Virus record (IMG/VR): IMGVR_UViG_2737471859_000001
Reading direction: 5' to 3' (one strand)
Source: a virus
Taxonomy: Duplodnaviria > Heunggongvirae > Uroviricota > Caudoviricetes
DNA length: 16,446 nucleotides
In this document: positions 1 to 16,446 of the stretch, piece after piece
Layout: the number at the start of each line of letters is the position of its first letter
Numbering within the stretch: the stretch's first letter is position 1
Translations under genes and position numbers: made by a program
Notes under the pieces: generated by a model
What the model saw: the letters and a program-made list of their open reading frames with translations, nothing else
Databases searched by the model: none
Told to the model about the DNA's origin: nothing

Positions 1-246
1 CCCTATCGCTCCAGGAATAGCGGTTGACGTATATGTCTGATCGATATTACCAGTCATAACTGTAAATACCTGATTTGGAAAGGTGAAAGGGAAGTTACAA
101 ACAAGCCCTGTAGAATTTGATGCTCCAGCTGTGCCGTATGCCCATTGAATGATAAGCGTCTTTTTATCAGTGCCAAGTAGCACAGGTAATCTCAACCAGC
201 CATTTTCTCCAAATGATGCACTTGCTGCATCTAACTTAGCGGCTCC
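1..246 (-). CDS. Tail-fibre C-terminal variable cassette, partial (runs off window start); silent copy of an invertible tail-fibre switch
   Basis: Minus-strand frame is open for 82 codons from the gix-like site to position 1 (..SASFGENGWLRLPVLLGTDKKTLIIQWAYGTAG..). The GxNGWxRLP / IIQW motifs resemble phage side-tail-fibre C-termini. Position relative to the invertase matches Mu G / P1 C segment layout. In-frame ATGs at 292-297 sit just outside the site. Confidence 0.4.
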
Positions 247-269
247 TCCTAAACCAACGTTTAAGAAAA
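244..269. other. gix/hix-like recombination (crossover) site for the adjacent serine invertase
   Basis: 26-bp imperfect palindrome tcctcctaaacc-aa-cgtttaagaaaa (half-sites share TAAAC, AA core), 56 bp upstream of the invertase start; resembles hix/gix sites as remembered. Confidence 0.4.
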
Positions 270-324
270 TGCAGAGATTACGGCTAACTGGCATCATCCC
301 CGGTTTTTATTCAGGGGATCCATC

Positions 325-924
325 ATGCTTATTGGCTATGTCCGCGTATCAACAAATGACCAGAATACAGAATTGCAGCGTAACGCGCTGGAGTGCGCAG
401 GATGTGAACTGATTTTTGAAGATAAAATCAGCGGAACGAAATCAGCCAGACCGGGATTGAAAAAACTGCTCAGAACGCTATCAGAAGGAGATACGCTGGT
501 TGTCTGGAAGCTGGACAGACTGGGCAGAAGTATGAAACACCTGATCACGCTTATTGAGGAATTGCGGGAAAAAGGTGTTAATTTCCGTAGTCTGACGGAC
601 AGCATTGACACATCAACACCCATGGGGCGTTTCTTTTTTCACGTCATGGGAGCTTTAGCCGAAATGGAACGTGAATTAATTGTAGAGCGTACACTGGCCG
701 GGCTGGCAGCAGCACGCGCACAAGGACGCATTGGCGGACGTCGCCCGAAGTTGACAAAAGAACAACACGAGCAAATAGCGAGGCTGATTAAAAACGGTCA
801 TGACAGGAAACAACTGGCGATCATTTACGACATCGGCATATCGACGATTTATCGTTATCACCCTGTAGGCGATATACAGGCTGAAGAAACAACCAGGCAG
901 ACTCAGGAAAATGAAAACCGCTAA
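325..924 (+). CDS. Serine DNA invertase, Gin/Pin/Cin/Hin family
   Basis: 199-aa ORF starting MLIGYVRVSTNDQNT, with GDTLVVWKLDRLGRS and MGALAEMERELI motifs, near-collinear with Mu Gin as remembered. Confidence 0.93.
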   Translation: MLIGYVRVSTNDQNTELQRNALECAGCELIFEDKISGTKSARPGLKKLLRTLSEGDTLVVWKLDRLGRSMKHLITLIEELREKGVNFRSLTDSIDTSTPMGRFFFHVMGALAEMERELIVERTLAGLAAARAQGRIGGRRPKLTKEQHEQIARLIKNGHDRKQLAIIYDIGISTIYRYHPVGDIQAEETTRQTQENENR

Positions 925-943
925 TCTGACCATTAGCGGTTTT
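914..943. terminator. Bidirectional hairpin between convergent invertase and U genes
   Basis: Perfect 12-bp inverted repeat aaaaccgctaat / attagcggtttt with 6-nt loop; A-tract on one side and T-tract on the other; overlaps the invertase stop codon. Confidence 0.55.
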
Positions 944-950
944 GCGTTAA

Positions 951-1445
951 TCAAAACAGCCCTTTAACGGAGCTGGCCGCGCTGTTAAGGGATGATGTGA
1001 CCTTATCTTTGAAGCCGGACAGCATATCACTGAACGATGAGGATTGCAGGCGCTCCCGCAAATCCTCATCACATCGTTCAAGAGTCAGTGAAAATTCTAT
1101 CTTTTTCGCCTTACCGTAGCGATCAAACTCGGAACGGGTCGTATTCGTTTCAGTCAGTACATACATGCCGTAAATCTGCCCGACACCATCAATCAGAGGC
1201 CAGGGGCGTCCTGTATATGCCTGCGTGGTCAGCAACGAAAGCGACACTTCGCCACCTGTAATTTCAGGATAAAGCACGCCGGAAAGCACGATGCGATCAT
1301 CACCTGCGCCGATATACTGCCAGCTTGCTGAACGGTTAACGCGTTCATTTTTCACATGCCGCCAGTTTTTGTTTTGCTGTAACTGCTGATGCGGCAATGT
1401 GCGCAGCTCAAAAACAAACATGCCGTAGATCATCATCATGGCCAT
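951..1445 (-). CDS. P2 gpU-like tail protein
   Basis: 164-aa ORF; N-terminus and ..LSGVLYPEITGG..WPLIDG..IYGMYV.. resemble P2 gpU; sits directly after the tape measure gene. Confidence 0.8.
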   Translation of the reverse strand: MAMMMIYGMFVFELRTLPHQQLQQNKNWRHVKNERVNRSASWQYIGAGDDRIVLSGVLYPEITGGEVSLSLLTTQAYTGRPWPLIDGVGQIYGMYVLTETNTTRSEFDRYGKAKKIEFSLTLERCDEDLRERLQSSSFSDMLSGFKDKVTSSLNSAASSVKGLF

Positions 1446-1451
1446 GACTCC

Positions 1452-4268
1452 TCAATCTTTATCGTAAAAACTGCCACGTCCGGCACGGTCGCGTCGTTCC
1501 AATTCTGCCCTGACCATTTCACCGACCAGTTTCGCCAGTTCGCGGGGATTCTGCGTAACAACGTTATGCAGATGAACATGAATTTCACCGCCAAATCCGG
1601 AGACAACAGCCTCCCGGTTACGGGAAGTTGCAGGAACTGATGCCACTGGCGATCGTATGGCCTCCGCCACCGGGCGGGAGCTGGCCGCAACAACAGGGAC
1701 CAGCGCCGGAGGCAGAGGAGTCGGGACCACGGGTGTGATGTTGATTGCGGAAGCAGGCTTACTGACCTGCGCAATCTTCCGCTCCTGCCACTCCCCACGA
1801 ACAGCAAGTGCGCGGGGCAGGTTCTTAAAGACAATATCGCCGGGGCCAATGCGTTTTTTCGTCTCATCAACCAGCTTACCTGTGTTATCAGCAATTTTGC
1901 TGAGTCTGCGTAGCGTACCGGTATTGCTGTCTGTGAGCGGTTTGTTGTCTTTGGGTTTATCACCTCCGGTGCCATTGCCATTTTCCACAGGCTTCGGCGG
2001 ATTGATTTTCGCCAGGTCCCCCTGAAGCAAGGCAACCTTGTCCTGAAGAATGGCCGCACGCTGTGCGTCTTCGATTTTCTTGCGCGCCCTTTCCGCTTCA
2101 TCCGGAAGGACGCCAAGTTTTTCAAGTATCCACGCCAGCGTATCCAGTAGCATTTTTGCAGGCGTCAGAACAAGTTGTAACGCACCGCCAAGAACGTTAC
2201 CGAATATCTCGCCAGCACTGGTACATTTATCCAGCGTTTCCTTGCTGGACTCCATCGGTGACAGCAGCGATTTAAACCAGTTAAACACCTGGCTGATCCC
2301 GCTTCCGATTGCGTCAAAAACAGGACCAAACCGTTCAAAGGTTTCGCGCAACGGGGTCAGCCTTTCCATAATCCCGCCGAACACCCCGGCAAAAAATGCC
2401 CTGATGGGATCCCAATATTTCCAGATAAGAATGGCAGCTCCGGCAAGCGCAGCCACGATAAGACCAACCGGACTGAACAGCGCCCCGATAGCACCTCCCA
2501 GCAAAGAAACGGAACCCGTCACCATTCCCCATAGTGCTGGCAGGACCCTGACAGCATTCATTGATCCGGTCAGGAGGGAAAAACCAAGACGCAGTTTTGC
2601 CAGCGGACCAGCAAGCACACCAATAGCCAGCGACAACGAGCCAACCGTTGCAGTCATTGCCAGCAACGCACCGCCTGCTATCAGTAGCTGGCGCGTCAGT
2701 GCGGGATGGGCCTGCGCCAGCGCCGTCACCTTTGATACCACACGCGTGAGCCACTGCGTGACAGAACGCAGCGGACCGTCAATCAGATCTGCAATGCGGA
2801 TGCGCAACCCTTCCCATGCACTGCCGAGTGATTTCAGATCGCCGTCAAGGTTGTTGGCCATAACCTTTGCTGTGCGTTCAGCCTCACCGCGCGCGCCTTC
2901 AAGTTCTTTTCTCAGTTTGGGTAAGGACCCGTCACCCGCTGCATCAACGAGCGCCATAAACGATGTGAAAGCCTCTTCCCCGGCGATGTCCTTAAAGAAG
3001 GATACCCGGTCAACTTCCCCGTATTTGCGGGTGGCTTTATAAAGGTCGGCCAGCACATCCTCCATCGGGCGCATTTTGCCGTTCGCGTCAGAAACTGCCA
3101 CACCAAGCTCTTTCAGCGCCTCTGCTGCTGCCTTTGGCGGTGATGCCAGACGAGCCAGGCTGGCACGCATTGCCGTCCCGGCATCACTCCCTCTGATACC
3201 CATATTCGCCAGCACGCCCGCCATCGCTGCGGCCTGCTCCAGCGATATTCCCAGCTTACCCGCCACCGGACCTGCATATTTCATGGTTTCGCCCAGTGCG
3301 CGAAGGTCAGTGTTGGTACGGGTAAACGCTGCGGTGAGTGTGTCACCAACCCGGTCCATCTGGTCAGCAGAAAGGCCGAACTGCGTCAGGATATTTGAGC
3401 CAATATCCGCCGTCTCGCCGAGATCCATGCCGCCAGCCGTTGCCATGCTCAGCACGCCCGGAAGCGCAGCCTGAATGGCCTGCGGTGTGAAGCCAGCCAT
3501 TGCAAGAAATGCCTGTCCACTGGCGGCATCGCCTGCGGTGAACTGCGTTTCAGAGCCAAGTTTTAACGCCTGCTCACGCAGCGCCTTAAACTGTGGGCTG
3601 TTCTGATCGATTCGCGTCAGTGCCTGAACGCGGGACATCTCTTTCCCGAACCCGATCGCAGGCTGCAAAAAACGCCCGGCAGCATAGCCGCCAGCCGCTG
3701 CCGCACCAATTGCCAGCGCACCACCTGTTTTCAGTTTTCCAGCAGTTTCCTGCGCGCGCGAATACCGCTCACGCGCCCGCGTTACACGCGCAAGCGTCTG
3801 CCGTTCGCGTTCAAGCTGGTTGTTGTACTGTTCGGTGCGTCTGATGGCCTGCTGGATGGTGTTATCGCTGCCTGTCAGGGAAATGCCGTGGCGTTTCAGC
3901 TCTCCGCCAAGCTCCCGCATTTTCTGAATTTCCCGTGTGCGCGATTCATTCAGGCGTTCAAGCCGGGTGCTTAACTGCTGCATCAGCTTTTGTTGTTTTT
4001 CGCTGAGCACTGTACCCGTGCGTTGTAACTGATTAAGGGCGTTAAGCTGGCGTCGTGCTTTCACGATGCTCGCATCCGCTTTACTGACAGCGTCACGGGC
4101 GCGCTCAAATGAACGCGCCTGACGCTCGAGATTTTTGATCGCCCCCTGCGTTCGCTGGATGGAGTCACCAAACTGCCCCATCAGGCGGCGGGCGTTTTCG
4201 GCAGGCCGGGTCAGCCTGTCAACGGCGCTGAAAGCGACCCGGATATCAAGAGTCTTCATTATCTGCAT
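1452..4268 (-). CDS. Tail tape measure protein (P2 gpT-like)
   Basis: 938-aa ORF, coiled-coil-rich N-terminal half, long hydrophobic Gly/Ala-rich central segment, position between E/E' and U. Confidence 0.9.
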   Translation of the reverse strand: MQIMKTLDIRVAFSAVDRLTRPAENARRLMGQFGDSIQRTQGAIKNLERQARSFERARDAVSKADASIVKARRQLNALNQLQRTGTVLSEKQQKLMQQLSTRLERLNESRTREIQKMRELGGELKRHGISLTGSDNTIQQAIRRTEQYNNQLERERQTLARVTRARERYSRAQETAGKLKTGGALAIGAAAAGGYAAGRFLQPAIGFGKEMSRVQALTRIDQNSPQFKALREQALKLGSETQFTAGDAASGQAFLAMAGFTPQAIQAALPGVLSMATAGGMDLGETADIGSNILTQFGLSADQMDRVGDTLTAAFTRTNTDLRALGETMKYAGPVAGKLGISLEQAAAMAGVLANMGIRGSDAGTAMRASLARLASPPKAAAEALKELGVAVSDANGKMRPMEDVLADLYKATRKYGEVDRVSFFKDIAGEEAFTSFMALVDAAGDGSLPKLRKELEGARGEAERTAKVMANNLDGDLKSLGSAWEGLRIRIADLIDGPLRSVTQWLTRVVSKVTALAQAHPALTRQLLIAGGALLAMTATVGSLSLAIGVLAGPLAKLRLGFSLLTGSMNAVRVLPALWGMVTGSVSLLGGAIGALFSPVGLIVAALAGAAILIWKYWDPIRAFFAGVFGGIMERLTPLRETFERFGPVFDAIGSGISQVFNWFKSLLSPMESSKETLDKCTSAGEIFGNVLGGALQLVLTPAKMLLDTLAWILEKLGVLPDEAERARKKIEDAQRAAILQDKVALLQGDLAKINPPKPVENGNGTGGDKPKDNKPLTDSNTGTLRRLSKIADNTGKLVDETKKRIGPGDIVFKNLPRALAVRGEWQERKIAQVSKPASAINITPVVPTPLPPALVPVVAASSRPVAEAIRSPVASVPATSRNREAVVSGFGGEIHVHLHNVVTQNPRELAKLVGEMVRAELERRDRAGRGSFYDKD

Positions 4269-4514
4269 TCCCGCTGCGAAGTGCCGCCCGCTCGCGCCAG
4301 CTAACCACTTCGCCGGGCGTCATCATGAAGATTTCGGCGGGCGACCAGTTAAAAATGGCGGCAATATCCGCCACCAGATCTTCGATGTGCTCAAAGCACA
4401 CCAGGGTGATTACGCTGCCGTCTCCTGCACGCTCTTCGCGCCAGAGTCTGGCTCGCTCATAAAATTTACAGCCACAGCGCACAACTGAATAAAATCGCGT
4501 GACGACATTTTTTT
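4246..4514 (-). CDS. E' extension of tail assembly chaperone, expressed by -1 programmed frameshift from E (E+E' fusion)
   Basis: The -1 frame opens at a TAA that overlaps the A7 run (plus-strand T7 at 4508-4514) inside E and runs to 4246, overlapping the T start by 23 nt. Same arrangement as P2 E/E' and lambda G/GT. Confidence 0.6.
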
Positions 4515-4784
4515 AATCATCACTTCATCCAGTCGTGGCGAGGTCACGCGAGGCAACAGCGTAAACATGGTATCCGCTTTCAGATTCAGCACATCAGACA
4601 GCGACAGACCACGCAGGGATCCAGCCTGCTCAATAGCCCCGGTGATCTCCACATACGTGATTTTTTCGCCACCACGCTCAATTGGTCGGGTCAGTTTTAC
4701 GCCACGTTCGACAGCCATATCCTCACCTGCCGTCACATCATCCGCCACGGTGTTATTCCGGGTTTCAGTATTGATGTCTTTCAT
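4410..4784 (-). CDS. Tail assembly chaperone (P2 gpE-like)
   Basis: 124-aa ORF immediately upstream of the tape measure gene; contains the A7 slip site at codons 91-92. Confidence 0.75.
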   Translation of the reverse strand: MKDINTETRNNTVADDVTAGEDMAVERGVKLTRPIERGGEKITYVEITGAIEQAGSLRGLSLSDVLNLKADTMFTLLPRVTSPRLDEVMIKKMSSRDFIQLCAVAVNFMSEPDSGAKSVQETAA

Positions 4785-4839
4785 TAGTTGTCTCCTTTTC
4801 AGTCAGAGGCGACGCACTGCGCCGCCTGCATATTACTTA

Positions 4840-5352
4840 TCAGCCAAGCCCAAGCGCGGAACGGATACGGTCAGGCACAATGTCCTTGCCGTCCTTCCGG
4901 TAGATGTGGTTCAACAGGTCGATTTCCCACAGCGGGCGATCGTTAACGCTCAGCTTGTAGTAGGTGTTTTTGACAGCGTAAGTGTGTGATGTGGCTTCGC
5001 CCTGTTTGGCTTCCCCCATATCAATTTCCGTCACACGCCCGCGCATCTCGATTTCATACAGATCGCTTTCTGCATCGGTGTAGTATTCACCCGCAAAACG
5101 CAGCAGCGTGCCGTCAATCGTGCCGCCATATTTAAGGAACAGCGCACGAACAGCTCCCCCCATGACAAAACTCGCATCAAGCGCGGAGTCGTCCAGACCG
5201 AGATCAATACTTACCGCCCCCATCATGCCACCACCACGATAGCTGTCGGTTTTGCGCGTCAGTTTGGGCGGCGTGACGGATGTCACTTTGCCCACTTCGT
5301 TTTCACCATCCACAAACAGCGTAAAAAAGCGAAGATGTTTTGGTACAGCCAT
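4840..5352 (-). CDS. Contractile tail tube protein (P2 FII-like)
   Basis: 170-aa ORF with LPKLTRK..YRG.G..DLGLDD..RFAG..MRGR..EID.GE.KQGE pattern; start overlaps the sheath stop (TGATG). Confidence 0.9.
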   Translation of the reverse strand: MAVPKHLRFFTLFVDGENEVGKVTSVTPPKLTRKTDSYRGGGMMGAVSIDLGLDDSALDASFVMGGAVRALFLKYGGTIDGTLLRFAGEYYTDAESDLYEIEMRGRVTEIDMGEAKQGEATSHTYAVKNTYYKLSVNDRPLWEIDLLNHIYRKDGKDIVPDRIRSALGLG

Positions 5353-6536
5353 CAGGCACCTCCCAGCACCGCAAATGCGGGACCAAAGAATTCATCAGTA
5401 AACGTCTGGTAAAGCTCCATGTCTTCCAGTGGCGGAACGGGCGTATATTTGTAGCGAATACGCACACGTCCCTGACGTAAATCCGTGGTGCCGTTATCCA
5501 CCACGTCATACCAGCACTCCGCACCAATCAGTTTCCCGGCAGTAACCAGCGAATCCAGTTTTGCCCTGATGGCGCTGATAACATCCTTCACGTTCGCAGG
5601 TGTCAGTGGACTGTCGATGGTTTCAAACTGCGCTTCCGCAATTGAATCAGCCAGCACCTGTGCGGTTCGGGTATACACCTCAAAGATGTAGGCGTTCGTT
5701 TCCGGTGTGCGGTTGCCCCAGAAGCGGAACCCGTTGCGGCGAATGATGGTGGTGATTTCCTTGTTGTTGAGGCTGTTGGCGTCACTGTCCTCGGCCTGTA
5801 ACGACCAGAAAACATGTTTTGACATGCCCAGGACATTTTTAACCGGAACATTGGACAGCGATTTGTGCCAGCCCTGCTCATGGTCAATATACGCACGAAG
5901 GCCGCACGCATAAGCAGGCGCGGGGAACGTTTCGTTTTTACCACTTTTCGGGTTGTAAGCGATAAAATCCGGCCACAGAAGCATCACCTCACGTTCGTTG
6001 AATTTCTGGCGGTAGGTAATCGCCTCAGCCATCGTGTTACAGCCGTGACATGAGGCATACACAAACGCGCGCAGTTTACCCGCAATCACGCACAGGGATT
6101 TTGTTACCGCCTCCGTGTCCAGCTCCGGCGCGGCCAGAATACGCGGACGGTATCCGATGCTTTCATCCTGCTCTGCAACAAGCAGCGCATACATCCCCGT
6201 ATAGCTGCCGTCATCCTCAGAACCACCGATAACCAGTTGATCCTGCGTCTTTCCGTCTTCTTCTTTGTGTTCAGCCACGCGAACGACGATCACCTTTGTG
6301 CTCACCTGGTCTGCGATGGCCTTAAGCGCACGATAAAGCGTCCCCGTTGTCCCGCATTTTCCCAGCACATCATTGACGCGGGTCAGCAGTGTGGGCTTGT
6401 TCAGCGGGAACAGCTTCGCGTCCGCATCATCCGCCGTTGCCACGATACCGATAACGCTGGAATCAACATCGTTAATCGCTGTTACCAGGTCGGTATTTTC
6501 CGTAACACGGGCACCATGAAAACGAGTTTCACTCAT
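5352..6536 (-). CDS. Contractile tail sheath protein (P2 FI-like)
   Basis: 394-aa ORF with ADDADA..FPLNKP, KLRAF, GWHKSLSNV, IRRNGFRFWGNRT, YTRTAQV and YTPVPPLE motifs typical of P2 FI. Confidence 0.93.
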   Translation of the reverse strand: MSETRFHGARVTENTDLVTAINDVDSSVIGIVATADDADAKLFPLNKPTLLTRVNDVLGKCGTTGTLYRALKAIADQVSTKVIVVRVAEHKEEDGKTQDQLVIGGSEDDGSYTGMYALLVAEQDESIGYRPRILAAPELDTEAVTKSLCVIAGKLRAFVYASCHGCNTMAEAITYRQKFNEREVMLLWPDFIAYNPKSGKNETFPAPAYACGLRAYIDHEQGWHKSLSNVPVKNVLGMSKHVFWSLQAEDSDANSLNNKEITTIIRRNGFRFWGNRTPETNAYIFEVYTRTAQVLADSIAEAQFETIDSPLTPANVKDVISAIRAKLDSLVTAGKLIGAECWYDVVDNGTTDLRQGRVRIRYKYTPVPPLEDMELYQTFTDEFFGPAFAVLGGA

Positions 6537-6693
6537 AGCTTCAGCCCCTTGTATCCGTTAAATGATTCGGCAACAATCATCACCCACCACGCGCGTAATC
6601 TCACCCCTGCGCCGTTCTCCCGCCACGGCGACAACAAAAAGCAGTAACCCCCTCCGCACGCACATGCGACCATGCCGCACAGGGAGGGAACAG

Positions 6694-7803
6694 ATGACCG
6701 ACACCACCATGCAATTGCTCAGTCAGGGCACAGACCCCGTGAAAATGCCGGATTTTGATATTCTCGCGGAGGGTAAAGCGCTGTCAGGCGTGGCAGAGCG
6801 CCTGATGAGCCTGTCACTGACCGACAACCGGGGATTTGAGGCGGACCAGCTCACCATCACGCTGGATGATGCGGATGGTCAGTTGCAGCTACCGCCACGG
6901 GGCGCGCGCCTGACGGTTCTCATTGGCTGGAAAGGAGAACCGCTGACAGAAAAAGGCACTTACATTGTTGATGAAATCGCTCACGAAGGACCGCCGGACA
7001 GGCTGACTGTTTCAGCCAGAAGCGCAGATTTTCGGGATGAATTTAACGTTAAACGTGAAGTATCCTGGCATGATGTGACCGTTGAGCGCGTGGTATCTGC
7101 CATCGCTCATCGGTATGGCCTGAAACCGCAAATCAGCGAAATGCTGATGGATATCGAAATCGACCACGCCGACCAGACCGAAGAAAGCGACATGTCCTTC
7201 CTTACGCGCATGGCGGAAATGTTGGGCGCAATCACCACAGTAAAAAGCGGTAATCTGTTATTCATCATGCCCGGTGGTGGCGTGAACGCGCAGGGCCAGC
7301 CGTTGCCCTCGTTTGCCATCACACGCAGCAGCGGCGATCGCCATCAGTTCCGCATTGCTGACCGCGAGGCGTATACGGGTGTACGCGCCTACTGGCTTGA
7401 TCTGAATTACGGGAAAAAGAAAAAAGTCAGCGTGAAACGCCGCAAACCGCCAAAACCCAAAAAGGAGAAAAGCAGCAGCCGTGAAGGTGATTATATGGAA
7501 GGCGCGGAAGGCAATGTGTTTGTGTTACGCAAGACTTATCAGAACGAGCAGGCAGCAAGACGCGCAGCGGCGGCAAAGTGGCAGCAGCTACAACGCGGAG
7601 CCGCATCATTCTCCATCATGCTGGCACGTGGACACGCAGAACTCTACCCCGAAATGCATGGCACGGTAACAGGATTTAAAAGCGAGATTGATAATCAGGA
7701 CTGGATTATTGCGAAAGCCGAGCACACCATTGATAACAGCGGCTTTACCACGCAGCTTGAGCTTGAGGCAAAAATCCCGGAATGGATAGCGGAAACAGAG
7801 TGA
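6694..7803 (+). CDS. P2 gpD-like late control / tail protein D
   Basis: ATG at 6694 preceded by agggaggg; the listed ORF start at 6562 is an in-frame upstream extension. Product (~369 aa) resembles gpD family and is followed by ogr as in P2. Confidence 0.8.
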   Translation: MTDTTMQLLSQGTDPVKMPDFDILAEGKALSGVAERLMSLSLTDNRGFEADQLTITLDDADGQLQLPPRGARLTVLIGWKGEPLTEKGTYIVDEIAHEGPPDRLTVSARSADFRDEFNVKREVSWHDVTVERVVSAIAHRYGLKPQISEMLMDIEIDHADQTEESDMSFLTRMAEMLGAITTVKSGNLLFIMPGGGVNAQGQPLPSFAITRSSGDRHQFRIADREAYTGVRAYWLDLNYGKKKKVSVKRRKPPKPKKEKSSSREGDYMEGAEGNVFVLRKTYQNEQAARRAAAAKWQQLQRGAASFSIMLARGHAELYPEMHGTVTGFKSEIDNQDWIIAKAEHTIDNSGFTTQLELEAKIPEWIAETE

Positions 7804-7845
7804 GGAACTTAGAATAGCGGCAGCACCACGTTAAGGGAGGTCGCT

Positions 7846-8106
7846 ATGTTCCGTTGTCCGCTTTGTGGCGCATCTGCCCGTATCCGCACCAGTCGCCCGG
7901 AAAATGATTCAAACACCGTGCGGCAAAAGTATTACCAGTGTAACAACCTGGAATGCGGCGTATGCTTCTCAACACTGGAAGCTTTCCATAAATTCACATC
8001 GAAACACGCCTCCGGCGTTCACTCATCAGAAGGTATCCCGTGGCATGATCTGCCAGCTTCACACAGGGGAAACAATCAGATGAGTTTGCCTTTACCTCAG
8101 AATTAA
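7846..8106 (+). CDS. ogr: Ogr/Delta-family zinc-finger late transcription activator
   Basis: MFRCPLCG...RTSR...YYQCNNLEC matches the P2 Ogr C4 zinc-finger pattern; aagggagg RBS; 86 aa versus 72 aa for P2 Ogr. Confidence 0.85.
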   Translation: MFRCPLCGASARIRTSRPENDSNTVRQKYYQCNNLECGVCFSTLEAFHKFTSKHASGVHSSEGIPWHDLPASHRGNNQMSLPLPQN

Positions 8107-8297
8107 CAGGCAGAATTGCCGGAGTAACAAAAAAGCGATAGATTACGCGCGGGTGCCTTTCGGCTGATGGTCGGAGGGAATACCCGAAGGCCAGATGTGG
8201 AAAGGCCCCGGAAAACATTTCTGTTTAACCGAGGCCCTAACATATCTACCTTAAGCAAGTGATAGGTTAGCGCCTCTCCAACAAAGGAGCAAGCGCT

Positions 8298-8438
8298 ATG
8301 TCGCAAAAATCGCTTACAGCCATCACATTCTGCGTGACGGTAATCCTCATCATCTGGATGCTGCACGGTTCGCTGTGCGAAATACGGATGAGCTTCTGGG
8401 GAGCGGAGTTTGCGGCGTTCTTACAGTGTAAGCAGTAA
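8298..8438 (+). CDS. Hok/Gef-family-like small membrane toxin (type I toxin candidate)
   Basis: 46-aa ORF MSQKSLTAITFCVTVILIIWMLHGSLCEIRMSFWGAEFAAFLQCKQ: one TM helix followed by the SLCE...E.AAFL.C pattern seen in HokA/HokB-like proteins; aaggag SD 8 nt upstream; GC hairpins downstream. Confidence 0.55.
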   Translation: MSQKSLTAITFCVTVILIIWMLHGSLCEIRMSFWGAEFAAFLQCKQ

Positions 8439-8573
8439 GGAAACCGCGACGGGGGAGCAATCCCCCGTCAATCGGTTGCCAGGGTATGGTCGAAGTGGCA
8501 CCCAAATTTAAATTGAGGCCCACCAGTAAGAGTGGTGGGCTTAACGCTTATTTAAATTTGAAAGGAACTCTTT

Positions 8574-8870
8574 ATGAGTGAAATGGTATTTTGTCGCGGA
8601 TGCGGCAAGGAAATACATAAAGATGCCACATCCTGCCCCAATTGTGGAGCACCTCAAAGAACAGCAAGTTCAAAAAGCAGAATGACAGCCGCACTACTGG
8701 CTTTCTTTTTAGGTGGTCTTGGTGCACACAAATTTTATTTAGGTAAAGTGGGGCAAGGATTCCTTTACCTTATTTTTTGCTGGACATTCATTCCGGCAAT
8801 CGTGGCATTTATTGAGTTTTTTATCTATCTATGCACCTCTGATGAAGACTTTGCCCGCAAATATGGCTAA
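8574..8870 (+). CDS. Zinc-ribbon + TM2-domain small membrane protein
   Basis: 98-aa ORF: N-terminal CxxC-x15-CxxC (CRGCGK...CPNCG), then two hydrophobic helices around an HKFYLG motif (TM2 signature DRFYLG); AT-rich relative to neighbours; followed by a clean intrinsic terminator. Confidence 0.75.
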   Translation: MSEMVFCRGCGKEIHKDATSCPNCGAPQRTASSKSRMTAALLAFFLGGLGAHKFYLGKVGQGFLYLIFCWTFIPAIVAFIEFFIYLCTSDEDFARKYG

Positions 8871-8896
8871 TGCCTAGTGGGCGAATCAGAATGACA

Positions 8897-8930
8897 AACC
8901 CGCAGCGTAAAAACTGCGGGTTTTCTTTTT
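8897..8930 (+). terminator. Rho-independent terminator after the TM2 gene
   Basis: aacccgcag-(loop)-ctgcgggtt followed by ttttcttttt. Confidence 0.65.
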
Positions 8931-8980
8931 GTCACCCTCACAAATGAGGGTAACACCACTCATAAGTAATAGGCATAACA

Positions 8981-9018
8981 GATCGATGCAATAAATCCGA
9001 TCGATAAAAACGATCGAT
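8981..9018. repeat. Three direct GATCGAT motifs (each with a GATC Dam site and an ATCGAT palindrome) in the com-like promoter region
   Basis: GATCGAT at 8981-8987, 8999-9005 and 9012-9018; a TATCAT -10-like hexamer at 9023-9028. Confidence 0.8.
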
Positions 9019-9062
9019 TTGTTATCATATCAGCAGCAGTAACCACACAAGAGGTGCCGCAA

Positions 9063-9260
9063 ATGACGCAAAATGTACGATGCAAAAATTGCAACAAACT
9101 ACTTGCCCGCGCCTCATTTCACTACATTGAAATAAAATGTCCGCGCTGCAAAACACTTAACAAGATAACGAGAGCCATCGAGCACCCCACACACATGAGG
9201 AGTTATGACCGTGGGGATCGCAATCCAGCACCAACCAGCACATACACCGGAACACACTAA
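9063..9260 (+). CDS. com: Mu Com-like zinc-finger protein (putative translational activator)
   Basis: MTQNVRCKNCNKLL..IEIKCPRCK..EHPT closely matches Mu Com as remembered; gagg SD 8 nt upstream of ATG 9063 (the ORF track starts at an upstream GTG, 9054); 3' end overlaps the methyltransferase ORF. Confidence 0.8.
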   Translation: MTQNVRCKNCNKLLARASFHYIEIKCPRCKTLNKITRAIEHPTHMRSYDRGDRNPAPTSTYTGTH

Positions 9261-10011
9261 GGTTTATCAGACTGACAATGCCACGCTCTGTCGTGGGAAT
9301 GCGCTGGAAATATTGCCGCTGATTGAGCCAGAAAGCATTGATGCCTTAATCACTGACCCACCTTACAGTTCGGGGGCGACACACAAGGCCGGACGCACCA
9401 ACCAGGGCAGCCATGCAAAATATCTGAACGGCGAGAACCTTCACCGCTTTGATGGGTTCGCGGGTGAAAACATGGACGCCCGTTCGTGGGCTTACTGGAC
9501 ACAATTATGGATGGCACAGGCACACCGCGCAGTCAGGCCGGGCGGTTATGCCCTGGTATTTACTGACTGGCGACAACTACCAGCTTTAACCGATGCGTTT
9601 CAGGCCAGTGGCTTTACATGGCGCGGCATCATTGCGTGGAACAAGGGGAGGGGGTCACGAACACCACATACCGGGTATTTCCGGCATCAGTGCGAATACA
9701 TTGTCTGGGGCAGCAAAGGCCATTTAGATAAATCGCCTTCGGGGCCGTTCGACGGCTGCATGACGTTCCCGGTTATCCCGTCAAAGAAAATGCACCCGAC
9801 CGGAAAACCAGAAGAACTAATGGCAGAGCTGGTCAGAACTGCGAATAGTGGCGGAACAGTCCTTGATCCTTTTATGGGGTCAGGAACAACGGGTGTGGCT
9901 GCACTGAAAGCAGGGCGAAAATTTATTGGTATAGAAACCAGTGATCATTATTTTGAGGTAGCAGCGCAGCGGCTTCGGGGGACTATTACCACAACCATTT
10001 CGACTACATAA
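9205..10011 (+). CDS. DNA methyltransferase, N6-adenine/N4-cytosine beta-class (DPPY ... FxGSGTT order); probably N6-adenine
   Basis: ITDPPYSSG (motif IV) precedes DPFMGSGTTGVAALKAGRKFIGIE (motif I), as in CcrM/PvuII-type enzymes. Start codon uncertain: ATG 9205 has a short SD spacing and overlaps com by 56 nt. No restriction endonuclease gene nearby. Confidence 0.85.
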   Translation: MTVGIAIQHQPAHTPEHTKVYQTDNATLCRGNALEILPLIEPESIDALITDPPYSSGATHKAGRTNQGSHAKYLNGENLHRFDGFAGENMDARSWAYWTQLWMAQAHRAVRPGGYALVFTDWRQLPALTDAFQASGFTWRGIIAWNKGRGSRTPHTGYFRHQCEYIVWGSKGHLDKSPSGPFDGCMTFPVIPSKKMHPTGKPEELMAELVRTANSGGTVLDPFMGSGTTGVAALKAGRKFIGIETSDHYFEVAAQRLRGTITTTISTT

Positions 10012-10113
10012 GACAAAGCCCGCATTTTTTGCGGGCTTGTCTATCCTTACTGATGTGGACAGTTTGTGGATGTTTATAAGAAATAAGCTAATAGAAACAA
10101 TCTGTTATCTTTA

Positions 10114-10137
10114 CAAAAAACGCGCCCGAAGGCGCGT
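10114..10137 (-). terminator. raiA rho-independent terminator
   Basis: Minus-strand hairpin acgcgcc-ttcg-ggcgcgt followed by TTTTTT, 25 nt downstream of the raiA stop. Confidence 0.7.
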
Positions 10138-10161
10138 TGGCGATACACTCAATATAAAGGA

Positions 10162-10557
<396 letters not shown>

Positions 10558-10726
10558 TCAAAATGTGTGATGGGAATCTCATAATTTTGTCACTTTTTGT
10601 CAACGAATCTTTTTTGTGAGAAATCGCAGGAAGAGGTGTTTTTTTACTTGAGGAATATCTCAAAGCGAGCCATATTTGATGAGATCGATAGTGACTAAAT
10701 CGCTTCAGTTTCACAACTAACAGAAT

Positions 10727-10757
10727 AAAAAAACGGCAGCTCAAGGGCTGCCGTTTT
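10727..10757 (-). terminator. bamD rho-independent terminator (bidirectional hairpin)
   Basis: cggcagc-tcaagg-gctgccg flanked by an A-tract and a T-tract, just downstream of the bamD stop. Confidence 0.7.
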
Positions 10758-10773
10758 GTATTTCAGGTTTCTG

Positions 10774-11511
10774 TTATGTATTGCTGCTGTTTGCGGCGAT
10801 GATTTTCGCTACTTTTTCAGCTTGCGCATTCATCTGCATCTGACGGTATGCATTTTCCATCAGCGGCAGCGCATCACGCGTAGCCTGGGTATCCGGGTAG
10901 TCGCGCAACATTCCTTCTACGCGGTTAACGACGGCAACCCATGCGCCACGTTCTGTATAGTACTCGGCCACGGAGTATTCATATTTCGCCAGACGATCTT
11001 TCAGGAATACCAGACGTTTGGTGGCATCGGTGGTGTACTGACTGTTCGGATAGCCTCGCACCAGTTTGGAAAAGTCACTAAACGCAGCTCGTGCATGTTG
11101 AGGATCGCGATCGCTACGGTCAACGCCAAAGAACCCTTGCAGCGCACTGTCATCCAGCGCCATATTGGTCAGGCCACGCATGTACATGACATAATCGATA
11201 TTCGGATGGGTCGGGTTAAGGCGAATAAAACGATCGATGGCAGCCTGCGCTAACGGCAAATCGGCGTTTTTATAGTAGGCGTAGATGAGATCCAGCTGCA
11301 CCTGCTGCGAATACGGACCAAACGGATAGCGATTATCTAACGCTTCCAGTTGCGTTATTGCCTGTCTCCAGTTACCGTCCTGCAGCTTTTGTTGTGCAGT
11401 CGCGTAAATTTCATTTGGCGGATTATCAGGTACTTCTTCCTTTGACCCCGAGCAACCCGCCAAAAACAGGCTTAGTGTGGCGGCTGCCACCAGATATTTC
11501 ATGCGCGTCAT
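10774..11511 (-). CDS. bamD: Outer membrane protein assembly factor BamD (lipoprotein)
   Basis: 245-aa ORF with lipobox LAGC and TPR-like sequence matching E. coli BamD/YfiO. Confidence 0.95.
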
Positions 11512-11645
11512 GACGTTTTGACTTTCCTCAAAATGTAATACGGGAGATTCTCTGTTCCTGCTCCCGGTTAAGACCAGCTACAATAGCACACTATATTAAA
11601 CGGCAAAGCCGTAAAACCCCAACGATAAACGAAGAAGCAGTATAT

Positions 11646-12626
11646 ATGGCACAACGAGTACAGCTCACTGCAACGGTGTCCGAAAACCAACTCGGTCAAC
11701 GCTTAGATCAGGCTTTGGCCGAAATGTTCCCGGATTATTCACGTTCGCGAATAAAAGAATGGATCCTCGACCAGCGCGTGCTGGTAAACGGCAAAGTTTG
11801 TGATAAGCCGAAAGAAAAAGTATTGGGTGGCGAGCAGGTTGCCATCAACGCTGAGATTGAAGAAGAAGCGCGTTTTGAACCGCAGGATATCCCGCTGGAT
11901 ATCGTCTATGAAGATGAAGATATCATCGTCATTAATAAACCTCGCGATCTGGTGGTACATCCTGGCGCGGGTAACCCGGATGGCACGGTACTGAATGCGT
12001 TACTTCATTACTATCCACCCATTGCCGATGTACCGCGTGCGGGCATCGTCCATCGTCTGGATAAAGACACCACTGGCCTGATGGTTGTGGCAAAAACCGT
12101 TCCGGCTCAGACGCGTTTAGTCGAATCTTTGCAACGGCGTGAAATTACTCGTGAGTATGAAGCGGTGGCGATTGGTCATATGACCGCAGGTGGCACGGTG
12201 GACGAGCCAATCAGTCGCCACCCGACCAAACGTACCCATATGGCGGTGCATCCGATGGGCAAACCAGCGGTGACTCACTATCGCATCATGGAACACTTCC
12301 GTGTGCACACGCGTCTGCGGTTGCGTCTGGAAACTGGACGTACGCACCAGATCCGCGTGCATATGGCCCATATCACTCATCCGCTGGTGGGCGATCCGGT
12401 TTATGGTGGCCGTCCGCGTCCGCCAAAAGGTGCTTCGGAAGCATTTATCTCCACGCTGCGTAAGTTTGACCGCCAGGCGCTACATGCAACCATGCTGCGT
12501 CTTTATCACCCGATCTCCGGCATCGAAATGGAATGGCATGCGCCTATTCCACAAGATATGGTGGAGCTGATTGAGGTGATGCGCGCCGATTTCGAAGAAC
12601 ATAAGGATGAAGTGGACTGGTTATGA
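11646..12626 (+). CDS. rluD: 23S rRNA pseudouridine synthase RluD
   Basis: 326-aa ORF with S4 domain and HRLDKDTTG catalytic motif; matches E. coli RluD. Confidence 0.95.
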   Translation: MAQRVQLTATVSENQLGQRLDQALAEMFPDYSRSRIKEWILDQRVLVNGKVCDKPKEKVLGGEQVAINAEIEEEARFEPQDIPLDIVYEDEDIIVINKPRDLVVHPGAGNPDGTVLNALLHYYPPIADVPRAGIVHRLDKDTTGLMVVAKTVPAQTRLVESLQRREITREYEAVAIGHMTAGGTVDEPISRHPTKRTHMAVHPMGKPAVTHYRIMEHFRVHTRLRLRLETGRTHQIRVHMAHITHPLVGDPVYGGRPRPPKGASEAFISTLRKFDRQALHATMLRLYHPISGIEMEWHAPIPQDMVELIEVMRADFEEHKDEVDWL

Positions 12627-13354
12627 GTAAGCTGATTGTCCCGCAGTGGCCGCAGCCAAAAGGTGTTGCGGCCTGTAGCTCTACTCGTATCGGCGGCGTG
12701 AGCTTGCCCCCGTATGACTCGCTCAACCTCGGTGCTCATTGTGGCGATAACCCGATTCACGTTGAGGAGAATCGCAAGCGACTTTTTGCTGCGGGCAATT
12801 TGCCTTCTAAACCGGTCTGGCTTGAGCAGGTACACGGCAAAGATGTGCTTAAGCTTACTGGCGAACCTTATGCCTCAAAACGAGCAGATGCCTCTTATAG
12901 CAATACGCCTGGCACGGTTTGCGCAGTGATGACTGCCGACTGCCTCCCTGTGCTGTTTTGCAATCGAGCGGGAACGGAAGTCGCCGCCGCTCATGCTGGC
13001 TGGCGTGGACTGTGCGCAGGCGTGCTGGAAGAGACAGTTTCCTGTTTTGCTGATAATCCGGAAAATATTCTCGCCTGGTTAGGGCCGGCAATTGGTCCAC
13101 GCGCGTTCGAAGTGGGGGTGGAGGTTCGCGAGGCGTTTATGGCAGTAGACGCTAAAGCAAGTGCAGCTTTCATTCAGCATGGTGATAAGTATCTGGCGGA
13201 TATTTATCAGCTTGCCCGGCAGCGTCTGGCGAACGTGGGTGTTGAGCAAATTTTCGGCGGCGACCGTTGTACATATACGGAAAATGAGACTTTCTTCTCT
13301 TATCGTCGCGACAAGACCACCGGTCGTATGGCAAGTTTCATTTGGCTGATATAA
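12623..13354 (+). CDS. yfiH: YfiH/PgeF family protein (DUF152, polyphenol-oxidase-like / peptidoglycan editing factor)
   Basis: 243-aa ORF; start overlaps the rluD stop (ATGA); conserved rluD-yfiH-clpB synteny. Confidence 0.92.
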   Translation: MSKLIVPQWPQPKGVAACSSTRIGGVSLPPYDSLNLGAHCGDNPIHVEENRKRLFAAGNLPSKPVWLEQVHGKDVLKLTGEPYASKRADASYSNTPGTVCAVMTADCLPVLFCNRAGTEVAAAHAGWRGLCAGVLEETVSCFADNPENILAWLGPAIGPRAFEVGVEVREAFMAVDAKASAAFIQHGDKYLADIYQLARQRLANVGVEQIFGGDRCTYTENETFFSYRRDKTTGRMASFIWLI

Positions 13355-13416
13355 CCTAAAGAATCAAGACGATCCGGTACGCGTGATTTTCTTTTCACAT
13401 TAATCTGGTCAATAAC

Positions 13417-13445
13417 CTTGAATAATTGAGGGATGACCTCATTTA
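13417..13445 (+). promoter_or_regulatory. sigma-32 heat-shock promoter of clpB
   Basis: CTTGAA (13417-13422), 14-nt spacer, CCTCATTTA (13437-13445); matches the sigma-32 consensus CTTGAAA / CCCCATNT. Confidence 0.6.
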
Positions 13446-13483
13446 ATCTCCAGTAGCAACTTTGATCCGTTATGGGAGGAGTT

Positions 13484-16057
13484 ATGCGTCTGGATCGTCT
13501 TACTAATAAATTCCAGCTTGCTCTTGCCGATGCCCAATCACTTGCACTCGGGCACGACAACCAATTCATCGAACCACTTCATTTAATGAGCGCCCTGCTG
13601 AATCAGGAAGGGGGTTCGGTTAGTCCTTTATTAACATCCGCTGGCATAAATGCTGGCCAGTTGCGCACAGATATCAATCAGGCATTAAATCGTTTACCGC
13701 AGGTTGAAGGTACTGGTGGTGATGTCCAGCCATCACAGGATCTGGTGCGCGTTCTTAATCTTTGCGACAAGCTGGCGCAAAAACGTGGTGATAACTTTAT
13801 CTCGTCAGAACTGTTCGTTCTGGCGGCACTTGAGTCTCGCGGCACGCTGGCCGACATCCTGAAAGCAGCAGGGGCGACCACCGCCAACATTACTCAAGCG
13901 ATTGAACAAATGCGTGGAGGTGAAAGCGTGAACGATCAAGGTGCTGAAGACCAACGTCAGGCTTTGAAAAAATATACCATCGACCTTACCGAACGAGCCG
14001 AACAGGGCAAACTCGATCCGGTGATTGGTCGTGATGAAGAAATTCGCCGTACCATTCAGGTGCTGCAACGTCGTACTAAAAATAACCCGGTACTGATTGG
14101 TGAACCCGGCGTCGGTAAAACTGCCATCGTTGAAGGTCTGGCGCAGCGTATTATCAACGGCGAAGTGCCGGAAGGGTTGAAAGGCCGCCGGGTACTGGCG
14201 CTGGATATGGGCGCGCTGGTGGCTGGGGCGAAATATCGCGGTGAGTTTGAAGAACGTTTAAAAGGCGTGCTTAACGATCTTGCCAAACAGGAAGGCAACG
14301 TCATCCTGTTTATCGACGAATTACATACCATGGTCGGCGCGGGTAAAGCTGATGGTGCAATGGACGCCGGAAACATGCTGAAACCGGCGCTGGCGCGTGG
14401 TGAATTGCACTGTGTAGGTGCCACGACGCTTGACGAATATCGCCAGTACATCGAAAAAGATGCTGCGCTGGAACGTCGTTTCCAGAAAGTGTTTGTTGCC
14501 GAGCCTTCTGTTGAAGATACCATTGCGATTCTGCGTGGCCTGAAAGAACGTTACGAATTGCACCACCATGTGCAAATTACTGACCCGGCAATTGTTGCAG
14601 CGGCGACGTTGTCTCATCGCTACATTGCTGACCGTCAGCTGCCGGATAAAGCCATCGACCTGATCGATGAAGCAGCATCCAGCATTCGTATGCAGATTGA
14701 CTCAAAACCAGAAGAACTCGACCGACTCGATCGCCGTATCATCCAGCTCAAACTGGAACAACAGGCGTTAATGAAAGAGTCTGATGAAGCCAGTAAAAAA
14801 CGCCTGGATATGCTCAACGAAGAACTGAGCGACAAAGAACGTCAGTACTCCGAGTTAGAAGAAGAGTGGAAAGCAGAGAAGGCATCGCTTTCTGGTACGC
14901 AGACCATTAAAGCGGAACTGGAACAGGCGAAAATCGCTATTGAACAGGCTCGCCGTGTGGGGGACCTGGCGCGGATGTCTGAACTGCAATACGGCAAAAT
15001 CCCGGAACTGGAAAAGCAACTGGAAGCCGCAACGCAGCTCGAAGGCAAAACTATGCGTCTGTTGCGTAATAAAGTGACCGACGCCGAAATTGCTGAAGTG
15101 CTGGCGCGTTGGACGGGGATTCCGGTTTCTCGCATGATGGAAAGCGAGCGCGAAAAACTGCTGCGTATGGAACAAGAACTGCACCATCGCGTCATTGGTC
15201 AGAACGAAGCGGTTGATGCGGTATCTAACGCTATTCGTCGTAGCCGTGCGGGGCTGGCGGATCCAAATCGCCCGATTGGTTCATTCCTGTTTCTCGGCCC
15301 AACTGGTGTGGGGAAAACAGAGCTTTGTAAGGCGCTAGCGAACTTTATGTTTGATAGCGACGAGGCGATGGTCCGTATCGATATGTCCGAGTTTATGGAG
15401 AAACACTCGGTGTCTCGTTTGGTTGGTGCGCCTCCGGGATATGTCGGTTATGAAGAAGGTGGCTACCTGACCGAAGCGGTGCGTCGTCGTCCGTATTCCG
15501 TCATCCTGCTGGATGAAGTGGAAAAAGCGCATCCGGATGTCTTCAATATTCTGTTGCAGGTACTGGATGATGGGCGTCTGACTGACGGGCAGGGGAGAAC
15601 GGTCGACTTCCGTAATACGGTTGTCATTATGACCTCTAACCTCGGTTCCGATCTGATTCAGGAACGCTTCGGTGAACTGGATTATGCGCACATGAAAGAG
15701 CTGGTGCTCGGTGTGGTTAGCCATAACTTCCGTCCGGAATTCATTAACCGTATCGATGAAGTGGTGGTCTTCCATCCGCTGGGTGAACAGCACATTGCGT
15801 CGATTGCGCAGATTCAGTTGAAACGTCTGTACAAACGTCTGGAAGAACGTGGTTATGAAATCCACATTTCTGACGAGGCGCTGAAACTGCTGAGCGAGAA
15901 CGGTTACGATCCGGTCTATGGTGCACGTCCTCTGAAACGTGCAATTCAGCAGCAGATTGAAAACCCGCTGGCACAGCAAATACTGTCTGGTGAATTGGTT
16001 CCGGGTAAAGTGATTCGCCTGGAAGTTAATGAAGACCGGATTGTCGCCGTCCAGTAA
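13484..16057 (+). CDS. clpB: AAA+ disaggregase ClpB (Hsp100)
   Basis: Starts [10 protein letters not shown] after a gggaggag SD (the ORF track's 13472 ATG lies inside the SD); two Walker A boxes ([16 protein letters not shown]); internal GTG at 13928-13930 is the known ClpB80 start. Confidence 0.97.
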
Positions 16058-16062
16058 ATGAT

Positions 16063-16089
16063 AAAACGAGCCCTTCGGGGCTCGTTTTT
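16063..16089 (+). terminator. clpB rho-independent terminator
   Basis: cgagccc-ttcg-gggctcg followed by ttttt. Confidence 0.8.
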
Positions 16090-16172
16090 GTCTATAAGTT
16101 AGACGGAAAAGACTATATTTAAGATGTTTTGCCTGAAAAATGAGCGAACGATAAAGTTTTTATCTTTTTCGC

Positions 16173-16208
16173 TTGTCAGGCCGGAATAACTCCCTATAAT
16201 GCGCCACC
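16173..16208 (+). promoter_or_regulatory. rRNA operon promoter P1 (upstream AT-rich UP/Fis region from ~16,095)
   Basis: TTGTCA (16173-16178), 16-bp spacer, TATAAT (16195-16200), then GC-rich discriminator gcgccacc; identical in form to rrn P1 as remembered. Confidence 0.85.
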
Positions 16209-16289
16209 ACTGACACGGAACAACGGCAAACACGCCGCCGGGTCAGCGGGGTTCTCCTGAGAATCTCAACAGAGAAAAGTAAAAAATGC

Positions 16290-16317
16290 TTGACTCTGTA
16301 GCGGGAAAGCGTATTAT
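16290..16317 (+). promoter_or_regulatory. rRNA operon promoter P2
   Basis: TTGACT (16290-16295), 16-bp spacer, TATTAT (16312-16317). Confidence 0.8.
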
Positions 16318-16330
16318 GCACACCCCGCGC

Positions 16331-16367
16331 CGCTGAGAAAAAGCGAAGCGGCACTGCTCTTTAACAA
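16331..16367 (+). promoter_or_regulatory. rrn leader antitermination elements (boxB hairpin and boxA)
   Basis: gccgctgagaaaaagcgaagcggc hairpin, then boxA-like tgctctttaacaa (16355-16367); the window ends in the leader before 16S starts. Confidence 0.7.
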
Positions 16368-16446
16368 TTTATCAGACAATCTGTGTGGGCACTCGAAGAT
16401 ACGGATTCTTAACGTCGCAAGACGAAAAATGAATACCAAGTCTCAA

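Follow-up and report, generated by a model that had tools for sequence, protein, structure and literature searches.

The backward-lying block of tail genes that runs from the sheath to gpU is how P88-like prophages (Xuanwuvirus) and their relatives in the P2 family are normally laid out, an arrangement fixed long ago. The 16,446-nucleotide stretch in which we analysed it (the window) contains the right end of a P88-like prophage (Xuanwuvirus, Peduoviridae) in an E. coli chromosome. Taken as a whole, the arrangement is very probably explained by a fixed inversion of the pF-FI-U segment, with a terminator at one of the resulting junctions and a shared two-way Ogr site at the other. With moderate confidence we further propose that this ancestral inversion made a second two-way promoter in the style of P2's pP/pO, in which one Ogr dimer site would fire both units.

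The window covers the right third of the prophage alone, adjoining the host genes raiA-bamD-rluD-yfiH-clpB. Its cargo, past about 8500, comprises a TM2-domain protein and a com-like regulator with a DNA methyltransferase. An ORF at 10037-10555, considered as a restriction-enzyme partner of the methyltransferase, was discarded because it is antisense to host raiA, and the sole match of an Rfam search was the host sRNA RyfD.

Homologues of FI, FII, E/E', T, U, D and Ogr are all present according to Pfam, the match of E being weak and below the cut-off (Table 1). U, T, E/E', FII and FI occupy the minus strand from 951 to 6536, with the invertase to their left and D-ogr (6694-8106) to their right, both on the plus strand; ORFs and Pfam thus bear out the opposite orientations and the 157-bp divergent FI/D spacer of the preliminary description. 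The P2-type single-strand FI-FII-E-T-U-D operon has no counterpart here. The E' frame overlaps the 3' end of E in another frame, and the same pair is annotated in relatives. The D protein is 99% identical to a protein cluster with 6,052 member sequences, and its start is the ATG at 6694 in the alignment and annotation of all relatives, preceded by the RBS GGGAGGG; a longer D ORF from 6562 was rejected, since it would cross conserved promoter elements and the relatives start at the aligned ATG. The zinc finger of Ogr has, in translation, the spacing CX2C-X24-CX4C. The invertase converges on U, and P88 and P88_4B11 annotate the same gene as a DNA invertase. Just upstream of it, adjoining the variable tail-fibre segment, lies a crossover-like sequence (AAACC-N4-GTTT core, about 247-269).

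Table 1. Features of the tail block and its two junctions.
Feature	Positions	Strand	Evidence or remark
DNA invertase, Gin/Hin type	325-924	+	Pfam Resolvase 6e-52 and HTH_7
U (gpU tail protein)	951-1445	-	PF06995, 8e-39
T (gpT tape measure protein)	1452-4268	-	PF10145, 9e-59
E' (GpE-domain frame)	4246-4482	-	PF06528, 2e-12
E (gpE tail chaperone)	4410-4784	-	weak TAC_7, 4.7e-4, under Pfam cut-off
FII (gpFII tail tube)	4840-5352	-	PF04985, 2e-45
FI (gpFI tail sheath)	5352-6536	-	PF04984, PF22671, PF17482
Divergent FI|D spacer, 157 bp	6537-6693		predicted two-way Ogr-dependent late promoter, P2 pP/pO type
-10-like GATGAT, putative leftward FI promoter	6576-6581	-	34 nt from box; predicted start ~6569
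Ogr-type dyad box TCT-N12-ACA, then ACAAAAAGC	6616-6633		one mismatch vs TGT-N12-ACA
-10-like GACCAT after TGn, putative rightward D promoter	6668-6673	+	34 nt from box; predicted start ~6680
D (gpD, tail/baseplate hub, 'late control D')	6694-7803	+	PF05954
ogr (Ogr/Delta-like zinc-finger late activator)	7846-8106	+	PF04606, 5e-14

The layout recurs throughout the close relatives. P88, P88_4B11, Shae_phiSM, PhiR44_2, Chuche and others each align to the window in one colinear megablast piece that spans both junctions at 94-96% identity, and their annotation places the genes on identical strands. Against P88 the window is colinear at 94-96% identity in a single piece of 8.2 kb, in keeping with the genus Xuanwuvirus; both P88 and phiSM form plaques (PMC5285337, PMC6456863). 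Compared with P88, P88_4B11 and Citrobacter phage Shae_phiSM, positions 326-8503 are colinear, a range that takes in the two junctions with the 157-bp spacer as well as the invertase, D, ogr and hok. The differences lie in the tail-fibre variable segment, which makes up the left 240-325 bp, and in the cargo past about 8500. Among complete E. coli genomes, 94 match at least 80% of the window at one place, and 1,358 of 5,426 (about a quarter) have the FI|D junction in contiguous form; of the 1,411 E. coli genomes in which the pieces occur, none matches a synthetic P2-like U-D junction contiguously. All 80 IMG/VR loci likewise have FI on the minus and D on the plus strand, though that scan gave only relatives 98-99% identical and so added replicates, not diversity. 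All the close relatives examined repeat the arrangement, which is to be read as homology and not as chance. The preliminary description had offered a lineage-specific layout and a fixed inversion as two of its options, and both proved right: aligned relatives share the gene order and orientation as their normal layout, which is constant among them, and the apparent anomaly disappears. The layout is the reference arrangement of at least three ICTV genera; the papers on P88, phiSM, SEN4/5 and Serratia PP4 make no mention of an inversion.

Further away in the family both orientations occur. Among 80 genome loci, the 41 from Enterobacterales (D at least 70% identical) are inverted and the 37 from Burkholderiales (D 41-46%) are colinear. 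The 41 inverted prophages span about 20 Enterobacterales genera and take in Senquatrovirus and Reginaelenavirus; SEN5 (D 63%) and Kp4871-3 (D 70%) are inverted as well. The colinear layout is found in P2, the Fels-2-like SEN8, Cartapus, ENT90, and Burkholderia, Mannheimia and Shewanella phages. Since the distant P2 relatives are colinear, the inversion is probably an old, derived trait of one clade, the direction of change resting on this outgroup distribution. The segment comprising the pF promoter, FI, FII, E/E', T and U would have been inverted, and then fixed, in the ancestor of a large Enterobacterales P2-family clade that would take in Xuanwuvirus, Senquatrovirus, Reginaelenavirus and many unnamed prophages. 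The event would have left two junctions, one where the invertase (or gpG) and U converge and one where FI and D diverge.

At the convergent junction, a perfect 12-bp inverted repeat (914-943; AAAACCGCTAAT-6 nt-ATTAGCGGTTTT) overlaps the stop codon of the invertase. It can fold into a 12-bp stem, of which only 4 pairs are G-C, around a 6-nt loop, with an A-run and a T-run at its flanks; read along the plus strand, TTTT closes the stem and GCGTT comes next. Its free energy is -16.9 kcal/mol on the plus and -15.6 kcal/mol on the minus strand (z about -4.1 on both), and a terminator scan calls it on the minus strand as a stable hairpin with a T-run. Most relatives carry unrelated hairpins right after the U stop codon, many of them with flanking A/T runs. 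We infer that 914-943 is an intrinsic terminator that works in both directions; the junction at which invertase and U converge would thus be closed by a hairpin able to stop transcription from either side. The analysis does not support the repeat as an inversion breakpoint or recombination site: it is a local terminator-like hairpin, the hairpins of relatives are unrelated to it, and it has no partner at the other junction, none of the 25 longest of 179 inverted-repeat pairs linking 900-960 with 6530-6700.

Other accounts of the orientation fare worse. That the 5.6-kb block was mis-oriented during genome assembly, the third option of the preliminary description, has nothing positive to recommend it beyond the difference from P2, and its probability is negligible: both junctions recur in independently sequenced phages, in the 1,358 complete E. 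coli genomes, in the 80 IMG/VR contigs and in prophages of about 20 other genera, and the alternative junction occurs in none. Hardly more credible is a programmed switch, in which the adjoining invertase flips FI-U and the window captures one of two states. The invertase gene does abut the block, and an inverted repeat does stand at one block boundary, but that repeat is the self-contained hairpin described above, no inverted repeat common to both junctions appears among the best 25 of the 179 pairs, and the flipped state is missing from every one of the 1,411 E. coli genomes, against 1,358 with the observed junction. Moreover, SEN5 and most of the genome loci have no detectable invertase beside U and yet show the same orientation, and a flip would cut D off from any promoter. 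We therefore rejected the switch. Like Gin/Hin/Cin segments, the window has an invertase of this family and a crossover-like site by a variable tail-fibre segment; unlike them, FI-U lacks such sites at its flanks, and its flipped state never turned up. If the invertase is active here, its target would be the tail-fibre cassette on its left. A less far-fetched possibility, still improbable, is that the block was imported backwards from another phage lineage instead of being inverted in place, as P2-family phages are mosaic and exchange tail modules. Against such a replacement, the block and D are similarly diverged from colinear relatives (FI 47%, FII 47%, U 48% and D 53% identical to those of Cartapus), the identities of FI and D vary in parallel within the inverted clade, and the geometry of pF has been kept with FI.

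For the divergent junction, the preliminary description held that D needs its own promoter in the spacer, which the conserved geometry reported here makes probable; it also found no Ogr box there, which is correct for the exact TGT-N12-ACA string and incorrect for the conserved TCT-N12-ACA variant of the window, in which a C replaces the consensus G of the left half-site. Exact matches number two in the window (5797 and 9138), against 4.2 expected by chance, and none falls in the spacer. We compared 34 distinct spacers through an alignment, a geometry table and a box-anchored conservation profile. T[G/C]T-N12-ACAA is present in 32 of them, with the canonical TGT in 14 of the 32. Of the 32 relatives, 31 have the left hexamer (A2, T6) at exactly 34 nt from the box and 30 have the right one (A2, T6) at that same distance, the remaining two having it at 35 nt; the TG upstream of the right hexamer is conserved. 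These distances are fixed while the intervening sequence varies among relatives. Both -10 hexamers of the window match TATAAT weakly, and a generic sigma-70 scan gave no site in the spacer and three in 8.6 kb, under the shuffled mean; such a lack is expected of activator-dependent promoters and is not positive evidence for them. The predicted D start falls just before the RBS.

This spacer looks like a two-way late promoter of a type already mapped in P2. In the P2 RefSeq record pP, which starts at 3016, and pO, which starts at 3127, share one activator site (3057-3087); the centre of its box is 55.5 bp away from either start, the starts are 111 bp apart and the arms measure 34 nt. P2's own boxes are imperfect (TGT-N12-CCA), and an exact TGT-N12-ACA search of P2 gave five matches, none at a late promoter. 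By analogy with pP/pO, the 34-nt spacing in the window implies a box at about -55.5 from the predicted starts. Box and hexamers match the P2 geometry, and we infer a single box behind both the leftward transcription of FI and the rightward transcription of D-ogr. The dyad-symmetric Ogr box, carried along with FI, would now stand midway between two -10 elements, and a single Ogr-bound site, about 55.5 bp from both predicted starts (about 111 bp apart), would activate FI-U to the left and D-ogr to the right, much as P2's single site serves its mapped divergent promoters. Colinear relatives keep the box, the 34/35 nt and the hexamer upstream of FI, which suggests that pF moved with the inverted block. 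The same motif, GTTCT-N12-ACAACAAAAGC (a TCT-type box), recurs in the P|O spacer of P88, whose Ogr-type boxes are confined to this spacer and FI|D, both of them divergent; none was found upstream of R. Two two-way promoters may therefore serve much of the late regulon. Our literature searches for Ogr late-promoter papers found only the one on Smp131, which gives one box to both PP' and PO', and none describing a second two-way late promoter in this clade.

A competing reading of the spacer would have the box serve the FI operon alone, with D-ogr expressed from an Ogr-independent promoter, constitutive or otherwise regulated, in the right half. We consider this unlikely, though it has more in its favour than the alternatives to the inversion. 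The strongly conserved CGCGCGC-TG-n-hexamer on the right arm is of extended -10 type and finds no mirror image on the left arm, promoters of this type can function without an activator, and ogr needs some Ogr-independent expression to begin the late cascade. What speaks against it is the position of the right hexamer, held at 34 nt from the box in nearly all of these divergent relatives while the sequence between varies: 34 nt is the spacing of the mapped pO and pP of P2, and such phasing would be unexpected for an independent promoter.

If a single site does serve both directions, D and the activator gene would form a short, separately tuned and positively autoregulated transcript, and the clade would illustrate how an operon can be split by inversion and keep its regulation when the activator site is dyad-symmetric. 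On the practical side, the promoter map (box and two predicted starts, Table 1) could be used to annotate late promoters in P88-, SEN4- and 3LV2017-type prophages. Anyone searching for Ogr boxes would do well to admit the TCT variant and to rely on the box-34 nt--10 geometry in place of the exact TGT-N12-ACA string, from which P2's own promoters deviate too.

Set beside the P2 F operon (pF-FI-FII-E-E'-T-U-D, then ogr), the window has the same genes, the same internal order within the block, ogr downstream of D, and a pF-type box and -10 upstream of FI with equal spacing. The differences are the inversion of FI-U and the setting of D: in P2, D ends the F operon and overlaps U, whereas here it lies 5.2 kb from U, points away from FI and has its own RBS and a predicted promoter. 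The two D proteins share 48% identity. Compared with pP/pO, the box-to-hexamer distances are equal, the starts being mapped in P2 and predicted here; the P2 pair drives packaging and head genes (P,Q / O...), and the second copy in the window would do the same for tail genes (FI-U / D-ogr).

The inverted tail-gene layout of this prophage is real and not unusual. ORF listing and Pfam scans bear out the strands and coordinates of the preliminary description (see table). In a megablast search against phage genomes, P88 and P88_4B11 (Xuanwuvirus), Citrobacter phage Shae_phiSM, PhiR44_2, Chuche and others match window 326-8503 as single colinear pieces of 94-96% identity that include both junctions of the FI-U block, and their annotated strands are those of the window (invertase plus, U to FI minus, D and ogr plus). 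P88 and phiSM are viable and form plaques (PMC5285337, PMC6456863). The FI|D junction (6237-6993) is contiguous in 1,358 of 5,426 complete E. coli genomes, and FI on the minus strand next to D on the plus strand was found in 80/80 IMG/VR relatives, whereas in the 1,411 E. coli genomes containing both pieces a synthetic P2-like junction (the end of U joined to the start of D on one strand) was never contiguous. A lineage-specific layout or a fixed inversion, as initially suggested, is thus right, the same strands being found in all IMG/VR and matching phage relatives. The third suggestion, an assembly artefact, is excluded by the recurrence of both junctions across these phages, E. coli genomes and IMG/VR relatives, and an actively flipping FI-U segment by the lack of the P2-like junction in the E. 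coli genomes with both pieces.

Features of the window and the evidence or remarks attached to them
Feature	Position	Strand	Basis or remark
Gin/Hin-type invertase	325-924	+	ORF, Pfam
gpU	951-1445	-	ORF, Pfam
Tape measure gpT	1452-4268	-	ORF, Pfam
GpE-domain frame for E'	4246-4482	-	ORF, Pfam
Chaperone gpE	4410-4784	-	ORF, Pfam
Tube gpFII	4840-5352	-	ORF, Pfam
Sheath gpFI	5352-6536	-	ORF, Pfam
-10-like hexamer GATGAT	6576-6581	- (reverse complement)	faces FI
Putative Ogr box, TCT (6616-6618)-N12-ACA (6631-6633)	6616-6633		one mismatch
-10-like hexamer GACCAT	6668-6673	+	TGn before; faces D
gpD	6694-7803	+	ORF, Pfam
Ogr/Delta zinc-finger gene	7846-8106	+	ORF, Pfam; CX2C-X24-CX4C
Hok/Gef-type toxin locus	8130-8479		hok ORF about 8298-8438
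Zinc-ribbon/TM2-domain protein	8574-8870		cargo
Small Com-family regulator	about 9054-9260		cargo
Type II-like N6/N4 DNA methyltransferase	9205-10011		cargo

To place the inversion among relatives, D homologues were aligned, 80 genome loci were fetched and the tail proteins of the window were located in them by tblastn. All 41 informative Enterobacterales loci (D identity 70-98%) have the window layout, including Salmonella, Serratia, Klebsiella, Raoultella, Enterobacter, Kosakonia, Citrobacter, Edwardsiella, Erwinia, Pantoea, Mixta, Pectobacterium, Brenneria, Symbiopectobacterium and others. The P2 order, with FI to U and D on one strand, occurs in each of the 37 Burkholderiales loci (D 41-46%). 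Among named phages, SEN5 (Senquatrovirus, D 63%) and Kp4871-3 (Reginaelenavirus, 70%) are inverted; Cartapus (Elveevirus, 53%), SEN8 (Felsduovirus, 53%), M16-3 of Shewanella (Arsenicumvirus, 50%), P2 (Peduovirus, 48%), ENT90 (Entnonagintavirus, 48%) and phiMhaA1 of Mannheimia (Baylorvirus, 42%) are colinear. From this distribution, the inversion is an old trait, derived within a single Enterobacterales clade spanning at least three ICTV genera. Compared with colinear relatives, the block proteins and D show roughly equal divergence, which fits inversion in place better than the import of a foreign module. As the layout already stands in annotated reference genomes, the finding is an ordinary one; no comment on it was found in the literature searched.

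Some loci have peculiarities of their own. In L140, an IMG/VR locus (IMGVR_UViG_2654587728_000014, 430-7585), the tape measure gene is split at residue 446, and T(446-938)-U-invertase is inverted relative to T(1-446) with a second invertase copy (86% identity) in between: either a secondary rearrangement, the lysogen being defective or double, or an assembly error. Two Firmicutes-labelled assemblies (L004, Vagococcus sp. WN89Y; L043, a Planococcaceae MAG) carry this prophage region of E. coli type (97-99% protein identity), likely owing to contamination or mis-binning.

The ogr gene is followed by a hok/mok toxin, a TM2-domain protein and a com-like regulator accompanied by a DNA methyltransferase, and these in turn by the host genes raiA, bamD, rluD, yfiH and clpB, so that the window covers the right end of a prophage integrated in an E. 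coli chromosome. The toxin locus, directly 3' of ogr, is common to many Stx-converting phages (85% identity) and annotated as MokW-like/Hok in relatives; Rfam made no call for Sok RNA there at the gathering threshold. The cargo at 8574-10011 is unlike that of P88 and contains no restriction partner for the methyltransferase; a candidate ORF (10037-10555, plus) overlaps host raiA (10162-10503, minus) in antisense. The host sRNA RyfD (RF02768, 125 bits) lies at 13365-13503, upstream of clpB. At the other end, matches to the invertase regions of other phages begin at about 236-248, a Gin/Hin crossover-like sequence (TCCTAAACCAACGTTTAAGAAAA, about 247-269) lies just upstream of the invertase, and bp 1-240, with no match in any listed phage, probably represent the beginning of an alternative variable tail-fibre segment lying on the minus strand.

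The repeat of the left junction (914-943, AAAACCGCTAAT-6 nt-ATTAGCGGTTTT) had been taken for a possible breakpoint. It is instead a local, terminator-like hairpin, with folding energies of -16.9 and -15.6 kcal/mol for the two strands (z about -4.1 each), and is called by a terminator scan. It overlaps the invertase stop codon, lies 7 nt past that of U, and is bordered by an A-run at one end and a T-run at the other, the pattern that a two-way terminator would show between convergent genes. In most relatives, hairpins of unrelated sequence, many with A/T flanks, lie just after U. No inverted repeat joins this junction to FI|D among the 25 longest of 179 repeat pairs; a recombination scar or site is rejected.

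An alignment of 34 distinct FI|D spacers from the inverted clade has a central conserved block, T(G/C)T-N12-ACAACAA. That the window spacer lacks an Ogr box, as previously stated, holds for the exact consensus TGT-N12-ACA and fails once a single mismatch is allowed. The box is present in 32/34 spacers (TGT in 14, TCT in 18; the remaining two have CCT). A -10-like hexamer (A2, T6) lies exactly 34 nt to its left in 31 of these 32 and exactly 34 nt to its right in 30 (35 nt in the other two), the intervening sequence being variable. We propose that Ogr would bind this single dyad and activate RNA polymerase at both flanking -10 elements, the leftward output being FI-FII-E/E'-T-U and the rightward one D-ogr. 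Read-through from D into ogr would keep up the positive feedback that in P2 comes from transcription reading on from pF. Both the leftward transcript and that of the convergent invertase/tail-fibre genes would end at the 914-943 hairpin. The main rival is an Ogr-independent rightward promoter, and the conserved CGCGCGC-TG-n-hexamer does resemble an extended -10; the strict 34-nt phasing of that hexamer to the box argues against this rival. A box-like GTTCT-N12-ACAAC on the coding strand inside gpT (about 2159-2176, minus; also in P88 at 28825) is probably due to chance, though it might conceivably act as an internal late promoter ahead of U. What the putative second two-way late promoter adds is modest and testable.

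Its model is found in P2, whose reference record has one "activator binding site; pO, pP promoters" (3057-3087) between the mapped starts of the P operon (3016, minus) and the O operon (3127, plus). The P2 box, TGT-N12-CCA at 3063-3080, is centred 55.5 bp from each start, with hexamers TAGCCT and GAAACT 34 nt from either end, the same box-to-hexamer distances as in the window spacer. By analogy, the window starts would lie near 6569 and 6680, 111 bp apart, the latter immediately before GGGAGGG, the ribosome-binding site of D. In P88 (14152-14305 and 18979-19115), an extended Ogr-type box occurs solely in two spacers, P|O and FI|D, and none was seen upstream of R/S/V, the place of pV in P2; in Xuanwuvirus, a single long rightward operon may comprise the head-lysis-baseplate-fibre genes. 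In this viable phage, the TCT-N12-ACAACAAAAGC box of the window recurs in the P|O spacer, its hexamers 34-35 nt away, which suggests that TCT is a working form. In colinear P2, SEN8 and Cartapus, FI is preceded by the box, 34/35 nt and a hexamer, as far from the FI start codon as in the inverted clade; pF thus moved along with the inverted block. In Smp131, too, a single box has been assigned to both PP' and PO' (PMC3931495).

Follow-up and report, generated by a model that had tools for sequence, protein, structure and literature searches.

Positions 8116–8503 of the window (the whole stretch of DNA that was analysed, 16,446 nucleotides of the Caudoviricetes virus record IMGVR_UViG_2737471859_000001) very probably form a self-contained type I toxin–antitoxin cassette of the Hok/Sok family, with an anatomy like that of the hok/mok/sok locus of plasmid R1. 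The locus has an R1-like RNA switch, but it is not a three-gene hok/mok/sok locus, because there is no conserved mok frame and no start codon at the aligned position of the mok AUG. Both traits belong to the Hok group catalogued as cluster 72, which keeps the whole R1-style RNA switch, lacks a conserved mok frame and is common in P2-like and Stx prophages. The features on which this description is based are collected in Table 1.

Table 1. Features of the cassette and its immediate surroundings, in window coordinates
Feature	Position	Strand	Description	Basis
ogr	7846-8106		gene directly upstream of the cassette	Pfam Ogr_Delta, 52.3 bits against a cut-off of 26.3
hok promoter	8116-8144	+	-35 TTGCCG 8116-8121, 17-nt spacer, -10 TAGATT 8139-8144	homology
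tac	8151-8165	+	5' end of hok mRNA, GGGUGCCUUUCGGCU; partner fbi (closed) or ucb (open)	
Sok antisense RNA (predicted)	8196-8256	-	~60 nt, start near 8256; putative ends	
ucb-like box	8200-8209	+	GAAAGGCCCC; partner of the GAGG region when closed, of tac when open	
GAGGC element	8231-8235	+	positional homologue of the R1 mok Shine–Dalgarno; no start codon after it	
Sok promoter	8264-8292	-	-35 TTGCTC 8292->8287, 17-nt spacer, -10 TAACCT 8269->8264	homology
dcb-like box	8272-8279	+	GCCUC 8272-8276, overlaps the hok anti-Shine–Dalgarno CUCC 8276-8279	
hok Shine–Dalgarno	8283-8289	+	AAAGGAG, GGAG at 8286-8289, 8 nt before ATG	
hok coding sequence	8298-8438	+	46 aa plus stop, peptide MSQKSLTAITFCVTVILIIWMLHGSLCEIRMSFWGAEFAAFLQCKQ	Pfam PF01848
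long-range helix	8300-8416	+	8300-8307 and 8310-8314 with 8402-8406 and 8409-8416	MFE, RNAalifold
hairpin A	8448-8469	+	3' stem-loop, predicted end of processed hok mRNA	
fbi	8488-8503	+	GGUCGAAGUGGCACCC; 3' partner of tac, 3' edge of conserved cassette	
hairpin B	8518-8540	+	outside cassette	

Borders, spread and toxin of the cassette

The cassette is cargo of a P88-like (P2-related) prophage, in which it directly follows ogr and lies close to the chromosome-proximal end. The initial annotation had placed the toxin locus directly after ogr, and the Ogr_Delta profile match to that gene bears this out. Conservation begins at about 8116 and ceases at 8503, and these sharp edges are common to P2-like and Stx phages; three loci that were compared are alike through GGCACCC and wholly divergent past 8503. 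Relatives were fetched by peptide similarity with a small Hok alignment as query. A genuine relative of the window cassette, with 82.6% nucleotide identity, is found in Stx2 phages in addition to their hokW-sokW pair (see below). The cassette is present in 1,545 of 5,426 complete E. coli genomes (~28%), where it occupies 1,967 chromosomal places against 17 on plasmids, and in PLSDB it is found on 35 records against at least 5,000 for the R1-type Hok. Thus R1 hok/mok/sok is plasmid-borne, whereas the cassette type of the window is prophage-borne. PADLOC has no model matching either the window Hok or the TM2 protein encoded downstream.

The 46-aa open reading frame, read in the initial annotation as a Hok-family protein, is one by the curated profile: PF01848 (HOK_GEF) matches residues 7–44 of the peptide with positions 5–42 of its 42, at 30.1 bits against a gathering cut-off of 22 (E = 3.7e-7). 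RefSeq/PGAP names the product ‘Hok/Gef family protein’ (WP_000078920.1), and PHROG 251 matches it with 82.8 bits. Alignment with known Hok proteins, proposed as a check in the initial annotation, revealed the expected similarity, with 39% identity to R1 Hok over 31 aa by BLASTP (E = 2e-7). The residues of the family logo, which in R1 numbering are M1, C16, T18, L30, C31, E32 and E41, are all present in the window peptide as M1, C12, T14, L26, C27, E28 and E37, and BLASTP places C12, T14, L26-C27-E28 and E37 opposite their R1 counterparts C16, T18, L30-C31-E32 and E41. The peptide has a hydrophobic stretch at residues 7–22. Purifying selection acts on the window-type Hok, dN/dS between cassette types being 0.13–0.50. 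All 24 peptide variants with complete cassettes are full-length, in a set that is biased because the loci were fetched by peptide similarity.

The C-terminal AAFL.C motif is presumably common to the window peptide and HokA of E. coli K-12. HokA is also the best NCBIfam match (the equivalog NF007290, E = 6e-9), but with 35.8 bits it falls well short of the equivalog cut-off of 89. The identification as HokA was rejected on this score and because, in the Hok catalogue of Escalera-Maurer et al., HokA falls in the 60%-identity cluster 93 and the window type in cluster 72 (bioRxiv 10.1101/2025.08.07.668861).

As far as the peptide goes, the present finding mainly confirms existing annotation, the type being already catalogued: the window peptide is identical to unique peptide 1628 of that catalogue, and cluster 72, one of its high-abundance Hok clusters, shows no protein-level difference from the window (bioRxiv 10.1101/2025.08.07.668861). 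The same study found hok to be over-represented in prophages. Two cluster 72 constructs were cloned there for toxicity tests, 72_1621, in which V16A is the sole residue difference from the window peptide, and 72_1589, which is the Stx-phage type of the cluster. Only three constructs are named as non-toxic and these two are not among them (bioRxiv 10.1101/2025.08.07.668861), so by exclusion 72_1621 would be toxic, and toxicity is predicted for the window peptide itself. The authors of the catalogue explicitly set mok, Sok and the mRNA ends outside their analysis (bioRxiv 10.1101/2025.08.07.668861); the RNA anatomy and the missing mok frame described below are therefore absent from it.

Predicted promoters and alternative RNA folds

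Both promoters were placed by homology because a generic promoter scan of 7800–8900 missed them, reporting no site at its threshold; each has at most 8 of 12 hexamer matches. At the same offset as in the window, relatives carry TTGCCG or TTGCCC as the hok -35 hexamer and TAGATT, TACAGT, TAGAAT or TAAATT as the -10. The published R1 hok -10 box is TATGAT at -12 to -7 (PMC9841398), a box also seen in the R1-type locus L192. From homology with this box, transcription of hok is predicted to start at G8151 or close to it, with a leader of about 147 nt. The untranslated leader of ~190 bp proposed in the initial annotation therefore survives as the ogr–hok spacer, which measures 191 bp, but the transcribed leader would be only ~147 nt. 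The Shine–Dalgarno noted there in front of hok can be read directly in the sequence, and a GGAG-type Shine–Dalgarno ahead of the hok ATG is kept across cassettes.

The Sok promoter, which could not be placed by eye in the initial annotation, can be predicted from the comparison of relatives. Its -10 hexamer TAACCT occurs in 97 of 99 distinct cassettes, and 86 of the 99 have a TTGC-type -35 hexamer exactly 17 nt away from it. The -35 overlaps the hok Shine–Dalgarno on the opposite strand. The R1-type locus has the homologous hexamers TTGCGC-17-TATCCT, and the -10 of sokW lies at the same position, as read from the sequences of primers YO-597 and YO-421 (PMC8621323). The Sok RNA predicted from this promoter would form a hairpin at about 8239–8204 followed by UUUCC; the minus-strand RNA 8257->8190 folds at -28.9 kcal/mol (z = -4.7). 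A terminator scan gave terminator-like matches at chance level.

The full-length hok mRNA folds far more stably than expected (z = -6.1; not one of 100 shuffles reached its stability). In the minimum free energy (MFE) structure 8151–8165 pairs with 8488–8503, joining tac to fbi, and this pairing is supported by 8, 11, 7 and 4 double-sided changes in alignment columns 10–13. Pairing of the 5' and 3' ends as in hok mRNAs had been suggested earlier; it is now predicted by MFE folding, recovered by RNAalifold and backed by covariation. In this closed state ucb 8204–8207 is paired with 8233–8236, the anti-Shine–Dalgarno CUCC is paired with the GGAG of the Shine–Dalgarno so that the hok ribosome-binding site lies in a hairpin, and the long-range helix ties the start-codon region to the 3' part of the hok coding sequence. 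In the open state tac 8155–8161 pairs with 8200–8206 and 8151–8153 with 8207–8209, and the GAGGC element pairs with GCCUC 8272–8276. Covariation links tac columns 10–11 to ucb columns 51/50, where two variable pairs have 6 and 8 double-sided changes, and links them to fbi as well, a three-way coupling in which both alternative pairings of tac are conserved.

Three elements were also predicted independently by RNAalifold: the pairing of the ends, hairpin A and the helix at the start codon. The last of these (helix 9) is 93% paired and has four pairs with double-sided changes. Across the alignment 85.4% of cells can form the pairs of the window fold, against 39–45% when the partners are slid, a percentage that is inflated because the tested structure was derived from the window itself. 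The aligned cassettes are related to one another. Double-sided changes occur in 172 cells, against 53–75 with slid partners, and none of 500 shuffles reaches the observed value. For the open-state helices 86.4% of cells pair against 31–57% when slid. Pairs of the GAGGC/GCCUC stem and of the anti-Shine–Dalgarno are mostly invariant or changed on one side only, so that covariation is uninformative for them, the GAGGC/GCCUC stem being almost invariant.

The arrangement of ucb, tac and the GAGG element is the same as in the consensus of Rfam RF01794. This family, named ‘sok’, aligns with the hok strand over its full model (1–157) at E = 2.1e-9, so that the search against Rfam hok/sok models proposed in the initial annotation did recover a relative, but at 47.9 bits the match is below the gathering score of 59, and the whole window gives no match at Rfam gathering thresholds. 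Despite the sub-threshold score the homology of the leader to RF01794 is clear; the curated threshold misses the cluster 72 subgroup.

Of the two 3' hairpins that had been annotated as features of the hok mRNA, the first belongs to the cassette, with borders one nucleotide wider on each side than the 8449–8468 given earlier. This hairpin A is 95.9% paired across the alignment, with compensatory changes in six of nine pairs, and is the positional equivalent of the R1 terminal stem, in which mutations destabilise the truncated mRNA (PMC9841398). By analogy, hairpin A would shield the truncated hok mRNA of the window from 3' exonucleases. The second, hairpin B, is present but lies outside the cassette: only loci with a TM2 gene downstream have it, and it does not follow the cassette in P88 or in the Stx phage. 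This distribution, together with the divergence past 8503, rules it out as a conserved element of the hok mRNA. It is possible that in the arrangement of the window it serves as a local weak terminator for hok transcripts; the terminator scan did not flag it because it has no T-run. An R1-type locus has an unrelated terminator hairpin just past fbi.

The missing mok frame and a proposed switch

In plasmid R1 translation of mok up to the hok Shine–Dalgarno is mandatory, and toxicity is abolished without it. The initial annotation saw no intact overlapping mok-like frame, and in the window stop codons at 8252–54, 8260–62, 8263–65 and 8268–70 indeed shut all three frames 30–46 nt ahead of the hok ATG. 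A conserved mok frame was sought across the relatives and none was found. In the window, as in 58 of the 99 distinct cassettes, every upstream open reading frame ends short of the hok Shine–Dalgarno, so that under an R1-type mechanism no synthesis of Hok would be expected. In 41 of the 99, frames with an upstream start, typically 60–90 codons long, run to the Shine–Dalgarno or past it, and among near-identical cassettes the upstream frame ends at -110, -43, -35, -27, +83 or +134 relative to the hok ATG. MAFFT aligns the mok AUG of R1 and of Serratia opposite ACC 8248–50, and it is for this reason that the window has no start codon at the mok AUG position. The ATA at 8242–44 was considered as a mutated mok AUG, the equivalent of the R1 suppressor G118A, and was rejected on the same alignment.

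The dcb-to-Shine–Dalgarno segment of the window is ~13 nt shorter than that of R1, and as a result dcb overlaps the hok anti-Shine–Dalgarno. In the mechanism proposed here a weak promoter would give rise to a stable hok mRNA of ~355–395 nt, which tac/fbi pairing would lock in the closed state with the hok ribosome-binding site buried. Once the 3' end had been slowly trimmed as far as hairpin A, fbi would be lost and tac left free for ucb. Pairing of tac with ucb would release GAGGC to bind GCCUC, which overlaps the hok anti-Shine–Dalgarno, and the hok Shine–Dalgarno would become exposed. A short, unstable Sok RNA made from the opposite-strand promoter would cover 8196–8256 and keep the ribosome-binding site closed, and cleavage of the Sok/hok duplex would be triggered by analogy with R1. 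When Sok synthesis stops, Hok would be made and would damage the inner membrane.

Calculated costs of opening the ribosome-binding site agree with this order of events. For the window RNA the cost is 15.3 kcal/mol at full length and 10.7 when truncated; with the Sok target masked the truncated RNA needs 14.9, and 11.2 with a control mask. The means for 35 relatives are 13.4 (full-length), 10.3 (truncated), 13.5 (Sok mask) and 10.4 (control mask). The full-length cost exceeds the truncated one in 32 of the 35, and the cost rises with the Sok mask in 29 and with the control mask in 10. On these folding models, trimming of the 3' end and binding of Sok may gate the hok ribosome-binding site directly. 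Truncated RNA constrained to have an open ribosome-binding site adopts an R1-like open conformation, a state ~10 kcal/mol above the MFE that appears under constraint only. In the ViennaRNA MFE of the truncated RNA the site stays in its hairpin and is not seen open, and for this reason the switch model is built on relative opening costs and covariation.

The balance tips slightly towards hok being translated without mok. A broader proposal, which we make tentatively and judge to be a little short of an even chance, is that the cluster 72 Hok group is a naturally mok-independent hok/sok in which the dcb–Shine–Dalgarno leader has been shortened, dcb doubles as anti-Shine–Dalgarno, the former mok Shine–Dalgarno GAGGC acts as anti-anti-Shine–Dalgarno, and trimming exposes and Sok hides the ribosome-binding site with no coupling through a leader peptide.

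The closed frames could instead mean that a short cryptic leader frame has taken the place of mok, starting at ATG 8195 (19 codons, stop 8252–54), ATG 8167 or AUA 8242, with its translation opening the hok Shine–Dalgarno and Sok blocking the frame. GAAGG stands in front of ATG 8195, which falls within the Sok-complementary stretch, AUA 8242–44 stands at an R1-like distance from its Shine–Dalgarno (GAGG + 7 nt), and the 41 cassettes with long upstream frames mostly start them at ATGs equivalent to 8167 and 8195. However, the end points of these frames flip between near-identical cassettes, ATG 8195 is missing in several members of the same group and in distant loci, and the aligned mok AUG position holds ACC. 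Moreover, the window frames stop short of the hok Shine–Dalgarno by 24 nt or more, whereas in R1 translation must reach it. We regard such a leader frame as unlikely. Equally, the locus might be a silent or attenuated relative of Hok/Sok that has lost mok, makes no Hok and hitch-hikes in prophages, like the mok-start and mok-stop suppressor mutants of R1. The stops that close every frame ahead of hok would fit this, as would the hairpin that holds the ribosome-binding site in every MFE prediction, and chromosomal hok loci are regarded as mostly inactive in K-12 (bioRxiv 10.1101/2025.08.07.668861). A decaying gene would not be expected to look as this one does, though: the peptide has the low dN/dS given above, its 24 recovered variants are all intact (in the similarity-fetched and hence biased set), and the promoters, the Shine–Dalgarno and the tac/fbi/ucb coupling are kept across phage types and genera, which neutral decay would not preserve. 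The missing mok frame is general in the Hok group rather than damage newly acquired by the window, and near-identical peptides would be toxic on expression, judged by their exclusion from the non-toxic list. A silent hok is accordingly rated quite unlikely.

That the spacer behind ogr holds a chance frame and chance hairpins without toxin–antitoxin function would be in keeping with the shortness of the frame (46 aa), the empty promoter scan and the chance-level terminator matches. This reading has a negligible probability and is already refuted by the curated PF01848 match, by homology that extends over hundreds of loci in which the module is sharply delimited and by strong covariation; the published toxicity, by exclusion, of the one-residue variant 72_1621 also speaks against it. 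If the preferred reading of direct hok translation holds, the cassette would be a natural case of a three-gene system simplified to two, and a tractable one in which to study what prophage hok/sok loci do in stabilisation, exclusion or the timing of lysis.

Relation to R1 and to hokW-sokW

The window and R1 have in common the conserved Cys, Thr, Leu-Cys-Glu and Glu residues of the toxin, the position of the hok -10, the 3' stem-loop, tac/fbi with the alternative tac/ucb, a GAGG element paired with either ucb or dcb, and a Sok promoter, predicted in the window, that has its hexamers 17 nt apart and is placed homologously. The toxins differ in length, Hok having 46 aa in the window and 52 in R1.

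The only prophage hok/sok studied so far is hokW-sokW of the Stx2 prophage Sp5 (Takada et al. 2021), in which HokW is toxic and is counteracted by sokW; phage release after mitomycin C was about twice as high with the locus, and the system was reported to aid lysis and release (PMC8621323). Like the window cassette it is prophage-borne, and its Sok promoter, which has experimental support, lies at the place homologous to the one predicted in the window. The two are not identical: HokW is a 51-aa HokD-like peptide (MKQQKAM...) of catalogue cluster 35, from which the window type differs. For the window cassette prophage stabilisation, exclusion of other phages and help with lysis are all plausible roles. 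The label ‘MokW-like host killing’ given to gp52 of P88 is a PHROG family name only, and the name ‘MokW-like’ in phage records misleads, since the gene is neither Mok nor HokW.

The hok gene, its family and its distribution

The window is E. coli chromosome with a P88-like prophage (Xuanwuvirus, Peduoviridae, P2-related). Its prophage genes run in the order tail genes, D, ogr, hok, TM2/zinc-ribbon gene, com-like gene and DNA methyltransferase, and beyond them lie the core genes raiA, bamD, rluD, yfiH and clpB. The initial annotation placed a Hok-type toxin locus directly after ogr; that observation is confirmed and its reading supported; loci of this kind were known before. The proposed 46-aa ORF encodes MSQKSLTAITFCVTVILIIWMLHGSLCEIRMSFWGAEFAAFLQCKQ, and the strong Shine-Dalgarno (SD) sequence ascribed to it is AAAGGAG, with GGAG 8 nt from the ATG. 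Alignment with the Hok family, suggested as a check, gave 30.1 bits for Pfam HOK_GEF against a cut-off of 22. The top NCBIfam model, HokA, scored 35.8 bits against a cut-off of 89, so the peptide is a member of the Hok family but identity with HokA is ruled out. BLASTP aligns it with Hok of plasmid R1, which carries the hok/mok/sok system, at 39% identity over 31 aa (E = 2e-7), and the conserved Cys, Thr, Leu-Cys-Glu and Glu positions line up. PGAP labels the ORF 'Hok/Gef family protein' (WP_000078920.1). The same gene in phage P88, gp52, is labelled 'MokW-like host killing' because that is the name of PHROG 251.

The peptide is also an exact match to unique peptide 1628 of a 2025-26 preprint cataloguing ~44,000 Hok homologues, where it belongs to the high-abundance cluster 72 (bioRxiv 10.1101/2025.08.07.668861). 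That study cloned 72_1621, which differs from our peptide only by V16A, and the Stx-phage type 72_1589; its text names only three constructs as non-toxic, neither of these among them. It finds prophages enriched in hok and gives a conserved-residue logo, but left out analysis of mok, Sok (the antisense antitoxin RNA) and the mRNA ends. The dN/dS of the peptide (0.13-0.50) points to purifying selection despite the missing conserved mok frame. None of the 24 peptide variants from complete cassettes is shortened, a biased figure as the loci were fetched by peptide similarity.

The cassette is very common prophage cargo, already annotated and catalogued. Of 5,426 complete E. coli genomes, 1,545 carry it, with up to seven copies in one genome, at 1,967 chromosomal versus 17 plasmid places; PLSDB holds 35 plasmid records with it versus at least 5,000 with R1-type Hok. 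PADLOC has no model for it. Candidate roles are post-segregational stabilisation of the prophage, exclusion of other phages by abortive infection, and help with lysis. Exclusion of T4 by R1 hok/sok has been reported, as cited in PMC8621323, and the hokW-sokW pair of the Stx2 prophage Sp5 reportedly helps lysis (PMC8621323). HokW is a HokD-like protein of 51 aa, of a different type from the 46-aa Hok. Stx2a-converting phages, e.g. L003 (MN067333.1, 1521-1875), carry a true relative of the window cassette (82.6% nucleotide identity, 46-aa Hok, type 72_1589), additional to and distinct from the studied hokW-sokW and unannotated in many Stx2a phage records. One viral contig, L128, apparently has two cassettes of the window Hok type within ~1 kb, at 362-717 (extracted) and ~1354-1710 (tblastn match 1501-1638).

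The hok mRNA and its predicted antisense partner

Features in and around the hok cassette, in window coordinates
Feature	Position	Strand	Basis or detail
ogr	7846-8106		Pfam Ogr_Delta, 52.3 bits
Predicted hok promoter	-35 TTGCCG 8116-8121; 17-nt spacer; -10 TAGATT 8139-8144	+	homology with R1 -10 box
Predicted hok transcription start	G8151	+	homology with R1 hok -10 box
Predicted Sok RNA	~8256->8196	-	~60 nt; stable predicted hairpin, then UUUCC
Predicted Sok promoter	-35 TTGCTC 8292->8287; 17-nt spacer; -10 TAACCT 8269->8264	-	homology
hok SD (GGAG)	8286-8289	+	within AAAGGAG
hok ORF	8298-8438	+	46 aa
Hairpin A	8448-8469
Hairpin B	8518-8540
TM2 protein gene	8574-8870		98 aa; Pfam TM2, 68.6 bits
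com-like gene and methyltransferase	9054-10011		PHROG 13819 (com-like)
Hairpin after methyltransferase stop	10018-10036
raiA terminator	10136->10121	-	CGCGCC-TTCG-GGCGCG, then TTTTTT
RyfD sRNA	13365-13503		Rfam RF02768, 125 bits

The R1 hok -10 box lies at -12 to -7 (PMC9841398), and the hexamers of the window promoter are conserved among relatives. The suggested Rfam search did return a match, RF01794 at 8151-8308 (47.9 bits, E = 2e-9), which falls below the gathering score of 59. This model, named 'sok antitoxin', matches the hok mRNA strand with a consensus ending at the hok AUG, and so models the hok leader, the target of Sok, rather than Sok. Its gathering score leaves out this very common cassette.

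For the RNA 8151-8504 the computed folding energy is -158 kcal/mol (z = -6.1), and the hok-like 5'/3' pairing that had been postulated appears in the predicted fold, where the first 15 nt (tac, the 5' end) pair with 8488-8503 (fbi, its 3' partner). An alignment of 35 diverse cassettes, including distant loci of Erwinia, Serratia and Chimaeribacter, led RNAalifold independently to the end pairing, hairpin A and a helix between the start-codon region and the 3' coding part. When the window's own fold was projected onto this alignment of related, not independent sequences, 85.4% of cells were paired versus 39-45% with partners slid, a percentage favoured by taking the structure from one member; double-sided changes, less affected by that choice, numbered 172 cells versus 53-75. 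None of 500 shuffles reached the observed values. Compensatory changes fall in columns 10-13 of the tac/fbi helix, and six of the nine hairpin A pairs show them too.

On the opposite strand, the R1-type locus has TTGCGC-17-TATCCT at exactly the position of the predicted window Sok promoter, and the sokW promoter lies there as well, judging from the sequences of the probe and of the mutagenic primers (PMC8621323). Of 99 distinct cassettes, 97 contain the TAACCT hexamer; a TTGC-type -35 with the 17-nt spacing occurs in 86. The predicted Sok RNA folds at -28.9 kcal/mol (z = -4.7). Hairpin A on the minus strand (8447-8470), followed by CGGTTTCCTT, was flagged as terminator-like; regional hits are at chance level (2 versus 1.4 expected).

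The missing mok frame and a proposed switch

In R1, translation of mok has to get as far as the hok SD. The absence of an intact mok frame, claimed from inspection, holds: TAA 8252-54, TGA 8260-62, TAG 8263-65 and TAG 8268-70 close the three frames, and in the window the start of hok is not overlapped by any plus-strand ORF of at least 20 codons. Opposite the R1/Serratia mok AUG the window shows ACC when the sequences are aligned, or AUA when SD spacing is the guide; neither is a usable start. Of the 99 distinct cassettes recovered complete, 58 lack any ORF with an ATG, GTG or TTG start that comes within 14 nt of the hok ATG. In the remaining 41, ORFs begin at upstream starts, mostly ATGs equivalent to 8167 or 8195, and ATG 8195 is absent from several members of the 35-cassette alignment. 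Moreover, the ends of these ORFs shift from one near-identical cassette to another (-110, -43, -35, -27, +83 and +134, counted from the hok ATG), which is the behaviour of a non-coding leader.

Possible mok-independent control of hok, the one testable twist of the locus, was modelled through the cost of opening the hok ribosome-binding site (8283-8303) in the window and 35 relatives.

Computed cost of opening the hok ribosome-binding site (kcal/mol)
RNA	Window	Mean of 35 relatives
Full-length	15.3	13.4
Truncated after hairpin A	10.7	10.3
Truncated, mask on the stretch complementary to Sok	14.9	13.5
Truncated, equal-length coding-region control mask	11.2	10.4

The full-length RNA costs more to open than the truncated one in 32 of 35 relatives, and masking the stretch complementary to Sok makes opening costlier in 29, versus 10 for the control mask. 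With the site forced open, the truncated RNA folds into an R1-style open conformation in which tac pairs with the internal box ucb (8151-61 with 8200-09) and GAGGC 8231-35 with GCCUC 8272-76. As GCCUC overlaps the hok anti-SD CUCC (8276-79), this second stem would free the SD directly. In the proposed switch, truncation of the 3' end after hairpin A would cheapen opening of the site, tac/ucb pairing and the GAGGC/GCCUC stem would expose the SD without mok, and Sok binding to the truncated RNA would make the site harder to open. Columns 10-11 of tac co-vary with fbi and also with ucb, a coupling expected of a two-state switch; Gultyaev et al. (1997) reportedly found coupled covariation of this kind in the hok family. 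The model has its weak points: the open state lies ~10 kcal/mol above the minimum free energy, the GAGGC/GCCUC pairs are nearly invariant, so that covariation is silent on them, and the 35 sequences share ancestry. A literature search, with key subscription papers outside it, found no description of a missing conserved mok frame with the remaining switch intact, the sole aspect of the locus for which we did not find one.

Cassette borders and neighbouring genes

Aligned together, the window, P88 and an Stx2 phage match almost without a break from the promoter region (~8116) to GGCACCC (8497-8503), beyond which the three sequences are mutually unrelated; the Stx2-phage match spans just this block. 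Context varies with peptide type: the window type directly follows ogr in 68 of 77 fetched loci, and other phage backgrounds, without ogr upstream, harbour the Stx type (31 loci) and the MSQKPLKTTV type (29 loci). Both hairpins noted behind hok are present, but only hairpin A can be kept as a cassette element. Among the fetched loci, hairpin B occurs only where a TM2 gene follows (three loci, the window and the near-identical genome L001), which makes it part of the downstream module or junction. The R1-type locus has an unrelated terminator hairpin just after fbi, and by this analogy hairpin B may be a local terminator.

Two copies of the palindrome ATTTAAAT flank hairpin B (8506-8513 and 8551-8558). 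The 70-bp block 8504-8573 was found only in loci with a TM2 gene after the cassette, and has the look of a scar from a junction or insertion, or of a regulatory region of the TM2 module. In many IMG/VR provirus contigs the sequence breaks off precisely with the stop codon of hok (locus length 1641; L019, L024, L027, L028, L037, L040, L047, L053, L055, L057, L062, L063, L065, L082, L084, L088, L090, L091, L093, L095 and others). Hairpin A, fbi and the rest of the hok 3' UTR are thereby lost, apparently through trimming of the provirus boundary to the last gene called.

The protein encoded directly after hok, a variable prophage cargo, has an N-terminal zinc ribbon and a TM2 domain (PHROG 10292/10680, function unknown) and gave no PADLOC match. 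Farther on come two overlapping genes: the first encodes a Com-like translational regulator with a zinc finger ('gpCom control of modification') and runs into the start of the second, an N6/N4 DNA methyltransferase with matches to type II or orphan MTase models. They are arranged like com-mom of Mu, but with an ordinary methyltransferase, and the pair stands at the extreme end of the prophage. The prophage-chromosome junction falls within 10012-10161, and no tRNA gene was found in the window. RyfD, upstream of clpB in the flanking chromosome, is unrelated to the hok cassette.

Follow-up and report, generated by a model that had tools for sequence, protein, structure and literature searches.

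Organisation of the accessory genes next to the att site of a P88-like prophage of the P2 family, and their Mu-type com control region

What occupies the 2 kb that separate ogr from the host chromosome at the end of this prophage, and do the genes found there belong together? The DNA analysed here (the window, 16,446 nucleotides) carries the right end of a P88-like prophage (Xuanwuvirus, P2 family) integrated in the raiA terminator. An earlier note, made from the letters alone, had described the interval as a prophage-end hotspot accumulating defence or counter-defence genes, and had left open whether a hok-like toxin, a TM2 protein and a com-methyltransferase pair act together. The interval is real, but what it holds is ordinary prophage cargo. 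We consider it probable that it forms the att-proximal accessory region of a P88-like prophage, built by nested insertions from three independent modules.

Limits and backbone of the interval

Pfam searches located the four cargo genes, as well as ogr and raiA, at the positions claimed for them (Table 1). The order is ogr stop (8106), hok, zinc-ribbon/TM2 gene, com, DNA methyltransferase and att core, confirming that about 2 kb of cargo with all of these genes lies between ogr and the host junction. Over 100 RefSeq genomes already have annotations for all genes of the block. The ogr gene, which encodes the late transcription activator, is the last core gene of the prophage. The interval 8107-10110 runs from the first base past its stop to about two bases short of host identity, prophage-free E. 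coli sequence matching the window from 10113 onward.

The att core found there is repeated, with 26/27 matches, at attL beside pheL in strain KOr024. The attL comparison was made with this strain in place of FDAARGOS_1059, in which no attL core repeat could be located and the end of the integrase gene is overlapped by that of an IS66-family transposase. The repeated ATGTGGA/TGTGGATG motifs of the attP arm were also found on the attL side in KOr024, and the annotated P arm of P2 reads GATGTGGTCAATGTGTGGA. This raiA-type attP arm is present in 123 genomes. The earlier note stated that in P2 the attachment site follows ogr directly; the attP core lies ~100 bp past the ogr stop in P2 versus 2007 bp here. 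The P2 order is ogr, terminator, P arm and core, and the cargo block is absent.

Table 1. Features of the right prophage end and the flanking host gene, in window coordinates.
Feature	Position	Strand	Evidence or description
ogr	7846..8106	+	Pfam Ogr_Delta 5.2e-14; same ORF annotated by PGAP in L001
Candidate hok promoter	8116..8144	+	TTGCCG, 17 nt, TAGATT; inferred, read from sequence
hok mRNA body	8151..8503	+	MFE -158 kcal/mol, z = -7.6; 5′ end pairs with 3′ end
hok toxin CDS, 46 aa	8298..8438	+	Pfam HOK_GEF PF01848, 3.7e-7, 30.1 bits (cut-off 22)
TM2 cassette	8504..8893	+	Insertion between hok fbi element and native terminator; GC 41%
Zinc-ribbon + TM2-domain membrane protein, 98 aa	8574..8870	+	Pfam TM2 5.5e-19, Zn_Ribbon_1 3e-5
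Intrinsic terminator T1, backbone	8896..8930	+	Terminator scan
Short backbone hairpin, GTCACCCTCA..TGAGGGTAAC	8931..8954	.	Folds at -12.3 kcal/mol
com regulatory region	8961..9062	+	Three GATCGAT sites (8981, 8999, 9012); com SD 9049-9056
com, zinc-ribbon translational activator, 65 aa	9063..9260 (start 9054/9063)	+	Pfam Zn_ribbon_Com PF10122, 1.2e-11, 44.4 bits
Candidate Com target GCCAUCGAGCA (with CC-N3-GAG), then translation-inhibiting hairpin	9174..9216	+	Folding and motif
Orphan beta-class N6-adenine/N4-cytosine DNA methyltransferase, 268 aa	9205..10011	+	Pfam N6_N4_Mtase 2.5e-33, 116 bits
Backbone hairpin/terminator T2, before att arm	10015..10038	.	Folds at -21.9 kcal/mol
attP arm, ATGTGGA/TGTGGATG repeats as candidate Int arm sites	10039..10112	.	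31% GC; motif positions
att core, 27 bp, ACAAAAAACGCGCCCGAAGGCGCGTTG	10113..10139	.	Is the raiA intrinsic terminator; terminator found on minus strand
raiA, host gene	10162..10503	-	Pfam Ribosomal_S30AE 7.5e-23; PGAP raiA in L001

The region can be read as a simple backbone of ogr, terminator T1, terminator T2, Int arm and core, to which the cargo would have been added by nested insertions. In cargo-free relatives, hok is followed by 19-23 nt, T1, the short hairpin, T2 and the arm. T1 is common to 621 E. coli genomes, lies directly 3′ of hok in L002, L003 and L005-L007, and ends the hok transcript in the cargo-free relatives. Variants of the 8931-8954 hairpin were found in L004 and L005, and phage Chuche and L007, a prophage without cargo, both carry the T2 element (ATAAGACAAAGCCC..GGGCTT) as well.

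The units do differ in base composition, as had been noticed, with GC contents of 54% for the hok locus, 41% for the TM2 cassette, 42% for the com region, 53% for the methyltransferase gene and 31% for the attP arm. The further claim that each unit has its own punctuation is partly true, but hok and TM2 share the terminator at 8896-8930, and TM2 has no upstream promoter in the sigma-70 consensus scan.

The hok and TM2 cassettes

The first module would be a hok/sok-type toxin cassette placed between the ogr stop and T1. Its product also matches PHROG 251 ('MokW-like host killing', 2.5e-23), while the NCBIfam HokA and Hok models match it only below their cut-offs; all NCBIfam matches for the block were in fact below cut-off. 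By folding, a 5′ tac element (8151-8164/8165) pairs with a 3′ fbi element (8489-8503), and this 5′-3′ pairing would hold the mRNA inert. Both elements are conserved in an Stx-phage homologue, with changes on the fbi side, and GGCACCC marks the precise end of the hok block in an Stx phage as well as in all P88-like prophages. The Rfam sok/hok-leader model (RF01794) matches the sense strand at 8151-8308 with 47.9 bits, short of its gathering score (59). Inside the block, the Rfam scan of the whole window gave only this sub-threshold match and a chance match to MicC (E = 0.93).

As for mok, no plus-strand ORF of at least 20 aa overlaps the hok start, and the sole ORF upstream of hok (8167-8262) stops 36 nt short of its ATG. 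On the minus strand, no consensus promoter and no convincing Sok promoter turned up, nor was the Sok RNA located. The candidate hok promoter was not flagged by the consensus promoter scan; both of its hexamers are kept in the Stx-phage homologue. The hok cassette (8116-8503) is fixed in the lineage and is not turning over, and ogr together with hok was found in 1179/5426 complete E. coli genomes. Because Stx lambdoid phages also carry the sequence from ~8130 to the fbi element (83-85% identity), we count the cassette as separately mobile. Addiction or abortive-type killing would be its likely role.

The second module appears to be a single TM2 gene that entered the 23-nt spacer separating the hok 3′ element from T1, a place where P88-like relatives have just 19-23 nt. 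The ~390-bp cassette brings its own leading hairpin (8517-8540, -18.1 kcal/mol) and a Shine-Dalgarno sequence (8561-8567), and the gene is probably transcribed in the lysogen by read-through from hok. It was found in 94 genomes. Homologues of the protein number 1552 and carry the name 'NINE protein' or 'zinc-ribbon and TM2 domain-containing protein'. The protein had no match in PADLOC, and a PDB sequence search returned only zinc-ribbon noise, with nothing bearing on function. Our best guess is an inner-membrane factor expressed in the lysogen, for example in superinfection exclusion.

Relatives of the TM2 gene are lone chromosomal genes or are carried by other phages, and one is located between ogr and attP in a P2-type prophage, with neither hok nor com-methyltransferase in the stretch examined. 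Other Enterobacterales chromosomes carry lone copies, including one next to ihfA, which P88-like phages use as an att site in E. coli. The idea that the lone Yersinia gene is a prophage relic was unsupported, only the host ihfA terminator being common with P88-like att regions.

The com-methylase cassette

The third module would be a com-methylase operon, inserted between T1 and T2 and following the control logic of the Mu mom operon. Com is 60% identical to Mu Com over 42 aa. Its gene overlaps the methyltransferase start by 56 nt, Mu com overlapping mom by 50 nt, and the com regulatory region aligns with Mu at the DNA level. The GATC sites are spaced 18/13, identical to those of the Mu mom region (660, 678, 691); given the 59 GATC sites in the window, the chance expectation for this spacing is roughly 1e-3. 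An extended -10 (TGTTATCAT, 9020-9028) upstream of com was the sole promoter-like site found by the scan in 7700-10700, and the GATC triad at this com promoter may be sensitive to OxyR and Dam. The Mu promoter stretch adjoining com is absent here in the alignment. We take this stretch to be the part on which the Mu activator C acts, and we know of no C in P2-like phages. The Ogr-type late-promoter element of P2 is TGT-N12-ACA; a search for it gave two matches, fewer than chance would give; one falls within the coding sequence of com, and none lies upstream of com.

A CC-N3-GAG element (CCAUCGAG) was mapped to 9175-9182, 5′ of a predicted hairpin (9185-9216, -15.8 kcal/mol) that encloses the Shine-Dalgarno sequence and AUG of the methyltransferase gene. 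The Mu hairpin at the same place holds the mom GUG. The motif recognised by Com is CC(N)2-3GAG (PMC6483171), and here Com would bind CC-N3-GAG beside the hairpin hiding the methylase start, turning methylase translation on. The hairpin has no covariation support because the com-methyltransferase copies are nearly identical (95-99%). At the junction of the more distant Smp131 cassette, no Mu-like start-sequestering hairpin was found. The Mu mom control cassette (GATC triad, Com and hairpin) seems to have reached a P2-family phage almost whole and with another enzyme attached, which suggests that the Mu-type control module is exchanged as a unit for toxic genes needed only late.

The methyltransferase has DPPY (aa 51-54) N-terminal to FMGSG (aa 223-227), the motif order of the beta class. 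Assignment to the Hia5 family was rejected on this motif order, that family being Dam-related (PMC3299994). The closest solved structure is a DpnA-type adenine methyltransferase (1e-20), and the protein is 53% identical to Bpm of Bordetella phage BPP-1 and 46% identical to the methyltransferase of the P2-like phage Smp131. The com-methyltransferase cassette was found in 172 genomes and in Chuche, the sole E. coli phage identified among the 40 of 221 phage records (E<=1e-20) listed for the methyltransferase. Phage 1720a-02, which carries an M.EcoGII-like gene, appears to be absent from these matches. A com gene followed by a methylase in place of mom is known from FluMu (Hin1523), Pnm1 (Nma1821), Hia5 and B3 (PMC3299994); com with a methylase is also known from the Burkholderia P2-like phage KS5 (PMC3091744), and Smp131 carries the pair as well.

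The methylase would be made only in lytic growth and would methylate progeny DNA, letting the phage escape restriction in its next host. Late and self-protective anti-restriction methylation is the likely role of the pair. What the sequences show directly are the gene identities, the module limits, the distributions and the resemblance of the control region to that of Mu in sequence and structure; the expression patterns, the methylase target and the phenotypes proposed for all three modules are inferred.

Cargo turnover, joint action and relation to known systems

Among ~17 right ends of related prophages, sampled rather than systematically counted across the 1179 genomes with ogr and hok, we observed at least seven states downstream of hok. 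These include an empty slot; small minus-strand ORFs; com-methyltransferase; TM2 with com-methyltransferase; an HEC-04 ATPase with a methyltransferase remnant; a two-gene module with com-methyltransferase; and a zinc-ribbon membrane protein with a VasI-domain protein. HEC-04 (PDLC04149, 1.8e-203) is found in one strain at the same raiA site, where it replaces com and the 5′ two-thirds of the methyltransferase gene. The com-methyltransferase pair occurs without TM2 in Chuche, Q5 and L023, and Chuche, a deposited phage genome, has the order ogr-hok-com-MTase-attP-int. All 123 genomes of the raiA-integrating lineage have a methylase or a methylase remnant next to the att arm. A one-genome-per-species scan with Ogr gave only 5 loci. 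In the sampled related prophages, gpD-ogr is the busier insertion point and carries the more varied cargo; in this window it holds none.

The proposed comparison across related prophages thus reveals a cargo turnover that is real but modest: the states differ between fixed flanks, but hok stays put and downstream occupancy is low. The idea of a hotspot for defence or counter-defence genes survives in part. The interval is variable and holds phage cargo absent from P2, but PADLOC (PADLOC-DB v2), one of the suggested checks, did not recognise any defence system there. No families were matched by Ogr, Hok, TM2 or Com, and the methylase matched only generic MTase_II and orphan-MTase models (MTase_II, 4.6e-63).

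Nothing suggests joint action of the three units, because their distributions and sources are separate. One cooperating defence island, in which hok and TM2 act as membrane abortive-infection effectors and the methylase marks self DNA, would fit the adjacency of hok, TM2 and com-methyltransferase on one strand and the presence of an adjoining com-methyltransferase in every sampled TM2 genome. The hok/sok locus of plasmid R1 has, moreover, been reported to exclude T4. However, the co-occurrence of TM2 and com-methyltransferase is explained by descent within the raiA-integrating lineage, and the overall distributions are nested, not coupled (1179 genomes with ogr and hok, 172 with com-methyltransferase, 94 with TM2). 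TM2 relatives stand alone on chromosomes, in other phages and in the P2-type prophage described above, com-methyltransferase occupies other hotspots in KS5 and Smp131, and no system was recognised by PADLOC, all of which makes cooperation quite improbable.

For the methylase itself, we regard it as unlikely that the enzyme is active in the lysogen, either in epigenetic or phase-variable regulation or in protecting the host chromosome, with the Dam/OxyR GATC triad as an ON/OFF switch like that of agn43 and no late anti-restriction role. The triad, with an OxyR-like half-site pattern, does overlap the -35 region of the sole promoter-like site found, and the cassette lies at the end of the prophage, a common place for lysogenic-conversion genes; but Com with a hairpin that sequesters the start codon is how Mu controls a toxic, late-only function, and prophage methylases of a comparable kind, M.EcoGII for one, stay silent in the lysogen. 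A restriction-modification system that lost its endonuclease could leave such a remnant, and the best PADLOC matches of the methylase are indeed Type II methyltransferase models. This origin is nonetheless highly improbable, as no endonuclease-sized ORF is present within 8107-10110, the same com-methyltransferase pair occurs without a nuclease in 172 genomes, Chuche, KS5 and Smp131, and control by Com is a phage arrangement.

Read as three independent modules, the locus is a clean worked example of morons stacking at a prophage end, each new gene landing just upstream of an existing terminator and one replacement leaving a truncated methylase. Both the hotspot and the com-methylase pairing are already published. 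The zinc-ribbon/TM2 protein, widespread and uncharacterised, is found repeatedly in the att-proximal slot of P2-family prophages; neither this recurrence nor the transfer of Mu control alters current understanding. A more far-reaching reading, doubtful though worth stating, is that the zinc-ribbon/TM2 ('NINE') protein is an unrecognised exclusion or defence factor, expressed in lysogens and repeatedly parked att-proximally by P2-family phages, and that a Mu-type Dam/OxyR plus Com switch may drive a broad-specificity methylase. Such a methylase, if true, would be of practical use.

Compared with known systems, the hok cassette resembles the hok/sok type I loci of plasmid R1 and Stx phages in its Hok/Gef toxin, its structured mRNA of ~355 nt and its tac/fbi closure; it differs from them in lacking an overlapping mok ORF and in a 3′ end changed by the TM2 insertion. 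The interval shares with the accessory hotspots of P2-like phages a variable gene set between conserved flanks and a candidate defence gene, HEC-04, as alternative cargo (PMC9122126; bioRxiv 10.1101/2024.10.15.618418; PMC13586616). Unlike the published hotspots, the hok-att slot is sparsely filled, and no defence system was called by PADLOC in this window.

The com cassette agrees with Mu com-mom in Com itself, the overlap of com with the next gene, the 18/13 GATC triad, the CC-N3-GAG element with a hairpin over Shine-Dalgarno sequence and start, and DNA-level alignment. It departs from Mu in its payload, a PF01555 beta-class SAM-dependent N6/N4 methyltransferase and not the Mom adenine-modification enzyme, in having no C-activated promoter stretch, and in its host element, a P2-family phage here versus a transposable phage for Mu. 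As in the cassettes of FluMu, Pnm1, Hia5, B3, KS5 and Smp131, com lies directly upstream of an orphan methyltransferase gene and overlaps it. The sites of these cassettes differ, KS5 carrying its pair at the Z/fun position of P2, between the genes for tail fibre and sheath, Smp131 beside the portal gene, and the prophage described here between ogr and att.

The prophage end and its junction with the host

On its left side the window carries the right end of a P2-family prophage, and the remainder is E. coli chromosome (raiA, bamD, rluD, yfiH, clpB). Among phage records, the nearest are those of Escherichia phage P88, further members of Xuanwuvirus, and phage Chuche. Genes for gpU, tape measure, gpE, tail tube and tail sheath were seen on the minus strand, and gpD, then ogr, then the block under study (8107-10110) on the plus strand. 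The match of prophage-free E. coli to the window begins at 10113, with none before this position. The raiA intrinsic terminator, a 27-bp sequence, is repeated beside pheL at the opposite prophage end in strain KOr024 (26/27 matches) and was therefore assigned as the att core. GC content changes by module (hok 54%, TM2 41%, com region 42%, methylase 53%, att arm 31%). The Pfam genes, host match, att core and GC steps thus bear out the earlier note, which had placed a hok-like toxin, a TM2 protein and a com-methylase pair between ogr and the host junction. That note also stated that the P2 attachment site directly follows ogr; indeed, the distance from ogr to the core is about 100 bp in P2, as compared with 2007 bp here. 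The block is a real, correctly placed accessory region whose modules are each of a known kind and mutually independent.

Features of the prophage end and flanking sequence (window coordinates unless a locus is named)
Feature	Position	Strand	Evidence or context
Serine DNA invertase	325-924		Resolvase + HTH_7, 6e-52; beside tail genes
gpD-ogr gap	7804-7845		42 bp
Ogr	7846-8106	+	Pfam
hok cassette			between ogr stop and T1
Hok	8298-8438	+	Pfam
TM2 cassette	8504-8893		fills short spacer between hok 3' element and T1
Zinc-ribbon and TM2 protein	8574-8870	+	Pfam
com-methylase cassette	8961-10011		between T1 with its hairpin and T2 (10015-10038)
Com	9063-9260	+	Pfam
N6_N4 DNA methyltransferase	9205-10011	+	Pfam
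att arm	10039-10112		ATGTGGA repeats
raiA terminator, att core	10113-10139
RyfD sRNA	13365-13503		Rfam RF02768, 125 bits, strong
861-aa ORF, probably clpB	13472-16057
Ysr197	16128-16377		Rfam, 84 bits, far under gathering score of 167
gpD-ogr cargo in related prophages	L006 3075-4214; L007 3686-4351; L012 188-3306; L013 900-3307; L014 1-3387; L024 5639-6799; L025 568-1590

The RyfD match, an ordinary host feature, lies 5' of the 861-aa ORF and slightly overlaps it. In the closest full prophage (L019, FDAARGOS_1059), tail-fibre assembly genes of opposed direction stand on either side of the invertase, an arrangement that suggests an invertible segment for the tail fibre. In this same prophage (intervals 1-2221 and 9213-10488) an IS66-family transposase gene overlaps the integrase gene end, a ParM and partition-protein gene pair is found just 3' of replication gene A and 5' of the portal gene, and an attL core copy was not found.

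The hok and TM2 modules

In the cargo-free relatives compared, U15A (at serS), E2348/69 and O104:H4 (both at ihfA), the hok mRNA end (GGCACCC) is followed by 19-23 nt, an intrinsic terminator (T1), a short hairpin, a second hairpin (T2), Int arm motifs and the core, an order that parallels the ogr, terminator, P arm and core of P2. Three modules, hok, TM2 and com-methylase, occupy this frame in the window.

The hok mRNA (8151-8503) folds at -158 kcal/mol (z = -7.6 against shuffles), with its 5' and 3' ends paired. Closure by the tac and fbi elements is a known trait of hok mRNAs, and the predicted pairing of the ends is this closure. The hok locus of Stx-converting phages is 83-85% identical over the stretch between about 8130 and the fbi element, with candidate promoter hexamers, tac and fbi all conserved; because it is shared with these phages, the hok cassette is a mobile unit of its own. 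At the hok locus no overlapping mok ORF was found, the Sok promoter could not be placed, and the Rfam match scored under threshold. The earlier note had listed hok with the cargo of a putative hotspot. Turnover does not extend to hok: ogr and hok occur together in 1179 of 5426 complete E. coli genomes, and hok is fixed, not variable, in this phage lineage.

The TM2 gene was found in 94 genomes, and every sampled copy was in a raiA-integrated prophage also carrying com-methylase. Because no sigma-70 promoter before TM2 came up in the consensus scan and the hairpin preceding it is without a good U-tract, transcription by read-through from hok would be plausible. The TM2 protein is one member of a large family in Enterobacterales (1552 matches, under the names 'NINE protein' and 'zinc-ribbon and TM2 domain-containing protein'), with no useful match in PADLOC or PDB. 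A 71%-identical relative lies directly 3' of ogr, between its terminator and the P arm, in a prophage having the Int arm and attP core sequence of P2 itself (L032 4878-5420; gene also in L030, L031 and L033); this looks like independent acquisition in the same slot. Lone chromosomal relatives were found in Yersinia (L035 5001-5297, by ihfA), Enterobacter (L038 4001-4297, between cpxP and fieF) and Serratia; in E. coli, ihfA is one of the loci at which P88-like phages attach. Common to the Enterobacter copy and the P2-type prophage cassette are a 29-nt element upstream, the terminator and a CCATTTAT(A/T)TCAATA element, a hint that this copy is the relic of a prophage end. One further relative is in a lambdoid Aeromonas prophage. 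Given relatives in several contexts, TM2 is therefore taken as an independent single-gene moron.

Cargo turnover downstream of hok and at the gpD-ogr joint

The turnover proposed for the block was borne out downstream of hok, where related prophages show varied states, and not for hok itself. The com-methylase cassette matched 184 genomes, 172 of them at a coverage of at least 80%; about 12 carry only part of it, and the three partial matches listed all comprise the methylase 3' end only. It is found at raiA, flk and ihfA (L024), and next to attP-int in phage Chuche. The raiA-type arm is present in 123 genomes, always adjoined by the methylase or its remnant. In strain ST69, the place of com and of the 5' two-thirds of the methylase gene is taken by a 489-aa AAA_15/AAA_21 ATPase matching PADLOC HEC-04 (1.8e-203). 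Exactly at the joint of this cargo and the truncated methylase (L004 7310-7337) stand 28 nt that are identical to hok 3' sequence (window 8454-8481) and look like a recombination scar. Other states hold small minus-strand ORFs, a 226-aa protein and a weak WapI-like protein 5' of com-methylase (L024), or a different zinc-ribbon membrane protein with a VasI-domain protein (L025). In ETEC4079 (L016 1-2800, at raiA), ogr is missing upstream of hok-TM2-com-methylase and is replaced by two hypothetical genes, one encoding a 565-aa protein with no PADLOC match.

The gpD-ogr joint, empty in the window, holds more varied cargo in the same prophage sample and is seemingly a second cargo site, busier than hok-att. 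Its contents include a SEC-C/YecA-like protein, GapS6a with a 930-aa protein, DUF3800 with IS5, IS3 with a group II intron, a weakly matching HEPN-like protein, and 221-aa and 386-aa proteins without assignment.

A Mu-type control region with a different payload

The com-methylase cassette is the best-explained part of the block. Its Com is 60% identical to that of Mu, and the com and methylase genes overlap by 56 nt, as compared with 50 nt for Mu com/mom. Three GATC sites upstream of com (8981, 8999 and 9012) have spacings of 18 and 13, exactly those upstream of the annotated Mu mom promoter (chance expectation about 1e-3, from the 59 GATC sites of the window). This region aligns with its Mu counterpart at the DNA level. 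The Mu promoter stretch adjoining com is missing here. Just 5' of the methylase start, CCAUCGAG agrees with the target motif reported for Com, CC(N)2-3GAG (PMC6483171), and is a candidate target. It is followed by a predicted hairpin (9185-9216, -15.8 kcal/mol) enclosing the methylase SD and AUG, as the Mu hairpin encloses the mom GUG.

The payload differs from that of Mu: it is an amino methyltransferase of the beta class, in which DPPY precedes FxGxG. Its nearest solved structure is a DpnA-type adenine methylase, and it is 53% identical to Bpm of Bordetella phage BPP-1 and 46% to the methylase of P2-like phage Smp131. Between raiA-type (268 aa) and Chuche/flk-type (263 aa) methylases, similarity breaks at 9974 and the last 12 or so codons (9975-10011) differ; the stop codon falls in backbone sequence ATAAGACAAAGCCC, present also in cargo-free prophages. 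Lysogens keep Mom and prophage methylases such as M.EcoGII silent, and forced expression of these enzymes is harmful; by this analogy the methylase is likely to act in late, tightly gated self-methylation that shields progeny DNA from restriction. A defence role for the block stays a proposal, and for the methylase counter-defence is the better of the two labels in the earlier note.

Hotspots of P2-like phages are well known from the literature (PMC9122126; PMC13586616), and replacement of mom by a methylase next to Com has been described in FluMu, Pnm1 and B3 (PMC3299994). The pair is also annotated at another hotspot in P2-like phage KS5 (PMC3091744), and similarly in Smp131. The new detail is modest: TM2 genes recur at P2-family prophage ends, TM2 is inserted within the hok 3' region, and the mom control region of Mu has moved near-intact into a P2-family phage.

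Follow-up and report, generated by a model that had tools for sequence, protein, structure and literature searches.

The E. coli agn43 (flu) locus, which controls an autotransporter, carries three GATC sites with spacings of 19 and 13 bp inside one OxyR tetramer site located downstream of the transcription start, and heritable ON/OFF switching has been demonstrated there. Control by Dam and OxyR is also established for Pmom, the promoter of the phage Mu mom operon (PMC3378877; PMC2909390), whose Com protein is an RNA-binding translational activator (PMC3378877, PMC3299994); phase variation of Mu mom itself was reported as not known (PMC2909390). In the P22/Salmonella gtr and opvAB systems, which are prophage cargo, GATC pairs 13 bp apart lie in OxyR half-sites, and the promoter-overlapping site is repressive (PMC2909390; PMC7708049). 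Com-gated adenine methyltransferases (MTases) have been described as well: in FluMu (Hin1523), Pnme1 (Nma1821), Hia5 and phage B3 (ORF47/48), com is followed by an adenine MTase that replaces mom (PMC3299994). OxyR goes unmentioned in the paper on these Com-gated MTases of Mu-like prophages, nor is a GATC operator upstream of them described there (PMC3299994). Our literature search returned no paper on such an operator in P2-like com-MTase modules, nor on undermethylated GATC sites in them.

The stretch of DNA analysed here (the window; 16,446 nucleotides, IMG/VR record IMGVR_UViG_2737471859_000001) is E. coli chromosome with the right end of a P2-like prophage. Dam and OxyR, both standard in E. 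coli, are therefore encoded by the host. The prophage genes include those for the tape measure (1452-4268, minus strand), the sheath (5352-6536, minus strand), gpD (6562-7803) and ogr (7846-8106), and the prophage end reads, in order, ogr, hok, TM2, terminator, com, beta-class N6-MTase, attachment site and raiA. The cargo between ogr and com consists of a hok-family (Hok/Gef) type I toxin gene at about 8298-8438 and a gene for a small membrane protein with a TM2 domain and an N-terminal zinc ribbon (8574-8870). After the MTase gene come raiA, bamD, rluD, yfiH and clpB, and the raiA, bamD, rluD, clpB region is 98.5% identical to E. coli genomes.

An intrinsic terminator (8896-8932, plus strand) with a 10-bp stem containing 6 G-C pairs and followed by a T-run ends the TM2 gene; it is kept in phage Chuche and other alleles. 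The com-MTase pair should consequently form its own transcription unit. In the isolated phage Chuche the same pair adjoins attP-int, and this position, together with the terminator isolation, identifies com-MTase as an independently transcribed cargo unit at the prophage end.

The com gene (9063-9260, plus strand) encodes a 65-aa zinc-ribbon protein of the Com translational activator family (PF10122 Zn_ribbon_Com, E = 1e-11); in comparison with Mu Com, the four Cys and the EHPT motif are invariant, and identity is ~59% over 41 aa. As in Mu, where a homologous com overlaps the payload gene, com lies directly upstream of, and overlaps, the start of the MTase gene (9205/9211). A predicted translation-inhibitory hairpin (9185-9216, plus strand) covers this junction: CCCCAC at 9185-9190 pairs with GUGGGG at 9211-9216, enclosing the MTase Shine-Dalgarno (SD) sequence AGGAG (9198-9202) and the AUG at 9205, with the GUG at 9211 within the stem. 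Its minimum free energy is -17.5 kcal/mol (z = -2.25). The pattern GAGCAYCCCAC...GUGGGR, which in Mu likewise spans the payload SD and start, was found in 13/13 lineages examined irrespective of payload, and the outer pair covaries between the short type (C-G) and the Mu type (U-A).

The payload is where the two cassettes part. Mu encodes Mom, an acyltransferase-fold enzyme responsible for the N6-acetamido-adenine modification, whereas the gene at 9205-10011 (plus strand) encodes a beta-class N6/N4 DNA methyltransferase (PF01555 N6_N4_Mtase, E = 2.5e-33) with DPPY at residues 51-54, whose nearest solved structures are DpnA-type enzymes and CcrM. Its identification as M.EcoGII was rejected, as M.EcoGII has 349 aa and resides on a different prophage. 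Assignment to the Hia5/Hin1523/Nme1821 type was rejected too: those enzymes are Dam-related and non-specific, with DPPY near residue 194, unlike the beta-class enzyme of the window.

Some details of this junction deserve mention in their own right. The MTase probably starts at GUG 9211 rather than at AUG 9205, the distance from AGGAG being only 2 nt for the AUG and 8 nt for the GUG; the C5-MTase ORFs behind com in L127 and L150 begin exactly at the homologous GUG of GUGGGG. The E-H-P-T codons of Com (GAG CAC CCC ACA; window 9179-9216) coincide with the hairpin left arm GAGCAYCCCAC, and the invariance of this C-terminal motif may stem partly from an RNA-structure or Com-binding constraint, that is, from dual coding. 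The RefSeq name "Com family DNA-binding transcriptional regulator" (com 9063-9260; L001, L085-L090) is probably misleading.

Upstream of com, an intergenic region that is unannotated in the E. coli records listed contains GATCGAT three times on the plus strand, at 8981-8987, 8999-9005 and 9012-9018. The initial annotation had placed the three repeats at 8981, 8999 and 9012, just upstream of a TATCAT hexamer, and the positions and the 18- and 13-bp spacings proved exact. It had also proposed a GATCGAT count as a measure of how exceptional the cluster is: the heptamer occurs 8 times in the window against 2.3 expected, a count of at least 8 was reached in 2/200 shuffles, and the heptamer triple appeared in 0/2000. 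Total GATC is not enriched (59 in the window against 60.5 expected), and we rejected the plain GATC triple as a statistical anomaly, since 26% of the dinucleotide-preserving shuffles contain a triple within 38 bp. For the exact 18/13 GATC geometry, the expectation is 7.6e-4 occurrences per window. What makes the cluster significant is thus not the plain GATC triple but the heptamer triple, its exact geometry and the conservation described below.

The predicted OxyR operator (8969-9018) contains all three Dam sites: GATC-I (8981-8984), GATC-II (8999-9002) and GATC-III (9012-9015), and ATAG at 8969 marks its left edge. Every position of the window was scored against the OxyR tetramer consensus ATAGnTnnnAnCTAT-N7-ATAGnTnnnAnCTAT (maximum 20). 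Three positions only reach at least 14, all of them in the cluster (8969, 15; 8978, 15; 8982, 14), and the chance expectation for matches of at least 15/20 is 0.048 sites. The two best matches in the window define overlapping 37-bp registers, 8969-9005 and 8978-9014, whose equal scores of 15/20 make the exact OxyR contacts ambiguous. Validated sites score 13 to 16 with the same scorer (oxyS-oxyR 16, katG 14, ahpC 13, agn43 14, Mu mom 13), and the predicted operator shares its register with the Mu mom and agn43 sites. A terminator-like hairpin called at 8998-9016 on both strands was read as the OxyR half-site dyad and not as a terminator, because transcription is predicted to start downstream of it and the strong, genuine terminator occupies 8896-8923.

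GATC-II and GATC-III together form GATCGATAAAAACGATC, which has the 13-bp GATC-N9-GATC form. The agn43 II/III half-site GATCGTTTATATCGATC shares this form, and so do the validated gtr OxyR half-sites GATCGGTAACAACGATC and GATCGTTTATATCGATC (PMC2909390; PMC7708049 Table 2). The gtr and opvAB systems differ in that their four GATCs form two separated pairs and offer OxyR alternative positions for activation and repression; in the window, one compact three-GATC site is combined with a second, translational gate (Com).

The closest counterpart is the Mu mom operator. Its GATC sites, at 860, 878 and 891 of the Mu sequence (L003), have the same 18/13 spacing, 29/38 bases are identical in register, and ATAG stands 12 bp upstream of GATC-I in both. 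The promoter part differs. The distance from GATC-III to the com ATG is 51 nt here and 78 nt in Mu (27 nt shorter), and the C-activator site and weak Pmom of Mu (ACCACA, 19-bp spacer, TAAGAT) are absent save for one remnant, the 9-mer TAACCACAC (9040-9048, plus strand), which direct comparison found to be common to the Mu Pmom -35 region and which here falls in the predicted leader. The com SD sequence GAGG (9051-9054) adjoins it, and the Mu spacer, -10 and leader that would stand between the two are missing. The elements differ as well, Mu being a transposable phage and the window element a P2-like (Peduoviridae-type) prophage.

A promoter scan predicts a sigma-70 promoter at 9001-9028 (plus strand), composed of a -35 TCGATA (9001-9006), a 16-bp spacer and a -10 TATCAT (9023-9028), with transcription starting at ~9035. 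A TG at 9020-9021 makes this an extended -10 (TGtTATCAT, 9020-9028). In contrast to Mu, where the operator lies upstream of the C-dependent promoter, the predicted -35 and extended -10 region here overlaps the operator: GATC-II overlaps the -35 and GATC-III lies inside the spacer. Three lineages place a -10 hexamer 4 nt beyond GATC-III; it reads TATCAT in the window and in Yersinia, TATACT in group C and TATAAT in Salmonella. Inspection by eye of the region around 8975-8990 revealed no P2 Ogr-type late-promoter dyad (TGT-N12-ACA near -55).

Relative to the predicted start, the two OxyR registers would span about -66 to -30 and about -57 to -21. This placement bears on the direction of control. 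The register 8969-9005 ends at ~-31, near the positions from which OxyR activates (oxyS, ~-38), and OxyR acts as an activator at opvAB and at gtr OxyR(AB), so OxyR could in principle be a redox-responsive activator that induces com-MTase under peroxide stress, modulated by Dam methylation. We regard this as quite unlikely: the registers end at ~-31 and ~-22, the homologous Mu site and the agn43 site repress, and at gtr it is the promoter-overlapping half-site pair that represses (PMC2909390). Both registers intrude further into the core promoter than the oxyS activating site, which favours repression, as at Mu and agn43; OxyR would accordingly be expected to repress here rather than to activate.

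Taken together, the geometry, the OxyR match, the conservation and the predicted promoter overlap give computational support to the Mu mom-like Dam/OxyR logic that the initial annotation had suggested for the com/MTase promoter. We consider it likely that the GATC sites are the Dam-sensitive core of an OxyR operator (~8969-9018), homologous to that of Mu mom, overlapping the -35 and spacer of the com-MTase promoter. With the GATCs unmethylated, and probably also when they are hemimethylated, an OxyR tetramer would bind, occlude RNA polymerase and shield the sites from Dam. Once the GATCs are methylated by Dam, OxyR would be unable to bind and the operon would be transcribed; the Com then made would open the hairpin sequestering the MTase ribosome-binding site. 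MTase synthesis would thus need both a permissive methylation state and Com, given a Dam/OxyR gate followed by a hairpin that Com opens. A counterpoint to this reading is that a dam+ host should have the sites methylated at steady state. Such a gate would be of a known epigenetic type, that of the Mu mom-type Dam/OxyR com operon; what appears new is the phage family, the payload and the promoter architecture.

Dam could also act without OxyR. Methylation of GATC-II and GATC-III might alter RNA-polymerase binding directly, or SeqA might sequester the hemimethylated cluster and couple expression to the replication state. The 13- and 31-bp spacings presumably put the sites on roughly one helix face, which would suit SeqA, and the overlap of GATC-II with the predicted -35 and the position of GATC-III in the spacer are in keeping with a direct effect. 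The methylation state of gtr GATC4 may likewise act directly on promoter activity (PMC2909390). Nevertheless, we find this explanation unlikely as a full account, as it leaves unexplained the ATAG at -12 from GATC-I and the ATCG-N7-CGAT dyad, both of which fit the OxyR consensus, as well as the homology to the OxyR-controlled operator of Mu, located well upstream of the Mu promoter. A direct Dam effect and the OxyR mechanism could coexist.

To follow the operator across relatives, a com-anchored sample of ~100 loci was assembled by searching phages with Com by tblastn, E. coli by a distant DNA search and viral contigs by a Com-alignment scan; anchoring on com makes this sampling unbiased with respect to the motif. 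A 13- or 18-bp GATC pair or the triple was present at most 130 nt upstream of com in 64/80 viral loci, against a background of 0.005 per 130 nt for those loci themselves. In window-type loci the GATCs stand at -82, -64 and -51 from the com ATG, and L085 keeps all three despite several operator differences, its third unit reading GATCAAT. The position equivalent to GATC-I is kept in Mu, in Yersinia and in the divergent Mu-like com-mom loci L164 and L167, the latter two retaining the 18/13 triple with a different intervening sequence. The 13-bp pair at -64/-51 is kept in lambdoid com-mom, com-C5-MTase and Salmonella com-MTase modules and in a further group, and another Mu-like group keeps the 18-bp pair. 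An in-register alignment of five lineages showed ATAG, 12 bp upstream of GATC-I, in 4/5 and the three GATCs in 5/5; the other operator columns were identical in 10-20/26, and the flanks had diverged.

Relatives carry GATCAAT, GATCGAA, GATCGGT or GATCGTC at the equivalent positions, and by this comparison the conserved unit is GATC, not the GATCGAT heptamer. GC-rich com loci and the com modules of Pseudomonas and Ralstonia phages had no GATC cluster, and neither had the AT-rich com modules L166 and L168.

The genes found downstream of com in the sample encode beta-class N6-MTases, C5-MTases, Mom (L088, L153, L164, L167) and Dam-like MTases. Among close relatives of the window enzyme, Yersinia kristensenii (MTase 73% identical) combines com with ATAG, the 18/13 triple and TATCAT; in a Salmonella relative (67%), com is accompanied by the 13-bp pair and, at an unchanged offset, TATAAT. 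Relatives of the MTase without com (81%, 61% and 54% identical) are without a GATC cluster; the 61%- and 54%-identical genes sit inside other phage operons. A scan of contigs anchored on the MTase, used as a negative control only, found the 18/13 cluster in 0/80 loci and a Com-like ORF in 1/80 among the matches listed, which were mostly distant MTases. The operator therefore tracks com rather than the MTase, being present with Mom, C5-MTase and N6-MTase payloads and absent from com-less MTase relatives. Since it occurs in P2-like, lambdoid and Mu-like phages with different regulators, its distribution points to a host factor.

The initial annotation had raised the possibility that the prophage MTase recognises the repeats as its own target and so regulates itself; positive feedback would be another outcome. 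GATCGAT does contain the palindromic MTase-type sites GATC, ATCGAT and TCGA, and some Com-gated MTases (Hia5) methylate GATC among all adenines, making feedback at the operator conceivable. The distribution of the operator disfavours this idea, which we judge very improbable: com-mom and com-C5-MTase operons have this operator in front of them too, and neither kind produces m6A at GATC, the com-less MTase relatives do without it, and what is kept among relatives is GATC alone, not the heptamer.

In the E. coli lambdoid prophages L087 and L088, the upstream region, operator pair and com are identical, and the payload is mom in one and a C5 cytosine MTase in the other; to judge from this pair, a clean exchange of payload has taken place behind an unchanged regulatory cassette. 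In the E. coli contigs L180 and L181, an MTase 81% identical to that of the window starts 20 nt after ogr, with neither com, nor terminator, nor GATC cluster; here the same enzyme family is apparently under different control, possibly through co-transcription with ogr.

The operator was found in 165/5,426 complete E. coli genomes and is at least 95% identical in 164/167 E. coli records. It is not indispensable, as some alleles have lost GATC sites and kept com-MTase: L102 has GAAC at site II, so that GATC-II is lost, and in L120-L122 the array is collapsed to a single AATCAAT. Such losses, together with the disappearance of the Mu C-dependent promoter part, would fit a non-functional relic, inherited from a Mu-like ancestor along with com or produced by repeat slippage, whose regulation was lost in the P2 context. 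The test of conservation within the lineage, in which 1/12 GATC columns and 23/94 other columns vary among window-type alleles (not significant), is underpowered, the diversity being too low to show selection. Still, we hold a relic to be very unlikely. The 18/13 geometry and ATAG persist across lineages in which intervening and flanking sequence has diverged, the near-identity of the operator across the E. coli records argues in the same direction, and the operator has been repositioned exactly over the new promoter with a conserved offset to the -10. A retained Dam/OxyR operator remains the preferred reading.

In L120-L122, viral contigs of a sister lineage (Com ~83% identical; region equivalent to 8975-9022), a 31-bp deletion fuses unit 1 to unit 3, leaving no GATC, and TGTTATCAT is kept. 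This natural operator-less allele is a ready-made experimental control.

With these relatives included, the Mu mom circuit of Dam/OxyR operator, Com and inhibitory hairpin would extend to P2-like and lambdoid prophages and to N6-MTase and C5-MTase payloads, and the conserved mobile unit looks like the regulatory cassette rather than the enzyme. The window also supplies a testable candidate for Dam/OxyR-dependent heterogeneity of a second methyltransferase. A further step, which we put forward as a speculation and consider rather doubtful, is that an operator placed on a self-sufficient promoter could be a heritable, bistable Dam/OxyR switch in lysogens, and that operator, com and hairpin together make a portable three-layer safety cassette. 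A heritable switch in lysogens is conceivable because the promoter would not need a late activator of the Mu C type and because the three-GATC architecture resembles that of agn43. If this were true, ~3% of E. coli strains would have a phase-variable second DNA methyltransferase and hence a phase-variable methylome, with switching driven epigenetically and not by repeat slippage, and phages of three families would be attaching the cassette to any toxic DNA-modifying enzyme.

Several minor features of the prophage end were also recorded. The interval from terminator to operator contains a 7-bp hairpin (ACCCTCA caaa TGAGGGT; 8934-8951). This element is indel-variable: the alleles of the window, L098, L103 and L120 have it, and Chuche, L086 and L085 show unrelated sequence in its place. 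The slot of the TM2 gene holds different cargo in L085 and L086, marking a variable moron region. The ORF at 325-924 (plus strand), which has no counterpart at the equivalent position in phage Chuche, corresponds to the "recombinase family protein" gene of L001 and lies beside tail-fibre and tail-fibre-assembly genes; this neighbourhood is suggestive of an invertible segment for host range, like those of Mu and P1.

Follow-up and report, generated by a model that had tools for sequence, protein, structure and literature searches.

The closest described system is the com-mom region of phage Mu (AF083977 35693-36602). In Mu, com extends from 35768 to 35956 and mom starts at a GUG codon at 35907, the two genes overlapping by 50 nt (35907-35956). 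The Mu Com protein is an RNA-binding translational activator needed for mom expression, as cited in PMC3299994 and PMC6483171. The mom GUG is held in the stem of a translation-inhibition structure (TIS), and the native Com-binding site of Mu is the 19-mer GAAUGCCUGCGAGCAUCCC (PMC6483171). Nowacka et al. described the target of Com as a bipartite GAG(N)2CC-N2-3-GAG(N)2CC sequence in a short hairpin adjoining the TIS; the SELEX consensus was obtained with the Com protein of Haemophilus sputorum (PMC6483171). Upstream, Dam methylation of the three GATC sites of Mu prevents OxyR binding at mom (Sun & Hattman 1996, as cited in PMC7549136).

A com gene followed by a SAM-dependent methyltransferase gene is known from FluMu, Pnm1, H. 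aegyptius and B3; translational control by Com was proposed for these methyltransferases, hin1523 included (PMC3299994). In FluMu (HI1522.1/HI1523), Pnm1 (NMA1821), Hia5 and B3 (ORF47/48) com lies directly upstream of an adenine methyltransferase, which takes the position of mom (Drozdz et al. 2012, PMC3299994). The Com-linked enzymes Hia5 and Hin1523 were silent in lysogens, even after mitomycin C (PMC3299994). Among P2-like phages, the annotation of Burkholderia phage KS5 has, from 2010 on, listed a Com protein (gp21) overlapping an N4/N6 methylase (gp20) (PMC3091744), and Ralstonia phage RsoM1USA (Peduoviridae) has a similar pair. A further point of comparison is the Dam/OxyR switch of agn43 (flu), in which three GATC sites with a spacing of 19/13 lie in an OxyR site.

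The window (the whole 16,446-nt stretch of DNA that was analyzed) contains a com gene that overlaps the gene of a SAM-dependent, beta-class DNA methyltransferase (MTase). It shares with Mu the Com zinc finger, a 50-nt overlap of com with an effector gene that here, too, probably starts at GUG, a predicted Com-binding hairpin in the same register, a predicted TIS with a CCCAC/GUGGG stem and the Shine-Dalgarno sequence (SD) in the loop, and three upstream GATC sites with a spacing of 18/13. It differs from Mu in its effector, which in Mu is Mom; in the absence of an approximately 38-bp segment that in Mu contains a T-run, the -10 element TAAGAT and the start site; and in its carrier element, which is a P2-like phage and not transposable. 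The enzymes of the FluMu, Pnm1, Hia5 and B3 group, by contrast, have motif I before DPPY (about residue 194), form a separate cluster and are not beta-class, and several of their genes lie 3' of com without overlap. KS5 and RsoM1USA resemble the window in being P2-like and in the overlap of Com with a PF01555 beta-class MTase (41% identical to that of the window). Their operons are located among tail genes, whereas that of the window adjoins att; the overlap in KS5 is 23 nt, and the GATC triad was not seen in the upstream sequences read from either phage. The agn43 switch is close in sequence to the regions upstream of com; its sites begin close to the first nucleotide of the annotated IsrC/flu 5' transcript and continue downstream, and it is without a Com or TIS layer.

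Genomic setting of the operon

The window is E. coli chromosomal DNA with the right end of a P2-like prophage. The prophage genes run from the tail genes through gpD, ogr and a hok/sok-like module to a gene with a TM2 domain; the com-MTase pair follows 3' of the latter and is succeeded by the host genes raiA, bamD, rluD, yfiH and clpB (Table 1). The com-MTase operon is cargo at the right end of this prophage. As annotated, with ATG 9205 as the start of the MTase, the two reading frames overlap out of frame by the 56 nt given in the original prediction. In an E. coli locus that is 98.8% identical, RefSeq/PGAP has both genes with identical boundaries, under the product names 'Com family...' and 'DNA-methyltransferase'. 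No endonuclease gene was found in the window or in homologous annotated loci; as had been stated earlier, no restriction partner lies nearby, the neighborhood consisting of ogr, hok/sok, the TM2 gene and host genes. In Rfam no family spans the com junction, the sole match being sok at 8151-8308, below the gathering score.

Table 1. Features of the com-MTase operon and its prophage neighborhood, in window coordinates.
Feature	Position	Strand	Remarks
ogr	7846-8106		
hok/sok-like module	8151-8438		
TM2-domain/zinc-ribbon membrane protein gene	8574-8870		own terminator at 8896-8923
Predicted OxyR-binding region with three Dam sites	8978-9014	.	GATC 8981-8984, 8999-9002, 9012-9015
Sigma-70-like promoter match (weak)	9001-9028	+	TCGATA-16 nt-TATCAT with TG extension; overlaps GATC #2 and #3
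com, Com-family CCCC zinc-finger protein	9063-9260	+	ATG start, 65 aa; SD AGAGGTG at 9050-9056
Predicted Com-binding RNA motif	9170-9186	+	GAGAGCC-AUC-GAGCACC; inside the com ORF, codons 36-42
Predicted TIS-homologue hairpin	9185-9216	+	outer stem CCCCAC/GUGGGG, inner stem CAUGA/UUAUG, loop GGAG
SD of the MTase gene	9197-9202	+	GAGGAG; 8 nt before GUG 9211, 2 nt before ATG 9205
Beta-class (DPPY...FxGxG) amino-DNA MTase	9211-10011	+	266 aa from the probable start GUG 9211; annotated as 268 aa from ATG 9205
G+C-rich hairpin, possibly terminator	10016-10038	.	AAGCCCGC-N7-GCGGGCTT; directly after the MTase stop

The Com protein

The reading frame at 9063-9260, which had been taken for a Com homologue, is by profile match and alignment a bona fide Com. 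It matches PF10122 (Zn_ribbon_Com) in Pfam with E=1e-11 and 44.5 bits (curated cut-off 22.9), and is 59.5% identical to Mu Com over 41 aa (tblastn) and 63.6% identical to the Com of a Mu-like phage. Cysteines 7, 10, 26 and 29 are invariant across the 24 homologues aligned, and the tail is variable; the zinc-ribbon cysteines of Mu Com are at 6, 9, 26 and 29. NCBIfam and PADLOC gave no match for Com or the TM2 protein. Solved structures were rejected as relatives of Com, the hits being chance zinc-ribbon matches to eS27 only. Residues E40-H41-P42-T43 of Com are encoded by GAGCACCCCACA.

Methyltransferase class and start codon

The assignment of the downstream gene to the beta-class DPPY methyltransferases was upheld: the protein matches PF01555 (N6_N4_Mtase) with E=2.5e-33 and 116 bits (cut-off 26.7), and DPPY at residue 51 followed by FMGSG at 223 gives the beta-class motif order (IV - TRD - I). 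Its nearest solved relatives are the DpnA-type and CcrM adenine MTases, and also MboIIA. The protein is probably an N6-adenine enzyme; an m6A target is favored by the DPPY motif and by similarity searches, in which adenine enzymes (E=1e-20) score better than N4-C enzymes (E=2e-12). Values of dN/dS between 0.07 and 0.13 indicate purifying selection. PADLOC models label the protein Type II MTase-like. It is not matched by Mom (PF25680), and it lies outside Hia5/Hin1523, from which it is separated by BLAST cluster and by motif order. The non-specific activity of the Hia5/Hin1523-type enzymes is not transferable to the MTase of the window. M.EcoGII, which is beta-class, was rejected as the identity of the protein on length (349 aa vs 266 aa).

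The true start of the MTase is probably GUG 9211 and not the annotated ATG 9205, with which it is in frame; com and the MTase gene would then overlap by 50 nt, as in Mu. The equivalent GUG is the called start in the P2-like prophage L088, the Salmonella Mu-like prophage L085 and the Mu-like phage L004, and L088 has no ATG alternative. The position of GAGGAG in the window likewise matches the GGAG-N7-GUG of Mu. The original prediction had described the SD of the MTase as weak; GAGGAG is strong in sequence, and is predicted to be masked by structure, being caught partly paired and partly in the apical loop of the hairpin at 9185-9216.

Homology of the cassette with Mu

The window was aligned with Mu, the Mu-like phage L004, the Salmonella Mu-like prophage L085, the Citrobacter locus L007 and the P2-like prophage L088. 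Nucleotide homology begins approximately 85 bp 5' of com and continues without a break through com as far as GTGGGGA, past which the sequences diverge into Mom (L085), C5-cytosine MTases (L004 and L007) and beta-class MTases (the window and L088). Divergence sets in right after GTGGGGA, and the enzyme has therefore been swapped just after the start codon. Judged from this alignment, the control elements of the window are homologous to those of Mu, not merely analogous. The likeness to Mu that had been noticed earlier was thus correct and was understated, the upstream Dam/OxyR GATC triad being conserved as well.

Predicted Com target and start-masking hairpin

The sequence at 9170-9186 fits the SELEX consensus exactly and is the single match in the 16.4-kb window, where 0.02 were expected. 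The motif lines up in register with the 19-mer of Mu and agrees with it at 14 of 19 positions. The predicted hairpin lies immediately 3' of this motif, C9185-C9186 being common to the motif and to the 5' arm of the hairpin. A start-masking hairpin had been suggested for the region around 9180-9230; the one now predicted at 9185-9216 is the homologue of the Mu TIS, with a predicted dG of -14.3 kcal/mol, and in the partition function the probability of being unpaired is 0.0 for both ATG 9205 and GUG 9211. The fold z-score of the 81-nt region is -2.2.

A CCCAC/GUGGG hairpin is predicted in all 11 of the 11 enterobacterial com loci, irrespective of the downstream enzyme. The core stem does not vary among these 11 loci, and covariation in the Com hairpin and TIS is accordingly not significant: in 108 of 500 shuffles the score was as high as the one observed. 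A single pair, between alignment columns 16 and 47, shows a compensatory change, from C-G to U-A. The case for the structure is therefore its homology to the TIS of Mu, which has been probed experimentally. When occupation of the Com site was modeled crudely as a hard single-strand constraint, the MFE changed from -22.6 to -12.5 kcal/mol and the GUG was not clearly freed, re-pairing downstream.

Related arrangements are predicted more widely. Hairpins that sequester the SD or start, with the second Com half-site as the 5' arm, are predicted in KS5, whose junction RNA differs in sequence from that of the window, and in loci L013 and L051; analogous sequestering pairing can be read in the junction sequences of L082 and L062. 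A bipartite or half Com motif precedes the downstream start in most of the Com loci surveyed. The 'EHPT' sequence that is conserved in many Com proteins, and that corresponds to E40-T43 in the Com of the window, probably reflects this kind of constraint on the com RNA.

Upstream region

The three GATC sites upstream of com are spaced by 18 and 13 bp, identical to the spacing upstream of Mu com, and 30 of 41 aligned positions of this region are identical to Mu (counted by eye; the alignment marks the same columns). The OxyR consensus ATAGnTnnnAnCTAT-N7-ATAGnTnnnAnCTAT is matched at 15 of 20 positions in the window, compared with 13 in Mu and 14 in agn43, against a background maximum of 9.5 +/- 1.1 in random 123-nt windows. 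Control of the operon by OxyR and Dam would be consistent with these matches. The sequences upstream of com in L007 and L085 are almost identical to the agn43 switch.

A promoter belonging to the operon itself is argued for by the terminator of the TM2 gene, which lies upstream of com. The sigma-70-like match at 9001-9028 is the only one between 8100 and 10200; one match was found where 2.9 were expected in shuffles, and the promoter call is weak, its consensus match being no better than chance. The C-dependent late promoter of Mu combines a poor -35 with a T-run and the -10 TAAGAT; the approximately 38-bp segment with its -10 and start region is absent from the window, L004, L007 and L085. 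The dyad TTAT-N6-ATAA, which we take to be the binding site of the Mu C activator, is also absent upstream of com in the window and in L004, L007 and L085. A P2 Ogr-type dyad, TGT-N12-ACA, is absent upstream of com; its two matches in the window, where 4.2 were expected, both lie in coding sequence.

Distribution of the operon and survey of Com loci

Of 5426 complete E. coli genomes, 172 carry the operon (8975-10011) at an identity of at least 94%, and in each of them the pair is annotated as Com plus DNA methyltransferase; the isolated phage Chuche has it as well. The com and MTase reading frames are intact in all 172 carriers and in the free phage. Chuche is the only E. coli phage matching the MTase at more than 80% identity; one further record falls in the 60-80% band.

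The survey covered 80 Com loci, with one genome per species, and 63 distinct downstream genes were classified. D12-class adenine methyltransferases (PF02086) account for 31 of the 63, followed by the Hia5/Hin1523 type (7), beta-class PF01555 enzymes (6), Mom (5) and C5 methyltransferases (3), and the remaining 11 are other or unknown genes, some of them behind probably spurious zinc ribbons. A methyltransferase thus follows com in 47 of 63 loci and Mom in 5, together 52 of 63: methyltransferases are the majority partner of com genes and Mom is the minority partner. The com locus of H. sputorum (L082 in the survey) adjoins a Hia5-type methyltransferase.

The arrangement of the window is real, yet already known and common. 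The novelty that had been assumed for the pairing of Com with a SAM-dependent MTase does not hold, as it has been published for Mu-like prophages and a P2-like phage (PMC3299994, PMC3091744), stands in RefSeq and is the majority arrangement.

Proposed mechanism and alternatives

With a probability of roughly three in four, the locus is a Mu-type com-mom regulatory cassette in which a beta-class SAM-dependent MTase takes the place of Mom from just behind the start codon, and which is carried as cargo of a P2-like prophage. The promoter region would hold its three Dam sites within an OxyR-type site, and OxyR would shut off transcription when the GATC sites are not fully methylated. On the bicistronic mRNA Com would be translated while GUG 9211 and the SD of the MTase remain locked in the predicted hairpin of -14 kcal/mol. 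Judging from Mu and from the SELEX-defined target, Com would then bind the GAGAGCC-AUC-GAGCACC hairpin and open the inhibitory one, so that ribosomes can initiate. By analogy with Mu, translation of the MTase would in this way depend on Com. The orphan MTase would methylate phage DNA, and incidentally host DNA, and the progeny would be protected from restriction in the next host; this anti-restriction step is modeled on Mom and on the Com-linked enzymes Hia5 and Hin1523. The mom-style gating of a SAM-dependent orphan MTase put forward in the original prediction is thereby supported in silico by the Com RNA motif, the hairpin and an overlap equal to that of Mu.

The upstream region would also suit a phase-variable epigenetic module of the agn43 type, in which a constitutive promoter and the GATC/OxyR sites set a heritable ON or OFF state in lysogens, and a sub-population of lysogens expresses Com and the MTase and differs in its methylome. 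The GATC spacing (18/13 vs 19/13), the near identity of the L007 and L085 upstream sequences to the agn43 switch and an OxyR match exceeding that of agn43 all fit such a module, as do the overlap of the promoter-like hexamers with GATC #2 and #3 and the lack of a Mu C or P2 Ogr site upstream of com. We nevertheless regard it as unlikely: the corresponding module of Mu does no more than place a Dam check on a late promoter that needs an activator, the promoter call in the window is weak, the additional Com/TIS lock suggests rare and late expression, and the Com-linked Hia5 and Hin1523 stayed silent in lysogens even with mitomycin C (PMC3299994).

At the RNA level, ribosomes translating com might themselves unwind 9185-9216 and re-initiate at the MTase start, leaving the Com protein dispensable or otherwise employed, for example as a DNA-binding transcription factor. 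Such plain translational coupling is frequent among overlapping genes; the com frame covers all of the hairpin and stops 50 nt beyond GUG 9211, and RefSeq uses the name 'Com family DNA-binding transcriptional regulator'. Mu has the same geometry, yet its mom expression depends on the Com protein, as cited in PMC3299994 and PMC6483171, and coupling alone would not need a Com RNA motif that is conserved across enzyme classes and expected 0.02 times by chance; coupling is accordingly given even less credence than phase variation. Least probable of all, and by our estimate very improbable, is that the MTase is a relic without activity, or that it belongs, as the modification component, to a restriction-modification or defense system with a distant partner. 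The PADLOC label Type II MTase-like would suit such an origin, and many prophage methyltransferases are inactive in lysogens (PMC5778455). Against it stand the missing endonuclease in the window and in homologous annotated loci, the low dN/dS, the reading frames kept intact in 172 genomes and a free phage, and the linkage to Com, which is typical of orphan modification genes of phages.

Under the preferred reading, a Com-gated cassette of Mu type, the MTase may be silent in methylome surveys of lysogens, like M.EcoGII, Hia5 and Hin1523, and the gating would explain that silence. The Com gate sits mostly on SAM methyltransferases of four classes, with the swap point right after the start codon, and is an example of modular control for potentially toxic genes. 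The conserved Dam/OxyR triad without the C-dependent promoter of Mu raises the question of phase-variable expression in lysogens; if that reading were true, a phase-variable methylome encoded by a prophage, combined with a Com-dependent translational threshold, would be present in about 3% of E. coli strains. In its general form this reading would make the com cassette a portable gate, which phages splice to the start codons of at least five unrelated families of DNA-modification enzymes. The practical value is modest: the probable corrected start at GUG 9211 and the coordinates of the predicted Com site and hairpin are useful for expressing and assaying a widespread prophage MTase of E. coli.

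The 3' end of the operon

The hairpin that directly follows the MTase stop was flagged on the minus strand and is kept 3' of the MTase gene in phage Chuche, L005 and L088. A divergent C-terminus of the MTase was considered as a mark of attR and rejected; the terminator-like hairpin is common to the free phage, and the difference consists of a 15-nt insertion.

Translation start and Com protein

The annotated ATG start of the methyltransferase is probably wrong, since the GUG of GUGGGG is the homologous start in Mu mom, in the Salmonella Mu-like prophage (L085), in a Mu-like phage (L004) and in a second P2-like prophage (L088); its equivalent in the window, GUG 9211, is the probable start instead. 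With this codon the overlap with com would be 50 nt, equal to that of com and mom in Mu. The coordinates of the features are summarized in the table.

The C-terminal tail of Com proteins is variable apart from an EHPT motif that is conserved in many of them (alignment A2). The stretch encoding EHPT in the window also supplies the second Com half-site and the inhibitory hairpin's 5' arm, and conservation of the motif in the protein is probably a by-product of constraint on the RNA. In RefSeq, the PGAP product name at the 98.8% identical E. coli locus (L001 9564-9761) is 'Com family DNA-binding transcriptional regulator'. This name is misleading, as the characterised member of the family is an RNA-binding translational activator.

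Features of the com-methyltransferase region and neighbouring prophage cargo
Feature	Window position	Details
hok/sok-type type I toxin-antitoxin module	8151-8438	prophage cargo, flanked by ogr and the TM2 gene
Rfam sok match	8151-8308	E=4.6e-9, under the gathering score
Hok-family ORF	8298-8438	46 aa; matches the HokA model of NCBIfam with 35.8 bits (E=6e-9), far under the curated cut-off of 89
Protein with N-terminal zinc ribbon and TM2 membrane domain	8574-8870	98 aa; PF05154, E=5.5e-19
Terminator of the TM2 gene	8896-8923	
Palindrome	8931-8954	GTCACCCTCA-CAAA-TGAGGGTAAC; conserved; after the TM2 terminator, ahead of the GATC triad
EHPT-encoding stretch	9180-9191	GAGCACCCCACA
Annotated and probable methyltransferase starts	9205-9213	ATG 9205, 2 nt past the SD; GUG 9211, 8 nt past the SD
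Methyltransferase C-terminal tail	9975-10000	RGTITTTISTT

Upstream regulatory region

The palindrome, a possible operator or RNA hairpin, is kept in L088 and in two further loci, L005 and L089; the L005 version carries a compensatory change from CCCTCA/TGAGGG to TCCTCA/TGAGGA. The phase-variation switch in the agn43/flu regulatory region of E. coli K-12 (L092 218-253), with a GATC spacing of 19/13, is almost identical in sequence to the region upstream of com in the Mu-like prophages L007 and L085 (ATCgatcGTTTATATCgatcGATAAG versus ATCgatcGTTTTTATCgatcGATAAG). This near-identity suggests that the two regions have one mobile Dam/OxyR module in common. A short deletion (ACAAATCAATTTG) has removed the entire GATC/OxyR cluster from a natural variant of the operon in Escherichia albertii (L089 1-120), and this variant is a ready-made control for the Dam/OxyR layer.

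Enzymes behind the com cassette

The same com cassette precedes a C5-cytosine methyltransferase (PF00145) in the Mu-like phage in LC727895 (L004 2498-3707) and in Citrobacter braakii (L007 3001-4207), with an identical spacing of 41 nt from the Com site to the GUG; Com gating, as read from these arrangements, is thus not limited to adenine-modifying enzymes. In two Neisseria loci (L014 421-1418 and L036 2992-3971) a Com homologue is followed by an ORF of approximately 305 aa that matched no Pfam family at 1e-5 and in which neither DPPY nor FxGxG was found. This ORF could represent an additional, uncharacterised family of enzymes under Com gating, or its frame could be mis-called.

Methyltransferase 3' end and neighbouring cargo

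An insertion of 15 nt, together with local divergence shortly before the stop codon, makes the methyltransferase tail in the window different from that of the isolated phage Chuche, L005 and L088 (approximately TAIEP). A hairpin 3' of the stop is common to all four. The TM2 protein has no counterpart in PADLOC, and both phage Chuche and L088 lack its gene.
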